The position numbers and the translations under genes are program-made. DNA of 64,000 nucleotides from an uncultured Candidatus Saccharibacteria bacterium (GTDB lineage: Bacteria; Patescibacteriota; Minisyncoccia; Portnoybacterales; UBA2143). The notes under the pieces are model-generated. The model had not been told where the DNA came from and made no database searches. It saw nothing but the letters and a program-made list of their open reading frames with translations. The stretch is taken from positions 43 through 64,042 of the forward strand of contig CAZVUG010000016.1 in the NCBI GenBank assembly GCA_964629675.1, in the 5' to 3' direction. Shown here piece after piece: positions 1-64,000 of the stretch (its first letter is position 1; every line of letters begins with the position of its first letter).

Positions 1-106
1 CTATACAATATTTTAAAAAATGTGTAAAAAAATCATTATCAAAATTAGACTAAATCATAAAACTGTGTTAAAATTATATTTAATCTAAAATGATTATTCC
101 TACTAT

Positions 107-1255
107 ATGAATATTATCATAGCTACTACTTTATACCCTCCAGAAATAGAAAATTTAGCAATTTACACTAAAGAGCTTAGCCAAAAATTAAAAAATGAAC
201 ATAACATTTCCGTCATTGCCTATTCTAATATGGCCGAAGATATTCCTGGGGCAAGAATTATAACAGTCAGCAAAATGCTGCCGATTCCTTTAAGGATATT
301 AAAATATTCAATTACTCTCCTAAAGACAGCTCGCCAGGCTGATCTTATTTATGTGCAAAATGCTGTTGCTGCCGGCTTGCCAGCAATTATAGCCCAAAGC
401 TTATTAAAAATTCCGGTTATTCTTAATTTTGCCGAGGATGAATCTTGGAAAAATGCCCGAAGATTAAATTTAACCGATAATGATCTGCCGGATTTTCTTA
501 AAAAACCTAGAGGAAATTTAAAAATTCGCTTAATATCATTTATCCAAAAATTTGTTTTAAAAAGAGCTAAGATAATAACGGTTCCCTCTCAAAAATTTGC
601 TGAAATAATTACTGATTCATATCATTTGCCAAAAAACAGAATTTTTGTTAATTATAGTCCGCCAAAAAAAGAAATAATTATTCCCTTTTCCAGCCAATTC
701 AAGAAACATCAAATAGTAACTATTGCTCCTTTAAATAGGTGGAGTGGCTTAACTGAAATTATTCAGTCAATCAATCTCTTGGCAAAGAAATTTGATAATC
801 TGCACTTGGTCATTATTGGCGAAGGGCCGGAAGAAAACAATTTAAAAGAATTAGTTAACAAATTAAAGTTAGATGATAAGATAATTTTTCTTGGCTATGC
901 CTCATTAGCTGAAGCTTGGCATATTTGCAAATCATCTGATGTTTATCTTTTGAATTCTTCTAGTGAATATTATCCTGATTTAATCCAAAAAGGATTTGCA
1001 GCTGGCATTCCTGTTGTTGCTCCTGATAAGGCTTGTTTTAATGAAATAATAAAGGACAAAGATTCTGGCCTTTTATTTAAGCCAGATGACCAAAACAGTA
1101 TTGTTGAAGCAATATCTTTTTTACTTACTCATCAGGATTTTAGAAAAAAAATTATCCAAAAGGCGCAAGAATCATTAGTCAAAGATTTTTCCTGGTCAGC
1201 GCATATCAAAAAATTAAACTATCTTTTTAATTTAGCTACAACAAGCAAAAAATAA
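107..1255 (+). CDS. Group-1 (GT4-like, GT-B fold) glycosyltransferase
   Basis: 382-aa ORF. The C-terminal half (LLNSSSEYYPDLIQKGFAAGIPVVAP...SGLLF) resembles the donor-binding half of Glycos_transf_1 proteins. Only a 1-nt gap separates it from the next gene. Confidence 0.75.
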   Translation: MNIIIATTLYPPEIENLAIYTKELSQKLKNEHNISVIAYSNMAEDIPGARIITVSKMLPIPLRILKYSITLLKTARQADLIYVQNAVAAGLPAIIAQSLLKIPVILNFAEDESWKNARRLNLTDNDLPDFLKKPRGNLKIRLISFIQKFVLKRAKIITVPSQKFAEIITDSYHLPKNRIFVNYSPPKKEIIIPFSSQFKKHQIVTIAPLNRWSGLTEIIQSINLLAKKFDNLHLVIIGEGPEENNLKELVNKLKLDDKIIFLGYASLAEAWHICKSSDVYLLNSSSEYYPDLIQKGFAAGIPVVAPDKACFNEIIKDKDSGLLFKPDDQNSIVEAISFLLTHQDFRKKIIQKAQESLVKDFSWSAHIKKLNYLFNLATTSKK

Positions 1256-1256
1256 G

Positions 1257-2366
1257 ATGAATCTGATTACAAATAAGGCTCAGCAAGAGTGGGAACAATA
1301 TAAAAAGGAAGAACTTAATAAAATGCTGCCGATTATCGAAAAGCTTGGTTTTAAGCTCTGCCAAAAGCAAGTCCATATAAGCGGAGAAAGATATTTAATG
1401 AGCGGGCCTAAGCTTGTTTTAAATGGTTTTTCCGAGCAGACACATGAACATGTTATTATTAAAGCAAGCAGCCAAGCAAAAGGAATGCAAGAGATTGAGC
1501 ACGAAAGGAAATGCCGAGTTACTCTGCAGCAAAAAATAGACTTTGCCTACAGAACCTTCTTTTCGCCAACAGAAATTTTATTTATAAAAAAAAGAGATTA
1601 CCTTATCTTTATCACCTCTTATATTGAACAAAAAAAATCATTTACTGATCATTCTCTTAGTGATCAGTTTTTTATTGCTTTGCGCGCTTTTGAAACTCAG
1701 GAAGGTGTTCATGCTACAGCTTATTCTCACGACAAAATTATTCATAATGTTTTTGGCATTTTTACGCCGCAAAATTATATTGATTCCTTTAAGAAATTCA
1801 GAGAAGTCGCTATAAATAATGATTATCAGAATAATTACTTATCTTCTGTTTTAGATAAATCGCTTAATTTCTTTATTGCTAACAAAAAGACAATTGAGCT
1901 TTACGCTAATTTTCTTACTCATGCTGATTTTGTTCCGCATAATTTTTGCCTTGTTGGCCGAAATATCTACTTGCTTGATCATTCGTCTGTTTATTTCGGC
2001 AATAAATATGAAAGCTGGGCCCGCTTTCTCAATTATATGATTATTTACAATCTTAAACTGCAGTCAATTTTAGCTGACTATGTCAGGCAAAACCGAGCTC
2101 CAGAAGAATATCTTTCTTTAAGGCTGATGCGCTTATATAAAATAGGGTTCCTTTTGCAATATTATGCAGGAACCCTTAGAAAAACAGCTGGTAATCTTTA
2201 TAATTTAAATAAAGAAAGGATATCTTTTTGGACTAATATTCTTGAATTAATTCTCGCCGATAAAAAAATAAATGAAGATATTGTTGAAGAATACTGCCAT
2301 AAACGCGATTCTCTCCGCAGTCCGGAAGAAAAAGAAAGACAGAAAGAGCTTAAGCAAATTTCTTAA
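1257..2366 (+). CDS. Kinase-like (APH/choline-kinase fold) phosphotransferase, substrate unknown
   Basis: Catalytic-loop-like HADFVPHNF followed by YLLDHSS (metal-binding Asp), as in aminoglycoside, choline and sugar kinases. Sits inside a glycosyltransferase cluster. Confidence 0.5.
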   Translation: MNLITNKAQQEWEQYKKEELNKMLPIIEKLGFKLCQKQVHISGERYLMSGPKLVLNGFSEQTHEHVIIKASSQAKGMQEIEHERKCRVTLQQKIDFAYRTFFSPTEILFIKKRDYLIFITSYIEQKKSFTDHSLSDQFFIALRAFETQEGVHATAYSHDKIIHNVFGIFTPQNYIDSFKKFREVAINNDYQNNYLSSVLDKSLNFFIANKKTIELYANFLTHADFVPHNFCLVGRNIYLLDHSSVYFGNKYESWARFLNYMIIYNLKLQSILADYVRQNRAPEEYLSLRLMRLYKIGFLLQYYAGTLRKTAGNLYNLNKERISFWTNILELILADKKINEDIVEEYCHKRDSLRSPEEKERQKELKQIS

Positions 2367-2369
2367 AAA

Positions 2370-3143
2370 TTAAATAATTTCTAAAATTGATTTCAATATT
2401 TTCTTATTATTCGCTGTAAATATTTTTTTCGGCTCAGATGAAAAATCAAGAGGAACGCCTTTATTGCCGACAGCTAAGCCTCCGGCCTCGATTAAAATGC
2501 CAATAGCTGGAGCAATATCAAGAGTTGAAAGGGTTCCGTAAATATTAGCTTCAATCCTTCCGCAGGCAACAAAACAAATATCAAGGGAAGAACAAGCAAA
2601 ATTATTTGTTTTGCAAGCTTTGCCTAAAAGTTTTTGATAAGATCTGCCTCCCCATTCTTGCAATTCTTTCTTCCGGCCAGCATGAAAAAAAACATGCGCT
2701 TGAGATAAATTAGATATTTTCGAAACGCAAATTGGTTTATTATTCAGAAAGGCTCCTTGGCCTTTTTTAAAACTGAACAATTCTTTAGTAAGCGGATTAT
2801 AGACTGCTCCAGTAAAAGGTTCTCCAGATTTAAGCAAGCCAAAGCAAATAGCAAAATGAGGAATGCCTCGGGAGAAATTAGCTGAGCCGTCTATTGGATC
2901 AATAACCCATTTGAATTTATCCGCTTCTTTAATAATGCCTTCTTCTTCTGAATAAATCCCGTGATTAGGAAAAGATTTTTTAATTTCTTTATTTAAAAAA
3001 TCATTCACTTTTAAATCAGCGCTTGTTGTTATGTCGCGTAAATCTTTACTTTTCTTTATTCTCTTAAAACCTTTTTCTTGCTCTGTTAAAAGAATTTCTC
3101 CAGCTTCTTTTATTTTTTCAATAACAAAATCGTAAGGAGTCAT
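2370..3143 (-). CDS. Inositol monophosphatase family (SuhB/IMPase-like) phosphatase
   Basis: Signature motifs SEEEG and WVIDPIDGSANF, plus the C-terminal WDIAP-like LDIAPAIGILIEAGG. Confidence 0.85.
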   Translation of the reverse strand: MTPYDFVIEKIKEAGEILLTEQEKGFKRIKKSKDLRDITTSADLKVNDFLNKEIKKSFPNHGIYSEEEGIIKEADKFKWVIDPIDGSANFSRGIPHFAICFGLLKSGEPFTGAVYNPLTKELFSFKKGQGAFLNNKPICVSKISNLSQAHVFFHAGRKKELQEWGGRSYQKLLGKACKTNNFACSSLDICFVACGRIEANIYGTLSTLDIAPAIGILIEAGGLAVGNKGVPLDFSSEPKKIFTANNKKILKSILEII

Positions 3144-3158
3144 TATAATTTAATTAGA

Positions 3159-4367
3159 TTAATTATTTAAGCGAGCAAAAATTTTCTTTTGCATCTCTTC
3201 AGCAATTTTATCCCAATTATATTTTTCAAATGCTAAATGGCGAGCGGTTTGAGTAATTTTCTTAACTTCTTCCGGATGAGATATAATATATTTTACTGCA
3301 TTTGCTATTTGTTCTGGATTATTTTTATCTACCACCCAGCCAGTCGTCGGCTTATCTGGGTTTTTTTGAGCATCAAAAAGAAATTCTTTTATTCCTCCTT
3401 CATGAGTGCCAATCACAGGAAGATTAGCTGCCATAGCTGAAATAAAAGAAATGCCTAATCCTTCTGAACGGCTAGGGCGAACAAATATATCAGATATCCT
3501 TCTATACTTTGGCGTTTCTGTCCGATCAACTTGACCAATAAATTTAACTCTTTGCTCTACTTTTAATTTAGAGGCTAAATTTCTAAGATTTTGCTCTTCC
3601 GGACCTCCGCCGACTACGAGAAAATAAACAAAAGGAGGTAAAAAAGTTAGCGCTTTAATAACATCATCAACAGCATTTTTGTCAACAAGCCTTGATGTAG
3701 TGACAAGATAAAGATCCCCTTCTTGTTTGCCGACTTTTTTCTTTAATTCCGCTAATTCTTCTTCGCTGTAAATATCTTTAAAATCTCTTTCATTAGCTCC
3801 ATTATAAATAATTTCTAAGGGTCCTCGAAAACCGCGTTTTCTTGCCCACTGGCTTAAATATCCCGAAATAGCTTGAATTACATCCGCTTTAGTAAAAGCT
3901 CTAGTAAATAAAGGCCAAAGCGGCCGGACAGTCCGTTCAATACTTTTAATAGGATCTCCTTCCTGCAATGTCAAAATATAAAAAATGCGCGGGTAGAATA
4001 TTTTAAAGATAGCTGCCGGAACTCCGCAAGAATGGGCCATCATTGCCCAAATCCCCTGGTATTGATTATGACGGTGAAGCTTAATTGCTTTCCAAGCAGC
4101 CGAAAATTGAAAAAGATATTTATTAAGAGAAAGAGGAAATCTTTGCAAGTCTTCAATTGCCGGATTATTTTTACTAAAGCCAATTCGGTGCACAGTAACA
4201 TTGCCAATTTTTTCAACTTTAGGCAAACTTGCGTCAAAACGAAGGGTAATCATATGAAATTCATAATCATTCGGATTAATTCTATCAGTAACTTCTTTAA
4301 TGGACACTTCGGCGCCACCAATAAATTTTGGATAATAAACAAGTGAAAAAATTAAGATTTTCTTCAT
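3159..4367 (-). CDS. Group-1 (GT4-like) glycosyltransferase
   Basis: 402 aa. N-terminal GGAEV motif (YYPKFIGGAEV) and C-terminal RPSRSEGLGISFISAMAANLPVIGT...G, typical of GT4 enzymes. Confidence 0.8.
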   Translation of the reverse strand: MKKILIFSLVYYPKFIGGAEVSIKEVTDRINPNDYEFHMITLRFDASLPKVEKIGNVTVHRIGFSKNNPAIEDLQRFPLSLNKYLFQFSAAWKAIKLHRHNQYQGIWAMMAHSCGVPAAIFKIFYPRIFYILTLQEGDPIKSIERTVRPLWPLFTRAFTKADVIQAISGYLSQWARKRGFRGPLEIIYNGANERDFKDIYSEEELAELKKKVGKQEGDLYLVTTSRLVDKNAVDDVIKALTFLPPFVYFLVVGGGPEEQNLRNLASKLKVEQRVKFIGQVDRTETPKYRRISDIFVRPSRSEGLGISFISAMAANLPVIGTHEGGIKEFLFDAQKNPDKPTTGWVVDKNNPEQIANAVKYIISHPEEVKKITQTARHLAFEKYNWDKIAEEMQKKIFARLNN

Positions 4368-4375
4368 AAATTTTA

Positions 4376-5263
4376 TTACTTTTTTTGATTTGCTGATAAA
4401 AAATTATCTATATATTCTTTCAATGATTCTTTTTCTTGCCAGCCCAATTTTTCCATTTTAGCTACATTATAATTTGGTGATGGCCGGCTAGTTGTCCGCG
4501 CTGGCAGCATTTTTATCTTATAATTAAAAAGTTTAGCTACTTCTAAAGTAGAATAGCTTTTTTTAGAACTAATTATATAACCGTCGCCTTTTCCTTTTTG
4601 GCCGACCAAAATTAATCCTCTGACAGTATCATCAACATGAGTATAATTTCTTTGCTGATTACCTGGTTTTCTAGCTGTTAGCGGTTCGCTTTTAAGATAT
4701 TGCTGCTTAAAAATTTCTACGACTGTACCGTATTCACCAGCTAATTCACGCGGGCCGTAAACATTAGAAAAATATGCAATAGCATAGGAAAGCCCATACC
4801 ATTTACCATAATTTTTAACTAGTTCTGTATTGACAGCTTTTGCCCAGGTATAAGGAGATAAATCTTTTCCGGCAATACCATCTAAACGAGCTTTAGCATA
4901 TTTTGTTGATGATCCGACATAAACAAGCTTACATTTATGCTTAAGGCAGAATTCAGTCACTGCTAAAGTGCCCAAGATATTCAAATCCCAGACAATTGCC
5001 GGCTCCTCAATACTTTTAGCCACTCGGGAATATTCACCTAGGTGATAGATTATTTCTGGAGTCTCTTTGATATAATTTTCTATATCTTTAGTATGCCCGC
5101 GGCGATAATCTACTCCAGGAAGATGATTTTTTTCTGATCCAGTAAAATAATTATCAAGAGAAATTAATCTATTTCCTTTTTTTAATAATTTCTCGCATAA
5201 ATGCGAACCAATAAAACCAGCTCCGCCAGTTACTAAAATAGTTTTTTTCTTTTTCTTTAGCAT
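4376..5263 (-). CDS. NAD-dependent nucleotide-sugar epimerase/dehydratase (extended SDR)
   Basis: N-terminal Rossmann motif VTGGAGFIGSHL and a catalytic YxxxK-type region (SPYTWAK). Confidence 0.8.
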   Translation of the reverse strand: MLKKKKKTILVTGGAGFIGSHLCEKLLKKGNRLISLDNYFTGSEKNHLPGVDYRRGHTKDIENYIKETPEIIYHLGEYSRVAKSIEEPAIVWDLNILGTLAVTEFCLKHKCKLVYVGSSTKYAKARLDGIAGKDLSPYTWAKAVNTELVKNYGKWYGLSYAIAYFSNVYGPRELAGEYGTVVEIFKQQYLKSEPLTARKPGNQQRNYTHVDDTVRGLILVGQKGKGDGYIISSKKSYSTLEVAKLFNYKIKMLPARTTSRPSPNYNVAKMEKLGWQEKESLKEYIDNFLSANQKK

Positions 5264-5364
5264 ATTATTAATTAATTTCTACAATCTTAAATTCTAAAAT
5301 ATTAAATTAATTAGAGTATTTTAATTAATATAATAGAAGAAGCAAAAGGTCAATAAATATTAGA

Positions 5365-8007
5365 TTAAGCTTGATGCCGGCTGATAAAATAATATTTAGT
5401 TAACTCAATTAAACCAACATTTAAAATGCCTAAGCTTAAGATTAAGCTCCAATCAAATAAATTTAAAGATCTTAAAGAAAGGATTGACTGAAGAGGTGGA
5501 AAATAAAGAGCTCCCAAAAGCATTATTATGCCAAACAGCCATGAACCAATTAAAAATTTATTAGAGAAAAGATTAGTATGCCAGATGTTCTTTCTTAAAC
5601 TCTGACAAGAAAAAATATAAAAAATTGAATCAATTGTTAAACTGGCAAAAATAACTGAGCGAATATGAATAATTTGATATCCAGAATATTTTATTAGCCA
5701 AAAAAATAATCCTAATAACAAAAAGTCTGTAATTAAGCCAATGACAAAAATTAAGACTTTCATTTCTCTGTTTAATAAATAAACATTATAGTTTTCTGGG
5801 CGTTGTTTGATAACGTCTTTTTCTTTTTTTTGGAAAGCTAGAGAAATTCCTAATGGACCGTCTTCAATTAAATTAACCCACAAAATTTGTGTAGCTAGAA
5901 CTGGCAAAGGCAAACCCAAAAATAAACTGACACCGATTAAAACTACTTCCGTAAAACTATCCGAAAGCAAATAAGTAATTACTTTCCTAATATTATCAAT
6001 AATAGCCCTTCCTTCCTGAATAGCTGTAACAATTACATTAAAATTATCATTCAGAAGAATTATGTCTGAGACTTCTTTGGCTACGTCAGTTCCTGAGTTT
6101 AAGGCTACGCCAATATCTGCCTGCCTTAAAGCTGGCGCATCATTAATACCATCTCCAGTCATTGCTACTATTTTGCCCTTTTTCTGCCAGCCTTGGATAA
6201 TTCTTGATTTTTGCGAAGGCTCTACTCGAGCATAAAGATGAATCTTATCTATTATTTTATCAAATTCTTTGTCTGATATTTGATCTAATTTTTTCCCTTC
6301 CAGAATATTTTCTGGTTTTGTCTTAAAACCTAATTCTTTAGCAATTTCTTGGGCAGTTAATTTATGATCGCCAGTTACGATAATTGGCCTAATTCCCCCT
6401 TGGCGGCAAATTCTCATAACTTTTTTGGCATTTTTTCTGATTGGATCATGTAGAGCAAATAAGCCTACTAAGGTTAATTCATTTACTAAATTATTAATAG
6501 GCGATTTTTCTTCTTTAGAAATTTTACGGTAAGCTACGGCAACAACTCTTTTTCCTTTTTTGGTTAAATTATTAATTTTTTCATTTATTTTTTTCAGATC
6601 TTTTAAAAGAATTTTTTCTTCTTGGCCATTATTTTCTAAATAAACAGATGACGACAAAGTTTTTTCCGGAGAGCCAACTATGTATAAGATATTATTCTTC
6701 GAGTCAAATTGATGGATAGAAGCACTGAATTTATAGATAGGATCAAATAAAAATTGATCAATTTTTGGCTGTTCTTTTTCTAGTTTTTGTTGGGAAAGCC
6801 CAGACTTAATTCCAGCAACCAGCAAAGCTTTTTCCGTAGCTCTTCCTCTGACGGTCCATTTTTCCGGTGGCTCCTGAAAGTTTTCAATAAAGGCTTCCGT
6901 AGCCATCATCCCTATTTTTAAAGCTAACTTTTTACTACCATTCTCTGATTGAGAATTATTTAGCAAAGCTTTTTTACCAGCAAAAATATCACTAACTGTC
7001 ATTTTTGCTTTTGTTAAAGTACCCGTTTTGTCAGTTAAGATTATTGAAGCGCTTCCTAAAGTTTCTGCTGAAGCAAGTCTTCTGACTAAACCTTTCTTTT
7101 TTAAAATTCTTTGCATGCCTAAAGCTAAAATAACTGTCATTGCTACTGGCAATCCCTCTGGAATAGCCGCTACAGCAACAGCCACAGAAGTCGTAAACAT
7201 CTTAATAAAATCTTTCCCACTTAAAATTCCTTCAAAAAAAATAGCCAAACAAATAATCGAAATAACAATACCAACAATTTTGCTAAAACGGAATAATTTT
7301 TTCTGGTAAGGCGTTTTGTTTTCTTTCTTTTCTTTAACCATTTCTGCTACTTGGCCAATTTCTGCTTTGATTCCAGTTTTAATAACAATAGCTTTTCCCC
7401 AACCATTATCAACAATAGTCCCCATATAGACCATATTATCACGATCGGCCAAAGGAGTTCTTTTGGCCAAAATATTATTATGTTTATTAGATGACAGCCA
7501 TTCGCCAGTTAAAGCAGATTCGTTAATTTTTAGATTATGGCTTTCAATAATTCGACTGTCTGCTGGAACTCTATTCCCCGCTCGCAAAAAAATAACATCT
7601 CCTCTGACTAAATATTTTTGATTTACTTCTTCTTGGTTTCCATCTCGAAAGACTAATGCTTTTATCTCTAGAATTTTCTTAAGCTTTTCTAGCACTTGGT
7701 TAGCCTTATTCTCTTGAAGATAACCAACAACAGTATTTAAAAAAACAGCGCCAAAAATAACTATTGCTTCAGCGCTTTCTTTTAGAATCAAGGTAATAAT
7801 TCCGGCTATTAGCAGAATATATACCAAAGGGCTTTTAAATTGTTCTAAAAAAACTCTTAATTTGGAAAAAGTTTTTCCGCTTGGCAATTCATTAAAACCA
7901 AATTTATTTAATCTTTTTTTAGCTTCCTCCTTAGTTAATCCTTCAGCCCGTGAATTTAATTCTTTATATATTCTTTGTAGAGAAAAAGTATGCCAATTAT
8001 TTTTCAT
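5365..8007 (-). CDS. Cation-transporting P-type ATPase (P2-type, Ca2+-ATPase-like)
   Basis: 880 aa. Motifs: TGEW (TGES-like), PEGLPVAMTVILALG, phosphorylation site DKTGTLT, hinge TGDGINDAPAL. Ten predicted TM segments. Confidence 0.9.
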   Translation of the reverse strand: MKNNWHTFSLQRIYKELNSRAEGLTKEEAKKRLNKFGFNELPSGKTFSKLRVFLEQFKSPLVYILLIAGIITLILKESAEAIVIFGAVFLNTVVGYLQENKANQVLEKLKKILEIKALVFRDGNQEEVNQKYLVRGDVIFLRAGNRVPADSRIIESHNLKINESALTGEWLSSNKHNNILAKRTPLADRDNMVYMGTIVDNGWGKAIVIKTGIKAEIGQVAEMVKEKKENKTPYQKKLFRFSKIVGIVISIICLAIFFEGILSGKDFIKMFTTSVAVAVAAIPEGLPVAMTVILALGMQRILKKKGLVRRLASAETLGSASIILTDKTGTLTKAKMTVSDIFAGKKALLNNSQSENGSKKLALKIGMMATEAFIENFQEPPEKWTVRGRATEKALLVAGIKSGLSQQKLEKEQPKIDQFLFDPIYKFSASIHQFDSKNNILYIVGSPEKTLSSSVYLENNGQEEKILLKDLKKINEKINNLTKKGKRVVAVAYRKISKEEKSPINNLVNELTLVGLFALHDPIRKNAKKVMRICRQGGIRPIIVTGDHKLTAQEIAKELGFKTKPENILEGKKLDQISDKEFDKIIDKIHLYARVEPSQKSRIIQGWQKKGKIVAMTGDGINDAPALRQADIGVALNSGTDVAKEVSDIILLNDNFNVIVTAIQEGRAIIDNIRKVITYLLSDSFTEVVLIGVSLFLGLPLPVLATQILWVNLIEDGPLGISLAFQKKEKDVIKQRPENYNVYLLNREMKVLIFVIGLITDFLLLGLFFWLIKYSGYQIIHIRSVIFASLTIDSIFYIFSCQSLRKNIWHTNLFSNKFLIGSWLFGIIMLLGALYFPPLQSILSLRSLNLFDWSLILSLGILNVGLIELTKYYFISRHQA

Positions 8008-8031
8008 AATTTCATTATATCATATCCATAC

Positions 8032-8793
8032 TCAAAACAAAAAGTTATTTTTTCTGCTTTTTACTAAATAAAAAACGGCTAAAATTAAGAGGACAAGTAA
8101 ACTTATCCATTGGCTAATAGTTAGTCCATAATAATGAGGATCAGATAATTGAGTATTAGTTGATCTAGTAAAATCTAAAAGAAAACGAGATAAAGGATAC
8201 CACCAAATAAATAAACGAAATTTCCCTAAGCGATTAATTTTATCTCCGCCGTATTTTAAAATTAAAAATAGCAAAAGGCCATTCAAAGATAAGTATTCTG
8301 CAACAGGATGCCTTAGGCTGCCATCAGGCCACTCAATTGCCCAAGGTAAACTAGTAATAGCTCCTTGGTGATCATTAATTAAAGAACAGCCAATTCTAGC
8401 AATAAAGATTCCTAAAGCAAGAGAAGGAGCAATAATATTGGCAATTTGGGAAAAATTTAAATGCGCTTTTTTAATATAAAATGTGCCAGCAGCCAAAGCG
8501 CCGAAAAATCCTCCATAAATCATTAGCCCGCCTGACCAAAATTGGAAAATTTCCCAAGGGTGGTAAAAATAATACGAAGGAAATTGCATAGCATAAGCTA
8601 AACGAGAGCCAAAAATACCTCCGCAGATAACAAAAAGAGTCAGCCAGAATATTTTAATTTCTTTAATTGATTGTTTTTTAGCTTCTCTTAAAATTAAGTA
8701 ATAACCAATTAAAAAAGCTAACGCCAGAAGCGTTCCCCAGGTATAAAACGATAATGGTCCTATTTGTATCTGAGGATAAGAAAAATAAGGCAT
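8032..8793 (-). CDS. lgt: Prolipoprotein diacylglyceryl transferase
   Basis: 253-aa polytopic membrane protein with Lgt-like blocks (YGGFFGALAAG, ARIGCSLINDHQG). TGA stop. Confidence 0.8.
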   Translation of the reverse strand: MPYFSYPQIQIGPLSFYTWGTLLALAFLIGYYLILREAKKQSIKEIKIFWLTLFVICGGIFGSRLAYAMQFPSYYFYHPWEIFQFWSGGLMIYGGFFGALAAGTFYIKKAHLNFSQIANIIAPSLALGIFIARIGCSLINDHQGAITSLPWAIEWPDGSLRHPVAEYLSLNGLLLFLILKYGGDKINRLGKFRLFIWWYPLSRFLLDFTRSTNTQLSDPHYYGLTISQWISLLVLLILAVFYLVKSRKNNFLF

Positions 8794-8795
8794 AA

Positions 8796-9737
8796 TTAAT
8801 ATTGATTTCTCAACTTTGGCGAATATTTAAACATTAATTCTTTAATTTTTTCCAAGCTTTCTTTTCCAATTTTCGGCTTTTCCTCAGCGACAGATTTAGC
8901 CATTGCCCGAGAAGGTTTTGTCCTAACAAGAATAGTCGGTCCAGGGAATTTTTTTGGCTCTACAATTAAATCTCCTTTTAAGCTTAATTTTTTAATTTTC
9001 TCATTTTCTTCTTCATTTCTGCCAACAATAATTTTATTATTTTCAACCCAAAAATGGCGGCCTAGCTTTAATAATTTAATTTCTTCTCCGCCAGAATCAG
9101 GCCATTTAGAAAAAAGTTCCCTTAAACGCTTTCCAAATTCTAAATCTGTTAATAGACAACCTCCAGCAGGATTTGGATAATCTTTAATCCTTAATTTTTT
9201 AGCCAAAGAGATTTGTTCTTTTCTGCTACGCCCCTTAAGAGAAAGCAATTTTTTTCTTTCAACTAATCCTTTTTTCTCTGGAATAGTTGGTTCTAATAAT
9301 TGAGCTGATAAAGGTCTTAAAAGATAGCCCTTTAAGCCTGATTTTTCTTCAGTTAATTTTAGAGCATTTTTATTCTGTGAAAGAGGCCTTTCGCCTAATA
9401 CTTCGCCAGTAGCTATAAAGTCAAAAAAATTCATCATTTTTTTAGCTTCCCGCAGCATTAGAATTCGGCAGTCAAGGCAAGGATTCATTGATTTCCCATA
9501 ACCATATTTAGGATTTTTAACAACAGCTAGGTGTTTATTAGATATATCAACTAACTTAATTTTGATTTTTAAATAATCAGCTGCTTTCTGAGCTAATTTA
9601 GCATTAAAAAAATAACTGACAAAACATATGCCAGTCACCTCGATCCCTTGTTTTAATAATAATTTAGCAGTCAAAATAGAATCTAGCCCACCAGATAAAA
9701 GTACGAGGGCCTTAATTTTTTTCTTTTTCTTTAACAT
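8796..9737 (-). CDS. PP-loop ATP pyrophosphatase (tRNA thiolase-like, ThiI/MnmA superfamily)
   Basis: N-terminal PP-loop LLSGGLDS, conserved Cys pair (NPCLDCR) and a C-terminal GGCLLTD motif. Confidence 0.6.
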   Translation of the reverse strand: MLKKKKKIKALVLLSGGLDSILTAKLLLKQGIEVTGICFVSYFFNAKLAQKAADYLKIKIKLVDISNKHLAVVKNPKYGYGKSMNPCLDCRILMLREAKKMMNFFDFIATGEVLGERPLSQNKNALKLTEEKSGLKGYLLRPLSAQLLEPTIPEKKGLVERKKLLSLKGRSRKEQISLAKKLRIKDYPNPAGGCLLTDLEFGKRLRELFSKWPDSGGEEIKLLKLGRHFWVENNKIIVGRNEEENEKIKKLSLKGDLIVEPKKFPGPTILVRTKPSRAMAKSVAEEKPKIGKESLEKIKELMFKYSPKLRNQY

Positions 9738-9746
9738 CTAAAAATA

Positions 9747-10013
9747 CTATTCTACTTTATAAACTTCATCACCTTCCCTTACTTGTTGATCTACTTTTAA
9801 GCCAATCATTTGTCCTTTTTTAGCTGATTCTACATTTTCATGCTCTATCTGCATCGAATCAACATTTTGTTCAAAATCACTGTTTACACCTCTAACATGT
9901 ATTTTATCGTTCACTTTTAATAAACCTTGATTAATTTTAATCACCGCTACGCCAATATTAGTAAAATAGTGGGTTACTTCACCAATTAGTTTTTCTTCTG
10001 CCATTTTTTTCAC
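9747..10013 (-). CDS. Small beta-barrel protein resembling EF-Tu domain II (translation elongation factor-like)
   Basis: 88 aa. Pattern GEVTHYFTNIGVAVIKI...GDKIHVRG...GQMIGLKV...GDEVYK resembles the EF-Tu domain-2 barrel. TAG stop. Confidence 0.45.
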   Translation of the reverse strand: MKKMAEEKLIGEVTHYFTNIGVAVIKINQGLLKVNDKIHVRGVNSDFEQNVDSMQIEHENVESAKKGQMIGLKVDQQVREGDEVYKVE

Positions 10014-10057
10014 CCCCTTTCAGTTAAATAAACTTGATTTTGAATCTGCTCAATTTG

Positions 10058-10129
10058 TAGCCCCACGGGGAGTCGAACCCCGGTTACCAGCTTGAGAAGC
10101 TGACGTCCTAACCACTAGACGATAGGGCC
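10058..10129 (-). tRNA. tRNA-Glu (anticodon CUC)
   Basis: The reverse complement folds as a cloverleaf: acceptor GGCCCUA/UGGGGCU, anticodon loop UUCUCAA, T-loop GGTTCGACTCC. CCA is not encoded. Confidence 0.9.
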
Positions 10130-10170
10130 TTTTCTTTTAATTTAACACAAAAACACCCTTTTTGTCTATA

Positions 10171-11460
10171 TTAAGACTGCACTAATAACTTATCTGCTTT
10201 TTGCGGCTTTCCCATTATTTCTTTAACTATTTTCTCCAAATGCATAACTCGAGAACCTTTAATCAAAATAATATCTCCTTTTTTAATCTTTTTTTGAACT
10301 TTTAAGCCAGCCTCATCTGCCTGAGAAAAGGAAAAGATCTTTTCTTGCGGAAAACCATTTTTTTGCGCTTCATCTGCTATAAATCTAGCTCTGTCACCTA
10401 TAGTGAAAAGCATATCTAAAATAGCTGCTGCTTTTTTGCCAACTGCCCGATGACCTTCTTCAGTGTATTGGCCTAATTCCATCATATCTCCCAAAACAGC
10501 TATTTTCTTGCCTCCTTCTAAAGAAATGCCTTCTAAAATTTCTAAAGCAGCTATTGTTGCCAGAGGAGAAGCATTATAGCTATCATCAATAATCCAAGTC
10601 TTTTTAATGCCTTCAATTAAATTAGCTCTTCCTGGCAAAGATCGATATTTTTTAAGAGCTGAAGCAATATTAACTAAATTCATGCCAAAATTTAATCCGA
10701 CAGCCGCTCCGGCAGTTGCTGCAAAAGCATATTGTTTGCATAAAATTCTTTCCAGCTTTATTGGAACAATACTTCCTTTGTGCTCTAATTTAAAATTCAA
10801 GCTAAAATCCTTATCATTTAATCTTGAAATTGGCAAGGGGTTATTAATAAAATCAGGCCAATTTATAATCTGCAGATCTGCTCCTTCTCCAAAACCATAA
10901 TAAAAAGAACCTATTCCGTCAGGTAATTCATCCCCAATCATTCTTACTGTTAAATCATCGTAATTCAAAATAGCTAACCCGCCTTTTGGTAATTTTTTGA
11001 CTAACTGGGCTTTCTCTTCCGTAAGCTTGCCTTTTTCTGGAAAAAATTCTATATGAGAGGGAAATTCTCCAATAGCTGTAATTATTCCTATTTTAACGGG
11101 AACAAAACTTAAGAGATACTTCATGTCGCCTGGCCGGTCAATGCCCATTTCCAAAACTAAAATACGCGGATATTTTTTTCTAAATAAAATTAAACTAATT
11201 GCTTTGACAAAAACTTTTAGCCAGCCGTAAAAAGATTTTCCGCCTGTTTGGCTGCCAATAATAGTTAGCGGAACACCAATTTGATTGTTATAGTTTTTTA
11301 AATTTCGCCTAACTTTAAATTGTTTTTTCAAAACTCTGTAAATTGCTTCTTTAGTGCTTGTTTTGCCAACACTGCCAGTAATACCAATAATTTCTGGCTG
11401 GTACTTCCAGATTATCATTTGCGAAAAAACTTTTAAGATATATTGTAAAATTTTAAGCAT
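10171..11460 (-). CDS. murF: UDP-N-acetylmuramoyl-tripeptide--D-alanyl-D-alanine ligase
   Basis: Mur ligase P-loop GITGSVGKTSTKE and a DDSYNASP motif. Positioned in the dcw cluster downstream of ftsI. Confidence 0.9.
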   Translation of the reverse strand: MLKILQYILKVFSQMIIWKYQPEIIGITGSVGKTSTKEAIYRVLKKQFKVRRNLKNYNNQIGVPLTIIGSQTGGKSFYGWLKVFVKAISLILFRKKYPRILVLEMGIDRPGDMKYLLSFVPVKIGIITAIGEFPSHIEFFPEKGKLTEEKAQLVKKLPKGGLAILNYDDLTVRMIGDELPDGIGSFYYGFGEGADLQIINWPDFINNPLPISRLNDKDFSLNFKLEHKGSIVPIKLERILCKQYAFAATAGAAVGLNFGMNLVNIASALKKYRSLPGRANLIEGIKKTWIIDDSYNASPLATIAALEILEGISLEGGKKIAVLGDMMELGQYTEEGHRAVGKKAAAILDMLFTIGDRARFIADEAQKNGFPQEKIFSFSQADEAGLKVQKKIKKGDIILIKGSRVMHLEKIVKEIMGKPQKADKLLVQS

Positions 11461-11468
11461 ATTAATAA

Positions 11469-13187
11469 TTATTCTGGTTTTATTTCTAAATAATTAAGCA
11501 AATATTGAGACAATTCTTTAAATACTGGACTAACTGAATCAGCGGCAAAGCGGGTTTCCTGAGGTTTGTCTAATTTGACCAGAATAATGAATTGCGGATT
11601 AAAGGCAGGGGCAAAACCAACAAAAGTATGAATAGTCTCTTCTGAATAGCCGCCTTTTTCCGGAACTTGAGCAGTTCCAGTCTTACCGGCTATTTGATAA
11701 CCTTCTATAGCAGCTGGTTTGCCAAATCCATTCTCAACTACGCTTACTAACATTTTAGTTATTTCGTGAGCAGTTTCTTTAGAAATAATTCTTTCAATTA
11801 TTTCCGGTTCCGTTATTTTTTCCGTGCCGTCTGCTTCAATTGTTTTCTCAACAATAAAAGGACGTATTAAATTTCCTTCATTGGCGATAGCTGCCAATCC
11901 CCTAATTAAGCCTAAAGGAGTTACTGAAATTCCCTGGCCAAAAGAAATGTTAGCTAAATTAATTTCTCGATTAGTAAACAAATTGTTAATGTCTCCGCCA
12001 ATTTCTCCGCTTAAGCTTATGCCTGTCGGTTCACCCATCCTAAAATCAGAAATATATTCTTGGAAAATTTTTGTTCCGACTTCTTTTTGGACAAAAACTG
12101 CGCCAGTATTAATAGATTTTTCCAAAACTTCGGTCATTGTCGGATGGCCGTAAGCTTTACCATCTACATTCTTGATAGTATATTCTCCTATTTGAAGAAA
12201 TCCTTTGTCAAGATAAGTAGTCTCTGTATTTATTTTTCCGCTGTCTATACCAACAGCCATTGTAATTGGTTTAAAAACAGATCCTGGCTCATATAATTTC
12301 TGAATAGCCGGATTTAAAAAAACATCAATATTCTCTACTTCATTATAATTATTAGGGTCAAAATAAGGATAACTTGCCATTGCTCTAATAGCACCGCTTT
12401 TTGGCTCCATAATTATAATGGTGCCGCTTTCAGCTTTTTGTTCTTCAATTGCTTTTTGCAGCTCTTTTTCTGCTTTGAATTGAATATTTTCTTCGATAGT
12501 CAAGACAATATCTACGCCATCTTTAGCTGGCTTAAGCTCTTGATCAAAGGAGGGTATTTCATAGCCAGAAGTATCTTTTTCGCCGATAAAAATTCCCGCC
12601 TCGCCCTTTAATTGATTTTCAAAATAATTTTCTAAGCCGTACTGGCCAACTTTTTCATTATCTTTCTGCCCCAGGAATCCTGTTATATGGCAAGCTAAAG
12701 AGTCATAGGGATAATATCGATGATATTCCGGCATAATACCTATTCCGGCAAACTCTAGTTTACTAATTTCTTCTGCTTTTTCTTCATTAACTTTATAAGC
12801 TAAAGGTTCATAAGGATCATCTTTTTTGCTAGCTCTCACAGAGATGTCTTCTTCTTTTAAATCAAGAATTTTAGATAATTGATTAACTAATTCTTCTTTT
12901 TCTTTAGCTAAAACATTCTTTGGGACTAAATAAATATGATAAAATTTTTTATTAGCAGCCAGTAAAGACAATCTATTTTCTAAAGAAGAATTAGAAAAAT
13001 CCTGAATATATATTTCTCCTCTTTCCGGAAGTATTTCTTGATTCAAATTATGCTGATTTTGAGCTTGGGCATAATAATCATCATAATTTAAAATTTGGAG
13101 AGAAAATAAGCGGGCTATAATTATCCCGCCAATAAGAAAAAACGAAATCATTAAAAAGTTAATTCGCCATTCTTGATTATCCTTCAT
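11469..13187 (-). CDS. ftsI: Penicillin-binding protein 2/FtsI-type transpeptidase
   Basis: N-terminal TM segment. Transpeptidase motifs SVFK (SxxK), SIN (SxN) and KTGTA. Confidence 0.9.
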   Translation of the reverse strand: MKDNQEWRINFLMISFFLIGGIIIARLFSLQILNYDDYYAQAQNQHNLNQEILPERGEIYIQDFSNSSLENRLSLLAANKKFYHIYLVPKNVLAKEKEELVNQLSKILDLKEEDISVRASKKDDPYEPLAYKVNEEKAEEISKLEFAGIGIMPEYHRYYPYDSLACHITGFLGQKDNEKVGQYGLENYFENQLKGEAGIFIGEKDTSGYEIPSFDQELKPAKDGVDIVLTIEENIQFKAEKELQKAIEEQKAESGTIIIMEPKSGAIRAMASYPYFDPNNYNEVENIDVFLNPAIQKLYEPGSVFKPITMAVGIDSGKINTETTYLDKGFLQIGEYTIKNVDGKAYGHPTMTEVLEKSINTGAVFVQKEVGTKIFQEYISDFRMGEPTGISLSGEIGGDINNLFTNREINLANISFGQGISVTPLGLIRGLAAIANEGNLIRPFIVEKTIEADGTEKITEPEIIERIISKETAHEITKMLVSVVENGFGKPAAIEGYQIAGKTGTAQVPEKGGYSEETIHTFVGFAPAFNPQFIILVKLDKPQETRFAADSVSPVFKELSQYLLNYLEIKPE

Positions 13188-13197
13188 GTTAAGAAAA

Positions 13198-13527
13198 TTA
13201 ATTTCTAACAGCTACCTCTTGATCATTTACCAGATAAATTGCTTTATCCACTTTAACCATTCCTAAATTCTCTATTGCCTTTTCTAAATTATTCGGCGAT
13301 TGGGCTTTAACTATTTGCATTTCTAATTCTTGATTCATTTCGGCAAGCTCTTTCGCTTTCTCCTTGTAATCTCTAATTTCATAACTAGCTCCGACTAAGC
13401 TATTAGCTTGGACAAGATAAAAAAATCCTAAAGTCAGAATAGCTAAAACAGTTAAGGTGCTTATTAAGGTTAAACCTCTTTCGCAATTTCGATAATAATT
13501 TTTTTGTGATTTAATATAATCGGTCAT
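13198..13527 (-). CDS. ftsL: FtsL/DivIC-like cell-division protein
   Basis: 109 aa with a single TM segment followed by a coiled coil. Canonical position between rsmH and ftsI, with a 4-nt overlap with rsmH. Confidence 0.65.
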   Translation of the reverse strand: MTDYIKSQKNYYRNCERGLTLISTLTVLAILTLGFFYLVQANSLVGASYEIRDYKEKAKELAEMNQELEMQIVKAQSPNNLEKAIENLGMVKVDKAIYLVNDQEVAVRN

Positions 13528-14402
13528 ATTTTTTGAATAGCCCTTAATTTAGAACTTCTGCTTCGGCGATTCATTTCAATTTCTTCTAAATTAGGGCTTA
13601 TTGGTTTTTTAGTTAAAATTTTTATTAAATTATCTTTAGCTTTTTGCCGAAATAAATTTTTAACAATTCTATCTTCTAAAGAGTGAAAAGAAATAATAAC
13701 TAATCTTCCTTGTGGCTCTAAAATCTCTATAGCTTGCGGAATAGCTTTCTCAAGACTTGCTAATTCATCGTTAACTGCTATTCTCAATGATTGAAAAACT
13801 CTTGTAGCTGGATGAATTTTGCTCCTGCGAACAGATCTCTTTATTAAATCTGCTAATTGTTGAGTATTTTGAATCCGGCCTTGTTTTCTTTCCTGGACAA
13901 TCTTTCTAGCAATTTTTCTAGAAAATCTTTCCTGGCCGTATTCTTGAAATATTTCAGCTAATTTTTCTTCCGGCCATTGATTAATTATCTCTGCAGCAGT
14001 TATTTCTCCTTTACCAAAACGCATGTCCAATGGTTCATCTCGCAAAAAAGAAAATCCTTTGCCGCTTTGCTCAATTTGCCAAGAAGATAGGCCCAGATCA
14101 AACAAGATTCCATTAATTGGAAAAAAGTTATTATCTTCAACTATTTCTTTTAAATTTTTAAAGTTTCCGTTAACTAAGGTTAAATTATCTTTTAAATGAT
14201 GATCTTTGATTATTGATTTAAAATGTTCTATATCTTTCAGATCTGCGTCAATGCCTAAAATTTTACCATTCGGTTTAATTTTTTCTAAAATTTTTAAACT
14301 ATGTCCGCCAAAACCAACAGTACAATCAATAAAATTCTCATTAGAAGAAGGATTTAAATAACTAATGACTTCTTCTAATAAAACTGGTTCGTGGTTAATC
14401 AT
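13524..14402 (-). CDS. rsmH: 16S rRNA (cytosine1402-N4)-methyltransferase
   Basis: HEPVLLEEV and DCTVGFGGHS motifs. Follows mraZ. Confidence 0.92.
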   Translation of the reverse strand: MINHEPVLLEEVISYLNPSSNENFIDCTVGFGGHSLKILEKIKPNGKILGIDADLKDIEHFKSIIKDHHLKDNLTLVNGNFKNLKEIVEDNNFFPINGILFDLGLSSWQIEQSGKGFSFLRDEPLDMRFGKGEITAAEIINQWPEEKLAEIFQEYGQERFSRKIARKIVQERKQGRIQNTQQLADLIKRSVRRSKIHPATRVFQSLRIAVNDELASLEKAIPQAIEILEPQGRLVIISFHSLEDRIVKNLFRQKAKDNLIKILTKKPISPNLEEIEMNRRSRSSKLRAIQKI

Positions 14403-14830
14403 ATTCCTAATTCATTCATTTTTTCGGCAATATCTTCTGCTCGGCCAGTAGTTTTTTTCTTATATGATTCCCATTTTACCTCATCCCAAATTTCAATGCG
14501 GTTATAAAGTCCAGTGATAACTGCTCTTTTATTAAGCTGAGCATATGTTTTTAAATAATCAGGAAGCAATACCCTGCCTAGCCTGTCTAAACTAACATCC
14601 ATTGCTCCAGCTAGCATTAAACGGGCAAAAGCTCTGCTATCAGAACTGCTAATAGGTAAATTAGCTAATTTTTCGGCTAATTTTTTCCATTCTTCCATCG
14701 GATAAAGATAAAGACAATTATCTAATCCCCTAGTTAAGACTGCTTTTTTGCCTAATTGATTTCTAAATTTAGCTGGAACAGCCAGTCTTTTTTTAGTATC
14801 TATAGAGTGATAGTATTCGCCGATGAACAT
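14399..14830 (-). CDS. mraZ: Transcriptional regulator MraZ
   Basis: 143 aa. Duplicated SpoVT/AbrB-like halves with DxxxR motifs (IDTKKRLAVP and LDRLGRVLLP). Confidence 0.92.
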   Translation of the reverse strand: MFIGEYYHSIDTKKRLAVPAKFRNQLGKKAVLTRGLDNCLYLYPMEEWKKLAEKLANLPISSSDSRAFARLMLAGAMDVSLDRLGRVLLPDYLKTYAQLNKRAVITGLYNRIEIWDEVKWESYKKKTTGRAEDIAEKMNELGI

Positions 14831-14834
14831 TTAT

Positions 14835-14875
14835 TTATCCACAGAAAGTAGGACTTATCCCCACTTTTATCCACA
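14835..14875 (-). promoter_or_regulatory. Three GTGG-containing direct repeats in the mraZ leader (putative MraZ operator; also DnaA-box matches)
   Basis: Plus-strand TTATCCACA at 14835-14843 and 14867-14875, and TTATCCCCA at 14855-14863. On the mraZ strand the GTGG cores lie 10 and 22 nt apart, between the -10 element and the ATG. Confidence 0.5.
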
Positions 14876-14893
14876 TATTTCTACTTAATTAAC

Positions 14894-14922
14894 ATTATAT
14901 TCCACTAGACTGCCTCTGTCAA
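14894..14922 (-). promoter_or_regulatory. Sigma-70 type promoter of the mraZ/dcw operon
   Basis: On the minus strand: TTGACA (14922-14917), a 17-nt spacer, then TATAAT (14899-14894). Both hexamers match consensus perfectly. Confidence 0.7.
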
Positions 14923-14943
14923 ACACTCTTAAACATTCTTTTC

Positions 14944-14974
14944 TAAAATAAAAAAATGGCTTTATTAAGCCATT
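14944..14974 (-). terminator. Intrinsic terminator downstream of tRNA-Val
   Basis: 8-bp stem AATGGCTT/AAGCCATT (14955-14974) with a 4-nt loop, followed on the minus strand by TTTTTTTATTTT. Confidence 0.65.
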
Positions 14975-15017
14975 TTTCTTAAAAAACATAGATTATATCC
15001 ACAAATTATCCCCATAA

Positions 15018-15089
15018 TGGGCGGTATCCGATTCGAACGGATGACTCCTACAATGTGAATGTAGTGCTCTTCCGCTGAGCTAACCGCCC
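15018..15089 (-). tRNA. tRNA-Val (anticodon CAC)
   Basis: Reverse complement starts GGGCGGTTAGCTCAGCGG. Anticodon stem-loop CTACA-TTCACAT-TGTAG; T-arm CCGTTCGAATCGG. No encoded CCA. Confidence 0.9.
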
Positions 15090-15695
15090 TTAAATCCTTA
15101 ATCGATTGATTAGTTTTTCATGAGGTTTTTCTAGAATATCCCTAATGAATCTATCAAACATTCCGTAACGATATTTAAAATCTTTGGTCGAAAGAACGAC
15201 ATAATCTATTTCTCTGCCTACTTCTGATTCTAATTCTTTAAAAAAATTAGATAATTTCTTATTTTTATCACTATCAATTCTATCCCCAACTATTAAAAGA
15301 TCTACCCGCGAATTTTCGGTATTAGTAAATACTCCAGAAAGAACGACCAGTTTAATCTGGCTAAGGCTCTTCAGACGTTTGAGTATTTTTTCTTTAGAAG
15401 CTGGGCTAGACTTAAGCACCAAGGTTTTAAGTTCAGGATAAAAATCAAAATCGCTATTTATTGCATAAACTTTTCTATTTTTCCTTAATCTGTTTTTCAG
15501 AAGTTTAATGCTTTCAAGTTTTTTTATCTGAGCAGAACAAGCCGAAGAATTAGCTTTAGTTCTTTTAATTACCTCTTTTAATTCAAAAGCTTCTTCGGGA
15601 TGGCGAAAGAAAAGCTTAAGAATCTTAAGTTTGACTGGCGAGTCAAAAAGATATTCTAAAATCTCCTTAGGCATATTATTAATTGCCCTCCGCAA
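15090..15695 (-). CDS. Winged-helix DNA-binding protein with a C-terminal nucleotidyltransferase-like domain
   Basis: 201 aa. The N-terminal ArsR-like wHTH pattern and the C-terminal half (RVDLLIVGD...) are weak, fold-level resemblances only. Confidence 0.35.
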   Translation of the reverse strand: MRRAINNMPKEILEYLFDSPVKLKILKLFFRHPEEAFELKEVIKRTKANSSACSAQIKKLESIKLLKNRLRKNRKVYAINSDFDFYPELKTLVLKSSPASKEKILKRLKSLSQIKLVVLSGVFTNTENSRVDLLIVGDRIDSDKNKKLSNFFKELESEVGREIDYVVLSTKDFKYRYGMFDRFIRDILEKPHEKLINRLRI

Positions 15696-15699
15696 CTTT

Positions 15700-16149
15700 T
15701 TATTTTAATTCTACTGTTGCGCCGGCTTCTTCTAGTTTTTGCTTAATTTCTTCTGCTTCTTCTTTTTTAACGCCTTCTTTAATTACTTTAGGAGCTCCAT
15801 CCACTAATTCTTTTGCTTCTCTTAACCCTTTGCCAGTAATCTCTTTAACTAATTTAACTACGGCAATTTTTTGCGCGCCAGCATCTTTAATTTCTATGTC
15901 AAATGAGCTCTTCTCTTCTCCGCCTTCAGCGCCTTGCCCTTCGCTACCGCCTTGCGCGCCAGCTGCTGGAGCAGCTGCCATCATTGGGCTTACACCGAAT
16001 TTTTTCTCCAGAACTTCAACTAACTTAGCTAAATCAGCTACATTGAGCTTTTCAATTTTTTCAACTAAATCTTTAAATTTTTCTGGGATTTCTTCTTCTT
16101 TAACAGAAGTTTCTTCCTCAGGATTATTTTTCTTATTTTCTTCGGTCAT
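15700..16149 (-). CDS. rplL: Ribosomal protein L7/L12 (atypically long)
   Basis: C-terminal domain [56 protein letters not shown]. Has an extra acidic N-terminal extension and a Gly/Ala/Gln-rich hinge. Confidence 0.92.
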
Positions 16150-16187
16150 AATTTATTTTACAACTAAAAATAAACTAAAACAATATT

Positions 16188-16712
16188 TTATTGTTTGCAG
16201 TTTATCATCCGTTGCTTTAATATTAAAGTTAATTTTATTAAATTTCCAGAAAGAACACCGACTAAACCGCTTAAAGGAGATGAAACGCTTCCAACTAATT
16301 TAGCCAGCAATTCTTCTCGAGAAGGCAGCTGAGATAATTTTGTAATTCCCTCCTGGTCAAAATATTCTCCGTTAATTAATCCGCCCATCATTTGAATTAC
16401 TTGTTCTTTCTTTGAAAAATTATACAAAATTTTAGTTGGAATAACTTCGTCTTGATAACCTAAAGCTAAAGCAAGCTGGCCAGGCATTTTTTCGGTTTTA
16501 ACTTTTGTAAAACCAGCTTTTTCTAAAGCTAAATCAGCAAGCGTCTTTTTAACTACTTGGCAGTTTATTTCTTTTTCTCGTAAATCTTCTCTTAATTTTC
16601 GAAATTGATTAACTTTCAAACCAGCGTAGTCAAAAAAGACAACTGTTTTTTGTTTAGAAAATTCTTTGGCTAAACTATCAATTATTTCTTTTTTATCTTT
16701 TTTATTAAGCAT
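16188..16712 (-). CDS. rplJ: Ribosomal protein L10
   Basis: 174 aa. The N-terminus (KEIIDSLAKEFSKQKTVVFFDYAGLKVNQFRKLR) is typical of L10. Sits directly upstream of rplL. Confidence 0.9.
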   Translation of the reverse strand: MLNKKDKKEIIDSLAKEFSKQKTVVFFDYAGLKVNQFRKLREDLREKEINCQVVKKTLADLALEKAGFTKVKTEKMPGQLALALGYQDEVIPTKILYNFSKKEQVIQMMGGLINGEYFDQEGITKLSQLPSREELLAKLVGSVSSPLSGLVGVLSGNLIKLTLILKQRMINCKQ

Positions 16713-16804
16713 GTTTTAAAATAAAAAACTACGGAAAGCCGTAGATAAAAAAACAAAAAAATTGTGCCTCAACAGGTCTTAAGTAATGCCTGTTATCTAC
16801 AGCT
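16713..16804 (-). promoter_or_regulatory. Candidate L10-leader-type attenuator upstream of rplJ
   Basis: Roughly 90-nt leader with two hairpins. The first is ACAGG...CCTGT. The second is CTACGGCTTTCCGTAG (16744-16729), followed by TTTTTTATTTT and ending 10 nt before the ATG. No SD is visible. Confidence 0.35.
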
Positions 16805-16810
16805 ATCTTT

Positions 16811-16839
16811 AGGATAATCTATTCTGTTTATCTAGTCAA
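16811..16839 (-). promoter_or_regulatory. Putative promoter of rplJL
   Basis: Minus strand: TTGACT (16839-16834), 17 nt, TATCCT (16816-16811). Confidence 0.45.
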
Positions 16840-16862
16840 CCCCCTTTTTAAAAAAATATAGT

Positions 16863-17846
16863 TTAATACAAATATTTGGCCTTATTTTGATTATGCTCTT
16901 CTAATGTTTTACTAAAGACAGTCTCTCCGTTAACTCCGGACAGAAAGAAATAATAATCGCTTTCTTGCGGATAAACAGCAGCTTTAATTGAAGATAATCC
17001 TGGATTGCAGATTGGTGTTGGCGGCAAACCAATGTTTCTATAAGTATTATAAGCAGAATCTATTTCCGTATCTTCTTGAGAATAGCGCCATTTATCAATT
17101 TCTAGAGCGTAAGCTATTGTCGCGCAAGATTCCAAAGGATAATTATCTGCCAATCTTCTCCAAAATATTCCAGAGACAATTTTCCTGTCCTGATCATTAT
17201 TTACTTCTTTTTCGATAATGCTGGCCATAATAATTATTTCTTCAATATCTTTTCCTTGATCCTCAATGTCAGCTTTTATTTTACTATCTAATTGGTCGGC
17301 AAAATTTTCTTTCATCTTTGATATTATTTTTTCTAAACTCTCGCCTTTTTCAAAATTATAAGTGTCGGGGAATAAATAGCCTTCTAATTCTTCTTTGTTA
17401 GCCAGCTCGCCCTCTTCGATTAAGCCATATTTTGCTAGACGGGCATCAATTTTTTTTAAATTGAATCCCTCTGGAATAGTTATTTTAATATCAACAGAGT
17501 TAGTTTCTCCTTGGATTATTTTATTTGCTATTTCTTTAACATTTAATCCGGGATTTATCAAATACTCGCCTGCTTTTAATTGAGCGCCCCAGCCCTTTAA
17601 TAAGATATATGACATAAACCAGATATCATTTTTAATTAAATTGTCTTTTTCTAAATTAGCCGCGATTTTTTTTAGCCCTTCACCTTCTTTGACTACAAAA
17701 ATCTGGTTATAGTTATTTCCTGAAGATAAAGGTTCAGAAAATTGATTTTTAATATAAAAATAGCTTATGCCGGTTAAAAAAATGACCAAAAGCATAATAA
17801 CTGATAATAAAAATAAGATAAATCTTGTTTTATTAATTATGATCAT
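16863..17846 (-). CDS. mltG: Endolytic murein transglycosylase MltG (YceG family)
   Basis: N-terminal TM segment plus a YceG-like domain (motifs EGYLFPDTY and ASIIEKE). Confidence 0.85.
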   Translation of the reverse strand: MIIINKTRFILFLLSVIMLLVIFLTGISYFYIKNQFSEPLSSGNNYNQIFVVKEGEGLKKIAANLEKDNLIKNDIWFMSYILLKGWGAQLKAGEYLINPGLNVKEIANKIIQGETNSVDIKITIPEGFNLKKIDARLAKYGLIEEGELANKEELEGYLFPDTYNFEKGESLEKIISKMKENFADQLDSKIKADIEDQGKDIEEIIIMASIIEKEVNNDQDRKIVSGIFWRRLADNYPLESCATIAYALEIDKWRYSQEDTEIDSAYNTYRNIGLPPTPICNPGLSSIKAAVYPQESDYYFFLSGVNGETVFSKTLEEHNQNKAKYLY

Positions 17847-18481
17847 AATTTTTTGGATACTAAAGGCACGAAAGAAAAGCCGGGATATTCTTTTTCAACA
17901 AAATCATTCTCTCCTTCTTTAGTTAATAACCAAAGGCTGTTTTTTATTGGTGCTACTAAACGCCCCCCTATTTTTAATTGATCTTTCCATGTTATAAAAA
18001 TTTTTTCAGCAGTAGCAGATACTACAATTTTATCAAAAGGAGATTGATCCGGAAGACCATCTGCTCCATCACCGCAAATAAAATTAGCTCGCCCTTTTTT
18101 AACAAAACTGTATTTAGACACATTATCTTGGCCGAAATTTTTTAATTCTGGTATTATTTCAACAGCATAAACAATACCCTTCTCTCCTATTATTTCACAA
18201 AGTAAGGCAGTTTGCCAGCCAGAGCCAGAGCCAATATCTAAAATTTTGTCTCCCTCTTGCGGTTTAAGTAATTCTAGCATAAAAGCAACTGTCAGCGGCT
18301 GAGAAATAGTTTGTCCATAATCAATTGATATCGGAGCATTATATTCATTAATAAAATCATCTCCTTGCTCTCTTTTAATTTCGTCAGATATAAAATCAGC
18401 CCGCTTGATTTTGCGAAAAGCATCAATAATCGGCGGGCTTTTTAAGTATCCTTGTTGAATTAATTGTTCAATTAGCTTCAT
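17843..18481 (-). CDS. pcm: Protein-L-isoaspartate O-methyltransferase
   Basis: GQTISQPLTVAFMLELL and SAM motif ILDIGSGSGWQTALL. Confidence 0.85.
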   Translation of the reverse strand: MKLIEQLIQQGYLKSPPIIDAFRKIKRADFISDEIKREQGDDFINEYNAPISIDYGQTISQPLTVAFMLELLKPQEGDKILDIGSGSGWQTALLCEIIGEKGIVYAVEIIPELKNFGQDNVSKYSFVKKGRANFICGDGADGLPDQSPFDKIVVSATAEKIFITWKDQLKIGGRLVAPIKNSLWLLTKEGENDFVEKEYPGFSFVPLVSKKL

Positions 18482-18496
18482 TTAATTTTCTCTAAT

Positions 18497-19219
18497 TTAT
18501 CTGCCAATTCTTCTTTCTCTTTTTTGATAATCTTTAACGGCTTTTATAAAATTCTCTTTATAAAAATCAGGAAATAATTCTTTAGGAAAATAAAGCTGCG
18601 TGTTAACACAATCCCACATCATAAATCCCCCGCTTAAATGAGGATCTTGACTGCTGCCTGTTCTGATTAAAAAATCAACCTCTGGCAAATCATGCGTCCA
18701 GAGATTATCTTTTAAAATTTGCGGAGTTATTTTTAAATCTTTATCTTCCCTTGCTTTCTTAGCTACTTTTTTAACAGCTTCGATCATTTCATTATTGCCG
18801 TCATAAGCAATAAATAAATTTAATAAATATTGATTGTAATTTTTCGTAGCTTCAATTAATTCCTGAGCTGCTTTTTTAACTTTTTCCGGCAATACTTCTA
18901 TCCATTGGCCGATAATGTTTACTTTCACTTCATGCTGATGAATTTCCTTACTCTTTGCTAATTTGCGAAAGTAACGTTCATATATTTTAAAGAGAACATG
19001 AACTTCTGGCTTAGGACGCTGAGTTAAATTATTCAGCGAACCGCCCCACCAAGAAAAACATTTAATATTCAAATTAAGAGCTGTCTGGGATATTTCTTCC
19101 ATTCTCTTAGCTCCTTCTAAATGGCCCTCCCAAGGAGACATTCCCTTTGCTTTAGCCCATCGACGGTTGCCGTCAGGAACAATAACTATATGTTGAGGAA
19201 TTTTTTCTTCATTTTTCAT
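18497..19219 (-). CDS. uppS: Undecaprenyl (isoprenyl) diphosphate synthase
   Basis: HIVIVPDGNRRWA and DFLIRTGS motifs of cis-prenyltransferases. Confidence 0.9.
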   Translation of the reverse strand: MKNEEKIPQHIVIVPDGNRRWAKAKGMSPWEGHLEGAKRMEEISQTALNLNIKCFSWWGGSLNNLTQRPKPEVHVLFKIYERYFRKLAKSKEIHQHEVKVNIIGQWIEVLPEKVKKAAQELIEATKNYNQYLLNLFIAYDGNNEMIEAVKKVAKKAREDKDLKITPQILKDNLWTHDLPEVDFLIRTGSSQDPHLSGGFMMWDCVNTQLYFPKELFPDFYKENFIKAVKDYQKRERRIGR

Positions 19220-19247
19220 AATTGATATGATCTCAAATGATAGACAG

Positions 19248-19319
19248 CAGGCGCGGAGGGACTCGAACCCCCAGGACTGCTTTTGGAGAGCAGCCGTTTG
19301 CCAATTAACGGACGCGCCC
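19248..19319 (-). tRNA. tRNA-Trp (anticodon CCA)
   Basis: Reverse complement starts GGGCGCGTCCGTTAATTGG. Anticodon stem-loop CTGCT-CTCCAAA-AGCAG; T-arm GGGGGTTCGAGTCCCTC. Confidence 0.9.
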
Positions 19320-19349
19320 TTGCTATTCCTTGTTTCAAAATGAAATTAT

Positions 19350-20315
19350 CTAATTTTTATTCTGCTTAACCGATTTCCTATTATGAACGCTTACTTGCTC
19401 AATAGTCAAGTTTTGGCTTTTTAAAAGCTCTTTGTTGTAATCCCAGGCAGCTTTCAGAAATTTAAGACCACTTTTAATAAGTTTTTTATCAGGATTATCT
19501 TTAGGTAATTTTTTTTCTAATTTTTGACCGAAAGAGATAAAAGCTGCTGTGTCTTTAGGAAAACAAGCACCGCCAAATCCACGATAATTTCCATGATAAA
19601 CATCAAGCCAGGCGCCACCAATTCTTCCATCATAAGAAATTGCTTTTCTGACATTTTCATAGTCTACTTCTTCATTTATTCCTTCTTTTGCTAAAATTTG
19701 GCTTAAAGCTCTGCAAAAATCAGCTAGGATATTACCATAAACAACTTTTAATGAGCCGAAAACGTTACCAGCGTATTTCCCTAATTCAGCTTCACTAGAA
19801 TTCAAAGAAACAGAATTATAGGTATCTACATATCCCGGGGAAGAAAAAAATGCTTGAGGTAAAATCCCTAAGACATCTCTTGTTTGGCTTTTGCTTTTTT
19901 CGGTATAACCGACAATTTGCCTGTCTGGCTTAACAAAATCCTCCCAGGCCTGAGACTCAGTTAAAAATTCTGGATTAAAAATAAGAGGACAGCTATATTT
20001 CTTTTGCAATTTAGCTACTGTGCCAGGCTCAACAGTTGATTTTACTACAATAACTTTATTTTCATCCTGATTCTGCTTAATTGCTGAATCAACAAAACCA
20101 ATATCGCAAGAACCATCTTTTCTGCTAGGTGTTGGCACACAAATAAAAACAATATTTGCCTTACTGGTATCATCGTTAAAATTCTTACGAGGATCATTAT
20201 CATAACAAAAAAGGTTAACCCCTTTTTTAAATCCTTTTTTGCTAAAATATTTCCTTAAAGAACTTCCAACTGCGCCTATGCCAACAATGCCTATTTTAAT
20301 TTTTGCCTTTGCCAT
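19350..20315 (-). CDS. UDP-glucose/GDP-mannose dehydrogenase family protein, short form
   Basis: N-terminal Rossmann IGIVGIGAVGS and catalytic-Cys motif GGACFPKD. At 321 aa it ends about 80-100 aa earlier than typical family members. Confidence 0.65.
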   Translation of the reverse strand: MAKAKIKIGIVGIGAVGSSLRKYFSKKGFKKGVNLFCYDNDPRKNFNDDTSKANIVFICVPTPSRKDGSCDIGFVDSAIKQNQDENKVIVVKSTVEPGTVAKLQKKYSCPLIFNPEFLTESQAWEDFVKPDRQIVGYTEKSKSQTRDVLGILPQAFFSSPGYVDTYNSVSLNSSEAELGKYAGNVFGSLKVVYGNILADFCRALSQILAKEGINEEVDYENVRKAISYDGRIGGAWLDVYHGNYRGFGGACFPKDTAAFISFGQKLEKKLPKDNPDKKLIKSGLKFLKAAWDYNKELLKSQNLTIEQVSVHNRKSVKQNKN

Positions 20316-20322
20316 AATATTT

Positions 20323-20391
20323 TTATTTCTTAATCTCTTTATACACCGTATGCTTTTTGCACCATTTGCAAAATTTCTTCAAATCAATCAT
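20323..20391 (-). pseudogene. Displaced 3' fragment of rpmG (L33 C-terminus remnant)
   Basis: Minus-strand translation (MID)[19 protein letters not shown] matches the last 19 residues of the intact L33 at 20994-21155. The remnant stop lies 7 nt from the ugd-like gene's ATG. Confidence 0.75.
20344..20382. repeat. Direct repeat copy 1 (39-bp perfect core)
   Basis: caccgtatgctttttgcaccatttgcaaaatttcttcaa is identical to 21015-21053. Similarity continues 21 nt further (20323-20343 vs 20994-21014) with 4 mismatches. Confidence 0.95.
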
Positions 20392-20419
20392 TGACAACCG
20401 TTAACAGTTATGTTATACA
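20391..20419 (+). promoter_or_regulatory. Promoter of the cassette gene
   Basis: TTGACA (20391-20396), 17 nt, TATACA (20414-20419). SD AAGGAGG ends 8 nt before the ATG at 20471. Confidence 0.55.
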
Positions 20420-20470
20420 TAATTACAGTTCTTAACAATTCACTCTTTTTCTATTAAGGAGGTGTTTCTG

Positions 20471-20941
20471 ATGAAAATTGTACTTGGATTTTCTTTCGGG
20501 CATAGAGGGCAAGAGCCTGGATTAAGCAATGAAGCAATAGCGGAGGCGATTCAACAGTTTAAACCTGATATAATCTCTACTCAGTGGGAAATTGGGAAAG
20601 CGCTTAGAAAACTTGATATTATACCCGAGCACGAAGTACTTATTCACCGCGAGAAAGGACACTATTTAGATACTGAAGAAGTTGCCCGCCAAATGGTTGA
20701 ATTTATCAAAAACAACGATTTAACAGACAAGGATATCTACCTTGCGGCGTATCGCGATCACGTGACTCGATGCATAAAAATTTTCAGGAAAAAATTCGGA
20801 ATCGACACAAAACCTATGCCATCAGAAATTGAAATTCCCTGCGATCCTAAATCTCGTCAAATTTGGACACGATCCCCCTTTCTTTTTCGACTTCGGGAAG
20901 CTATCGCTTTTCCAATCTACGTCTTCAAGGGTTACTACTAA
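20471..20941 (+). CDS. Hypothetical protein (weak YdcF/DUF218-like Rossmann pattern)
   Basis: The ORF track starts at GTG 20462. ATG 20471 is preferred because of the AAGGAGG spacing. The product (MKIVLGFSFGHRGQEPGLSNEAIAEA...) has no motif I can assign confidently. Confidence 0.6.
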   Translation: MKIVLGFSFGHRGQEPGLSNEAIAEAIQQFKPDIISTQWEIGKALRKLDIIPEHEVLIHREKGHYLDTEEVARQMVEFIKNNDLTDKDIYLAAYRDHVTRCIKIFRKKFGIDTKPMPSEIEIPCDPKSRQIWTRSPFLFRLREAIAFPIYVFKGYY

Positions 20942-20952
20942 TAACCTCTTCA

Positions 20953-20995
20953 ACGCCTAAATTCTGTATTAAGTTATAGATTTTGGGCGTTTTTT
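20953..20995 (+). terminator. Intrinsic terminator of the cassette gene
   Basis: Stem ACGCCTAAA/TTTGGGCGT (20953-61 and 20982-90) plus inner stem TCTGTA/TATAGA, followed by TTTTT. It overlaps the rpmG stop codon on the other strand. Confidence 0.6.
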
Positions 20996-21155
20996 ACTTC
21001 TTTATCTCCTTATGCACCGTATGCTTTTTGCACCATTTGCAAAATTTCTTCAATTCTAATTTTTTTTGAACTTGTTTTTTGTTTTTGTGAACGCGGTAGT
21101 TTATTCTTCCGCATTCAGTACATTGTAATTTAACTATATTTTCTTTATTATTCAT
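20994..21155 (-). CDS. rpmG: Ribosomal protein L33 (absent from the supplied ORF track because it is under 60 aa)
   Basis: My manual translation: [53 protein letters not shown] (53 aa). It has two CxxC zinc-ribbon pairs and the NY..KN.K....LELKK.C..C.KHT.HKE pattern of L33. Confidence 0.9.
21015..21053. repeat. Direct repeat copy 2 (inside intact rpmG)
   Basis: Identical 39-mer to 20344-20382. Confidence 0.95.
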
Positions 21156-21167
21156 ATTTTTTTATTG

Positions 21168-21240
21168 AGCCGACGGTCGGATTCGAACCGACGACCTACT
21201 CCTTACCATGGAGGTGCTCTACCAACTGAGCTACATCGGC
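21168..21240 (-). tRNA. tRNA-Thr (anticodon GGU)
   Basis: Reverse complement starts GCCGATGTAGCTCAGTTGGTAGAGC. Anticodon loop ATGGTAA; T-arm GTCGGTTCGAATCCGAC; acceptor GCCGATG/CGTCGGC. Confidence 0.88.
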
Positions 21241-21252
21241 TTAGATATTATG

Positions 21253-21336
21253 TGGGCGGTGCAGGACTCGAACCTGCGAAGTCCTTTCGGACGCTGGGTT
21301 TACAGCCCAGTGCAATAGCCGCTATGCGAACCACCC
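21253..21336 (-). tRNA. tRNA-Tyr (anticodon GUA), long variable arm
   Basis: Reverse complement starts GGGTGGTTCGCATAGCGGC. Anticodon stem-loop CTGGG-CTGTAAA-CCCAG; variable arm CGTCCGAAAGGAC; T-arm GCAGGTTCGAGTCCTGC. Confidence 0.88.
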
Positions 21337-21360
21337 CCATTGATAGGCGCATTTGCCGAG

Positions 21361-21432
21361 AGCCGACGGGGTGATTCGAACACCCGGCCAATGGTTTACA
21401 AAACCATTGCTCTACCACTGAGCTACGTCGGC
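21361..21432 (-). tRNA. tRNA-Thr (anticodon UGU)
   Basis: Reverse complement starts GCCGACGTAGCTCAGTGGTAGAGC. Anticodon stem-loop ATGGT-TTTGTAA-ACCAT; T-arm GGGTGTTCGAATCACCC. Confidence 0.9.
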
Positions 21433-22110
21433 TTATTCTATCCCCATCTCTTTTAATTTTTTGAGAACATCTCTTACTTTTCTATCTTTAGAGCCTAGCT
21501 TAATTGACATTTCTAGAGAATTTTTAGCATCATTATAATTATGCTGTTTCCAATAAAGAAGGCCTAGAAATTTATAGGCAGTAATATTCTTAGGATTTTC
21601 GACAATTAAGTCAATCCATTTCTGCTCCTCTTTGATTGGTTTTTCTAATTCATTCAAAGAAAGATCATCAGATTCTTCCTCTTCTATCATTTCTTCTTTT
21701 TCCGTTTCGTCATTGTTTATTTTAACAGATATTTCTTCTTCTGGCCTCTTTTTCAAAAGACTAAGATGCTTGCGCCGGCTTTCTCTTTCTTTAATCCACT
21801 CTTTTGATCTTTGAGATATAATCTGAGAACGGGTCCTTAACCATCTAATGCACTTTCTTAAAATATTATCTAATTTGAGAAAGATAATCTCTATTCTTCT
21901 TAAAAACTTTTCCAAAGAAACAACTAAATTAAACCAATAGCGTCCCCAATTAATTTCTTTAACTCTCTGGAAAAAACTTTTCTTCCTGGATAAAATTATT
22001 ATTTCTTCTTCAGAAAGATTAGCTAAAGATGGAATTTTACGGTAGATAATAACAACTAAGCCAGCTATCCCTAGTCCAGCTAGAATATAAAGTACAAGGT
22101 TAATACTCAT
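21433..22110 (-). CDS. Membrane-anchored protein with acidic linker and C-terminal TPR-like repeat
   Basis: N-terminal TM segment (LVLYILAGLGIAGLVVIIY). The C-terminus AYKFLGLLYWKQHNYNDAKNSLEMSIKL is TPR-like. 4-nt overlap with tsf. Confidence 0.5.
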   Translation of the reverse strand: MSINLVLYILAGLGIAGLVVIIYRKIPSLANLSEEEIIILSRKKSFFQRVKEINWGRYWFNLVVSLEKFLRRIEIIFLKLDNILRKCIRWLRTRSQIISQRSKEWIKERESRRKHLSLLKKRPEEEISVKINNDETEKEEMIEEEESDDLSLNELEKPIKEEQKWIDLIVENPKNITAYKFLGLLYWKQHNYNDAKNSLEMSIKLGSKDRKVRDVLKKLKEMGIE

Positions 22111-22556
22111 ATACTTAATTTTACAAATTTACCAATTTTAATATTTTCTCCCAGTTTAGTAATCTTTTCTCTAATTAATTCTTCTATTGTCTGCTTTTCA
22201 TTTTTAATAAACGGCTGTGAAAGAAATTCTTTTTTGTCAGCTGGATTCATTGCTGCAATCTGCATAGCTAGATCATGAGCCAGCTGCTTAAATTCATCAT
22301 TTTTAGCGACAAAATCACTTTCGCAAAGCAAAACCACAAGAGCGCCGCTCTTTTTATTGCTGTGGATATATGATTCTACTATCCCCTGACGGGTTTCTCT
22401 TTCAGCTTTTTTTAATGCTTTTTCGGCTCCTCTTTTTTCTAAAATTTCCGAAGCCTTTTTTTGATCACCAGCTGATTCTTCTAGAGCTTTTTTACACTCC
22501 ATAATAGAGAATCCGCTTTTTTGTCGAAGTTCTTTAACTTGTTCTGATAATATCAT
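22107..22556 (-). CDS. tsf: Elongation factor Ts, minimal 149-aa form
   Basis: N-terminal UBA-like EF-Ts domain (VKELRQKSGFSIMECKKALEES.GD..KASEIL) followed by a short core. Sits downstream of rpsB. Confidence 0.85.
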   Translation of the reverse strand: MILSEQVKELRQKSGFSIMECKKALEESAGDQKKASEILEKRGAEKALKKAERETRQGIVESYIHSNKKSGALVVLLCESDFVAKNDEFKQLAHDLAMQIAAMNPADKKEFLSQPFIKNEKQTIEELIREKITKLGENIKIGKFVKLSI

Positions 22557-23278
22557 TTTAATATTTTAGCCACACTTTCTAAAATTAATTTTAGCGAAGA
22601 GATGGCATCATCATTAGCCGGAATAGGAAAATCCACTGTTCCGGGATCGCCGTTGCTATCGCATAGGCCAATGCTAGGTATTTCCTTTATTTTAGACTCT
22701 TTAACAGCTAATTTCTCATTAGCAATGTCTACAATGAATAAAGCATCAGGCAATTTAGTAAGATTTTTAATGCCGCCGAATCTTCTTTCTAATTTAGACA
22801 GCTCAACATTAAATTCATGCTGCTCCTTTTTAGTATATTTTTTTAATTCACCAGTCTTTTTCTGTTTTTCTAAATCACGAAAATGCTCTAATCTTTTCGC
22901 AATAACGTCAAAATTACTCAGAGTTCCTCCTAGCCACCTTTCGGTTACGTAAGGCATTTTACAATCTTGAGCAACTTCTTTAACAATATCTTTGGCAACA
23001 ACTTTAGTTCCAATAAAAAGGATTTTTCCTTCCTCTTTTTTGATTTTTTCTAAAAATTTTAATGCTTCTTTTAGCTTTTCTAAAGTTTTTTCTAAATCAA
23101 TAACATGGACACTGTCCCGAACAGCAAAAATGTAAGGTTTCATTTTTGGATTGCTGCGGGATTTCTTGTGGCCAAAATGAACTCCGGCTTTTAACATTTC
23201 CTCTAAGCTAGGAACTGCTGAGGAAATTTTAGCAGAAGGCTTTATTTTCTTTTCTTTATTTTTTTCTTCTTTAATCAT
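22553..23278 (-). CDS. rpsB: Ribosomal protein S2
   Basis: LEEMLKAGVHFGHKKSRSNPKM and a conserved core. I start it at ATG 23278 (MIKEEK...). The longer track ORF (to 23401) would run through the rpmE promoter and start. Confidence 0.9.
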   Translation of the reverse strand: MIKEEKNKEKKIKPSAKISSAVPSLEEMLKAGVHFGHKKSRSNPKMKPYIFAVRDSVHVIDLEKTLEKLKEALKFLEKIKKEEGKILFIGTKVVAKDIVKEVAQDCKMPYVTERWLGGTLSNFDVIAKRLEHFRDLEKQKKTGELKKYTKKEQHEFNVELSKLERRFGGIKNLTKLPDALFIVDIANEKLAVKESKIKEIPSIGLCDSNGDPGTVDFPIPANDDAISSLKLILESVAKILK

Positions 23279-23345
23279 AGTGGAAGTATAACATATTACA
23301 AAATTTAAGCAACCCCATTTATTAACAACTATATTATACATAAAC

Positions 23346-23374
23346 TTGCTTTTAATCTTCAAGACTGATATAAT
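23346..23374 (+). promoter_or_regulatory. Promoter of rpmE-prfA-trpS; implies a near-leaderless rpmE mRNA
   Basis: TTGCTT (23346-51), 17 nt, TATAAT (23369-74). Only 9 nt separate the -10 element from the ATG (23384), and there is no SD. Confidence 0.6.
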
Positions 23375-23383
23375 AACAACATT

Positions 23384-23620
23384 ATGAAAAAAGATATTCA
23401 TCCTAAATATTATCCTAAGGCTAAAGTAAAATGCGCTTGCGGCAATATTTTTGAGGTTGGTTCAACTCAACCAGAAATAGAAATAGAAATTTGTTCTGCT
23501 TGCCATCCTTTTTATACTGGCAAAGAAAAAATTATCGAAACTGGCCAGGTGGAAAAGTTTAGAGCAAAATTATCTAAAAAAGAAACAAAATTTGGACCTA
23601 AGAATAAAAAAACCAAATAA
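23384..23620 (+). CDS. rpmE: Ribosomal protein L31
   Basis: [10 protein letters not shown]...CACG...[11 protein letters not shown]: the Zn-ribbon form of L31. Confidence 0.92.
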
Positions 23621-23626
23621 GCTAGT

Positions 23627-24346
23627 ATGCAAGGTATTATTATGGAAATTAGGTCAGGAGCAGGAGGAGAAGAAGCATCTATTTTCGTAGGTGATCTTTT
23701 TCGAATGTACTCACGCTTTGCTGAAAAACAAAATTGGTCTATTAACCTTATCGAAAGCCACCCGAGCGGTCCCAAGGGATACCGCGAAATAACTTTTGAA
23801 ATTAAAGGAGAAGATGTTTATGATAAGCTTAAGCAAGAAGGCGGAGTACACCGAGTTCAAAGAGTGCCAGTTACAGAAAAAGCTGGCCGAGTTCATACTT
23901 CGACTGTTTCCGTTGCTGTTTTACCTAAAGCTAGCCAAACTGAAATTAAGATTAATCCGCAAGATATAAGGGTTGATACTCTTCGTGCCTCTGGTCCAGG
24001 AGGCCAGCATGTTAATCGCAGAGAATCAGCAATTAGAATCACCCATTTATCTACCGGCATTACTGTTTCTTGCCAAGAAGGCAGAAATCAGCAGCAAAAT
24101 AAGGAGAAAGCTATGGAAGTTCTAAGAGCTCGCCTTCTGCAAAGAAAGATATTAAAAGAAATGGCTGCCAGAGGCAATGAAAGAAGAGAACAAATTGGCG
24201 AAGCAATGCGCGCAGAAAAAATTCGCACTTATAATTTCCCCCAAAACAGAATTACAGATCATCGCCTTAATAAATCTTGGCATAACTTAGATAAAATAAT
24301 TGACGGCGATTTAAAACAAATTATCAAAACTTTTAAAAAATTATGA
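23627..24346 (+). CDS. prfA: Class-I peptide chain release factor, RF1-like, lacking the N-terminal domain 1
   Basis: GGQ motif (SGPGGQHVN) and tripeptide P-V-T (RVPVTEKAGRVHTS, RF1-type PxT). The protein starts at the equivalent of about residue 105 of full-length RF1. The gene begins 6 nt after the rpmE stop. Its TGA stop overlaps the trpS ATG (ATGA). Confidence 0.8.
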   Translation: MQGIIMEIRSGAGGEEASIFVGDLFRMYSRFAEKQNWSINLIESHPSGPKGYREITFEIKGEDVYDKLKQEGGVHRVQRVPVTEKAGRVHTSTVSVAVLPKASQTEIKINPQDIRVDTLRASGPGGQHVNRRESAIRITHLSTGITVSCQEGRNQQQNKEKAMEVLRARLLQRKILKEMAARGNERREQIGEAMRAEKIRTYNFPQNRITDHRLNKSWHNLDKIIDGDLKQIIKTFKKL

Positions 24347-25329
24347 AGCGTATCTTTAGCGGTATTCAGCCAAGTGGCAATCTCCATATTGGCAATTACT
24401 TAGGGGCAATTAAGAACTGGGTTAACCTGCAGGAAGAATACAATTCTGTTTTTTGCATTGTTGATTTGCATTCTTTAACTGTTCAGCAAGATCCAAAAGT
24501 CCTAAGGAAAAGAACGCTGGAAGTAGCTGCTATTTATTTAGCTGCTGGCATAGATCCAAAAAAATCTATTATTTTCGTCCAGTCTCATTTAACCCAGCAC
24601 ACTGAATTATCCTGGTTATTAAACACAATTACTAAAATTTCCGAATTAGAGAGAATGACTCAATTTAAAGAAAAAGCCAAAAAGTTTAAACAAAATATTA
24701 ATATGGGCCTTTTCGCCTATCCGGTTTTAATGGCCGCTGATATTCTTCTTTATAATACTGATGCTGTTCCTGTTGGAGAAGATCAAAGACAACACGTAGA
24801 AATAGCCAGAATTATTGCCCGGCGATTTAATCAAATTTATGGAAAAGTCTTTACTGTTCCCGAAGCTTTAATTGAAAAAGAAGGCGCCCGGATTAAAGGA
24901 TTAGACGATCCAAGCAAGAAAATGTCAAAAACATCTGATAATCCTTATAACTATATTGCCTTAAATGATTCTCCTGAACAAATTAGAGAGAAAATAAAAA
25001 AAGCTGTTACTGATTCTGGAAAAGAAATAAAATACACTTCAACTAAGCCAGCTATTTCTAATTTAATTACTATTTTTTCTCTTTTTTCCGGAATTTCTCC
25101 ATTGGCAATTGAAAAAAAATATCAGCATAAAGGGTATGCTGAGTTTAAAAAAGATTTAGCAGAAACTATTATTAAAGGATTAAAAGATTTTCAGAAAAAG
25201 AAAAAGGATTTTGAGAGAAACCCGCAGAAGATTCAAAGAATTTTAGCAGAAGGCGCTCGGCAAGCAGAGTCAATTGCTAAAGAAACTTTAGAGAAAGCTA
25301 AAGAGAAGATGGGCCTATTAATTTTTTAA
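24343..25329 (+). CDS. trpS: Tryptophanyl-tRNA synthetase
   Basis: HIGH-type motif (PSGNLHIGNYLGA) and KMSKT motif. 328 aa. Confidence 0.93.
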   Translation: MKRIFSGIQPSGNLHIGNYLGAIKNWVNLQEEYNSVFCIVDLHSLTVQQDPKVLRKRTLEVAAIYLAAGIDPKKSIIFVQSHLTQHTELSWLLNTITKISELERMTQFKEKAKKFKQNINMGLFAYPVLMAADILLYNTDAVPVGEDQRQHVEIARIIARRFNQIYGKVFTVPEALIEKEGARIKGLDDPSKKMSKTSDNPYNYIALNDSPEQIREKIKKAVTDSGKEIKYTSTKPAISNLITIFSLFSGISPLAIEKKYQHKGYAEFKKDLAETIIKGLKDFQKKKKDFERNPQKIQRILAEGARQAESIAKETLEKAKEKMGLLIF

Positions 25330-25342
25330 AGAATTACATTTT

Positions 25343-26689
25343 TTATCTATTTTGAATTAACTGACTAATTTCGTCAGTTTTTTCTTTGCCTATTTTTTCA
25401 TCATCAGCTTCTAGATTAAGCCTGATTAAAGATTCTGTATTAGATGGGCGCAAATTAAACCACCAATTAGCATATTCTATAGTTAATCCATCTAAGTGGG
25501 AAATTTTGCCATCTTGGTATTCTTTTTCTATCTTTTCCAATATTTTCCCTTTATCTTCTACGGAAAAATTAGTTTCTTCAATATTATAATATTTTCTAAA
25601 AGGCTTGATCATCTCTGAGAATTTTTTATCTTGCTTAGAAAAAACAGAGATAATAAACAAAGATGCAATTAAGCCGCTGTCTGCCCTAAAATTATCTCTA
25701 AAATAATAATGTCCGGAATGTTCGCCAGCAAAGAAAGCGTCAGTTTCTTTCATTCTCTTTTTAATAAAAGAATGGCCAACTCTTTCTCTTAAAGGAATAC
25801 CTCCGTAATCTTTAATCGTCTCCGGAACAATGTGGCTGCAAACTGCATTATAAATTATCTTTTGCCCTGATTCTTTTTCTAAAATTTCTTTGGCTATTAA
25901 AGACATAATCAAAGAGCTGCTGATAGTTTGCGCTTTTTCATCTATAAAGAAAACTCTGTCGCCATCTCCATCAAAAGCCATGCCAAAATCAGCTTTTTCC
26001 GATAAAACTTTTTTCTGCAATTCTGCCAGATTCTTCTTCTCAATTGGATTTGCTAGATGATTAGGGAAAGAGCCGTCCAGCTCGAAGTATAAAGGAATAA
26101 TTGTGCAAGGAATTTTTTCAAAAACCAGCGGGATTATTTTACCAGCCATACCATTTCCAGCATCAACAACTATCTTTAATTCTTTCAAATGGGAGATATT
26201 AATAAAAGACAAAGCGTGCTCGACATAATCATTTAAAATGTCTTTTTTAATAATTTTTCCTAATGATTTTTCTCTATTTGCCGAAAGGCAATTATTTGAT
26301 AATTCAGCAATTTCTGGAAGGCCATTTATTTCTCCGACAGGAATAGCATCTTTCTGGCAAATTTTTAATCCATTATATTGAGATTCCAGATGAGAAGCAG
26401 TAATCATTATTCCCGGCAAATTTAATTTACCGGAAGCAAAATATAATGAATCAGAGCTTACTTTTCCAATATCAATTACATCTACACCTTGTTTAATAAT
26501 AGATTCAGACAAAGCTTTGAATAAATCATCTGAAGAAAGACGCATATCCCGGCCAACTAAAATCTGCTTAGCTTTTAGAAAAATCGCCAAGGCGCAACCA
26601 ATTTGCGATATGGCTTCTTCATTAATTTCCCGAGGATAAATTCCTCGGATATCATAAGCTTTAAAGATTTTTTTATTTATTCCCATCAT
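25343..26689 (-). CDS. Phosphomannomutase/phosphoglucomutase family
   Basis: Active-site loop TASHLESQYNG, metal site FDGDGDR and sugar-binding GEHSGH. Confidence 0.88.
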   Translation of the reverse strand: MMGINKKIFKAYDIRGIYPREINEEAISQIGCALAIFLKAKQILVGRDMRLSSDDLFKALSESIIKQGVDVIDIGKVSSDSLYFASGKLNLPGIMITASHLESQYNGLKICQKDAIPVGEINGLPEIAELSNNCLSANREKSLGKIIKKDILNDYVEHALSFINISHLKELKIVVDAGNGMAGKIIPLVFEKIPCTIIPLYFELDGSFPNHLANPIEKKNLAELQKKVLSEKADFGMAFDGDGDRVFFIDEKAQTISSSLIMSLIAKEILEKESGQKIIYNAVCSHIVPETIKDYGGIPLRERVGHSFIKKRMKETDAFFAGEHSGHYYFRDNFRADSGLIASLFIISVFSKQDKKFSEMIKPFRKYYNIEETNFSVEDKGKILEKIEKEYQDGKISHLDGLTIEYANWWFNLRPSNTESLIRLNLEADDEKIGKEKTDEISQLIQNR

Positions 26690-27776
26690 CTTTTAAAATT
26701 CCCCCTCCTAAACAAACATCTTTTTGGTAAAAGACCGCCCATTGGCCAGGAGTAATTGAATATTGCGGTTTGTTAAAAAATAGCTTTCCCCTATTTTGTT
26801 TTTTTTCTATACTTAATTTTGCTAATACTGGTTTCTGGACAAAGCGAGTTTTAACCTGAATTTTCATTGCTTTCTGGGGAAATTTTCCTGAAATAAAATG
26901 GACATCTGATAAAAATGCTTCTTTTGTTGAAAAATCAGCATCATTTTTTTGATTAGTAACTACTAATTGATTCTTTTGGCTATCTTTTTTAACTACTTTC
27001 CACGGACCACCAGAAAGCTTGATCCCCTTTCTCTGCCCCAAAGTATAAAAATGGAGCCCTTGATGCTTTCCCAAGATATTTCCTTGGTTATCAACAATAT
27101 CACCTTCCTTAATCCCTATTTTATTTTCTAAATATGCTTTTAAAGATTTAGCTGAGACAAAACAAAGATCCTGGCTTTGCTTCTTTTTTGTAAAAAAATT
27201 AATTCCGGCCTTCTTGGCTATTTGATAAACTTCTTTTTTAAAGTAATTTCCTAAAGGAAAAATTATTTTCTTCAATTCTTTTTCTTCTAAGAGGCAAAGA
27301 AAATAGCTTTGGTCCTTTTCTTTATCTTTAGCTTTTAATAATTGATATTTCCCGTCTTTAGCTTTTTTTATTCTAGCATAATGCCCTGTGGCAAGATACT
27401 CTGCTTTCATTTTTTTTGCGAATTGGGATAAATGGTTAAATTTCATTAAACGATTGCAGATTATGCAAGGATTAGGAGTTTCATTCTTTTGTAAAGATAA
27501 AAGAAAATATTCCATCACCTTTTTCTTAAAATCTAACTTTTTATCAATAATGTAATGAGGAACTTTGAGCTTTTGGCAAACTTTTTTTGCAATAGCTAAT
27601 GATTCAGCTGAACAGCAAGCATTTTGTTTTAGCTGATTTTTGCTGCTTTTCCAAATATTGTATTTAAAAGAAACTCCAATTGGCTGATATCCTTGTTTTT
27701 TTAAAAGCACGAGAGCTACCGAAGAATCTACTCCGCCAGAAAGGCCAACAACTATTTTCCCCTTATTATTCTTCAT
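26673..27776 (-). CDS. mnmA: tRNA 2-thiouridine(34) synthase MnmA (CxxC 'C-type' variant)
   Basis: PP-loop GLSGGVDSSV, CCS and PNPCIICN Cys motifs, and a C-terminal barrel. Confidence 0.88.
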   Translation of the reverse strand: MKNNKGKIVVGLSGGVDSSVALVLLKKQGYQPIGVSFKYNIWKSSKNQLKQNACCSAESLAIAKKVCQKLKVPHYIIDKKLDFKKKVMEYFLLSLQKNETPNPCIICNRLMKFNHLSQFAKKMKAEYLATGHYARIKKAKDGKYQLLKAKDKEKDQSYFLCLLEEKELKKIIFPLGNYFKKEVYQIAKKAGINFFTKKKQSQDLCFVSAKSLKAYLENKIGIKEGDIVDNQGNILGKHQGLHFYTLGQRKGIKLSGGPWKVVKKDSQKNQLVVTNQKNDADFSTKEAFLSDVHFISGKFPQKAMKIQVKTRFVQKPVLAKLSIEKKQNRGKLFFNKPQYSITPGQWAVFYQKDVCLGGGILKDDGNK

Positions 27777-28050
27777 TTTTTTCGTTGATTCTAATTGCCT
27801 TACCGTGAATTAACGCGTCAGCTATTTTTCTTCTAGCTATGCATAAATTTCTTTGCAAGGTACTTTGAGAAACGCCCATTTTTTTAGCTGCTTCCGTTTG
27901 GCATTGATCTTTTAAATCACAAAGGCGGAGAGTCTCTATTTCATATCTTTCTAAAATTACTTCCTCCAATTCAAAAAGAGGAACCGCCCTTGGTTTAAAA
28001 TAAGTAGCTTTTGGGTCAATTTGAATTAATCTTTTTTTAACTGGCCTCAT
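27766..28050 (-). CDS. DUF134 (UPF0251) family putative DNA-binding protein
   Basis: 94 aa. YFKPRAVP...LE.YEIETLRLCDL...QTEAAKKMGVSQSTLQRNL..ARRKIADALIHGKAIRI is a sigma-70 region-4-like HTH characteristic of DUF134. Confidence 0.8.
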   Translation of the reverse strand: MRPVKKRLIQIDPKATYFKPRAVPLFELEEVILERYEIETLRLCDLKDQCQTEAAKKMGVSQSTLQRNLCIARRKIADALIHGKAIRINEKNEE

Positions 28051-28937
28051 ATTATTTCTTCCCTTAGATTTTGATAAATTTCTGTTAATTCCTTTTTTGC
28101 CTGAAGGTCGGTCTCTAAGATAGGCTTCAGGTTAGCAATAGCCTTAAAAATTCCTTGGTCATAAGAAATCTTTCCTAAGAAAAATTCTTTAAATTCTTTC
28201 TCTATTTGCTGGCTTATTTTAGGATTAATATCCCATTTATTAATAATTGTTTTAAAGGGAATACCGAAATGCTTAATAACTTTTAAAACTTTTTTAAAAT
28301 CAGCTAAACCAGAAGGTGTTGGTTCAGTGACCAGAACTGCTAAATCAACATCTTGAATTGAAGCAATAACCGGACAGCCTGTTCCAGGAGCTGAATCAAT
28401 CAACATTAATTCATAATCTTCATTTTCTTCGGCATATTTCTTAATTTCGCTGACTATTTTCCCCGAACCAGTTTCTCCAACAAAGAGATGTCCAGAAATA
28501 AGAGTAAAATAATTTTGCGAATTAAGATTAACTTTTTTGACTTTTATTTCTCCGTTTTGCACTGGTTTTAACTGGATAGCCTTTTTAGGACAAACTAATT
28601 CGCAAACACCGCAACCCTCACACAAGAAGCGGTTTAATTTAGGTTTGCCATTTTCCATCTTTATTGCTGAAAATTGGCATTTTTGGGCACAAATCCCGCA
28701 GCCATCGCATTTCTGATAATTAATTTCCGGCCGGTAAGAAGTAGTTACCGGAATAGTCTTTTGCCAATTTTCGAATTCGTTCAGCCAGATAGCCAAATTA
28801 GGCGCATCAACATCAGCATCGACAGCTATTATTTTCTTTTCTTGAGCAAATAAAGTAGCTAGAGCAGAGCTTAGCATTGACTTGCCGACGCCGCCTTTTC
28901 CTGAAACAATAGCTAATTTAAAATTTTTTTTTGTCAT
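28047..28937 (-). CDS. MinD/ParA-superfamily P-loop ATPase with inserted 2x[4Fe-4S] ferredoxin domain
   Basis: Deviant Walker A SGKGGVGKS. Two CxxCxxCxxxC(P) motifs (CDGCGICAQKC and CEGCGVCELVCP). Confidence 0.85.
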   Translation of the reverse strand: MTKKNFKLAIVSGKGGVGKSMLSSALATLFAQEKKIIAVDADVDAPNLAIWLNEFENWQKTIPVTTSYRPEINYQKCDGCGICAQKCQFSAIKMENGKPKLNRFLCEGCGVCELVCPKKAIQLKPVQNGEIKVKKVNLNSQNYFTLISGHLFVGETGSGKIVSEIKKYAEENEDYELMLIDSAPGTGCPVIASIQDVDLAVLVTEPTPSGLADFKKVLKVIKHFGIPFKTIINKWDINPKISQQIEKEFKEFFLGKISYDQGIFKAIANLKPILETDLQAKKELTEIYQNLREEII

Positions 28938-29524
28938 AAGACCTCTTTCAATTTATTAAAATCATTTTTCAAAAATTCTTTCATATTTTGATTATAGACT
29001 GCAACAGCTGGATGATAAAAAGGAATAATTTTTATTTTTCCATAATCTGCCTGTGAATCAAAAAATTGGCCATGAATTTTGCTAATTCCTTGGATTTCAT
29101 CCTTTAAATTAAATTTTTCTAAAAGATAAGCGGAAGCATAATTTCCTAAAGCGCCAATTACTTTAGGCTTAATAATATTAATTTGCCTTATTAAATAAGG
29201 AACGCAAGCTTCAATTTCTTCCTGCTGAGGATTACGATTATGAGGCGGCCGGTCTTTTAAAATATTAGTGATATATATTTCCTCTCTTTTAATGCCGGCT
29301 GATTCTAATAATTCATCTAAAACTTTTCCGGCTTGTCCGCAGAAAGGCCGGCCGGTTTTTGATTCGGAAGCACCCGGAGCTTCACCGACCAAAACTATTT
29401 TAGTTTGATGGTTGCCTTCGCCAATAACTGGCAAAATCCTTGTTTTGTATAAAGGACATTTTTGGCAGGCAATTACCTCTTCTTTGATTTTTTTTAGTTT
29501 TGTTTCTATTTCTTTTATTTGCAT
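28934..29524 (-). CDS. Uracil-DNA glycosylase, family 4 (Fe-S type)
   Basis: CQKCPLYKTR...GEGN...VLVGEAPGASE...GRPFCGQAG...HP are motifs of family-4 UDGs. Confidence 0.85.
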   Translation of the reverse strand: MQIKEIETKLKKIKEEVIACQKCPLYKTRILPVIGEGNHQTKIVLVGEAPGASESKTGRPFCGQAGKVLDELLESAGIKREEIYITNILKDRPPHNRNPQQEEIEACVPYLIRQINIIKPKVIGALGNYASAYLLEKFNLKDEIQGISKIHGQFFDSQADYGKIKIIPFYHPAVAVYNQNMKEFLKNDFNKLKEVL

Positions 29525-30285
29525 GATGAGAAGACAAGAGAGATTAAAAAGATCAAAGTAGCTGACAAAATGACCAAAGGACCTGCTGGTAGAGAAAAAG
29601 ATTCAAAAGCAATAATGCCAATAACAGAAGCAAGACTACCAATTAATAAAGCACCATAAGAATATTGGGATAAATTACGGGCGAAATTGCGCGCGGCTGC
29701 CGCTGGCGTAATAACTAAAGCGCCCATCAGGAGAGAACCAGTTACTTTTATTCCCAAAGCAACAACAACAGCAATGCAAGCTAAATAAATAAAATTATAT
29801 TTTTTGACCTTGATGTGCTCTACCTTAGCTAAATTTTCTGAAAGGTTAGCCAAAATTATCTTAGAAAAAATCTTTTTTAAAACCAGCCAAGTTAAAACAC
29901 ATAATATTATTGAAATTAAGGCATCCCAAAATCCGACTTGCGATATATCTCCAATTAAAGCAGTCGAGACTTCTTCTTCTGGCAAGAACAAAAAAGCAAT
30001 AGCTACAGAAGCTGTAAAAACGATGCCAGTTAATGCTTCCATTGGCAATTTTGTTCTCATTTCAAAAAGCCAAATTAAAATAATGCCTAAGATTAAGATT
30101 GGCAGCGCCCCTAGAGAAACATTAAATTCATAAATTAAAGCCAAAGCTACTCCAGGCAAAGCAACATGCCCTAAGGCATCGCCGACTAGCGCCATTCTTT
30201 TAGTTACCATTAGAGATCCTAGATAGCCTGCTAGCCCGCCGACAAAAACACCTATTATTAAACTATATAGAAATTGAACCTCCAT
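29515..30285 (-). CDS. Metal (Zn/Mn/Fe) ABC transporter permease, ABC-3/ZnuB-TroCD family
   Basis: 256 aa, about 8 TM segments, with ABC-3 family-like blocks (VGDALGHVALPGVALA). Confidence 0.8.
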   Translation of the reverse strand: MEVQFLYSLIIGVFVGGLAGYLGSLMVTKRMALVGDALGHVALPGVALALIYEFNVSLGALPILILGIILIWLFEMRTKLPMEALTGIVFTASVAIAFLFLPEEEVSTALIGDISQVGFWDALISIILCVLTWLVLKKIFSKIILANLSENLAKVEHIKVKKYNFIYLACIAVVVALGIKVTGSLLMGALVITPAAAARNFARNLSQYSYGALLIGSLASVIGIIAFESFSLPAGPLVILSATLIFLISLVFSSCK

Positions 30286-30940
30286 AAATTTTAGCTAAAT
30301 TTTTAGGATTAATTACTTTTTCCGGAGAACCAAAAAACAATTTTTCTTTGTTTAAGGCTAAAACTCTATCTGCCTTTTTAACAACTTCTCCTATTTCATG
30401 AGAGACTAGAATAATTGATTGATTCTTTTGCTGCCAAAGCTTAATTAAAGAGTCGTAAATAGTTTCCCGGCCATGAATATCAATACCGACCATCGGCTCG
30501 TCTAAAAGTAAAACATCTGGCTCATCTATTAAAACCCAGGCAATAGTTACTCTTTTTAGCTGCCCTGTAGAAAGGGTGCCTAATCTTTTATTTAAAAATT
30601 TAGTTGTATCTTTTATGCCTATCCAGCCAAGAGCTTCTGCTGCTCTTAATAATTTCTTATCCTTGAATTTGAAAAAATCCTTAACACTTAAAGGCAGATT
30701 CGGAGAAACATCAAAATTTTCAGGAACATAACCAACATGGATATCTTTTTTCCACTGAATTTTTCCTTTAAAGGGATGGAGGTTTAACAAAGTTCTTAAT
30801 AAGACGCTTTTGCCGGCTCCGTTCGGACCTAAGACAACCAGAACTTCTTTGCTTTTTAAATTAAAGCTTAAATTTTCTAGGACTTTTTCTTTGCCTAGCT
30901 CTACATTTAAATTTTCTACTTTAAGAATGCTTTCTGGCAT
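30263..30940 (-). CDS. Metal ABC transporter ATP-binding protein (ZnuC-like)
   Basis: Walker A GPNGAGKS, signature LSTGQ and Walker B LLLDEP. 23-nt overlap with the permease gene. Confidence 0.85.
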   Translation of the reverse strand: MPESILKVENLNVELGKEKVLENLSFNLKSKEVLVVLGPNGAGKSVLLRTLLNLHPFKGKIQWKKDIHVGYVPENFDVSPNLPLSVKDFFKFKDKKLLRAAEALGWIGIKDTTKFLNKRLGTLSTGQLKRVTIAWVLIDEPDVLLLDEPMVGIDIHGRETIYDSLIKLWQQKNQSIILVSHEIGEVVKKADRVLALNKEKLFFGSPEKVINPKNLAKIYGGSISI

Positions 30941-30942
30941 AA

Positions 30943-31869
30943 TTATTTATTTTGCTTTAAATAAGCAAAAATACTGCTAGCAGCAATAGCTCCTTCGGCG
31001 CAAGCAGTAATAATTTGGCGGAAATTATTAGATCCGTTAGTAATATCGCCAGCTGCCCAAACACCCTTAACATTAGTTGAGCCGCCGCTATCAATTTTAA
31101 TAAATCCATTCTGGTCTTTATCCAGATTCAATTCTTCGGCCATTTCTAAATGAGGAGCAATCCCCATTTCAACAAAAATACCATCTAAAGCTAAATTATT
31201 TTTTCCTTGGTGTTCTTTTTCTAAAACTGCCTCTTCCAAAAAATCATTTCCTTTTAATTCAGTAATTTTGTTTTCTAAAACTAATTCAATTTTAGGATTA
31301 CTTTTTACTTTTTTCTGCCAAATTTTATCTGCTTTCAATTCGCTTTCATGAATAAGATAAACTTTTTTAGCTATTTCTGCTAAATAATCGGCTGTAGTTG
31401 CTGCTGCACTGCTTCCGCCAATAACAGCAACAATTTTATCAGTAAATAATTTACCGTCACAGGTAGCGCAATAAGAAACGCCTTTGCCAAAAAATTCATT
31501 TTCGCCTGAGATGTTAAGTTTTTGCCTTTCGGCCCCCATAGCCAAAAGAATATTTTCGCTAAAATATTTTTGGCCAGTTATTGTTTCTAGCAAGAAACTA
31601 TCTTCTTGCCGGGAAATTTTAACTACTTTATCTGAAATTATTTCCGCGCCTAGCTTGCTAGCTGAATTTTCCATCTTTTTTACTAAATCTTCTCCTTTAA
31701 TTTCCTCTTCACTAGGGAAATTGCCAACTTTATGCGCTTCTGCCATTCGACCGTCAATTAAAGAGCCAATCATCAAATGATTTAAGCCGAATCGCGAAAG
31801 ATAAATTGAAGCCGTCATGCCTGCTGGGCCGCTACCAACAATTATTAAATTATATTTTTTTTCATTCAT
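30943..31869 (-). CDS. trxB: Low-Mr thioredoxin reductase homologue lacking the NADPH-binding HRRxxxR motif
   Basis: FAD motif VGSGPAGMTA and redox CATC (SYCATCDG). Where E. coli TrxR has VHLIHRRDGFRA, this protein reads VYLIHESELKA. Confidence 0.8.
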   Translation of the reverse strand: MNEKKYNLIIVGSGPAGMTASIYLSRFGLNHLMIGSLIDGRMAEAHKVGNFPSEEEIKGEDLVKKMENSASKLGAEIISDKVVKISRQEDSFLLETITGQKYFSENILLAMGAERQKLNISGENEFFGKGVSYCATCDGKLFTDKIVAVIGGSSAAATTADYLAEIAKKVYLIHESELKADKIWQKKVKSNPKIELVLENKITELKGNDFLEEAVLEKEHQGKNNLALDGIFVEMGIAPHLEMAEELNLDKDQNGFIKIDSGGSTNVKGVWAAGDITNGSNNFRQIITACAEGAIAASSIFAYLKQNK

Positions 31870-32914
31870 TATTTTTAAACAAAAAGCTTTTAATAGTCTT
31901 AATTAAGACTATTAAGCTAATTGCTATTAAGATTAAATAAACGCCAAAACCGCAATAGGCTAAAAAAGACTGATTAGTCAGCAGAGACTGATTTAAAGAA
32001 GCAATTGAAACAGAAGCTGTTGGAAAAACAAAAGCCCACCAGCTAATTCCATAAGGAAGCTCTATTTTTTTAAAATAATAGCCAGTTAATAAGATAAGTA
32101 AGATTAGCAACCAAAGGCCTATGCCAATTAACATTGGATTAATTAAAATTGGCAAAGCCATTAAAGATTCTTTAAATTCAGGCAAATATTTGCCAGTCTT
32201 TTCAGCAAATAAAGATAGAGACAAAGACATTAAAGAGAAAGGAACCAAAATAATCCAAAAGGAAGGAAAGATTTTTGGATTTAATTTCTCAAAGAAAAAA
32301 ACTTTGCTGAATAAAGATATGGCTATTAGCAAAAAAACAAAAGCGCCCGCACCAAAGAAAAAATAATTAATAAACAATATTATTTTAGCAACAGGAAGAT
32401 TAGAAATAAAAAAATTAATTATTTCCAATCCGGCAATTGGCGTCAGTAAAGCAGCTACTGGCGGCACTAACCACCCCCCATTAATAAAATTAATATTCAT
32501 TTCCTCGTTAATAATCAATGAATAAACAGCTAAGGTCAGTAGGATAAATTCAAAGATAGCGCCAACAAACCAAAAGATAATTGAAATATCTTGATAATTC
32601 CAAAGAGACAAATTAAAGCCCAGCTTAGAAAAGTTGATAGCAATCATGATCATTGCTGCCGGCATTAATGAATGAAAGCCAGCCATTATTGGGCTTTTTA
32701 ACTCTTCGGCCAAAAGATCAGCGTAAACTACAGCTTTTAAAATCCAGAAAATAAACAAGAAAACAAATAAAAACAAATTAAAGTAAACTAATAAGGAAGT
32801 AAAAGGAATTAGCCAAGGAAAATTAAAAATCTTTGCGACTAAGAAAGAAGCAATAGCTATCCCACCAAAACCTAATACTGTTGCAAACCAAATTGGACTA
32901 AATTTTTTAATCAT
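31862..32914 (-). CDS. TDT-family (TehA/Mae1/Ssu1-like) anion transporter
   Basis: 350 aa, about 10 TM segments. N-terminal PIWFATVLGFGGIA resembles TehA/C4-dicarboxylate-malate transporter family openings. Overlaps trxB and trx by 8 nt each. Confidence 0.6.
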   Translation of the reverse strand: MIKKFSPIWFATVLGFGGIAIASFLVAKIFNFPWLIPFTSLLVYFNLFLFVFLFIFWILKAVVYADLLAEELKSPIMAGFHSLMPAAMIMIAINFSKLGFNLSLWNYQDISIIFWFVGAIFEFILLTLAVYSLIINEEMNINFINGGWLVPPVAALLTPIAGLEIINFFISNLPVAKIILFINYFFFGAGAFVFLLIAISLFSKVFFFEKLNPKIFPSFWIILVPFSLMSLSLSLFAEKTGKYLPEFKESLMALPILINPMLIGIGLWLLILLILLTGYYFKKIELPYGISWWAFVFPTASVSIASLNQSLLTNQSFLAYCGFGVYLILIAISLIVLIKTIKSFLFKNNE

Positions 32915-33251
32915 TTTTTAATTGAAGCTCTGTTTCTAATTCCCCCTTAAACATTTCAAAAGGCCTTAGCCCGATAAATTCTTGAGCTACTTGGCCATTC
33001 TTAAAAAGCTTTATATTAGGAATGCTTCTAATATCATATTGAATAGCTAAATTTTGATTCTCTGGAATTTCTGTGTTTAACTTGCAAATTTTTAATTGTC
33101 CGTCAAACTCTTCCGAAAGACTTTCTAAAACTGGCGCCATCATCAAGCAAGGCTGACACCAAGGAGCCCAGAAATCTACTAAAGTAGGAATTTCTGATTC
33201 CAAAACTTCTTCTTGAAAATTTTCACTTGTAACTTCGATTATTTTTGACAT
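32907..33251 (-). CDS. trxA: Thioredoxin with WCQPC active site
   Basis: 114 aa. VDFWAPWCQPCLMMAP in a thioredoxin fold (the canonical motif is WCGPC). Confidence 0.88.
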   Translation of the reverse strand: MSKIIEVTSENFQEEVLESEIPTLVDFWAPWCQPCLMMAPVLESLSEEFDGQLKICKLNTEIPENQNLAIQYDIRSIPNIKLFKNGQVAQEFIGLRPFEMFKGELETELQLKND

Positions 33252-33268
33252 ATTTTTATTTTATTTAA

Positions 33269-33652
33269 TTATTTTCTGCCACCGCCACCCATTCCTTGAC
33301 CTCGGCCATCTCGAGGGCCTAGTCCCATGCCTCTGCCTTGGCCAGCGCCCATTCCCCGACCTCCTCTTAAACCTCGACCAAATTCTATTCCTTGGTTAGA
33401 TCTTTCCGGCTCAAATGAAGATTTATCCGCTGGCTCTTCATTTTTTTCCGCAGAAGATTCTTTCTGGCTTTCTTCCTCAGAAATTTTTTCTATAGCCCCC
33501 ATTGGACAAACGCTTTCTCCGCCGCATTCTGCCAGTTTCTCCTGACTTATTATGTCAACTTTTCCGTTAGAGTTGAACTCAGTCGCCCCCGGGCAAGACT
33601 GCAGACAAACGCCACAACCAATGCATTTCTCTTGATTTACCTTATATTTCAT
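33269..33652 (-). CDS. [4Fe-4S] ferredoxin with acidic linker and C-terminal Gly/Arg-rich tail
   Basis: CIGCGVCLQSCP plus a distal CP (SVCPMGAI), then EEESQKESSAEKNEE, then GRGLRGGRGMGAGQGRGMGLGPRDGRGQGMGGGGRK. Confidence 0.8.
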   Translation of the reverse strand: MKYKVNQEKCIGCGVCLQSCPGATEFNSNGKVDIISQEKLAECGGESVCPMGAIEKISEEESQKESSAEKNEEPADKSSFEPERSNQGIEFGRGLRGGRGMGAGQGRGMGLGPRDGRGQGMGGGGRK

Positions 33653-33741
33653 AACTTTTAAGATAAAAACCTTTATATTTGCGACAGCAAATTAATTTAC
33701 TATCGTAAAAATAAAAGCTATTTTTTATTAATTTAAATTTA

Positions 33742-35088
33742 TTACATTATTTTTCCCAAAGCTGACTGTGCTGCTGTAATTAACGGGTAGACAGTTGGCG
33801 CAGAAGTTAGCAGCGGATGCGTTGAAATTTGCAAAGAATCAAAATCATATAAAGTTGCCCGCCGCTGGATAGCCAAAGAAATTACATTGACTAATTCGCC
33901 AGCACTTTTTCCGCCAATTACTTGGCCGCCCAAGAGATTACCAGAGTCTTTAGAAAAAATAAGCTTAACTTTAATCTTTCTGGTATGAGGTAAGGTTCCT
34001 GGATGATGATCAGGAGCTTCACTCTCACCAACAATTGTTTCAAATCCTTCGTTTCGAGCTGTTTCCTCGCTGAAGCCAACACCGCCAAACATTGAATCTT
34101 TCAGATATGTTGAAAAGGCACCTAAAGTCCCTTTGTTTTCCCTGAAAATTTCTAATTGATAAAGGCTAGCTCCGGCTATTCTGGCTTCTGAGCAAGCTGT
34201 TGAAGCAAGCATCACTAGAATGGATTTACTAGTAAAGAAATCTTTCGTTTGCGCGCAATCACCGACAGCAAAAACGTCATCATAATTAGTTCTCATATAT
34301 TCATCAACTAGGATATTACCGTTTTCTTCTATCCTAATCCCGGCTTCTTTAGCTAATTCTATATTAGCTTTTGCTCCAATTGATAGAATAACTAAATCAG
34401 TTTCAATCTCTTTCTTGTCATCCAAAATTACTTTTTCAACTTTATCATTACCAGCAATTTCTTCAATCATTCTGCCAGTATGAATTTTAACTCCTTTTTC
34501 TTCTAGTTTCTTTTGTGCCTCCAAAGCAAATTCTTTATCAAAATTTGCCATTAAGCAAGTATCCATTTTTTCGACAATGTTTATTTCTTTGCCTTCTAGG
34601 CTACTGATTTCTTCTGCCATTTCTACGCCAATAAAACCGCCGCCAATAATAACTATTTTCTTAGCTTCCATGACTGCTTCTCTCATTTTTTTCAAATAAT
34701 CAACTTCTTTTTTAACTAGCCAAACTCCTTCTTTCTCAATTCCTTTAATAGGAATTTTAGTTGAGCTAGAACCAGTTGCTAAAACAAGCTTTTCGTATTC
34801 AATCTCTCCTTTTTTGGCCAAGGAAACTTTTTTGATTTTAGGATCAATTTTTTTAGCTTCATCTATAATTAAATCAATTTTATTCTTTGTTAATGGATCA
34901 TCTGGCGTAATATTTTTATCTACTGAATCTAAGCGATGAAAAATATATGGAATACCGCAAGGAACAACTGATTTTTGCTCTTTACGGACCAAGGTAATTT
35001 TTTTATCCGGGTTATGTTTTCTGGCAGTAATTGCCGTCACTATGCCGGCTGGACCTCCGCCAATAATTAAAATGTCTGTTTTGTTCAT
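33742..35088 (-). CDS. FAD-dependent pyridine nucleotide-disulfide oxidoreductase (NADH oxidase/CoA-disulfide reductase family)
   Basis: GGGPAG FAD motif, single redox Cys in KSVVPCGIPY, a second Rossmann motif IIGGGFIGVE and AVGDCA. Confidence 0.8.
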   Translation of the reverse strand: MNKTDILIIGGGPAGIVTAITARKHNPDKKITLVRKEQKSVVPCGIPYIFHRLDSVDKNITPDDPLTKNKIDLIIDEAKKIDPKIKKVSLAKKGEIEYEKLVLATGSSSTKIPIKGIEKEGVWLVKKEVDYLKKMREAVMEAKKIVIIGGGFIGVEMAEEISSLEGKEINIVEKMDTCLMANFDKEFALEAQKKLEEKGVKIHTGRMIEEIAGNDKVEKVILDDKKEIETDLVILSIGAKANIELAKEAGIRIEENGNILVDEYMRTNYDDVFAVGDCAQTKDFFTSKSILVMLASTACSEARIAGASLYQLEIFRENKGTLGAFSTYLKDSMFGGVGFSEETARNEGFETIVGESEAPDHHPGTLPHTRKIKVKLIFSKDSGNLLGGQVIGGKSAGELVNVISLAIQRRATLYDFDSLQISTHPLLTSAPTVYPLITAAQSALGKIM

Positions 35089-35915
35089 AAAATTGTCTCC
35101 TTAATATTTAATAATTTACTTTGCGAATAAGCTTTAACAATTTCCTTAGAATAAGGAAGTTCTTTTTCTATTTCTACCTTGTATTTTTTAGCTGTTTCTT
35201 CAACCATCTTTTTATCGCCTAGATTAGCTTGATTAAGAATTATTTTAACCGGCAGTTTCAACTGCTGACATAAATCTAAAATCAAACCTAGATCAACTGA
35301 CCCCATTGGCGTTGGCTCAGTTACTGCGTAAACTGAATCAACTCCCAAAAGAGCGTTGATAACTGGACAATGAGTCCCAGCCGCTGTATCTAAGATAACA
35401 AGATCTGCCTTATTTTTATCAGCAAATTCTAAAGCAAATTCTTTAACTTGGTTTACAATTGGCCCAGTTTCTTCTAATCCTGGCTTAGCCAAACCAGTAA
35501 TTAGATGAAAGCCTTTTTCAATTTGATTAAGATATATTTCCCCGACTTCTTTCTTCTCCGGCTTGATTGCTCCGTAAGGGCAAACATTCCAGCAAGCGCC
35601 ACAGCCTGAGCATAGATCCATAACAAAAATTGGATATTGTCCAGGAGCTTGGAAAATGGCATTTTCCCGGCAAGCTTTGACGCAAATTCCGCATTTTTGG
35701 CATTTGCTTTTATCTAATTTCGGGAAAGAAGCTGTTGCTTTCGCTACTGGTTTTTGCAACTTTTTGCCGATTAATAAATAATCATTTGGGCATTCTACAT
35801 CGCAGTCGACAAGAACAACCTTTTTATCTTTTTTAAAATAATTATTAGCTAGAATAACTGAGACAGTGGATTTCCCTGTCCCGCCTTTCCCTCCACTAAT
35901 GGCTATTTTCTCCAT
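35085..35915 (-). CDS. MinD/ParA-superfamily ATPase with inserted 2x[4Fe-4S] ferredoxin domain (second copy)
   Basis: Walker A GGKGGTGKS; CQKCGICVKAC and CSGCGACWNVCP. Confidence 0.85.
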   Translation of the reverse strand: MEKIAISGGKGGTGKSTVSVILANNYFKKDKKVVLVDCDVECPNDYLLIGKKLQKPVAKATASFPKLDKSKCQKCGICVKACRENAIFQAPGQYPIFVMDLCSGCGACWNVCPYGAIKPEKKEVGEIYLNQIEKGFHLITGLAKPGLEETGPIVNQVKEFALEFADKNKADLVILDTAAGTHCPVINALLGVDSVYAVTEPTPMGSVDLGLILDLCQQLKLPVKIILNQANLGDKKMVEETAKKYKVEIEKELPYSKEIVKAYSQSKLLNIKETIL

Positions 35916-35916
35916 A

Positions 35917-37155
35917 TTAAATCTTCTCCCTAGTAGGCTCTTTTAATGGCTTTAGCTTATTTTTTTGAAATTGGGCAATAATATTTCTAATATCTCCATC
36001 TTCTCCCCAATAGATATCAACAATGTTGTCCCTTAAGGCATGCAGAGAAATCGGCCCCATTTCTTTGCTAATTACTGAATCAATTTTTTCATTAATGACT
36101 AATTGAACTGTGCTCAAACCAGCCCTTATTTTTTTCCCTTGATAAATATTATTTTTAACATAATATCCCTGAATCCCCTGGCTGTCTAAATTAATAAAAA
36201 TAAAGTTCTTAGCTCGGCCAAAATGCTCAGAGATTATTGAATCAAGGCCTTGATCTTCTTCAATTGGTATGCAAATCTTTTGCTTGTGGACCATAAAAGG
36301 CAAAACAGTAACTGTAAAAGTATCAATTGCCTTTATTTTTCTTTTAATTTCCTTTTCAATATTTTCCGAGATTTCATAAGCTCTTTTAACATCTATGCTC
36401 TTGCCAATTTTAATTTTGACTTCGCCAAAAATAAGGGGGCCTGATTTTCTTAATCTTAAATTTTCAAATTCGCGGACGCCAGAAATATTATTTAAAATTT
36501 TCTCAATTTTTTCCTCATTTTCCTTTGACGGCGAGACATCCATCAAGGCAAAAATAGAATCTTTAGCTGAACTTAAACCAGCTTCAAAAATAAACAAAGA
36601 GATCAAAATTCCCATGACTCCTTCTAAATAAGAAATTTCCAGCCAAGCAGCAAATAAGCCGATTAAGACTAAGGAAGAAGAAAGCAAATGTAAACGAGAT
36701 TCCCGGCCGTCAGCAACTAAACTTTGCGAATTGATCTTTTTGCCTATTTTAACTTCGTAAGTGCCAATTGAAAACATGACAATGGCGTCTAAAATAGCTG
36801 CGCCAATTGCCACTAAGGGAATATTTAATTCTGGCTTAACAAATAATTCAGAAAAGCTTTCTCTAATAATTGTTACGCCGGCAAAAATAATTAAAACTGA
36901 AATCAAAAAAGCAGTTAGATTTTCTGCTTTGTAATAACCATAGGAAAATTTTTTAGTCGGCCTTTTCTGGGAAATTTTTAAGCCGAACCAAGCAGCAAAA
37001 CTAGAAAGAGAATCAGCTGCGCTATGAATAGCATCACCCATCAGAACAACACTTCCGGAAATAAGGCCAATTATTCCCTTAAGGACCGCTAAACTTATTG
37101 TTGCCAAGGCCGAAATAATAGTAGTTCTTTGGCCTTTTTTAAAAATTTCCGCCAT
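35917..37155 (-). CDS. Cation diffusion facilitator (CDF) transporter fused to a C-terminal NifX/NifB-like (Nitro_FeMo-Co) domain
   Basis: TM2 metal site GDAIHSAADSLSS, six TM segments and a cytoplasmic CDF domain. The last roughly 110 aa (KICIPIEEDQGLDSIISEHFGRAKNFIFINL...) match the NifX-like fold pattern of the next gene. Confidence 0.75.
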   Translation of the reverse strand: MAEIFKKGQRTTIISALATISLAVLKGIIGLISGSVVLMGDAIHSAADSLSSFAAWFGLKISQKRPTKKFSYGYYKAENLTAFLISVLIIFAGVTIIRESFSELFVKPELNIPLVAIGAAILDAIVMFSIGTYEVKIGKKINSQSLVADGRESRLHLLSSSLVLIGLFAAWLEISYLEGVMGILISLFIFEAGLSSAKDSIFALMDVSPSKENEEKIEKILNNISGVREFENLRLRKSGPLIFGEVKIKIGKSIDVKRAYEISENIEKEIKRKIKAIDTFTVTVLPFMVHKQKICIPIEEDQGLDSIISEHFGRAKNFIFINLDSQGIQGYYVKNNIYQGKKIRAGLSTVQLVINEKIDSVISKEMGPISLHALRDNIVDIYWGEDGDIRNIIAQFQKNKLKPLKEPTREKI

Positions 37156-37528
37156 ATCTTCTTCCCATGCCTAAATGGGATGGGCCAGTTGGCCCTTTAA
37201 TTTCTTTTAATTCTCCCTGACTATATTTTTTTAAAGCTTCTCTGGCAGAAATGCCAGCAACTCCAGTAAATATTTTTAGACCGCTGCTACTTAAAACAGC
37301 AAAAGCTCGCGGGCCAACATTGCCCGTAATAATAACTTTTGCTCCTGAAGAAGCAACTGCCTGAGCAGCCGTAATACCGGCTCCGCCCATTGCTTCTATT
37401 CCTGGATTATTGATCACTTCTACTTTTTTCCCTTCTTGATCAGTGACTAAAAAATAATTAGCCCTACCAAAACGAGGGTCTATCGGCGAATCTAGATTAG
37501 GAGAACTAACGCTTAGACAAATCTTCAT
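37139..37528 (-). CDS. NifX/NifB-like (dinitrogenase FeMo-cofactor-binding family) protein with Gly/Pro/Arg tail
   Basis: MKICLSVSS..LDSPIDPRFGRANYFLV...GGAGITAAQAV...GAKVIITGNVGPRAF. C-terminal tail GPTGPSHLGMGRRYGG. Confidence 0.8.
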   Translation of the reverse strand: MKICLSVSSPNLDSPIDPRFGRANYFLVTDQEGKKVEVINNPGIEAMGGAGITAAQAVASSGAKVIITGNVGPRAFAVLSSSGLKIFTGVAGISAREALKKYSQGELKEIKGPTGPSHLGMGRRYGGNF

Positions 37529-37530
37529 AA

Positions 37531-37800
37531 TTAATTGTTTTTATTTAGCTCCTCAAGGCGATTTTTAATTCCTTCCGTATCTTTTTTTAAAAGATTCAAT
37601 TCTTCATTAAGAATTTTCTTTTCTTCTTCTTTGGCTGGCTGAGATTCTTCAGAATAATAACGTCTGAATCCATAGCCTCTACCAAATCCTAAACCGCGGC
37701 CATAGCCGTAACGAGAAGTATAACCTGGAAAGCAGTTACCCATTCCCCGTCCAGTTCTTGGACCTAGTCCTTGAGGGCCTCTTCCATTTAAAGCAGGCAT
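37531..37800 (-). CDS. DUF5320-family protein
   Basis: N-terminus MPALNGRGPQGLGPRTGRGMGNCFPG..., followed by a Gly/Arg/Tyr-rich stretch and a C-terminal coiled coil. This is the architecture typical of DUF5320. Confidence 0.75.
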   Translation of the reverse strand: MPALNGRGPQGLGPRTGRGMGNCFPGYTSRYGYGRGLGFGRGYGFRRYYSEESQPAKEEEKKILNEELNLLKKDTEGIKNRLEELNKNN

Positions 37801-37823
37801 TTTATTTGTTTATAAGGATAAAT

Positions 37824-37888
37824 CCTCATAATATTATTATATCAGATAACTACGACTTTTAACACTGTTAATAGTTATCTATTATGAG
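37824..37888. promoter_or_regulatory. Nested palindromes overlapping the putative promoter of the DUF5320 operon
   Basis: Three nested inverted repeats: CTCATAAT (37824-31) / ATTATGAG (37881-88); AGATAACTA (37844-52) / TAGTTATCT (37872-80); inner TTAACA-C-TGTTAA (37859-71). Minus-strand TGTTAA, 17 nt, TATAAT (37841-36) would make the inner palindrome overlap the -35 element. Confidence 0.4.
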
Positions 37889-37911
37889 TATATACCCATA
37901 ACAAACCATTG

Positions 37912-38946
37912 TCAAGCTCTATTCCACTCTTTCAGATTATCCATTAATTTCTGCTCGAGCAGAATTTCTTCCAGTCTTTCCTTGTATTCAGGCTTTTTAA
38001 TTTGGTCCGTTACTTTTTGGTATCCTTGATATTGTTTTAAAAGCTGATCTCGCTTTTCATCAATTTCTTTATCGTTTACTTTAATCTCCCCTTTTTTAAG
38101 AATTTCCCTGAGAATTAAAGAGATTTTCACTCTTTTTTCAGCAACTGGGGAAAATTCTTTTTTAAGATCTGCTTCACTTTTTTTAGCATTTTGCAAGTAA
38201 TCCTCAAATTTTCCTCCTTGAGAAACAATATTTTTCTTAAGATTAGCCAGCATTGATTCTATCTCTTGATTAACAATTGCTTCCGGGATTTCTCCAAACT
38301 GTGAATTCTTTATTATTTTTTCCAAAATATCTGATTCAAATTTTTCTTTGGCTGCCTGCTTTTTTTGTTCTAAAAGATATTTTTCTAAATCTTCTTCTAA
38401 TTTTTTCAGGCTTTCGAAATTCAATCCTTTAGCAAAATTATCATCTATTGGCTTTTTCTCTTCTTCTTTCTTTTCTTCATCTTTTTTCCCATCAACTTTC
38501 ATCTTTTTCAGAAATTCCAATTGTTTTTTGATTTCTTCTTTATTAACTTCTGCTTTATCTTCTTTGACTTTTAGATTCTTGTATTCGCCTAAAGTTATTT
38601 CCGGCAAAATGTTTAAAATAATCTTATATTCTAAATCATTGCCAGAAGCTATTTTAGTTATCTCAACTTCCGGCTGACCAAGAAAAGAGGCTTTTGCTTT
38701 TTTTAAAACCTCGGGAAGATTGCTTCGGATAGCTAAAGAAGCAGCTCTTTCTAAAACAGCCATCTCACCGACTCTTTGTTTAACTACTTCAAAAGATGCT
38801 TTCCCTTGGCGAAATCCCTTTATTTTAATTTCTTGAGATATTTCCGCAGCACCTTTATCAAAATATTTTTTAAAATCAGCAAAAGGCAAAACAACTGCTA
38901 AAGCGATTCTCCCCTTTCCCAATTCTTTCTTCTCTATTTTTATCAT
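37912..38946 (-). CDS. tig: Trigger factor lacking the PPIase domain
   Basis: N-terminal ribosome-binding signature GFRQGKAS and a C-terminal TF arm domain. The central FKBP domain is replaced by a Lys/Glu-rich linker (344 aa). Confidence 0.75.
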   Translation of the reverse strand: MIKIEKKELGKGRIALAVVLPFADFKKYFDKGAAEISQEIKIKGFRQGKASFEVVKQRVGEMAVLERAASLAIRSNLPEVLKKAKASFLGQPEVEITKIASGNDLEYKIILNILPEITLGEYKNLKVKEDKAEVNKEEIKKQLEFLKKMKVDGKKDEEKKEEEKKPIDDNFAKGLNFESLKKLEEDLEKYLLEQKKQAAKEKFESDILEKIIKNSQFGEIPEAIVNQEIESMLANLKKNIVSQGGKFEDYLQNAKKSEADLKKEFSPVAEKRVKISLILREILKKGEIKVNDKEIDEKRDQLLKQYQGYQKVTDQIKKPEYKERLEEILLEQKLMDNLKEWNRA

Positions 38947-38952
38947 ATTTTA

Positions 38953-40947
38953 TTAAAGCAAGGGAGCAATAATCAAAGAAACAATAGCCATTAGTTTCAG
39001 TAAAATGTTCAGCGAAGGACCAGCAGTATCCTTAAAAGGATCACCAACGGTATCGCCAACTACTGCTGCTTTATGAGCATCAGAACCCTTACCACCTAAA
39101 TTACCAGATTCAATATATTTTTTAGCATTATCCCAGGCGCCCCCTGAATTAGCCATTGTTACCGCTAAAAGGAAGCCAGAAACTAGAGATCCGGCTAGAA
39201 ATCCAGCTAAAGGAGCTGCTCCCAGGGAAAAGCCGACAATTATCGGCGCCACAATCGTTAAAACAGCCGGAAAAATCATTTCTCGCAAAGCGCTCTTCGT
39301 CACAATATCAATACAGCGATTATAATCAGGTTTGCCAGTTCCCTGCATAATTCCTTTGATAGTCTTAAATTGATGGCGAACTTCTTCTACCATTGCCATA
39401 GCTGCCCGGCTGACAGCCTGCAAAGCGAAAGAGGAAAAGATAAATGGCATTAAGCTGCCTAAGAATAAGCCAATGATAACTTTGTAATTCATTAAATCGA
39501 CAAAAGGCAAGCCGACAATTGTACTAAAACTGACCATTAAAACTAAAGCCGTCATAGCTGCTTCACCAATTGCAAATCCTTTGCCAATGGCTGCTGTTGT
39601 GTTGCCAACAGCGTCTAAATCTTCCGCCTTTTCTCTAATATCGCTTCCCATGCCAGCCATTTCCGCAATACCAGCAGCATTATCAGTCACTGGACCAAAA
39701 GTATCTGTAGCCAGAACTATTCCTAAAGTGGAGAGCATGCCGACAGCCGCTAAAGTAATACCAAAAAGTTGACTCCAGGTATATGAAAGGAAAATGACTA
39801 AAGCTATTGTCAAGACAGGAACAACTGTACTTGTTAAGCCTAAGGCAAAACCAGCAATAACATTAGTCCCTGCCCCAGTTTGAGCAGCCTGGGCTACTTT
39901 TCTCGTAAATCTGTACTGATGCGAAGTAAAATATTCCGTAATCAAGCCAATAACAAATCCAGCCAAGAGACCGGAGATAATACAGTAGAAAATATCCAGG
40001 CCAAAACCTAAATATTTGACTAAACCATAAGCAGCAAAAGCCATTAGAATAGTAGCTCCCCAAATACCGCGGTTTAGTATTTTCTGTCCCAATCCCTTTT
40101 CTTCTTCTTTCCTTCTTGAACTGCCTTTCTTTTCGCGAGAACTCATTTTAATAAAAATATTGCTAATTAAACTAACTAAGATACCGGTTGCCGCAATAGT
40201 CATTGGCAGAAAGATTCCTTTATCTCCTGCAATAACCAAAGAGCCAATTACCATCGCTGCTGTAATATTTTCAACATAGGTCTCAAAAAGATCCGAGCCC
40301 ATTCCAGCAACATCTCCGACATTATCACCGACATTATCAGCAATCGTTGCCGGATTCCTTGGGTCATCTTCCGGAATCCCCTTTTCTACTTTGCCGACTA
40401 AGTCAGCACCGACATCTGCTGCTTTAGTATAAATACCGCCGCCGACTCTGGTAAAAAGAGCGACCGCTGAAGCTCCAAAGCCAAAACCATAAATAATGGT
40501 TGGCTCTTTAAAAATTAAATAAAAAATAGCTACGCCTAAAAGACCAAAGCCAACAACACTTAGAGCCATTACGCTGCCACTATTAAAAGCAACATTAAGG
40601 CCCGATCCTAAGCTTTTTTTCAAGCTTTCAGCCGTTCTAACATTAGCCATCGTTGCTATCCTCATACCAATCTGCCCAGCTAAAGCGCTTAGAAAAGCTC
40701 CGCCAATAAAAGCAAAAGCTGTTTCCGGCTTTAAGAAATAGTAGATTAAGACAAAAACAATTAAAGCAAAGATAATGAGAATCTTATATTCTCTATTAAG
40801 AAAAGTCATTGATCCGCGATGGATCATATCGCTGATTTCTTTCGCTTTGCCTTCAGCTACTTTTTGTTTTTTTATCCGCCAGGCTAAAAGGCCAGCGAAT
40901 AATAAAGCAATTAATGGAATTGCTAAGATATAGTAAGTTTGTAACAT
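38953..40947 (-). CDS. hppA: Membrane-bound ion-translocating pyrophosphatase (K+-dependent type by the GNTTAA motif)
   Basis: 664 aa, about 16 TM segments. Motifs: [49 protein letters not shown]. Confidence 0.92.
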
Positions 40948-41012
40948 ATTTTTAAGAAGGGCCTCAAACCCCTTTAATTATTATTCCATTCTATAGAAAA
41001 ACTGAAACAATT

Positions 41013-42275
41013 TCAAGAGTTTTTCCTGATTGCTTCAACAGGACTCATTTGCGCAGCCTTGCGGGCAGGATACATACCAAAAGAAATTCCTATTGCTAAG
41101 GTGACTAAAAAAGCAGCGACAATTGCCGGCCAAGAAACAACTAAAGGCCAAGACAAACCTTGGCTCTGCGCTATTATTCCCCCAACAAAAGCTCCAGCTA
41201 CGCCTAGAATTGCTCCAGTAATGCCTCCTAAGCTAGTCATTATTAAGCTTTCTAACAAAAATTGTCGCAGGATATCTTTGCGGTTAGCTCCTAATGATTT
41301 GCGCAAGCCAATTTCCCTAGTTCGCTCGCTGACTGAAACTAACATAATATTCATAACGCCTATTCCGCCGACTAACAAGGAAATGCCAGCTAAAAATCCT
41401 AAAAGCAAATCTAAGATAATTGTAATATCTTCAACTTGTTCTAATATTTCCTGCATAGTTGTAATCATAAAATCATCTTTGCTTGGATCTTTGATATTAT
41501 GATTTTGTCGAAGCATTCGGGAAATTTCTTCTTCAGCTCGAGGAAAGTAGCTTGGATCTTTAACAGTTAAGGCAATTTCTGATAAATAATCTATGCCTAA
41601 AACTTCTTTGAGAGTTGTATTTAAAGGCAAGAAAATAAAATCATTCATATCTATTCCGCCAAAACTAATTCCGCCATAAGGCTCTAATACGCCAACCACT
41701 TTAAAACTTTGTCCCTTTAATTTAATTTTTTTATCTAAAGGATCTTCTTCGGCAAAAAGCTCTTTTTTTAAATTATTTCCCAAAACAGCTACCCTGGCTA
41801 AGCTTTGATTATCGTTTTCTATAAAAAAGCGGCCTTCTTCTATTTTCATTGTCCGGAAAATTTTCAAAAAGTCAGGACTTCCGCCGTAGATCAAAACTCT
41901 TTTCTCGTTATTTCGGTAAGTTGCCCAATCTTGAGCAAAAGCTTGTCCAGTGACTGCTTCTATATAAGGAAATTTCTCTTTATCTTGGAGCGCTTCAATA
42001 TCTCTAGTTTTTAAGGTGGTAATTTTTATTCCCTGGGCCATTGAGACCATTGAGCCTACTTCGTCTTGATCAGGTATTTTAACTGCTATATCCATCACAT
42101 TATACCCAAAAGATTCTATTTCGCTTGTTACTAGCTCTTTTAAGCTTTGGCCCAAAGAAAGAATCATGACAACTGCGCCGACACCAATAACAATACCAAG
42201 CATAGACAATAAGCTACGCAATTTGTTAGCCTTTAAAGCAATAATTGATTGTTTGATAGTAGCTGATAAATTCAT
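41013..42275 (-). CDS. MacB-type ABC transporter permease (MacB_PCD + FtsX)
   Basis: N-terminal TM segment, a roughly 220-aa extracytoplasmic domain and a C-terminal FtsX region with ERTREIGLRKSLGA. Confidence 0.85.
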   Translation of the reverse strand: MNLSATIKQSIIALKANKLRSLLSMLGIVIGVGAVVMILSLGQSLKELVTSEIESFGYNVMDIAVKIPDQDEVGSMVSMAQGIKITTLKTRDIEALQDKEKFPYIEAVTGQAFAQDWATYRNNEKRVLIYGGSPDFLKIFRTMKIEEGRFFIENDNQSLARVAVLGNNLKKELFAEEDPLDKKIKLKGQSFKVVGVLEPYGGISFGGIDMNDFIFLPLNTTLKEVLGIDYLSEIALTVKDPSYFPRAEEEISRMLRQNHNIKDPSKDDFMITTMQEILEQVEDITIILDLLLGFLAGISLLVGGIGVMNIMLVSVSERTREIGLRKSLGANRKDILRQFLLESLIMTSLGGITGAILGVAGAFVGGIIAQSQGLSWPLVVSWPAIVAAFLVTLAIGISFGMYPARKAAQMSPVEAIRKNS

Positions 42276-43510
42276 TATTCGTATCTTAAAGCTTCAATTG
42301 GATTCAACTTAGCTGCTTTATTGGCCGGCCACAGGCCAAAAAGCAAGCCAATTCCAATAGCCATTAACAAAGAGACAATGATTGAGGTAGGCGTAATAAT
42401 AAAATTCCAGTCAAATCCATACCAGTTAACCCCTAAACTGACTGATAAAGAAATTAAAATTCCTAAAATGATTCCAAGCAATCCGCCTATTAAAGTCATT
42501 GTTGAGCTTTCCATTAAAAATTGGATCATAATATCTTTTCTTTGCGCGCCCAAAGCTTTTCTTAAGCCAACTTCCCTAGTCCGCTCATTAACAACAACGA
42601 ACATAATATTCATAATGCCTATGCCGCCGACAATTAAAGATATAGCAGCAACAACAGTTAGGAACATTTTTAAAGCTTGCGTTATTACGCCCAGAATATC
42701 TAAAGCCTGAGCAATGTTTCTGACAGAAAAATCATCTTTTTTGGGATCTTTAATATTATGCCGAAAGCGAAGGTTTTCTTTGATTTGATTAATTGTTAAA
42801 TCAATATTTTCCGCTTCATCTACTTTAACTCTAATAAAAGTTAAATGATCTATTCCTAGAAGCATTTTCTGAGCAGTTTTGACTGGCAGAAAAACTTGCT
42901 TATCTTGATTCTGGAAAAGGACAACTCCCCTTTCTTCCATGACGCCGATAACTTTAAAGCTTACTTGGCCAATTTTGACTCTCTGGTTAATTGGATTATC
43001 TGTTCCGAAAAGCTCTTCTTTCACTTTGCTGCCTAAGACAACTACCCGGGCTAAACTGCTTACCTCGTCTGGCTTAATAAAACGGCCTTCTTGCACAGAA
43101 GCGTCTTCTATTTCAAGATAATCAGCATCTACTCCCAAATAATCATAATTGCGGCTCTGGTTAAAAAAACTGACAGTTCCTCGGCCATTAACGTAGGGAC
43201 AAGCAGCAGTAACATGATTTAAATTTTCAAGGGCTATCTCATCTTCGTGGGTTAAAGTTGTTACTTCAATGCCAAAAGCCGATGCCGGAGCTCCCATTTC
43301 ATCTGAAGCCCCTGGCAAAATCCCTATGAGATTGCTTCCCATAGCGCGGACTTGGGATAAAAGTAAATCCTGAGCACCTGCGCCAGCTGACATAATTGAG
43401 ATTACCGCAGCTACGCCGATAATAATGCCCAGCATAGTTAAAAAAGACCGCCCTTTCCGCAGCATTAAGTTTTTAAGCGAATATTTAAAAATGCTTAATA
43501 AACGCATCAT
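42275..43510 (-). CDS. MacB-type ABC transporter permease, second paralogue
   Basis: Same architecture, with ERTREVGLRKALGA. Its stop overlaps the start of the downstream permease. Confidence 0.85.
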   Translation of the reverse strand: MMRLLSIFKYSLKNLMLRKGRSFLTMLGIIIGVAAVISIMSAGAGAQDLLLSQVRAMGSNLIGILPGASDEMGAPASAFGIEVTTLTHEDEIALENLNHVTAACPYVNGRGTVSFFNQSRNYDYLGVDADYLEIEDASVQEGRFIKPDEVSSLARVVVLGSKVKEELFGTDNPINQRVKIGQVSFKVIGVMEERGVVLFQNQDKQVFLPVKTAQKMLLGIDHLTFIRVKVDEAENIDLTINQIKENLRFRHNIKDPKKDDFSVRNIAQALDILGVITQALKMFLTVVAAISLIVGGIGIMNIMFVVVNERTREVGLRKALGAQRKDIMIQFLMESSTMTLIGGLLGIILGILISLSVSLGVNWYGFDWNFIITPTSIIVSLLMAIGIGLLFGLWPANKAAKLNPIEALRYE

Positions 43511-43514
43511 AGCT

Positions 43515-44234
43515 TTATTTATTTAATCCATTTTTAGCTATTCTCTGATTTTCTACTTTCCAATCACTAATTAATTTACCGTCCTTTAGACCTAAAACCC
43601 GATGAGCACATTCAGCTAGATATTTTTCGTGGGTAACCATTAAAATTGTATGGCCTTCTTCTTGATTGAGCTTTTGTAGGACCTCCATAACCTCTTGCCC
43701 AGAATGGCTGTCCAGATTGCCAGTTGGTTCATCAGCCAGAATCAGGCTAGGCTGATTGACCAAAGCCCTAACGATAGCTGCTCTTTGCTGTTCTCCGCCA
43801 GAAAGCTGATTAGGCAAATGATTAATTCGATGAGAAATACCAACTTTTTGCAAAAGATCTTTGGCTCTTTTTTCAACTGCTTGCCGGTCAACATGCGGCG
43901 TATAGATAGTTGGCAGCAAAATATTATCCCAAACGGAAGTTCTAGATAAAAGATTGTAGTTCTGAAAAACAAAGCCAATCTTTTGGTTTCTAATTTGGGC
44001 TAATCTTTCATCTTGAAATTTACTAACTTCTTCTCCTTCTAAGAAATATTTTCCTGAAGTGGGCTTGTCTAAAAATCCAATAATATGCATCAATGTTGAT
44101 TTGCCTGATCCAGAAGAGCCCATGATAGCAATAAATTCGCCTTTTTCAACTTCAAAAGTAACCCCGCTCAAAGCCGGGGTTACTAAATTATCATTAACAT
44201 AATTTTTCCCGATATTTTCTAATTTAATCAGCAT
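43515..44234 (-). CDS. ABC transporter ATP-binding protein (MacB/LolD-type)
   Basis: Walker A GSSGSGKST, signature LSGGEQQR and Walker B ILADEPTGNLD. Confidence 0.9.
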   Translation of the reverse strand: MLIKLENIGKNYVNDNLVTPALSGVTFEVEKGEFIAIMGSSGSGKSTLMHIIGFLDKPTSGKYFLEGEEVSKFQDERLAQIRNQKIGFVFQNYNLLSRTSVWDNILLPTIYTPHVDRQAVEKRAKDLLQKVGISHRINHLPNQLSGGEQQRAAIVRALVNQPSLILADEPTGNLDSHSGQEVMEVLQKLNQEEGHTILMVTHEKYLAECAHRVLGLKDGKLISDWKVENQRIAKNGLNK

Positions 44235-45864
44235 AAATTACTTTTTCCCCTTCTTTTAATCCTTCTAAAATTTCCACCTCATTTTCTCCTTCTAAGCCAA
44301 TTTTAACTTTTCTTTCCTCGGTTTCATTATTATCCTTTAGAACTAAAACATATTTATAGCTATCCTTATTTTTAATAAGATAATAAGGCAGGCAGAGGAC
44401 GTTTTCTTTTTGATTAGTTTTAATATTTAGATTAACTGTCATGCCTGATTTAATTCGGCTATTTTCGCTGTCAAAAAGAACTTTAATTTGGTAATAAATT
44501 ACTCCGGAAACTATTGTTTCTGACGGATCAATTTTAATAACTTTTCCAGAGAATTCTTCTTCAGGACCTAAAGAATCTAAAGTCATTCCCACCTCATTGC
44601 CTAATTTAACTTTATCAATTTCCGTTTCTGAAACATTAGCTTCAATTTGGAATTTGCCTTCGTTGATTATCGATAGAATAGTCTGGTTAGCTTGAGCCGT
44701 TTCCCCTGTTTCTTTTTCTACGGCAATGACTATCCCATCGCTTGACGATTTTAAGATCGATTTATTTATTTTTTCTTGAATTTCCCAAAACCTTGCCTGG
44801 GATTCCCTTAATTCAGCTTGAGCTAATTCAATATCTACTTGGCGAGGAGCTGATTTTTTTAAAGTCAATTCTTCTTTAGCTTTAGCCAAACTTGATTTAG
44901 CAGCTTCTAAATTAGCTTGAGCGGTATTAATATTACTTTGGTTAGTTAATTTAGTACTGGAAATATCATAAATTTGGTCGTTAATATCATTTAAGGCGCT
45001 ACCAACATTAGTCCGAGCGGTATCAACTGAAGCTTTGTAGGTACTTAAGGTAGAAGCACTAACAGCAATTGCATTATTAAGCAAGCTGGTTAAGTCAATT
45101 AGGAAATTACTGACATATGTTAAATAAGTTTTTGCGTTTTCCAATGATTGGATTAAGCTATCACGGTCATTGTTATTTAGATTATCTATTTCTTCTTTAA
45201 AATCATCTAAATAATTACCAGAAGCTGATCTTTGATTTTTGACGGTAATCTCCAATTTTGAATTACTAGTTTTAAAAGTTAAATCAGGATTACTAGTATT
45301 TTCACTTGAAAAAAGATCGTCAACTTGTTTACTCAAAGCATCATCCATTTCTCGATAAGCATCGATTAAAATATATGGAATTTCTTCATATTCGTTATTT
45401 AAATCATTTTGAGCAGTTTCCTGGATATCTTCTAAAATCTGTTCTTTGTTCTTAACATCAGTTTCAGCAATTTCAACAGCTGCTTTATAAACCTCGATTT
45501 CTTCTGGCTGGGTGCCAGCTAAAGTTTTTTCCAATTTAGCCTGAGCTAATTCCAAACTAGCTTGGCTAGCTGCTAATTGAGCATTTAATTCGCCTGTTTC
45601 CAGCTTAATTAATTCTTGCCCGTCATTAACCTTATCTCCTTTTTCAACTAAAACTTCTTTTATTTTGCCTGATTTTTCAAATTCTAAGTCTATTTCTTTA
45701 GCCGGAACGACTGTTCCAATAACGGAGACTAATTGATTAACTTCTCCTTTTTTGACTAAAGTAATTTCATAATCTGAATTTTTGTCGCCAAAAAAACCTT
45801 GATAGGCAAAAAATCCTCCAAAAATGAGTGTGATAAAACTAAAAATAATAATTAAATTTTTCAT
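44224..45864 (-). CDS. HlyD/MacA-family membrane-fusion (periplasmic adaptor) protein, extended coiled coil
   Basis: N-terminal TM segment, biotinyl-lipoyl-like domain (GQELIKLE), a very long alpha-hairpin region and a C-terminal barrel. 546 aa. Confidence 0.8.
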   Translation of the reverse strand: MKNLIIIFSFITLIFGGFFAYQGFFGDKNSDYEITLVKKGEVNQLVSVIGTVVPAKEIDLEFEKSGKIKEVLVEKGDKVNDGQELIKLETGELNAQLAASQASLELAQAKLEKTLAGTQPEEIEVYKAAVEIAETDVKNKEQILEDIQETAQNDLNNEYEEIPYILIDAYREMDDALSKQVDDLFSSENTSNPDLTFKTSNSKLEITVKNQRSASGNYLDDFKEEIDNLNNNDRDSLIQSLENAKTYLTYVSNFLIDLTSLLNNAIAVSASTLSTYKASVDTARTNVGSALNDINDQIYDISSTKLTNQSNINTAQANLEAAKSSLAKAKEELTLKKSAPRQVDIELAQAELRESQARFWEIQEKINKSILKSSSDGIVIAVEKETGETAQANQTILSIINEGKFQIEANVSETEIDKVKLGNEVGMTLDSLGPEEEFSGKVIKIDPSETIVSGVIYYQIKVLFDSENSRIKSGMTVNLNIKTNQKENVLCLPYYLIKNKDSYKYVLVLKDNNETEERKVKIGLEGENEVEILEGLKEGEKVIYAD

Positions 45865-45936
45865 TGTTTTATCATAACATATTAAAAAAAATAGTAAATA
45901 GTAGTAAGAGTTTTAATTATTTGCTAAAATATATTT

Positions 45937-47205
45937 ATGGACCATCTTGATCAAGTTAAAATTCAAGCAAAAGATTTTAGAGAATATCAGAAAATCACTC
46001 CGGAGATATGCGAGAAAAGCATCAAAATATCCCAAAAGCTGAAAGGCAAAAAAATTATTCATATTAACTCTACTCAATTAGGCGGTGGCGTTTCAGAATT
46101 ACTTAAAAACCAATTGCCTCTAGAACGTTCTTTAGGAATTAATTCAAGTTGGTATATTATTAAAGCGCCTGAAAACTTCTTTAAAATAACTAAAAAAATA
46201 CATAATCTTTTACAAGGAGAGCCAGGATTTTTATCAGCTGCCGAAAAATATTTCTATTTAGAATGGCTTTACCAGAAAATAGCTGTTTCTTTCAAGGAGC
46301 TTTTAGCAAAAGAAAAGCCGGATATAGTAGTTATTCACGATCCTCAACCCCTGCCCTTAATAGACTATTTCGGCAAAAAAACTCTTTCAATTCTCCGCTT
46401 GCATATTGATTTATCGCAGCCCAACCAGCATATCTTAGAATTTCTTCAGCCATTAATAGAAAAATACATGATGATTATTTTAAGTCATCCTAGCTATCGG
46501 CCCGATTGGCTTAATAAGGAAAAATCAAAAATTATTATGCCGGCAATTGATCCTTTCACAGAAAAGAATAAAGAAATGAGCCATATTGAAGCAGAAAGAA
46601 TTATTTCTAATTACGGAGTTAAAATTAACCAACCGATCATTTCTCAAGTTTCCCGCTTTGATCCGTGGAAAGATCCCCTAGGTGTTTTAAAAGCATATTA
46701 TTTAGCCAAAAAAGATTTTCCTAAATTACAGCTTATTCTAGCCGGCCTTTCACAAGCTTGCGATGATCCCCAAGCTTTAAAAATATTTAAAGAAGTTAAA
46801 AAGCAGTCTGGTCAAGATCCAGATATTCATATTTTTTTCAAACCATCAGATCTTCGGGGAATAACTAATGATTCTTTCATTAACTCAGTTTATACTGTTA
46901 GCTCTGTTGTTATGCAAAAATCTATCAAAGAAGGTTTTGGCCTGACAGTTACTGAAGCAATGTGGAAGAAAAAACCGGTTATTGGCGGCCAGACTAAAGG
47001 GATTAGCCTGCAGATTAAAGATAATCAAAACGGATTTTTGGTTTCCAGTCCTGAAGAAGCAGCTGAAAAATTAATCCAGCTTTTGAAAAATCCTAATTTA
47101 ATAAAAAAGATGGGCCAAGCTGCCCATCAATCAGTTAAAAACAATTTTTTAATTTCTCGCTTTGTCTTAGACAATTTAGAAGCTTACCAATTCCTCACTT
47201 CTTAA
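45937..47205 (+). CDS. GT4 glycosyltransferase, trehalose-synthase (TreT)-like
   Basis: The N-terminus (IIHINSTQLGGGVSELL...W.II......FF.ITKKIHNLLQG) resembles TreT-type enzymes. C-terminal E..GLTVTEAMWKKKPVIGG. Confidence 0.6.
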   Translation: MDHLDQVKIQAKDFREYQKITPEICEKSIKISQKLKGKKIIHINSTQLGGGVSELLKNQLPLERSLGINSSWYIIKAPENFFKITKKIHNLLQGEPGFLSAAEKYFYLEWLYQKIAVSFKELLAKEKPDIVVIHDPQPLPLIDYFGKKTLSILRLHIDLSQPNQHILEFLQPLIEKYMMIILSHPSYRPDWLNKEKSKIIMPAIDPFTEKNKEMSHIEAERIISNYGVKINQPIISQVSRFDPWKDPLGVLKAYYLAKKDFPKLQLILAGLSQACDDPQALKIFKEVKKQSGQDPDIHIFFKPSDLRGITNDSFINSVYTVSSVVMQKSIKEGFGLTVTEAMWKKKPVIGGQTKGISLQIKDNQNGFLVSSPEEAAEKLIQLLKNPNLIKKMGQAAHQSVKNNFLISRFVLDNLEAYQFLTS

Positions 47206-47704
47206 ATTTCTTCAAAATCTGCCAAGCTTCTTTAGCTATCGGGAAAACTGCTTTCCCTTTTTTTATTTTTATTTTCTTTAATAAGGCAAAAGGATGCTCA
47301 TTATTAAAATCGCCTTCAAAGAATGATTTAGCTTTTCTTTGAACTGCTTCTTTCAGTGTTCTTTTTATCTCGTTTTTAATATAGCTAGGACAAAAAATGT
47401 ATAAATCATCTATCTCATCATCATTTAACACTTCTTTAATATTTTTTTCGAATTCCCTTTTGAATTCTTGCCTGATTCTTTCTTTCTTCGGCTCATAAAC
47501 TGATCCCGAGCCATATATTTTACCGCTGCCTTTTGAGGCAAAAAATCCTTCTCGATCAGAATAAGTCGGCCGGGTAAATTTAAAATCTTTAATTTTATTA
47601 ATTTTGCCTTGGTAAGCTAAATAAAAATCAGTTTCAAAACGGCTGGCAACAATTAGCAAGCTTTTCTCTTCTTTAAATTGAGGAAGCTCTTTTGTTATCT
47701 TCAT
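47195..47704 (-). CDS. 'Host attachment protein'-like, eRF1-fold (bacterial aeRF1-related) protein
   Basis: 169 aa. LLIVASRFETDFYL...SDREGFFASKGSG...YEPKKE...EFKREFEKNI...DDLYIFCPSYIKNEIKRTL parallels the host-attachment family layout (VADG.kARif ... DrPGR..d ... F.r.ia..L ... l.l.ApP..LG.lR). Confidence 0.5.
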   Translation of the reverse strand: MKITKELPQFKEEKSLLIVASRFETDFYLAYQGKINKIKDFKFTRPTYSDREGFFASKGSGKIYGSGSVYEPKKERIRQEFKREFEKNIKEVLNDDEIDDLYIFCPSYIKNEIKRTLKEAVQRKAKSFFEGDFNNEHPFALLKKIKIKKGKAVFPIAKEAWQILKKFKK

Positions 47705-47749
47705 ATTTTTATTTTAGCATAAAACATTTTTTAAATCAAAGAAATATCT

Positions 47750-47801
47750 AAAAATAAAAAGGAGCTTGATTAGACATAATTTGCCTTTTGCAAGCTCCTT
47801 T
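47750..47801 (-). terminator. Intrinsic terminator after the 147-aa orphan gene
   Basis: 11-bp stem AAAGGAGCTTG/CAAGCTCCTTT (47758-68 and 47791-801), followed on the minus strand by a T-rich run. Confidence 0.5.
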
Positions 47802-47819
47802 ATTTTTATGGATATAATT

Positions 47820-48263
47820 TTAGGAGGCAATATATATTTCTCCTTCAAGACAACTATCAAGATAATTAACAATTTTATCGCAAAATGAATATAATTTATC
47901 GAGACTCTCCTGAGAAGATTTTCCTCCAATAATTTCGCTGCAAGTTGCTTTATTGTCTTCAATTATTTTTTTTCCTTCTTCAATATTTTCCGGCAAGATA
48001 CGAGAAATAGATTTATAGGCTCGTTCAATTTTAATTGAGCTATACGGATTAGTTGCAGTAGAAAATTTATCTTCTTCTTTCTCCATTATAAATTCAAACC
48101 CGTTAAGAATAGTATCAAAAAAATCTTTTAAATCGAGAATAATTTCTTTTTTCATCGGATTCATCTCTTTCGAAATTCCTGTGCTGATAATATTCTGGGC
48201 TGAAACGCAAAGTAATTGCAAGCTAATAAGCTCAAGACCTCTCTGAGAATTTATATTTTCCAT
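47820..48263 (-). CDS. Hypothetical cytoplasmic protein (147 aa)
   Basis: Start moved to ATG 48263 (MENINSQ...), which is preceded by GGAGGA 7 nt upstream. No recognisable motif. Confidence 0.55.
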   Translation of the reverse strand: MENINSQRGLELISLQLLCVSAQNIISTGISKEMNPMKKEIILDLKDFFDTILNGFEFIMEKEEDKFSTATNPYSSIKIERAYKSISRILPENIEEGKKIIEDNKATCSEIIGGKSSQESLDKLYSFCDKIVNYLDSCLEGEIYIAS

Positions 48264-48430
48264 GACTAATTCCTCCTTTCTTTTCCTAAAATTTATACTA
48301 TATATTTGTAAAGGGACAATAACGAACAATTCAATTTATTTCGTTGATATTACACAAAAGAGAAAAATCTGTCAAATAAATATAAAAGCCGCTTTTTAAA
48401 AAACGGCTTGAAAAATAATTTCTATTTAAA

Positions 48431-48550
48431 CTATGCCTGATCTTTCTTAATTACTTTATCTTTAACCAAAGCTAAAGCAATTAAATAAAACATTGATAAA
48501 ATTATTAAGCCGGCATAAATGCAACCTTCTAAAATGAAAATAACAACCAT
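48431..48550 (-). CDS. Possible small membrane protein (39 aa from the first ATG)
   Basis: Minus-strand reading MVVIFILEGCIYAGLIILSMFYLIALALVKDKVIKKDQA*, followed by hairpin AAGCCG/CGGCTT (48385-48408). The start codon and SD are unclear. Confidence 0.25.
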   Translation of the reverse strand: MVVIFILEGCIYAGLIILSMFYLIALALVKDKVIKKDQA

Positions 48551-48686
48551 TAGCAGCAATAAGATCAAGCCTAAAATGAAAAGTTTGTTTTTCTTTTCTC
48601 TCCTGCCTTTAAGAAGATACCACTATCTTAGCAAAGTAGCAAATTCTGTCAAGTTATTATTTAAAATTAAGCAAAACAAAAAAATT

Positions 48687-49421
48687 TTATTGCAAGATTT
48701 TTTTAAGCATTAAGGCATTTTCTGTTGCGTAACCTTTTTGGTCATTATCAAAATAACAAAAGACTTCTTTCCCCTGATTAGCTAATCTTTTAAGAAAAGC
48801 TGCCCAATCTTTTAATTCTTTCTGCGAATATTTTCCTTGATAAGCTAATTTTTCCGGGCCGTGAAGGCGGATATAAGAAAAATTGGCTGTAATCCATTTA
48901 GGCGAAAGATTATTTTCTAAATCATAAATACAAAAAGCTGCCTGATGTTTTTTTAAAATTTCTTTTATCTCTTCTTCAAACCAGCTTTGATTTCTGAATT
49001 CAAAAGCATAGCGGTAACTCTTCGGCAGAGCTTTTAAAAAATTATCCAGTCTTTCTGCATTGACATTCCATCTAGGCGGAAGCTGAAAAAGAATAGGCCC
49101 CAACTTATCTTTCAACAAGCTGACTCGATCAATGAATTTCTCCAAAGATTGCTGGGAATCTTTTAATTTTTTCATGTGGGTAAGATAACGACTTGCTTTA
49201 ACAGCAAAGAGGAAATCAGCCGGAACTGTTTTTTGCCAATTGATAAATGTTTTTGCGGCTGGCAATTGATAAAAAGAATTATTTATTTCTGTTGTTGAAA
49301 AATTTCTAGAATAATAATTTAAGAAATCTCTGCTTTTCATTTCTGGCGGATAAAAACTGCCCAGCCAATGCTGATAATACCAGCCGGAAGTTCCAATATG
49401 AATTTTTTTATCTTTAGACAT
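48687..49421 (-). CDS. DUF72 (UPF0759) family protein
   Basis: IHIGTSGWYYQHW...FYP and EFRNQSW motifs. Start set at ATG 49421, because the longer track ORF runs through the upstream terminator hairpin. Confidence 0.8.
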   Translation of the reverse strand: MSKDKKIHIGTSGWYYQHWLGSFYPPEMKSRDFLNYYSRNFSTTEINNSFYQLPAAKTFINWQKTVPADFLFAVKASRYLTHMKKLKDSQQSLEKFIDRVSLLKDKLGPILFQLPPRWNVNAERLDNFLKALPKSYRYAFEFRNQSWFEEEIKEILKKHQAAFCIYDLENNLSPKWITANFSYIRLHGPEKLAYQGKYSQKELKDWAAFLKRLANQGKEVFCYFDNDQKGYATENALMLKKILQ

Positions 49422-49472
49422 TTGTTTAAATTCTAAAACATTTCTTGGCAAAAATGAAGGCAAAGACAAATC

Positions 49473-49497
49473 AAAAACCCCCATTGAGGGGGTTTTT
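49473..49497 (-). terminator. Intrinsic (bidirectional-looking) terminator after the RRM gene
   Basis: AAAAACCCCC-ATTGA-GGGGGTTTTT: a perfect 10-bp stem with A and T runs on both sides. Confidence 0.8.
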
Positions 49498-49520
49498 GCT
49501 CTTACTTACTTTTCTGTTTA

Positions 49521-49823
49521 TTAATGATTGTATCTGCTTCCGCCATCTCTGTTGAAATTGTTTCTTGGACGATCTTCCAAGGGGCGGGCTTCATTAACAG
49601 TTATTTTACGCCCTTCGAAATCTTGGCCATTTAAGGCTTCGATTGCTTTTTGGGCTTCTTTTTCGCTGCTCATTTCTACAAAACCAAAACCTTTTGAGCG
49701 ACCAGACATTTTATCTGTGATAATAACGGCTGACTCAACGGTTCCCTGTTGGGAAAAAAGATCTTTTAAAGAATCTTCTGTGGTTTCATAAGGCAACCCA
49801 CCTACGTATAACTTTTTTGACAT
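49521..49823 (-). CDS. RRM-type RNA-binding protein
   Basis: RNP-2 LYVGGL and RNP-1 KGFGFVEM, with a short C-terminal tail rich in R, N, D and G. Confidence 0.9.
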   Translation of the reverse strand: MSKKLYVGGLPYETTEDSLKDLFSQQGTVESAVIITDKMSGRSKGFGFVEMSSEKEAQKAIEALNGQDFEGRKITVNEARPLEDRPRNNFNRDGGSRYNH

Positions 49824-49824
49824 A

Positions 49825-49911
49825 TTTTTCCTTACATAATTTATTTGATAAGGAGTAAGCCGACCTTCTTATTCAATATTTTAACCTAACACTAATTTAT
49901 GTAAGGAAAAA
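49825..49911 (-). promoter_or_regulatory. Structured 5' UTR of the RRM gene: 15-bp perfect inverted repeat enclosing the SD
   Basis: Plus-strand TTTTTCCTTACATAA (49825-39) and TTATGTAAGGAAAAA (49897-911). In the mRNA the 3' arm is UUAUGUAAGGAAAAA and ends 1 nt before the AUG. Confidence 0.6.
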
Positions 49912-49969
49912 CGAATAAGTTACTTACTATTAATATAGAATATACCTTATTATAGAAATAAAGTCAATC

Positions 49970-50920
49970 CTAATTCTCTTTATTGAGCATATTTTGTACT
50001 CTTGTCCTTATTTTCTCTTCAATCTTTTCTTTTTGCTGAATAATTTCTGCCTGAATTTGAGGAACTTCCTCTAATTTATTTTTTAAATTATTTAAGATTT
50101 TTACATGCCCTTCTTCTTCTCCGGATATTTTTTCAGTATAATCTTTAAATTCTTCTAATTTTTCTGCTGTCATCCCTTCAATTCTTACTTGTAAGCGAGA
50201 CACTGAATTTTCTTTAACTTCTTCAATAATTTCCTTTATCTTTTCCGGAACTTTTTCTTGCAAGTTTTCTAAAAATTCTACATTTTTAAATTCTTTAAAC
50301 TGGCTTCCTTCTATTTTCTGAATATTTTCTTCCAAAGCTTCTTTGATTTTTTCCGGATCTTCTTCCAGCTTTGTCATTACTTCGCTAAATCTTTCTAAAT
50401 GCCTTTCTCTAGCCTCTTTAATTTTTGCAAAAGCTTCTTCTGGAACTTGCTCTTCTAATTTCTGTAATATTCTTTGATGAAGCGCTTGATGCTGGATAAG
50501 CTTATCCAGAAAAGTATCTATTTGTCCATCTTCTCCTAGCTTTTCTTTAGCTTTTTCTGCTGCTTCTTTTAATTTCGCCAGTTCATCCTGATAACCCTCA
50601 GCTGCCTTTTGAATATCTTCAGTGCTTTTTCCTTCTTTATTCATCTTCCTTAACTCTATTAATCTCTGATTGGTAAATCTTTCTTTTAATTCAAGCTTTT
50701 TCATTGGATCAAAAGTAAAAAAGCTTTGGATGCTGCGCTGCATATTTTTAAAAAAATAAAAAGGGCTGTCCGGCAAAAGATTCGGTTCTGTTATGTCTAA
50801 ATCTTCAGGCAGGACATCTTCGTCTAGTAGCGCTTCCGCTGTCCCGTTTTCCTGAGCCAGTACAACTGCTCCAGAAAATAATAGGAGGAAAGCTAAAATA
50901 AAAATTGATGTTTTTTGCAT
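49970..50920 (-). CDS. Secreted coiled-coil protein (DUF5667-like)
   Basis: Signal peptide (ILAFLLLFSGAVVLAQE), LPDSPFYFFKN motif, then a long Glu/Lys-rich helical region. Confidence 0.45.
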   Translation of the reverse strand: MQKTSIFILAFLLLFSGAVVLAQENGTAEALLDEDVLPEDLDITEPNLLPDSPFYFFKNMQRSIQSFFTFDPMKKLELKERFTNQRLIELRKMNKEGKSTEDIQKAAEGYQDELAKLKEAAEKAKEKLGEDGQIDTFLDKLIQHQALHQRILQKLEEQVPEEAFAKIKEARERHLERFSEVMTKLEEDPEKIKEALEENIQKIEGSQFKEFKNVEFLENLQEKVPEKIKEIIEEVKENSVSRLQVRIEGMTAEKLEEFKDYTEKISGEEEGHVKILNNLKNKLEEVPQIQAEIIQQKEKIEEKIRTRVQNMLNKEN

Positions 50921-50990
50921 ATTTTTATCCTTTCTTTACTATTTTTATTATTATAACAAATTTATTCTAAAAAAGACAGTTAGAACAATC

Positions 50991-52076
50991 TTAATAGAAA
51001 GCTGTTCTCAATTCCGGCTTCTCTTTAACTTCAACTACTTCAAATTTTGAACTGCCTAAAACTTGCCCTCTTTCTGTCATGACTTCCACTTTCCATTTGC
51101 CGGGAGAAAAATTACTTTTAAAGCTGTAACCGCGGTAACCGCCATCACGACCACCGGCCATCTGGTATTTTAAGGTATTCCTTATTTCCCATTCTCCAGT
51201 CTCTTGGTTGAAATAAGACCAGCGATGGACAATAGTTGTTTTAATTTCTGTCGGTGCAAAAACAGAGCTATAGCTGTAAATTGGCGTTCCCGGAACCCAG
51301 TGAAAAACAGGATTAAAATCTTTAAAAAATAGATACCAAGGAGCTGGTTCATAAAGAACTTGATATTTATTTCCAGCAACTCTTTGCACCTGATGGTAAA
51401 TACCGCTTTCTTGAAGAGCTAAAGGAATTGGCGGCAGGATATTAGTAAAATAAAGAACGTTAAACACAAGATAGATAGATCCAATGCTGGAAAAAAGAGA
51501 AATTCGATTCGGCTTTAATCTTTCCGGGATAAAACGGAAAAGAGCCCAGGAAAAAAGAGAAATTAAAAGCAAAGAGATAATCCCGCTAATAATAAAGATT
51601 GAATCGCCCATCTTATTTAAAAGGACTGGCAAAGCAAAAATAGAATAAGAAAAAACAGAAATAAAGAAGATGCTCATCTGAAAAATTAAACGAGAATAAC
51701 GCTGGCGGAAAACTTCATTGCCTATCAATAACCCGGCTAAGGCAAGGAGAAAAGGCCAGCTGGTTAAAAGAGAGGCGCTTTTGAAATAAAAGATAACGAA
51801 AGCGCTAAAAAGCCCACCAAAAGCAAATTGCAGGACAAAAGGCATGATAATAACAACTTTTTCAAAAAATCGTCCTCTGATCTTTTCATAAACATTTATT
51901 AATAAGATAGCTATGGCAGCTATTATTAAATAAGTAATAATAACTATATTATCATAAAGCAGATCAATCCGGCTTAAAGTAAGATTATCCCAAACAAAAC
52001 CAGCTAAAAGAGCTGCTGGAGATATGTAGCGCTCATATTTTTCGTAAAATTCCCTTAGTTTTTCTGTTTTCATCAT
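50991..52076 (-). CDS. Polytopic membrane protein with C-terminal beta-sandwich (DUF2914-like)
   Basis: About 8 TM segments, then a soluble C-terminal domain ending GKWKVEVMTERGQVLGSSKFEV. Confidence 0.4.
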   Translation of the reverse strand: MMKTEKLREFYEKYERYISPAALLAGFVWDNLTLSRIDLLYDNIVIITYLIIAAIAILLINVYEKIRGRFFEKVVIIMPFVLQFAFGGLFSAFVIFYFKSASLLTSWPFLLALAGLLIGNEVFRQRYSRLIFQMSIFFISVFSYSIFALPVLLNKMGDSIFIISGIISLLLISLFSWALFRFIPERLKPNRISLFSSIGSIYLVFNVLYFTNILPPIPLALQESGIYHQVQRVAGNKYQVLYEPAPWYLFFKDFNPVFHWVPGTPIYSYSSVFAPTEIKTTIVHRWSYFNQETGEWEIRNTLKYQMAGGRDGGYRGYSFKSNFSPGKWKVEVMTERGQVLGSSKFEVVEVKEKPELRTAFY

Positions 52077-52085
52077 TAATTCAAA

Positions 52086-52113
52086 AAACGGTCAAGATTA
52101 TCCTCAACCGTTT
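52086..52113 (-). terminator. Intrinsic terminator
   Basis: AAACGGT/ACCGTTT stem. On the minus strand it is followed by a T-rich run ending in GAA. Confidence 0.45.
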
Positions 52114-52176
52114 AATCAAACATTATCTTTGCAACAAAAATATCATTTATGATTAATTTGTCAATAATGCTTTCCT

Positions 52177-52824
52177 TTATTTTTCTAAAATAAAACATCC
52201 TTCGCTGTCTTTTTTTAAGTTCTTAAAAAAATCTTCCGACTTCATGACAAAGCCAAAATTTTCTTCAGTTTCTAGAAGAGTTGTCTTATAAAAATCAGGC
52301 TCTAAGGAAGCAGTTGCGTCAGATAGAAGAATTACGTCCCAACCCCTATTGAAAGCATCTCTTAATGAAGACTCCACACAGATAGCTGTATCTACGCCAG
52401 TAAAAATTAAAGTATCGGCCTTTAAAGATCTTAGCCAGATTTCTAATTCAGTATGCTGGAAAATAGAGTCTCTTCTTTTGTTAATAACTAAATCATGGCT
52501 GTCCGGAGTCAATTCATCAACCATTTTTGCATCTTGACTTCCTCGGGTACAAAGCGGTATTTTTTTAATTCTTTCCCGGCGTTTTTGCGGCAATATCTGA
52601 TGTTCTTTCTCTAATAAATCAACTCCTGATTCTTCGCGGATTGCCTGGGAAAATATTATTGGTATTTCCATTGACTTTGCTTTTTGGTAAGTTGATTTAA
52701 GCACTGGCGTTATTTTCTGATAAAGAGAAACATCATAACCGAGCTTAGCAAAAGAACCGTTTGTTGAAACAAAACAATTCTGAAAATCAATAATTAACAA
52801 AGCCGGCCTAATTTTATAGCCCAT
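52177..52824 (-). CDS. Isochorismatase-family cysteine hydrolase
   Basis: ALLIIDFQNCF, catalytic Cys in TGVDTAICVESSLRDA, and a conserved Lys region. Confidence 0.8.
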   Translation of the reverse strand: MGYKIRPALLIIDFQNCFVSTNGSFAKLGYDVSLYQKITPVLKSTYQKAKSMEIPIIFSQAIREESGVDLLEKEHQILPQKRRERIKKIPLCTRGSQDAKMVDELTPDSHDLVINKRRDSIFQHTELEIWLRSLKADTLIFTGVDTAICVESSLRDAFNRGWDVILLSDATASLEPDFYKTTLLETEENFGFVMKSEDFFKNLKKDSEGCFILEK

Positions 52825-52827
52825 AGA

Positions 52828-53529
52828 TTAGAGGTAGGTCTTAATATTCGCTTTCGCGCGAAGTTCTTCAATTATTTCTTCTAAAACATTATTGATTTTA
52901 TCGTTGATAACCTGCTCTTCAATAATTTCGTAAATATCTTCAAGCGAAGCTAAATCTTCCGGCTCTTCAGCTTTTAATCTTTCATAATAATCATTAACTT
53001 CTGTTTCATTTGCTGTAAATTCTCTGCTGTTTTCAACATATTCAAGATATTTCTGGAGAATAATTTGGTCAGCAATATCTAATTTTACGCTTTCCTCAGT
53101 TAAATTATTATCAACTAAGGCTTCGGTTAATTGCTCTCTTGATTCAAATTGCTGGACAATCTCGTCATATTGGCTGTTAATTTCTTCTGAGCCTGCCGAA
53201 ATTCCGCGTTTCTGAGCATCTTGAAGAAAAAGTTCATTATTAATCATCTGATTAAGGATAAATTGGCGCTGTTCCTCATTAATTTCTTCGCCTGATTCAA
53301 ATAAGCCAACCTGTCTTTCAAAATCAGCCCGAGAAATTTTTGTCTTATTTACTTCAGCTACTATCTCTGTTTGATTGTTTTCAGCTACTTGTGTTTCCTC
53401 ATTATTATCTATAGGTGAATTAATATATGAAAACACCAACCAGGCAGCAACAGCTAAAACAACCAGGCTAATCGTAAAATAGAGTTCAGATGATGATTTT
53501 TTTAAATTAACTTTTTTTTCTTTTATCAT
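52828..53529 (-). CDS. Membrane-anchored SurA-N-terminal-like chaperone domain protein (no PPIase)
   Basis: N-terminal TM segment. The helical region (VNKTKISRADFERQV...) resembles the SurA_N/PrsA N-terminal chaperone module. Confidence 0.45.
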   Translation of the reverse strand: MIKEKKVNLKKSSSELYFTISLVVLAVAAWLVFSYINSPIDNNEETQVAENNQTEIVAEVNKTKISRADFERQVGLFESGEEINEEQRQFILNQMINNELFLQDAQKRGISAGSEEINSQYDEIVQQFESREQLTEALVDNNLTEESVKLDIADQIILQKYLEYVENSREFTANETEVNDYYERLKAEEPEDLASLEDIYEIIEEQVINDKINNVLEEIIEELRAKANIKTYL

Positions 53530-53633
53530 AAATTTATTTGTTTAATTATTTTTTACTTATTTATATATTTTATTTATATTAACATATTAACATAAATTGA
53601 ACAATAAAACAAAAAACTGTAAATAAAAAGAAA

Positions 53634-53676
53634 AATCTTAGATATCTTTTATTTGATAAAAAGAATATCTAAGATT
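53634..53676 (-). terminator. Intrinsic terminator
   Basis: 12-bp stem AATCTTAGATAT/ATATCTAAGATT, followed on the minus strand by TTTCTTTTTATTT. Confidence 0.6.
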
Positions 53677-53698
53677 CTCTTCATGTTCAAACATTCTG

Positions 53699-54154
53699 CT
53701 AGTCCAGGCTGATACCAAGTTTTTTACCATAGCCTCTTTGATAAAAACCCATTCTTTCTCCGTTTTCGCCAAATTTGTTTTTCATTGATTCTAAGCGCTG
53801 ATCGGCCTGTTCTTGATTGATAACTTCATTATCTACCAAAATCTGTAGGCGATTTCTCATTTGTTCTCCTGCTTTTTCGGCAAAATGTTCTCTAATCTGT
53901 TCTTGTGTAATACCTTGCTCTTCGGCAATTTCATGAAAATTTTTACCTTCAACCCAAGCATTTTTCAGATCTTCTATGCTTAGACCTAAAAATTCAGCTT
54001 GATTGTTAAACATTTCTTCATGCCTTTGGACACATTCTTCAGGATTAACACTGTTTAAGCCTCTAAACCAGCCTTGAGCAGAAGCTATACTTGTACTTGC
54101 GACAATTAAGGCTAAAGCTGGTAAAATAGCATAAGCAAAATATTTCTTTTTCAT
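53699..54154 (-). CDS. Secreted small helical protein of unknown function
   Basis: Signal peptide ending SIASAQG. Helical and Gln/Glu-rich. Lies downstream of the ECF sigma/anti-sigma pair. Confidence 0.5.
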   Translation of the reverse strand: MKKKYFAYAILPALALIVASTSIASAQGWFRGLNSVNPEECVQRHEEMFNNQAEFLGLSIEDLKNAWVEGKNFHEIAEEQGITQEQIREHFAEKAGEQMRNRLQILVDNEVINQEQADQRLESMKNKFGENGERMGFYQRGYGKKLGISLD

Positions 54155-54290
54155 ATAAAATTTCCCCTTTAAATTTATTTTTTCGACCTTGCCCTGCAGC
54201 AGTTTTCTTAGAGAGGATAACAGAATTGGTGCTTGGGGTCTTTATTTATTAATACAAGAAAAAATTAAATTTATTTCATTTTTTATATAA

Positions 54291-54340
54291 AAAGAAGGCT
54301 AAAGACGAGCAAATTCCTCTCTTCTCGTTTAGCCTTCTTT
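54291..54340 (-). terminator. Strong hairpin terminator after the putative anti-sigma gene
   Basis: 13-bp stem AAAGAAGGCTAAA/TTTAGCCTTCTTT plus inner CGAG/CTCG. Confidence 0.6.
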
Positions 54341-54373
54341 TATTAAATACAGAAAAAAAATTATTTTATTTCA

Positions 54374-55108
54374 TTATCTATTGAAATGCATTTGTTTATG
54401 AAGGGGCCGTTTTTGAAAAATCTCAAAATTTTCTTCAATTTTACGAATATTAGCAGAATAAATATTATTATTATCTTTCTTGCCTATAATTATGATATTA
54501 TCGCCTTCTTTAAATTCTTTCATATTTTCCTGATTAATTAATTCAGTTGAAACCGTTATTTTTTCTCCTTGAGGATTTTCTAATATAAAACCATTATCTA
54601 ATTTTTCTGAGATAATACCATAATGTACTTGCGGAAGTTTAGGCATTCCAAAATTACGATAGATTTTTCCCACCATCGGCAGTTTCTTTTCTTGAGCTTG
54701 CCAAAAAAGATTAGGATGTATTTGGGCTTTGCCAATAACAAAACTGCTTAAAAGGGCGAAAAGAACAATGCCTATTACTGAATAAATTATTGGCCGGCGA
54801 TAGGCAAAAGAGAATCTTTTGATAAAAATTTCTAATATAATTACTGAAACAACAACTGTTAGGATAAGCAGCCAAGGCAAGGACTTAATTAAAATACCTG
54901 TGGCAGAAAAGCCAAATTTGGGCAGAAACCAAACTCCGCTCATTTTTAAATGGAAGAATAAAAAGCTAAAAAGATAAATAACAAAAATTATTAGTAATAA
55001 AGTTAATAAAGAAAACAAAAAAGTCTTTAGAGCAAAGAAAATCTTAGGACGCATTTTTATTTTGTCCTCTTTTATTTTATTGAAAACTTTTTTACTTATT
55101 GAAACCAT
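54374..55108 (-). CDS. Multi-pass membrane protein co-transcribed with ECF sigma (putative anti-sigma/sensor)
   Basis: 17-nt overlap with the sigma gene and about 4 TM segments. No canonical zinc anti-sigma motif was seen. Confidence 0.35.
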   Translation of the reverse strand: MVSISKKVFNKIKEDKIKMRPKIFFALKTFLFSLLTLLLIIFVIYLFSFLFFHLKMSGVWFLPKFGFSATGILIKSLPWLLILTVVVSVIILEIFIKRFSFAYRRPIIYSVIGIVLFALLSSFVIGKAQIHPNLFWQAQEKKLPMVGKIYRNFGMPKLPQVHYGIISEKLDNGFILENPQGEKITVSTELINQENMKEFKEGDNIIIIGKKDNNNIYSANIRKIEENFEIFQKRPLHKQMHFNR

Positions 55109-55664
55109 ATTTTTTTAGAAGGAATTTCATATTTTCCTTACCTCTTTTTAATCTAATTCCTACCGTAGCAATTGGAATATGCATAATATCAGCAATTTCT
55201 TGATAACTTAATTCTTCGAAATAATATAAAATTAATGTCTCGCGATATTTTGGGCTTATTTTATCTAAACATTTATTCAGCATCTTCTGAAGTTCTTTTA
55301 GGTTGACTTCTCTATCGGCTTTTTCTTTAGAAATATGATAAGGCCATAAAATATCTAAATTAAAAATAGGCAACGGTTCCTTGCCTTTCTTCTTAATAGC
55401 ATTAATAAATTCGTTATGAGCAATTCGATAAATCCAAGCAGAGAATTTTCTTGAGAGGTCAAAGCTTTGAATATTAGTATAAGCCTTAATGAATATCTCC
55501 TGCACCATATCTTCAATATCATTATAATTGGCCAGGAACTTTCTTCCGTAACGCAACATCTTTTTCTCGTATCTTTCAACTATTATTTCGAAAAAATCAA
55601 TTTTGCCTGATTGAATCATACGAATTACTCGCTCATCCGTATATTTATTTACCGAATAAGGCAT
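55092..55664 (-). CDS. ECF-type RNA polymerase sigma factor (sigma-70 family group 4)
   Basis: Region 2 (DMVQEIFIKAY...W.YRIAHNEFINAIKK) and region 4 HTH (LSYQEIADIMHIPIATVGIRLKRGK). Confidence 0.88.
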   Translation of the reverse strand: MPYSVNKYTDERVIRMIQSGKIDFFEIIVERYEKKMLRYGRKFLANYNDIEDMVQEIFIKAYTNIQSFDLSRKFSAWIYRIAHNEFINAIKKKGKEPLPIFNLDILWPYHISKEKADREVNLKELQKMLNKCLDKISPKYRETLILYYFEELSYQEIADIMHIPIATVGIRLKRGKENMKFLLKKYGFNK

Positions 55665-55710
55665 AATAACTCCTAAATACTAATACAATAAAAAATCCTT
55701 TTTATTTCAA

Positions 55711-56778
55711 TCAAGCATTATGCTTAATTTCGATAACATCTCCGTCACGAACAACATAATCCCGCCCCTCAGTCCTAATTAAGCCTTTCTCTCTAGCTTG
55801 AGCGAAACCGCCAGCTCTCAAAAGATCTTCGCAGCTAATAACATCAGCTTTAATAAAATGAGATTCGAAATCGCTATGGATTGTTCCGCCAGCCTGCGGA
55901 GCTTTTTCGCCCTTGCGCAAAGTCCAAGCTCTTGTTTCATCAGAGCCAGTTGTTAAAAAAGTAATCAGATTAAGCAAGGAATAAGATTCTTTAATCAATT
56001 TATCTATTTTTAAATCCTGCGGCAAATCAAATTCTTTTCTTTCTTCCGGACTAAGCTCGGTAGAATCAAATTCTGATAAAACATCAAGGATTAAAAAAGA
56101 TAAATTATTTTTTTTGAATTCTTCAATTATTTCTGGAGAAATTTCTTCTTCTTTGCCGTTAAGTAAATAAAGCCTAGGCTTAAAAGTTAATAATTGGTAG
56201 CTGTTAAGTATCTGTCTTTCTTTTTCTTCCCAATCTTCGTTAGCCAGAATTTCTCCTTTTTGCAAAAACTGGCAAGCTTTTTTTAAAACTTCTAGTTCTT
56301 TAACAGCTTCTTTGCTGCCTGATTTAGATTCTTTTGTTAAATCAAGAATTCTTTTTTCTAAAGTTGCCAGATCTTTTAGAGCCATCTCTGTTTCTAAAAT
56401 TTCTTTGTTTTTAATTGGATCTATCTCTGATTCAGTATTGATAATCTGATTATTTTGAAAACAGCGCAAAACATAGACAATGATGCTAACTTCCCTAATA
56501 TTTGCCAAAAATTTATTCCCCAGACCTTCTCCCTGGCTAGCCCCTTTAACTAAACCAGCAATATCAACAAAGTCTATAGTTGTATAGATTTTTTTAGCCG
56601 AATTAGTTAATTCAGCCAGCTGGTCAACTCTTTTATCCGGGACAGCCACTACGCCAATATTAGGATCAATAGTGCAAAAAGGATAATTTTGGCGGTCAAC
56701 TTGTTTTCTCGTGATAGCTTGAAATAAAGTTGATTTGCCGACATTTGGCAAACCGACTATTCCGATCGAAAGATGCAT
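55711..56778 (-). CDS. ychF: Ribosome-binding ATPase YchF (Obg-like)
   Basis: G1 motif GIVGLPNVGKSTLF, DIAGLVKGAS, and a C-terminal TGS domain (FIKADV...). Confidence 0.92.
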   Translation of the reverse strand: MHLSIGIVGLPNVGKSTLFQAITRKQVDRQNYPFCTIDPNIGVVAVPDKRVDQLAELTNSAKKIYTTIDFVDIAGLVKGASQGEGLGNKFLANIREVSIIVYVLRCFQNNQIINTESEIDPIKNKEILETEMALKDLATLEKRILDLTKESKSGSKEAVKELEVLKKACQFLQKGEILANEDWEEKERQILNSYQLLTFKPRLYLLNGKEEEISPEIIEEFKKNNLSFLILDVLSEFDSTELSPEERKEFDLPQDLKIDKLIKESYSLLNLITFLTTGSDETRAWTLRKGEKAPQAGGTIHSDFESHFIKADVISCEDLLRAGGFAQAREKGLIRTEGRDYVVRDGDVIEIKHNA

Positions 56779-56779
56779 T

Positions 56780-57247
56780 TTAGTTTAAATACCAAATATA
56801 ATAATTAAGTATACTAGCAAAGCTTACCCAGATAAGATATGGAATTAGCAGATAAGCCGCCCAACTGCTTATTTTCCAGAATTTTACTATTAAAATAACA
56901 ATCAAGATCCACAGAATAATTATATTTAAGAAAGCTAAGCCGGGATTTTGCAAGCCAAAAAAAATTATTGACCAAAGAGCATTAAAAATTAAATGAGACC
57001 AGAAAAGCTTTAAGGCGCTTTTAGCTTTTTCTTGTTCAGCTGTCTTTTGCCAAATAAGGTAAGCGCTAATACCCATTAATAAATAGAGAGAAAGCCAAAC
57101 TGGGGCAAAAAGCCAATTAGGCGGACTAAAATTTGGTTTAGTTAGCGTGCTGTACCAAGCCGGAATAGCTGGCGCAGTAAAGAAAGAACCGATTACTCCG
57201 GCCAATTGAGGCATAATTAGAGAAATTACTAAACGTCTATAGTTCAT
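56780..57247 (-). CDS. tspO: TspO/MBR tryptophan-rich sensory protein
   Basis: Five TM segments with W-rich motifs (KPNFSPPNWLFAPVW and LFWSHLIFNALWS). ATG 57247 is chosen. An alternative start at 57268 would overlap the upstream gene. Confidence 0.8.
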   Translation of the reverse strand: MNYRRLVISLIMPQLAGVIGSFFTAPAIPAWYSTLTKPNFSPPNWLFAPVWLSLYLLMGISAYLIWQKTAEQEKAKSALKLFWSHLIFNALWSIIFFGLQNPGLAFLNIIILWILIVILIVKFWKISSWAAYLLIPYLIWVSFASILNYYIWYLN

Positions 57248-57249
57248 AT

Positions 57250-57579
57250 TTATAAAAAGCAACCGCACTTTTTATTTCTTAATATTATTTTTTGTTCAGC
57301 AATTGTATTAACAAATTTATCTTGCTTAGACTGGCCCTTAGCTTGTTTTTTGTCTAAAGCGGAACAGTGATTGAAACCGCGCCGGGACATTTCTTTAACT
57401 AATTTTTCATGCCTAGCATATAAAGCTTTTAATTTGCCTTGCCATCTTTTTGTTTCTGGATGGTAGCTAAAGCCTTTCTTGTTATTAACAATAACTGACC
57501 AAATAACGTGCAATTCGCCATGTTCGGCAATTAGATGCTTATTGCATAATTTTTTTGGATCAATATCCCAAATACGCAT
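57250..57579 (-). CDS. Pyrimidine-dimer DNA glycosylase (T4 endonuclease V/DenV-like family)
   Basis: MRIWDIDPKKLCNKHLIAEHGELH is the family N-terminus. Start set at ATG 57579. Confidence 0.75.
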   Translation of the reverse strand: MRIWDIDPKKLCNKHLIAEHGELHVIWSVIVNNKKGFSYHPETKRWQGKLKALYARHEKLVKEMSRRGFNHCSALDKKQAKGQSKQDKFVNTIAEQKIILRNKKCGCFL

Positions 57580-57583
57580 AAAA

Positions 57584-58318
57584 TTAAGGTTGGAAAAGAT
57601 AGTCTGGCTTAATAACAACCTCTTTAACATCCGCAAACTGCTTAGCTGTCTTTTCAATCTGCAAGTAAAGGATTGTTGTCCGGCAAGCTCCGCCAGTTGT
57701 TTTACTGTAAGGATCTACAAAAGTCAGAGTTAAAACACCATTTTTATTTTCAGCTTCCTTTAATTCAAAACCCTCTAAAGGATATTCAGTGCTGACTCCT
57801 TCATTTTTAGCTCCCTCTGGAACATTGCCTTGGATCAATAATTGAATTGTTTCTTTAATAATATTATCACTAGGCAAAAAAGCTTTTATTGGAACTAATC
57901 CTTTTTCGCTGCAAAGGACATTACCCTGCTCATCTTTATCATTTTCCGAATTATAGTAGAATAAGCTGATTTCCGTTAAATTACTTTCTCCCGAATGATT
58001 AAAGCTTATTTCGCTTATATTAACCTTCTCTGCCATGTAGTATCCTTTAACCTCAACTAAATCGCCTTTTTTAAAAGTAATTTCCCGGCAAGGCTTTTCT
58101 TGGCTGTCTTTAAAACATTTAGTTTCATCAGTAAAATTAAGCTCTGCCGACAAAGCCGGCGCGCCTGGCTCTTCATAAAGAAGGCTGTATTCTCCTGAAT
58201 CATTTATTATCAAATGACCAGATTTAGAAAAATCTTCTTTGCCTTCCGGAGTAAGAGTCAGATAATAGACTCCGACAACAGCTGCGATAATAAATATTAG
58301 AATAATAATTTTCCGCAT
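57584..58318 (-). CDS. Secreted/anchored protein with C-terminal GerMN-like domain
   Basis: N-terminal TM or signal segment. The C-terminus (GVLTLTFVDPYSKTTGGACRTTILYLQIEKTAKQF..VKEVVI) resembles GerMN domains. Confidence 0.5.
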   Translation of the reverse strand: MRKIIILIFIIAAVVGVYYLTLTPEGKEDFSKSGHLIINDSGEYSLLYEEPGAPALSAELNFTDETKCFKDSQEKPCREITFKKGDLVEVKGYYMAEKVNISEISFNHSGESNLTEISLFYYNSENDKDEQGNVLCSEKGLVPIKAFLPSDNIIKETIQLLIQGNVPEGAKNEGVSTEYPLEGFELKEAENKNGVLTLTFVDPYSKTTGGACRTTILYLQIEKTAKQFADVKEVVIKPDYLFQP

Positions 58319-58346
58319 ATTTTTATTGGAAACTAAATTTTGAAAA

Positions 58347-58670
58347 TTAATTTATCTTAACTGCTGTTCCATAAGCAAGCATCTCAGCAGCGTTTCTCAT
58401 AACCATTGAAGTAGAAAATCTGACATTAATAATTGCGTCAGCCCCTAAGGCCAGCGCTTCATTAACCATTCTGTTATAAGCTTCGTCGCGGGCATTTTTA
58501 GTCATTTGCGTATAAGTCTTTATTTCTCCGCCAATAATGCTTTTAAGGCCAGCGCCAATATCCCGGCCGATATTTCTTGCCCTAACAGTAGCTCCTCTGA
58601 CTATGCCAAGAATTTGAACAACTTTTTTATCAGGAATTCTATTACCAGTTGTTACAATTATATTTTCCAT
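58347..58670 (-). CDS. YbjQ/UPF0145 family protein
   Basis: MENIIVTTGN.IP.KKV..ILGIVRG..V.ARNIGRDI.AGLK.IIGGEI..YT is the family pattern. Start moved to ATG 58670. Confidence 0.8.
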   Translation of the reverse strand: MENIIVTTGNRIPDKKVVQILGIVRGATVRARNIGRDIGAGLKSIIGGEIKTYTQMTKNARDEAYNRMVNEALALGADAIINVRFSTSMVMRNAAEMLAYGTAVKIN

Positions 58671-58671
58671 A

Positions 58672-58869
58672 TTATTTTTTTGCCTTTTTAATTTCTTCAA
58701 TATTATCTTCTTTTTGGTTAAAGATAATAATAAAGCCAAGAACCAAAAAGACAATTCCTGTAATAATGATCGGCAGATCGCCATTCTCTTGGCTATCAAA
58801 AATAACGCTAATTATCAGCCAGGCAGAAAAAGCGATAATGACTAAACCAGTGATAATTCTACTTAACAT
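58672..58869 (-). CDS. Small two-TM membrane protein
   Basis: 65 aa with two hydrophobic helices. Abuts the YbjQ gene start. Confidence 0.5.
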   Translation of the reverse strand: MLSRIITGLVIIAFSAWLIISVIFDSQENGDLPIIITGIVFLVLGFIIIFNQKEDNIEEIKKAKK

Positions 58870-58873
58870 TTTA

Positions 58874-59695
58874 TTAATTAATTTCGTAAGTGATATTAAC
58901 TGTCATTTCTATTTTATTCTCGCCGGTTTCTACCTGAGAAGCTTCTTCAATTCCGCCAGCACTCATAATATCGTAAGATGATTTTGCTAGGTTGTAAATA
59001 GACGGTCTTGAGCTAGATTCGTTAAAATTAACAATTCTGACTAAATCAATTCCTAATTGAGAAGCTAATTCTTTTGCTTTTTCTGTTGCTTCATTAATTG
59101 CTTTCTCTCTGGCTTGTTTTTCAAATTCATCCTGATTATCAATGGTGAATTGCAAATTTCCAATTTGATTAGCGCCAGCATTAGCCGCTTCTCTGATAAT
59201 TTCTCCAATCTGCTCCATATTTCTAATTTTAACCTGCAAAGACTGGCTTACTTCATAACCAACTAAAACTCTTCGCGAATTATCTTTTGTGATTAATTCA
59301 TCATGCCATTCATAGCGAGGATAAATATTAAAATTAAGCGTTTTTAGATCTTTCTCGTCAATTCCTTCGTTTTTCAAGGAATTAATAATTTCGTTCATTT
59401 TCTTTGTATTTTCACTCATGGCTTCAGCGACTGTTTTCGCTTCATTCTCAATTGCAAAATTAATTATAGCTAAATCAGGCTTGGCGTAAACTTCGCCAGT
59501 TCCTGAAACTGAAATAGTGTTTTTTGACTCAATTTCCTGGCCAATATATTTCCCTTCTTTTATTTTGTTCTGAATGCTAACACCAAAGAATAAGATAAGA
59601 ACGACAAAAAAGGCGCCAATAATGACCAAGAAAATATTTTTTTCATTCTGATTAATTTTTTTCAAACTTTGATTATCCATATTGTTAAAATTCAT
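58874..59695 (-). CDS. SIMPL/DUF541 family periplasmic-type protein
   Basis: N-terminal TM segment. ISVSGTGEVYAKPDLAIINFAIE...GYEVSQSLQVKIRN is the family pattern. Confidence 0.75.
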   Translation of the reverse strand: MNFNNMDNQSLKKINQNEKNIFLVIIGAFFVVLILFFGVSIQNKIKEGKYIGQEIESKNTISVSGTGEVYAKPDLAIINFAIENEAKTVAEAMSENTKKMNEIINSLKNEGIDEKDLKTLNFNIYPRYEWHDELITKDNSRRVLVGYEVSQSLQVKIRNMEQIGEIIREAANAGANQIGNLQFTIDNQDEFEKQAREKAINEATEKAKELASQLGIDLVRIVNFNESSSRPSIYNLAKSSYDIMSAGGIEEASQVETGENKIEMTVNITYEIN

Positions 59696-60131
59696 TATTA
59701 TTATCGACCTTTTTATTAGATAAAATCATATACGCAGTCCCAACCGCACCAATAATAAAAGCTATTGGAGAGACCAAAACAGCAAATAGGAAAAAGATAA
59801 CATGCATAATTTCAAAGAAATAATTTAAGAAGAAAAAGCTTCTTGTTATGACAGCTAATCCATAGAAAAGATTATGAAAAATAATTCCGACAAGAAAACT
59901 TGCGGCAGAAATACCAGTTATCAGCAATCTTCTTCGCAAAGAAAGATTTTTTTCTTTTTTTAAGGCAAAATAGATTAAAGCAATTCCTAAAAGGAAAAAC
60001 ATAATAAAAGGAACTAAAAATAATTCAGATCCTTTAACTAGATTTCTAATTGGCACAATAAAAACCTGGCCAACGACAAACAGGAAGATTAGAATTAAAG
60101 CTTCAAAAATTAATTTAGCAGATTTATCCAT
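59685..60131 (-). CDS. Integral membrane protein, unknown function
   Basis: 148 aa with four hydrophobic segments. Confidence 0.5.
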   Translation of the reverse strand: MDKSAKLIFEALILIFLFVVGQVFIVPIRNLVKGSELFLVPFIMFFLLGIALIYFALKKEKNLSLRRRLLITGISAASFLVGIIFHNLFYGLAVITRSFFFLNYFFEIMHVIFFLFAVLVSPIAFIIGAVGTAYMILSNKKVDNNNEF

Positions 60132-60147
60132 AAAGCTAAAATTACTT

Positions 60148-60348
60148 TTATTTTATTGCTTTTTTCGGAACAATGAAAATAGCAATTAAATAAGCAACTA
60201 TTCCTGGAATAAAACCGGTAAAAATTACAATTAAAATCCAAATTAACCTTAAAATAACTGGGTCGACATCAAAATACTCGCCTAATCCGCCTAGAATACC
60301 GGCAATAATTTTATTTTTTTCACTGCGATAAAGTTTTTTCACGGCCAT
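60148..60348 (-). CDS. PspC-domain membrane protein
   Basis: LYRSEKNKIIAGILGGLGEYFDVDPVILRLIWIL is a PspC domain. Confidence 0.85.
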   Translation of the reverse strand: MAVKKLYRSEKNKIIAGILGGLGEYFDVDPVILRLIWILIVIFTGFIPGIVAYLIAIFIVPKKAIK

Positions 60349-60437
60349 AATATTAATATATATATTTTACCAAGGAAATAAATTGTTGGCAATTAATATT
60401 TTAAAAAATTTACTTTTATGAATTTAACAATAAAAAT

Positions 60438-60464
60438 ACCGCCATTCTATTTTAAAATGGCGGT
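60438..60464 (-). terminator. Intrinsic terminator after the PEP-CTERM gene
   Basis: 9-bp stem ACCGCCATT/AATGGCGGT, then ATTTTTA on the minus strand. Confidence 0.55.
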
Positions 60465-60477
60465 TTTAAATTAATAA

Positions 60478-61267
60478 TCAATTTTTTCTCCTTATTTTTC
60501 TTCGGAAACCGGCGAAAGCTAATAAGCCCGATCCCAACAAAAACATTGTTGCTGGCTCAGGTACAGGAGCAGCCGAGCCTTCAATAACATCATTAGCGCA
60601 TGTCGCTGTACCCCAAACTAATCTCATTGACGCATCCAGATCATCTTCCCAGAATCCAGTTTCAATACTAATTCTATAGTCAGGAGAACCTCCAGGAAGA
60701 GAATTCCAAGTAACTTTCCCGCCTGGTAAACAGTCATAGCCATAATTATTACCTAAAGAACTTATTCTTACCGGAACGTCATGATTGTAACTATATGATC
60801 CAGGAGACGGATCAAAATCATCTGAAGTTAGATAGTTACCAACGGCATAGAGGCCTCCGGCAAAAAAAGTTCCATGATTTATTAAAGGAATTGCCCAAAG
60901 GTATTCATTCCCATAGAAATTCTCATACATGAAAAGATCGGCCGGCTCAGTTATCCAGCTTGCCGACAGTAACTCCTGATTGCGGATAGTCGGTATATAA
61001 ATCAAAGATGATATTGCCGCTGTTATGTCCTGGGGTAAAGTTCTTAATGTCAATGCCATAGCCTTCAAAACCTGTTCCAATCTGATCTCCAATTGGATCA
61101 TTTATGCTATATGCCATAACCGTTCCACTTATTAAAAAAGGAAATAATAAGATAGAAATAAATAGTATTTTTTTCATCAAAGACACTCCTTTCGCATAAG
61201 CCTTAGTTGTTTCTTCCATTATTATGGCAGCTAATAAGACAACTATAAATAATATCTTCTTTCCCAT
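60478..61267 (-). pseudogene. PEP-CTERM-anchored secreted protein, interrupted by a frameshift
   Basis: Two overlapping ORFs (61267-60947 and 61101-60478). The upstream ORF encodes signal peptide(s) and ends ...SGVTVGKLDN*. The downstream frame continues ...SWITEPADLF... and ends with VPEPATMFLLGSGLLAFAGFRRKIRRKN, i.e. PEP motif, TM segment and Arg-rich tail. A best start at ATG 61177 is preceded by AAGGAG. Confidence 0.7.
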
Positions 61268-61343
61268 TAGACACCCCCTTGCTGCTTTAATTAAATCTAA
61301 AAATCAGTTTTCACCTCCTTCCTTTTTTTAAAAGAACAATAAT

Positions 61344-61372
61344 ATCATAAATCTTTAAAATTATTCTGTCAA
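61344..61372 (-). promoter_or_regulatory. Promoter of the PEP-CTERM gene
   Basis: Minus strand: TTGACA (61372-67), 17 nt, TATGAT (61349-44). Confidence 0.55.
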
Positions 61373-61442
61373 TCTTTCAATTTTAAAAAGACCGTTTAGG
61401 ATTTCTCCATGGCTAATCGGTCTTAATAAAGCCAGTTTACTG

Positions 61443-61577
61443 TTAAATTCCTAAATACTTAGCTAAGTATTTATCCGGATCTGATCTCATTAAATTTGGA
61501 ATATATTTAGTATATTCCGAGACAGTTCCGTTTTGCAAAGAAACAGCGACAAGATTTAAGAAATGAGCAATAAACAT
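61443..61577 (-). CDS. 44-aa ORF downstream of the riboswitch-like leader
   Basis: MFIAHFLNLVAVSLQNGTVSEYTKYIPNLMRSDPDKYLAKYLGI*. AGGAGG lies 4 nt upstream of the ATG. Not in the ORF track (under 60 aa). Confidence 0.5.
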   Translation of the reverse strand: MFIAHFLNLVAVSLQNGTVSEYTKYIPNLMRSDPDKYLAKYLGI

Positions 61578-61610
61578 AATTCCTCCTTTTAAAATTTAGA
61601 AATTAAAGAA

Positions 61611-61800
61611 CAAAAAATCCCTCTTTGAGGGAATAAAAAAATATTAATACTCTCAAGCCTCGAAGAGATAATACTTAAAAGAAAATAATTAAGCGACCTG
61701 GCTTATTTCTTGCCCTTAGGCAAAAACATCACAGTTGCGGGTCAGCCGAGGATTCTCACCTCAGTTCGTTAATCATTATCTGCTTATTTTAAAATTACTT
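61611..61800 (-). promoter_or_regulatory. Cobalamin-riboswitch-like leader with terminator expression platform
   Basis: Minus-strand core GAACUGAGGUGAGAAUCCUCGGCUGACCCGCAACUGUGA closely parallels the conserved cobalamin aptamer core (GGUGnGAAUCC...GCnGnCCCGCnACUGUGA). Further elements: a closing helix AUUAACGA/UCGCUUAAU, a small hairpin UUGCC-UAAG-GGCAA, an AAGCCAGG B12-box-like element, and terminator UCCCUC-AAA-GAGGGA plus U6 (61632-61612). Confidence 0.6.
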
Positions 61801-61804
61801 TAAT

Positions 61805-61834
61805 AGTATATCACAATTCTATTAAATATTCCAA
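61805..61834 (-). promoter_or_regulatory. Promoter of the riboswitch transcript
   Basis: Minus strand: TTGGAA (61834-29), 18 nt, extended -10 TGaTATACT (61813-05). Confidence 0.5.
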
Positions 61835-61857
61835 AATAAGAATGTGGATAACAAATA

Positions 61858-62394
61858 TTAGTTTATTGATAAGAGCTCAATTTCAAAAATAAGGTTAGCA
61901 TTAGCCGGGATTTTACCATTTGCTGAGCCTTTTTCTCCATAAGCAAATTCAGCCGGAATATATAATCTGATTTTTTCTCCTAGCTTCATCCCAGCAACAC
62001 CAGTATCCCAACCTTTGATTACTTGGCCATTGCCAACAATAAAGGAAAAAGGAATTCCTCGATCTAAACTAGAGTCAAACTTCGTTCCATCTTCCAAAAA
62101 GCCTTCATAATCAACAGTTACTTTATCACCTTTCTCTGCTTTTTGCCCTGTGCTTTCTTGTAATATTTCTTTCTCTAAATTTTCAAATGTTACTTCTAAA
62201 AAAGATTCTTTTTTAGCTTGTTTTTCTTCTTCTGTCTGTTTAACTGTTTCTGTTGGTTCTTCAGAAGTTAATTCTTCTGAATTAACTGTATCGCCTATTT
62301 CTGTATTACCTTCGTTTTCTTGCTTTAAAGAAAGAAGATAGAAAACCAGGCTAGTTGCTATTAAAATAATGATTGCTTGAATAATTTTTTTCAT
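61858..62394 (-). CDS. FKBP-type peptidyl-prolyl cis-trans isomerase, membrane-anchored
   Basis: N-terminal TM segment, acidic linker, and an FKBP domain ([21 protein letters not shown]...[22 protein letters not shown]). Confidence 0.88.
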
Positions 62395-62473
62395 TTTATT
62401 ATCTTTATTATATTATATTCAACATTCTATCATTAAGACAAAAGAAAAATCAATAATAAAAAGAGTAATAATT

Positions 62474-62498
62474 AAAAGCCTGCATTAAACAGGCTTTT
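62474..62498 (-). terminator. Intrinsic terminator after the PKD-domain gene
   Basis: AAAAGCCTG-CATTAAA-CAGGCTTTT. Confidence 0.55.
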
Positions 62499-62518
62499 TA
62501 ATATTATCTATTTATTTT

Positions 62519-64000
62519 TTAAAAAGGAAAGATTTCTCGCCAATTAATAATCCAGCTGCCCTCTGCTAGATGTATTTGTTTAGTACACAAGCAAGGACCG
62601 CAACCATAACCATCAGTTACACTTAAGGTAACATTGTAATATCCTTCTGCAGGTACTGTCGAAAAAGTATGCGTTACTTCTTCTCCACTTTCTGCCGGCG
62701 AACCATCGCCAAAATCCCAACTACGTATTCTCGGATCAGGACCGCTATCATGAAAAGTACTTTTATCTCTAAAAGTAATTGGTTCTCCTGTTTCAAACTC
62801 TGGTATTTGACAATCTTCTTCTATCCCCCCAACGATACAAACAAAATCAGGTTCTGGCCAAATATGCTCTTCTGTTGTAAAAGTACTAGGACCATTATAG
62901 AAAGCAGATTCTCCGCTATAGCTATCCCAAACTTTTAAACGCCAATAATAATCTGTACTTCCTAATTGAATACCGCTTCCTTCAGGTAAGCTATGGAAAT
63001 AAGAAGTATTACCTGAAGTACAAGTATTAACTCCTAACCCATTATTGCAACTATCCCAAGTAATTGGATTATTAAAACCGTTTTCATCATCTATTTGTAA
63101 TTGATAAGATTCTTGATAATCTCCACCAGTAAAATCTATATCATCGTCTTTAAATTCCCAGGGAAAAACATACCCAAAAACATTATCACAACCATTAGTT
63201 AAAACAGGATTATCAAGTTCAGCAGTTGGTAAACGGTTTTCAACAGTCAAAGAATAAATATCCGTTTCATAAGAATTATCCCTTTTATCAATTGCCTGAA
63301 CTTTATATTCAATAACTGTATTAGGTTCATAAGAACCAATATTGATTGAGCAGCTAGTCGTATTGCAAACTTTTGTCTGCCAGTTAGTTTCCCCGGCTAA
63401 GCGATAATTAATAATCTGAGAATCCAATCCGCTTTGATTAGGATCTTGATCATTTGCTAAAGAACATAAAGTAATTTCATTATTATTATAAATATCTCCG
63501 CTATAAGCATCGATACAATTGCCAGTAATTGATTTCCAAACAGAAATTTCTGGCGGAGTTGTGTCAACAAAATAATTTAATTCCCAATAATCTAATGAAG
63601 GCGTTGATGAAGGGGTAGTTGTCAATAATTTTGCTTTAATTTTAAGCGAACGATGAGTTTCTGGATCAATACCTGATATATTAAATGAATGAGTTTGATT
63701 TTCACCTACAGAACTATGATCATAAGAACGAATAACTGAAATTTGATTATCAGTCTCGCCATCTAGGATATAATAAGCAATGTCTGTATTTTGATAAATG
63801 TTTTCTTTAATCACTAAATTATTCCAAGAAAGGATTTTAGAAGAAGCAAATCCAGGAATTGGCTCAATTTTAACGCTAGTTACCATACCTTCAGCACTTG
63901 CTGCATTAATACCGATTTCAAAACCATTATAATAATGAACTCCTCCGGTACCTACTCCTTCAAAATCATCTATTTCTAAAATATCATTTGGAACAACTAT
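62519..64000 (-). CDS. Large secreted/surface protein with PKD-like domain(s); 5' end lies outside the window
   Basis: The reading frame stays open from 63886 to the window edge (my translation ...IVVPNDILEIDDFEGVGTGG...). The C-terminal region has PKD signature WDFGDGS...H.F...G.Y.V.L.V.D. Cys-rich. Confidence 0.7.
   Translation of the reverse strand: MVVPNDILEIDDFEGVGTGGVHYYNGFEIGINAASAEGMVTSVKIEPIPGFASSKILSWNNLVIKENIYQNTDIAYYILDGETDNQISVIRSYDHSSVGENQTHSFNISGIDPETHRSLKIKAKLLTTTPSSTPSLDYWELNYFVDTTPPEISVWKSITGNCIDAYSGDIYNNNEITLCSLANDQDPNQSGLDSQIINYRLAGETNWQTKVCNTTSCSINIGSYEPNTVIEYKVQAIDKRDNSYETDIYSLTVENRLPTAELDNPVLTNGCDNVFGYVFPWEFKDDDIDFTGGDYQESYQLQIDDENGFNNPITWDSCNNGLGVNTCTSGNTSYFHSLPEGSGIQLGSTDYYWRLKVWDSYSGESAFYNGPSTFTTEEHIWPEPDFVCIVGGIEEDCQIPEFETGEPITFRDKSTFHDSGPDPRIRSWDFGDGSPAESGEEVTHTFSTVPAEGYYNVTLSVTDGYGCGPCLCTKQIHLAEGSWIINWREIFPF

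What the first reader, a model, noticed from the sequence alone, without database searches (positions are those of the whole stretch)
61443..61840. Compact cobalamin-riboswitch-like leader controlling only a 44-codon ORF
Seen on the minus strand:
- A promoter (TTGGAA, 18 nt, TGaTATACT).
- A roughly 100-nt element whose core is GAACUGAGGUGAGAAUCCUCGGCUGACCCGCAACUGUGA. It is closed by helix AUUAACGA/UCGCUUAAU and contains a small UAAG-tetraloop hairpin and an AAGCCAGG box.
- A GC-rich hairpin plus U6 terminator.
- AGGAGG and a 44-codon ORF (MFIAHFLNLVAVSLQNGTVSEYTKYIPNLMRSDPDKYLAKYLGI).
- Finally a weak hairpin and a separate consensus promoter for the next gene.

Established knowledge: the GGUGnGAAUCC...GCnGnCCCGCnACUGUGA string is the most conserved part of cobalamin riboswitch aptamers. 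Short variants lacking the large peripheral extension exist.

Inference: this is a B12-responsive transcriptional OFF switch whose only obvious cargo is a tiny protein of unknown function. No transporter, cob, metE or nrd gene follows.

Three explanations are possible. The small protein could be a new B12-related factor. The riboswitch could read through to the neighbouring surface-protein gene. Or this could be the fossil of a decayed B12-regulated operon.
Basis: partly seen in the sequence, partly recalled or inferred. Interest (0 to 1): 0.65.

Follow-up and report, generated by a model that had tools for sequence, protein, structure and literature searches.

The report
B12 riboswitch controlling a conserved microprotein
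A genuine vitamin-B12-sensing RNA switch here controls nothing but a 44-residue protein, and the same switch-plus-tiny-gene unit recurs in two unrelated genome fragments, so the tiny protein is probably a real, previously undescribed B12-starvation factor.

Summary
On the minus strand, 61794-61639 matches Rfam RF01482 end to end. RF01482 is the compact AdoCbl riboswitch, class IIb. The score is 61.6 bits against a gathering score of 50.

After the aptamer come a terminator (61632-61612), AGGAGG, the 44-codon ORF (61577-61443) and a second terminator (61424-61385).

The new result concerns the ORF. A word-indexed search found nothing. An exhaustive HMMER scan of 1.84 billion proteins found two full-length relatives of 45 and 46 aa, 52-55% identical. 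Both relatives sit directly behind their own RF01482 riboswitch (75.8 and 55.2 bits). Each has the same terminator-RBS-ORF-terminator layout, but different flanking genes.

The ORF is under purifying selection:
- pN is 0.30-0.36 against pS of 0.68-0.86.
- Indels are in frame only.
- There are no stops in the ORF frame, against 2-7 in every other frame.
- Codon usage is typical of this genome's genes.

A conserved antiterminator pairing explains an OFF switch: CUCUUCGAGG of P13/L13 pairs with CCUCAAAGAG of the terminator.

The unit is therefore a free-standing module in which B12 represses a microprotein. It is not a fossil, not a leader for the neighbouring surface-protein gene, and not an EutX-like ANTAR sponge. 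What the protein does remains unknown: it has no Pfam, PDB or fold match.

The parts
61805..61834 (-). Promoter-like site TTGGAA-18 nt-TATACT with a TG extension. The inferred transcription start is near 61798.
   Evidence: Consensus scan only (9 of 12 matches plus TG). Not tested further.
61639..61794 (-). Compact AdoCbl (class IIb type) cobalamin riboswitch aptamer. It comprises P1 (61781-61770 with 61691-61680), the P3 hairpin (61764-61747), the B12-box core (61745-61729), the P5 UAAG hairpin (61726-61707) and the AAGCCAGG box (61704-61697).
   Evidence: RF01482 at 61.6 bits against a gathering score of 50, model positions 1-149. In the alignment, 84% of cells are paired and 10 pairs carry compensatory changes; with the partners slid, 40-53% are paired.
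61639..61676 (-). P13 hairpin with loop L13 (CGAGGCUU, 61662-61655). This is the switching element, and here it is itself followed by U7 (61641-61635).
   Evidence: Part of the RF01482 match. It forms in the MFE fold. CUCUUCGAGG is invariant in all five aligned CPR-type sequences (window, L055, L056, L052, L047).
61612..61632 (-). Intrinsic terminator 1: UCCCUC-AAA-GAGGGA plus U6. Its 5' strand and loop (61630-61621, CCUCAAAGAG) are complementary to P13-5'/L13 (61667-61658, CUCUUCGAGG), which gives the antiterminator.
   Evidence: Terminator scan. The antiterminator pairs are formed in 88.9% of cells across five sequences. The L055 homologue adopts it as its MFE structure.
61582..61587 (-). 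Shine-Dalgarno sequence AGGAGG, 4 nt before the ATG.
   Evidence: Read directly from the sequence. GGAGG or GAGGUG lies at the equivalent place in L055 and L056.
61443..61577 (-). 44-codon gene for a microprotein of about 5 kDa, predicted to form three helices: MFIAHFLNLVAVSLQNGTVSEYTKYIPNLMRSDPDKYLAKYLGI.
   Evidence: Two full-length homologues share invariant YTKY and D.DKYL motifs. dN/dS is about 0.2-0.3. Only this frame is open, and its codon usage is gene-like. The AF2 model has three helices, pLDDT 70.8.
61385..61424 (-). Terminator 2: AAGACCG...CGGUCUU plus U5. It closes the monocistronic unit.
   Evidence: Fold of -14.9 kcal/mol, z = -3.0. It aligns with strong terminators after the ORF in L055 and L056.
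61344..61372 (-). Boundary marker, not part of the unit: the near-consensus promoter TTGACA-17-TATGAT of the next gene (106 aa / PEP-CTERM pair).
   Evidence: 11 of 12 matches.

Best explanation
This is a self-contained, monocistronic unit of about 410 nt. From 5' to 3' it carries its own promoter, a compact class-IIb-type adenosylcobalamin riboswitch, an intrinsic terminator, a ribosome-binding site, a 44-codon gene and a second terminator.

How the switch most likely works:
- When the corrinoid is bound, the P13 hairpin is held in place. By analogy with the family, its loop L13 docks on the aptamer. The downstream hairpin UCCCUC/GAGGGA plus U6 then forms and transcription stops at about 61612.
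- When the corrinoid is scarce, the 5' strand of P13 plus L13 (CUCUUCGAGG) pairs with the terminator's 5' strand and loop (CCUCAAAGAG). The terminator cannot form, RNA polymerase reads on, and the microprotein is translated.

The microprotein is a real, conserved, soluble three-helix protein of about 5 kDa, made only under B12 scarcity. I infer that it acts in trans by binding a larger protein, as a B12-starvation effector. The most likely roles are promoting corrinoid capture or salvage, or adjusting the use of B12-dependent enzymes.

What is shown: the riboswitch identity, the module architecture and its recurrence, coding selection on the ORF, and conserved terminator/antiterminator complementarity.

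What is inferred: ligand specificity, the docking of L13, the direction of switching in vivo, and everything about the protein's biochemical role.

The confidence of 0.8 applies to the regulatory unit, that is, a real riboswitch acting as an OFF switch on a real microprotein gene. The specific guess about the protein's role deserves only about 0.35.
For: Riboswitch identity:
- RF01482 scores above its gathering score in the window (61.6 bits) and in both homologous loci (75.8 and 55.2 bits).
- P1 and P3 carry compensatory changes: 10 pairs, 84% of cells paired against 40-53% for slid controls.

Expression platform:
- The antiterminator complementarity is kept in five sequences, with 88.9% of cells paired.
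- It is the MFE structure in L055.
- In Paenibacillus loci, L13 CGAGGC is likewise complementary to GCCUCG inside the terminator.

The ORF is a real gene:
- The exhaustive HMMER search found exactly two other proteins. Both are full length (45 and 46 aa; E = 1.9e-4 and 5.3e-4).
- Each lies directly behind a riboswitch with the same terminator-RBS-ORF-terminator layout.
- The flanking genes differ. In the window they are FKBP and PEP-CTERM. In L055 they are a TyrRS C-terminus and a convergent ATP-grasp gene. In L056 the downstream gene is gamma-glutamyltranspeptidase.
- pS is 0.68-0.86 against pN 0.30-0.36, and indels are in frame only.
- The ORF frame has 0 stops against 2-7 in each of the five other frames. 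An open frame arises by chance in 1.5-3% of shuffles per locus. Codon log-odds are +0.34 in frame against about -1.0 out of frame; real genes give 0.41 +/- 0.16.
- Nucleotide identity is 58-62% in the ORF, 71-75% in the aptamer and 41-51% in the upstream flank.
Against: - Only three family members are known, and two are on contigs of 1.4-1.7 kb, so phylogenetic breadth and context are thin.
- The peptide E-values alone are marginal (about 1e-4).
- For the window and L056, the P13-plus-terminator state is about 6-8 kcal/mol more stable than the antiterminator state. Read-through must therefore be kinetically controlled, or the switch is leaky-OFF by default.
- The 4-bp complementarity between L5 and L13 is no better than chance (17-30% of shuffles reach it).
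- No ligand binding, transcript end or translation has been observed.
- No B12-related gene lies in the 64-kb window.
- The protein has no Pfam, PDB-sequence or fold match, so its role is a guess.
Confidence: 0.8

Rival explanations
1. The unit is an EutX/Rli55-like riboswitch-controlled regulatory RNA that acts in trans as RNA. The open frame would be incidental, or secondary in a dual-function RNA.
For: - RF01482 is the family whose founding members control the trans-acting sRNA EutX/Rli55 rather than a gene (PMC5821096).
- This unit too is free-standing, about 400 nt, with its own promoter-like site and terminator.
Against: - No tandem A..G.. hexaloop hairpins (ANTAR sites) occur in any of the three transcripts. 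The same scan finds them downstream of the Enterococcus and Paenibacillus riboswitches.
- The consensus RNA structure over the ORF is weak: -12.3 kcal/mol over 241 columns.
- The substitution pattern is that of a protein.
Confidence: 0.07
2. The riboswitch really governs the neighbouring PEP-CTERM surface-protein genes by read-through, and the small ORF is a passenger.
For: - The same strand carries the 106-aa and 150-aa PEP-CTERM genes about 180 nt downstream.
- The window's second terminator is an imperfect hairpin with only U5.
Against: - The second terminator is significantly structured (z = -3.0).
- It is followed by an 11-of-12 consensus promoter for the next gene.
- In L055 the next gene is convergent, and in L056 it is an unrelated gamma-glutamyltranspeptidase. 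Both follow strong terminators.
Confidence: 0.05
3. The element is the fossil of a decayed B12-regulated operon, and the ORF is a meaningless remnant.
For: - In a Patescibacteria MAG (L047) and a related contig (L052), a very similar riboswitch and expression platform precedes a corrinoid-capture operon. That operon encodes a toroid/DUF4430 surface protein, a DUF4430 protein and a DUF6580 protein, and lies next to BtuR.
- No such genes occur in the window.
Against: - The ORF is conserved in length, frame, start and stop in three divergent loci, and is under purifying selection.
- It has no similarity to the uptake proteins (hhalign probability 0.3%; tblastn finds nothing).
- The aptamer and the terminator/antiterminator pair remain intact.
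Confidence: 0.05
4. The ORF is a cis-acting leader whose translation matters, for example for transcript stability or Rho access, but whose peptide sequence does not.
For: Small ORFs under B12 and Mg riboswitches act this way in Mycobacterium tuberculosis (PMC11260477 and PMC12810186).
Against: - No gene follows in the same transcription unit.
- Fifteen residues, including YTKY and D.DKYL, are invariant despite saturated synonymous sites.
Confidence: 0.03

Closest known systems
EutX (Enterococcus faecalis) / Rli55 (Listeria monocytogenes): AdoCbl riboswitch-controlled sRNA, Rfam RF01482, class IIb
   Same: - Same riboswitch family by covariance-model score.
- Same conserved L13 UCGAGGC.
- Like EutX/Rli55, a free-standing unit that is not the leader of an operon.
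- The same logic: AdoCbl causes early termination, so the downstream effector part is made only without B12 (PMC5821096).
   Different: - The effector part here is a conserved protein-coding gene, not ANTAR-binding hairpins.
- No eut genes are nearby.
- The conserved terminator is a separate hairpin after P13, not P13 itself.
- The B12 box reads GCAACUG, not GCCACUG.
BtuR - riboswitch - toroid/DUF4430 - DUF4430 - DUF6580 corrinoid-capture operon in Candidatus Buchananbacteria (L047) and in contig Ga0265297_10003082 (L052)
   Same: - Nearly the same aptamer 3' half, L13 (CUCUUCGAGGCU) and terminator/antiterminator design.
- L052 also scores as RF01482, at 52.6 bits.
   Different: - There the switch is a conventional cis leader of B12-uptake genes.
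- Here no uptake gene follows, and the cargo is a 44-aa protein.
uORFs under the Mycobacterium tuberculosis B12 riboswitches (PMC11260477)
   Same: A short ORF is the first thing translated downstream of a B12 riboswitch.
   Different: Those uORFs are coupled to a downstream main gene (metE, ppe2). Here the ORF is followed by a terminator, and the downstream genes are unrelated.
58-aa domain-less small proteins under class I c-di-GMP riboswitches in Clostridioides difficile (PMC11477304)
   Same: A precedent for a riboswitch whose regulated gene is a small protein of unknown function.
   Different: A different ligand, riboswitch class and protein family, with no sequence relation.

Membership tests
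Rfam RF01482 AdoCbl riboswitch (class IIb cobalamin riboswitch) | Covariance-model score at or above the curated gathering score, over the full model | tested here: met
   61.6 bits against 50, model positions 1-149, and the best family of its clan. The homologous loci score 75.8 and 55.2 bits.
Rfam RF01482 AdoCbl riboswitch (class IIb cobalamin riboswitch) | Helices P1, P3 and the P5 base can form and are supported by compensatory change | tested here: met
   84.4% of cells paired. Ten pairs changed on both sides (8 in P1, 2 in P3), and at most 1 of 500 shuffles reached that. Slid controls gave 40-53% paired. The alignment has only five sequences.
Rfam RF01482 AdoCbl riboswitch (class IIb cobalamin riboswitch) | Compact architecture without the large peripheral extension, plus a 3' P13 hairpin with loop UCGAGGC | tested here: met
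   The 156-nt match includes P13. The loop reads CUUCGAGGCUU against the consensus CuUCGAGGcAA.
Rfam RF01482 AdoCbl riboswitch (class IIb cobalamin riboswitch) | L5-L13 kissing-loop complementarity | tested here: inconclusive
   Watson-Crick runs of 4 bp exist in the window, L055 and L056 (GCCU/AGGC, GUCC/GGAC, AGUC/GACU). However, 17-30% of shuffled loops do as well.
Rfam RF01482 AdoCbl riboswitch (class IIb cobalamin riboswitch) | Selective binding of adenosylcobalamin | not testable with these tools
   The class property is taken from the literature (PMC11477304). It needs in-line probing or ITC.
EutX/Rli55-type riboswitch-controlled ANTAR sponge RNA | Tandem hexaloop (A..G..) hairpins for an ANTAR protein, downstream of the riboswitch terminator | tested here: not met
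   None in the window, L055 or L056 transcripts. The same scan finds 1-3 tandem pairs in Enterococcus and Paenibacillus loci.
EutX/Rli55-type riboswitch-controlled ANTAR sponge RNA | Association with eut genes or an ANTAR regulator | tested here: not met
   No eut or ANTAR family appears among the genes of the 64-kb window. The rest of the genome was not available.
Conventional cis-acting B12 riboswitch leader | The downstream gene in the same transcript encodes corrinoid transport or synthesis, or a B12-independent isozyme | tested here: not met
   The only downstream ORF is the 44-aa protein, followed by a terminator. The window holds no homologue of the BtuR, DUF4430 or DUF6580 proteins.
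Riboswitch-controlled uORF / leader peptide | The short ORF overlaps or immediately precedes a main gene in the same operon | tested here: not met
   A terminator follows the ORF in all three loci. The downstream genes are unrelated or convergent.
Any described protein family (Pfam-A, PDB) | Significant profile or fold match of the 44-aa protein | tested here: not met
   Pfam gave 0 families at E <= 10 for all three peptides. The best PDB profile match had E = 0.2. The best Foldseek PDB match had E = 1.9.

The most novel reading that the evidence does not exclude
The 44-46-aa proteins form a previously unrecognised family of B12-starvation effectors. Each is hard-wired to its own AdoCbl riboswitch as a portable two-part module. 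It would be a protein counterpart of the EutX/Rli55 sRNA, letting very small, B12-auxotrophic uncultivated bacteria broadcast corrinoid status in trans to targets elsewhere in the genome, such as a corrinoid transporter or a B12-dependent enzyme.
Probability: 0.35. Interest if true: 0.8.

Novelty: new variant of a known kind. Interest (0 to 1): 0.62.

Why it matters
B12 riboswitches are among the best-charted riboswitches, and their regulons are used to discover B12-related genes. A free-standing riboswitch whose only product is a conserved orphan microprotein would add a new kind of output: a trans-acting small protein, rather than a cis operon or an sRNA.

It would also point to an unknown player in corrinoid economy in uncultivated, probably auxotrophic bacteria. 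The tight riboswitch-gene linkage gives a ready functional label ('made when B12 is scarce') to a protein that homology methods cannot place. The module is small enough to test directly in vitro.

There is a methodological lesson too. The family was invisible to word-indexed searches and appeared only in an exhaustive profile scan, so similar riboswitch-microprotein units may be systematically missed.

Tried and rejected
Searches for relatives of the peptide that found nothing new:
- A word-indexed search with the peptide alone returned only the peptide itself. The same search with the three-sequence profile returned only the three known members.
- tblastn of the peptides against all held loci found no further copy.
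- Searches of viral contigs, plasmids and phages found nothing.

Searches for related loci:
- The FKBP neighbour was used to look for syntenic relatives. Its best non-self hits are only about 50-60% identical over the FKBP domain and come from assorted phyla, so they give no synteny information.
- Cluster look-up gave no organism names.
- The single metagenome scan used a pattern requiring TTCGAGGC, GACCCGC and AAGCCAGG. This was too strict: L055 and L056 read TTCGAGGA, and L056 also differs at the other two motifs. It returned only two loci and could not be repeated.

Tests of the protein's identity:
- Pfam, PDB-sequence and Foldseek searches gave nothing significant. Weak Foldseek hits to the helical cap of a CarH-type cobalamin-binding domain (E = 5.7-8.7) are treated as noise.
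- The idea that the peptide derives from the N-terminus of the toroid/DUF4430 B12-capture protein is rejected (hhalign probability 0.3%).
- A transmembrane role is rejected: the maximum Kyte-Doolittle 19-residue mean is 0.35-1.26.

Other ideas rejected:
- A mobile-element origin: no meaningful flanking repeats.

Literature searches that gave nothing:
- Sample accessions returned nothing useful.
- Searches for prior descriptions of B12-riboswitch microproteins found none.
- The Polaski 2017 paper on class II selectivity is not held.

Full report
**What is in the sequence**

All features lie on the minus strand. A sigma-70-like site, TTGGAA-18-TATACT with a TG extension, occupies 61834-61805.

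An Rfam scan of the whole window at gathering thresholds finds one non-tRNA family. It is RF01482, 'AdoCbl riboswitch', at 61794-61639. The score is 61.6 bits against a gathering score of 50, E = 7e-9, and the match covers model positions 1-149 (repeated on 61300-61900).

RF01482 is the compact class IIb cobalamin riboswitch. Its founding members are tied to ethanolamine-utilisation loci in Enterococcus and Listeria, and are reported as AdoCbl-selective (PMC11477304).

This is P13 (61676-61639), with loop CUUCGAGGCUU against the model consensus CuUCGAGGcAA.

The remaining elements are all present:
- the UAAG hairpin (61726-61707);
- the AAGCCAGG box (61704-61697);
- the terminator hairpin (61632-61618) plus U6;
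- AGGAGG (61587-61582);
- the 44-codon ORF (61577-61443);
- a structured hairpin plus U5 (61424-61385; -14.9 kcal/mol, z = -3.0);
- the next gene's 11-of-12 consensus promoter (61372-61344).

**Is the small ORF real?**

A word-indexed search of 5.8 billion protein clusters returned only the peptide itself.

The exhaustive HMMER scan of 1.84 billion representatives returned two more proteins. Both align over their full length. P0127 is 46 aa (E = 1.9e-4, 52% identity) and P0128 is 45 aa (E = 5.3e-4, 55% identity). Fifteen columns are invariant, including YTKY and D.DKYL.

Their contigs are short and independent:
- L055 is 1707 bp, from Logan run SRR22387952.
- L056 is 1357 bp, from NCBI assembly GCA_029935855.1.

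In both, an RF01482 riboswitch lies immediately upstream of the ORF, scoring 75.8 and 55.2 bits. Each is followed by a short G+C-rich terminator with a U-run, a Shine-Dalgarno sequence, the ORF and a strong terminator. The three units align over their whole length.

The flanking genes differ:
- Window: an FKBP isomerase gene upstream and a PEP-CTERM gene pair downstream.
- L055: the 3' end of a tyrosyl-tRNA synthetase gene upstream and a convergent ATP-grasp gene downstream.
- L056: a gamma-glutamyltranspeptidase gene downstream.

Two marginal peptide hits that both sit behind the same rare RNA family cannot be coincidence.

Codon-level tests agree that this is a coding gene:
- Synonymous sites are saturated (pS 0.68-0.86), while non-synonymous change is restrained (pN 0.30-0.36; dN/dS about 0.2-0.3 where it can be computed).
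- Indels are whole codons.
- The ORF frame has no stop in any of the three loci, while each of the other five frames has 2-7.
- Only 1.5-3.2% of composition-matched shuffles stay open.
- The window ORF scores +0.34 log2-odds per codon with this genome's codon table, against about -1.0 out of frame. Windows of 44 codons from real genes give 0.41 +/- 0.16.
- Nucleotide identity is 71-75% in the aptamer, 58-62% in the ORF and 41-51% upstream of P1.

**How the switch works**

I aligned the window, L055 and L056 with two related riboswitches, L052 and L047. In that alignment P1, P3, the B12-box helix, the P5 base, P13 and the terminator are paired in 84.4% of cells. Ten pairs have changed on both sides, eight in P1 and two in P3. 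Shuffles almost never reach this, and sliding the partners drops pairing to 40-53%.

The key feature is a second, mutually exclusive pairing. The 5' strand of P13 plus loop L13 (CUCUUCGAGG, 61667-61658) is complementary to the terminator's 5' strand plus loop (CCUCAAAGAG, 61630-61621). These nine pairs are formed in 88.9% of cells across the five sequences.

In L055 the complementarity extends to CGAGGA/UCCUUG, and it is the minimum-free-energy structure. In Paenibacillus riboswitches of the same family, L13 CGAGGC is likewise complementary to GCCUCG inside the downstream terminator.

The natural reading is an OFF switch. Ligand binding fixes P13 and L13, which leaves the terminator free to form. 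Without ligand, L13 and the P13 5' strand capture the terminator's 5' half.

Caveats on the mechanism:
- In the window and L056, the P13-plus-terminator state is 6-8 kcal/mol more stable than the antiterminator state. The decision must therefore be kinetic.
- The expected L5-L13 kissing complementarity (4 bp) is no better than chance.
- In the window only, P13 is itself followed by U7. This recalls EutX, where the last aptamer hairpin is the AdoCbl-stabilised terminator (PMC5821096).

**What it is not**

*Not an EutX/Rli55-type sponge.* A scan for tandem A..G.. hexaloop hairpins finds none in the three transcripts. The same scan finds them after the Enterococcus and Paenibacillus riboswitches. 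The ORF region also has no convincing conserved RNA structure.

*Not a leader for the neighbouring surface-protein genes.* A terminator and a separate promoter intervene. The other two loci have unrelated or convergent neighbours.

*Not a fossil.* Selection on the ORF argues against decay, and the peptide shows no similarity to B12-capture proteins.

**Relatives of the riboswitch**

A pattern scan of species-representative genomes returned mostly Paenibacillus, Enterococcus and Carnobacteriaceae loci, plus actinomycete, Obscuribacterales and Desulfitobacterium loci and one Candidatus Buchananbacteria MAG (Patescibacteria group).

That locus (L047) and a metagenome contig (L052) share the window's L13, with a terminator of similar design. 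In both, the riboswitch sits between a BtuR/CobO adenosyltransferase gene and an operon. The operon encodes a prenyltransferase-toroid/DUF4430 surface protein, a second DUF4430 protein and a DUF6580 membrane protein. So the same riboswitch lineage is used there as an ordinary cis leader of corrinoid capture.

The window itself is contig MLSed_10000139, 66,519 nt and 33.7% G+C. It carries no B12-related gene. I found no close relative through its FKBP gene.

**The protein**

The product is about 5 kDa and rich in aromatic residues (14-27%). It has no predicted transmembrane segment, and its pI varies from 4.3 to 8.1 across the three members. AlphaFold2 with the three-sequence alignment gives three helices (residues 2-15, 21-32 and 34-42) at moderate confidence, pLDDT 70.8.

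Pfam, PDB-sequence and Foldseek PDB searches give nothing significant. There is no conserved His or Cys that would suggest direct corrinoid ligation.

The regulation says the protein is made when AdoCbl is scarce. Most bacterial microproteins act by binding larger proteins. The best guess is therefore a trans-acting B12-starvation effector that touches corrinoid acquisition or the use of B12-dependent enzymes. This is inference only.

**Novelty**

The riboswitch is a new member of a known family. What I could not find described is the arrangement: a free-standing riboswitch whose sole, conserved cargo is an orphan microprotein. The held literature did not turn it up.

The nearest precedents are:
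- EutX/Rli55, which has a free-standing riboswitch of the same family but an RNA effector;
- the uORFs under the Mycobacterium tuberculosis B12 riboswitches, which are coupled to a main gene;
- the 58-aa proteins under c-di-GMP riboswitches in Clostridioides difficile.

I rate it a new variant of a known kind, with moderate to high interest. The rating is limited by there being only three members and no functional data.

Noticed in passing
window 61267..60947 (-) and 60930..60478 (-); overlapping ORF 61101..60478: The 106-aa ORF has signal-peptide-like N-terminal segments, apparently duplicated, but no anchor. The 150-aa ORF has a PEP-CTERM anchor (PF07589) but no signal peptide. A 207-aa ORF in another frame bridges the two. 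This looks like one surface protein split by a frame change. The same split is called in two other assemblies (L001 and L054).
   Followed up: partly
L047 5000-5215 (-), Candidatus Buchananbacteria: The riboswitch-like element ahead of the toroid/DUF4430 - DUF4430 - DUF6580 operon keeps the B12 box, P13/L13 and the terminator. It lacks the 5' half of P3 and reaches no Rfam gathering score. It is either a degenerate or an atypical aptamer.
   Followed up: partly
window 61676-61635 (-): In the window only, not in L055 or L056, P13 is directly followed by U7. Two terminator-like hairpins therefore stand in tandem before the ORF.
   Followed up: partly
L040 and L045 (Candidatus Obscuribacterales): These are RF01482 matches (66.6 and 67.5 bits). 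The 3' strand of P13 is AAGGAGG just before an ATG, which gives a translational rather than a transcriptional platform in the same family.
   Followed up: no
window 57268..56780 (-): A TspO/MBR gene, from a tetrapyrrole-binding membrane protein family, lies about 4 kb downstream on the same strand as the riboswitch unit. No link was shown.
   Followed up: no
window 23627..24346 (+): A release-factor-like protein with PCRF and RF-1 domains is only 239 aa, much shorter than canonical RF1 or RF2. It sits next to the L31 and tRNA-synthetase genes.
   Followed up: no
L003, L008, L013 (Paenibacillus); L005, L006, L024, L025, L028 (Enterococcus): Tandem A..G.. hexaloop hairpins follow the RF01482 riboswitch and its terminator. 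This is consistent with EutX-like ANTAR-sponge RNAs being widespread in Paenibacillus as well.
   Followed up: partly
L056 617-1355 (+): The gamma-glutamyltranspeptidase gene downstream of the module is broken into several short ORFs (46, 109 and 39 aa). It is either a pseudogene or an assembly error in this 1.4-kb contig.
   Followed up: no
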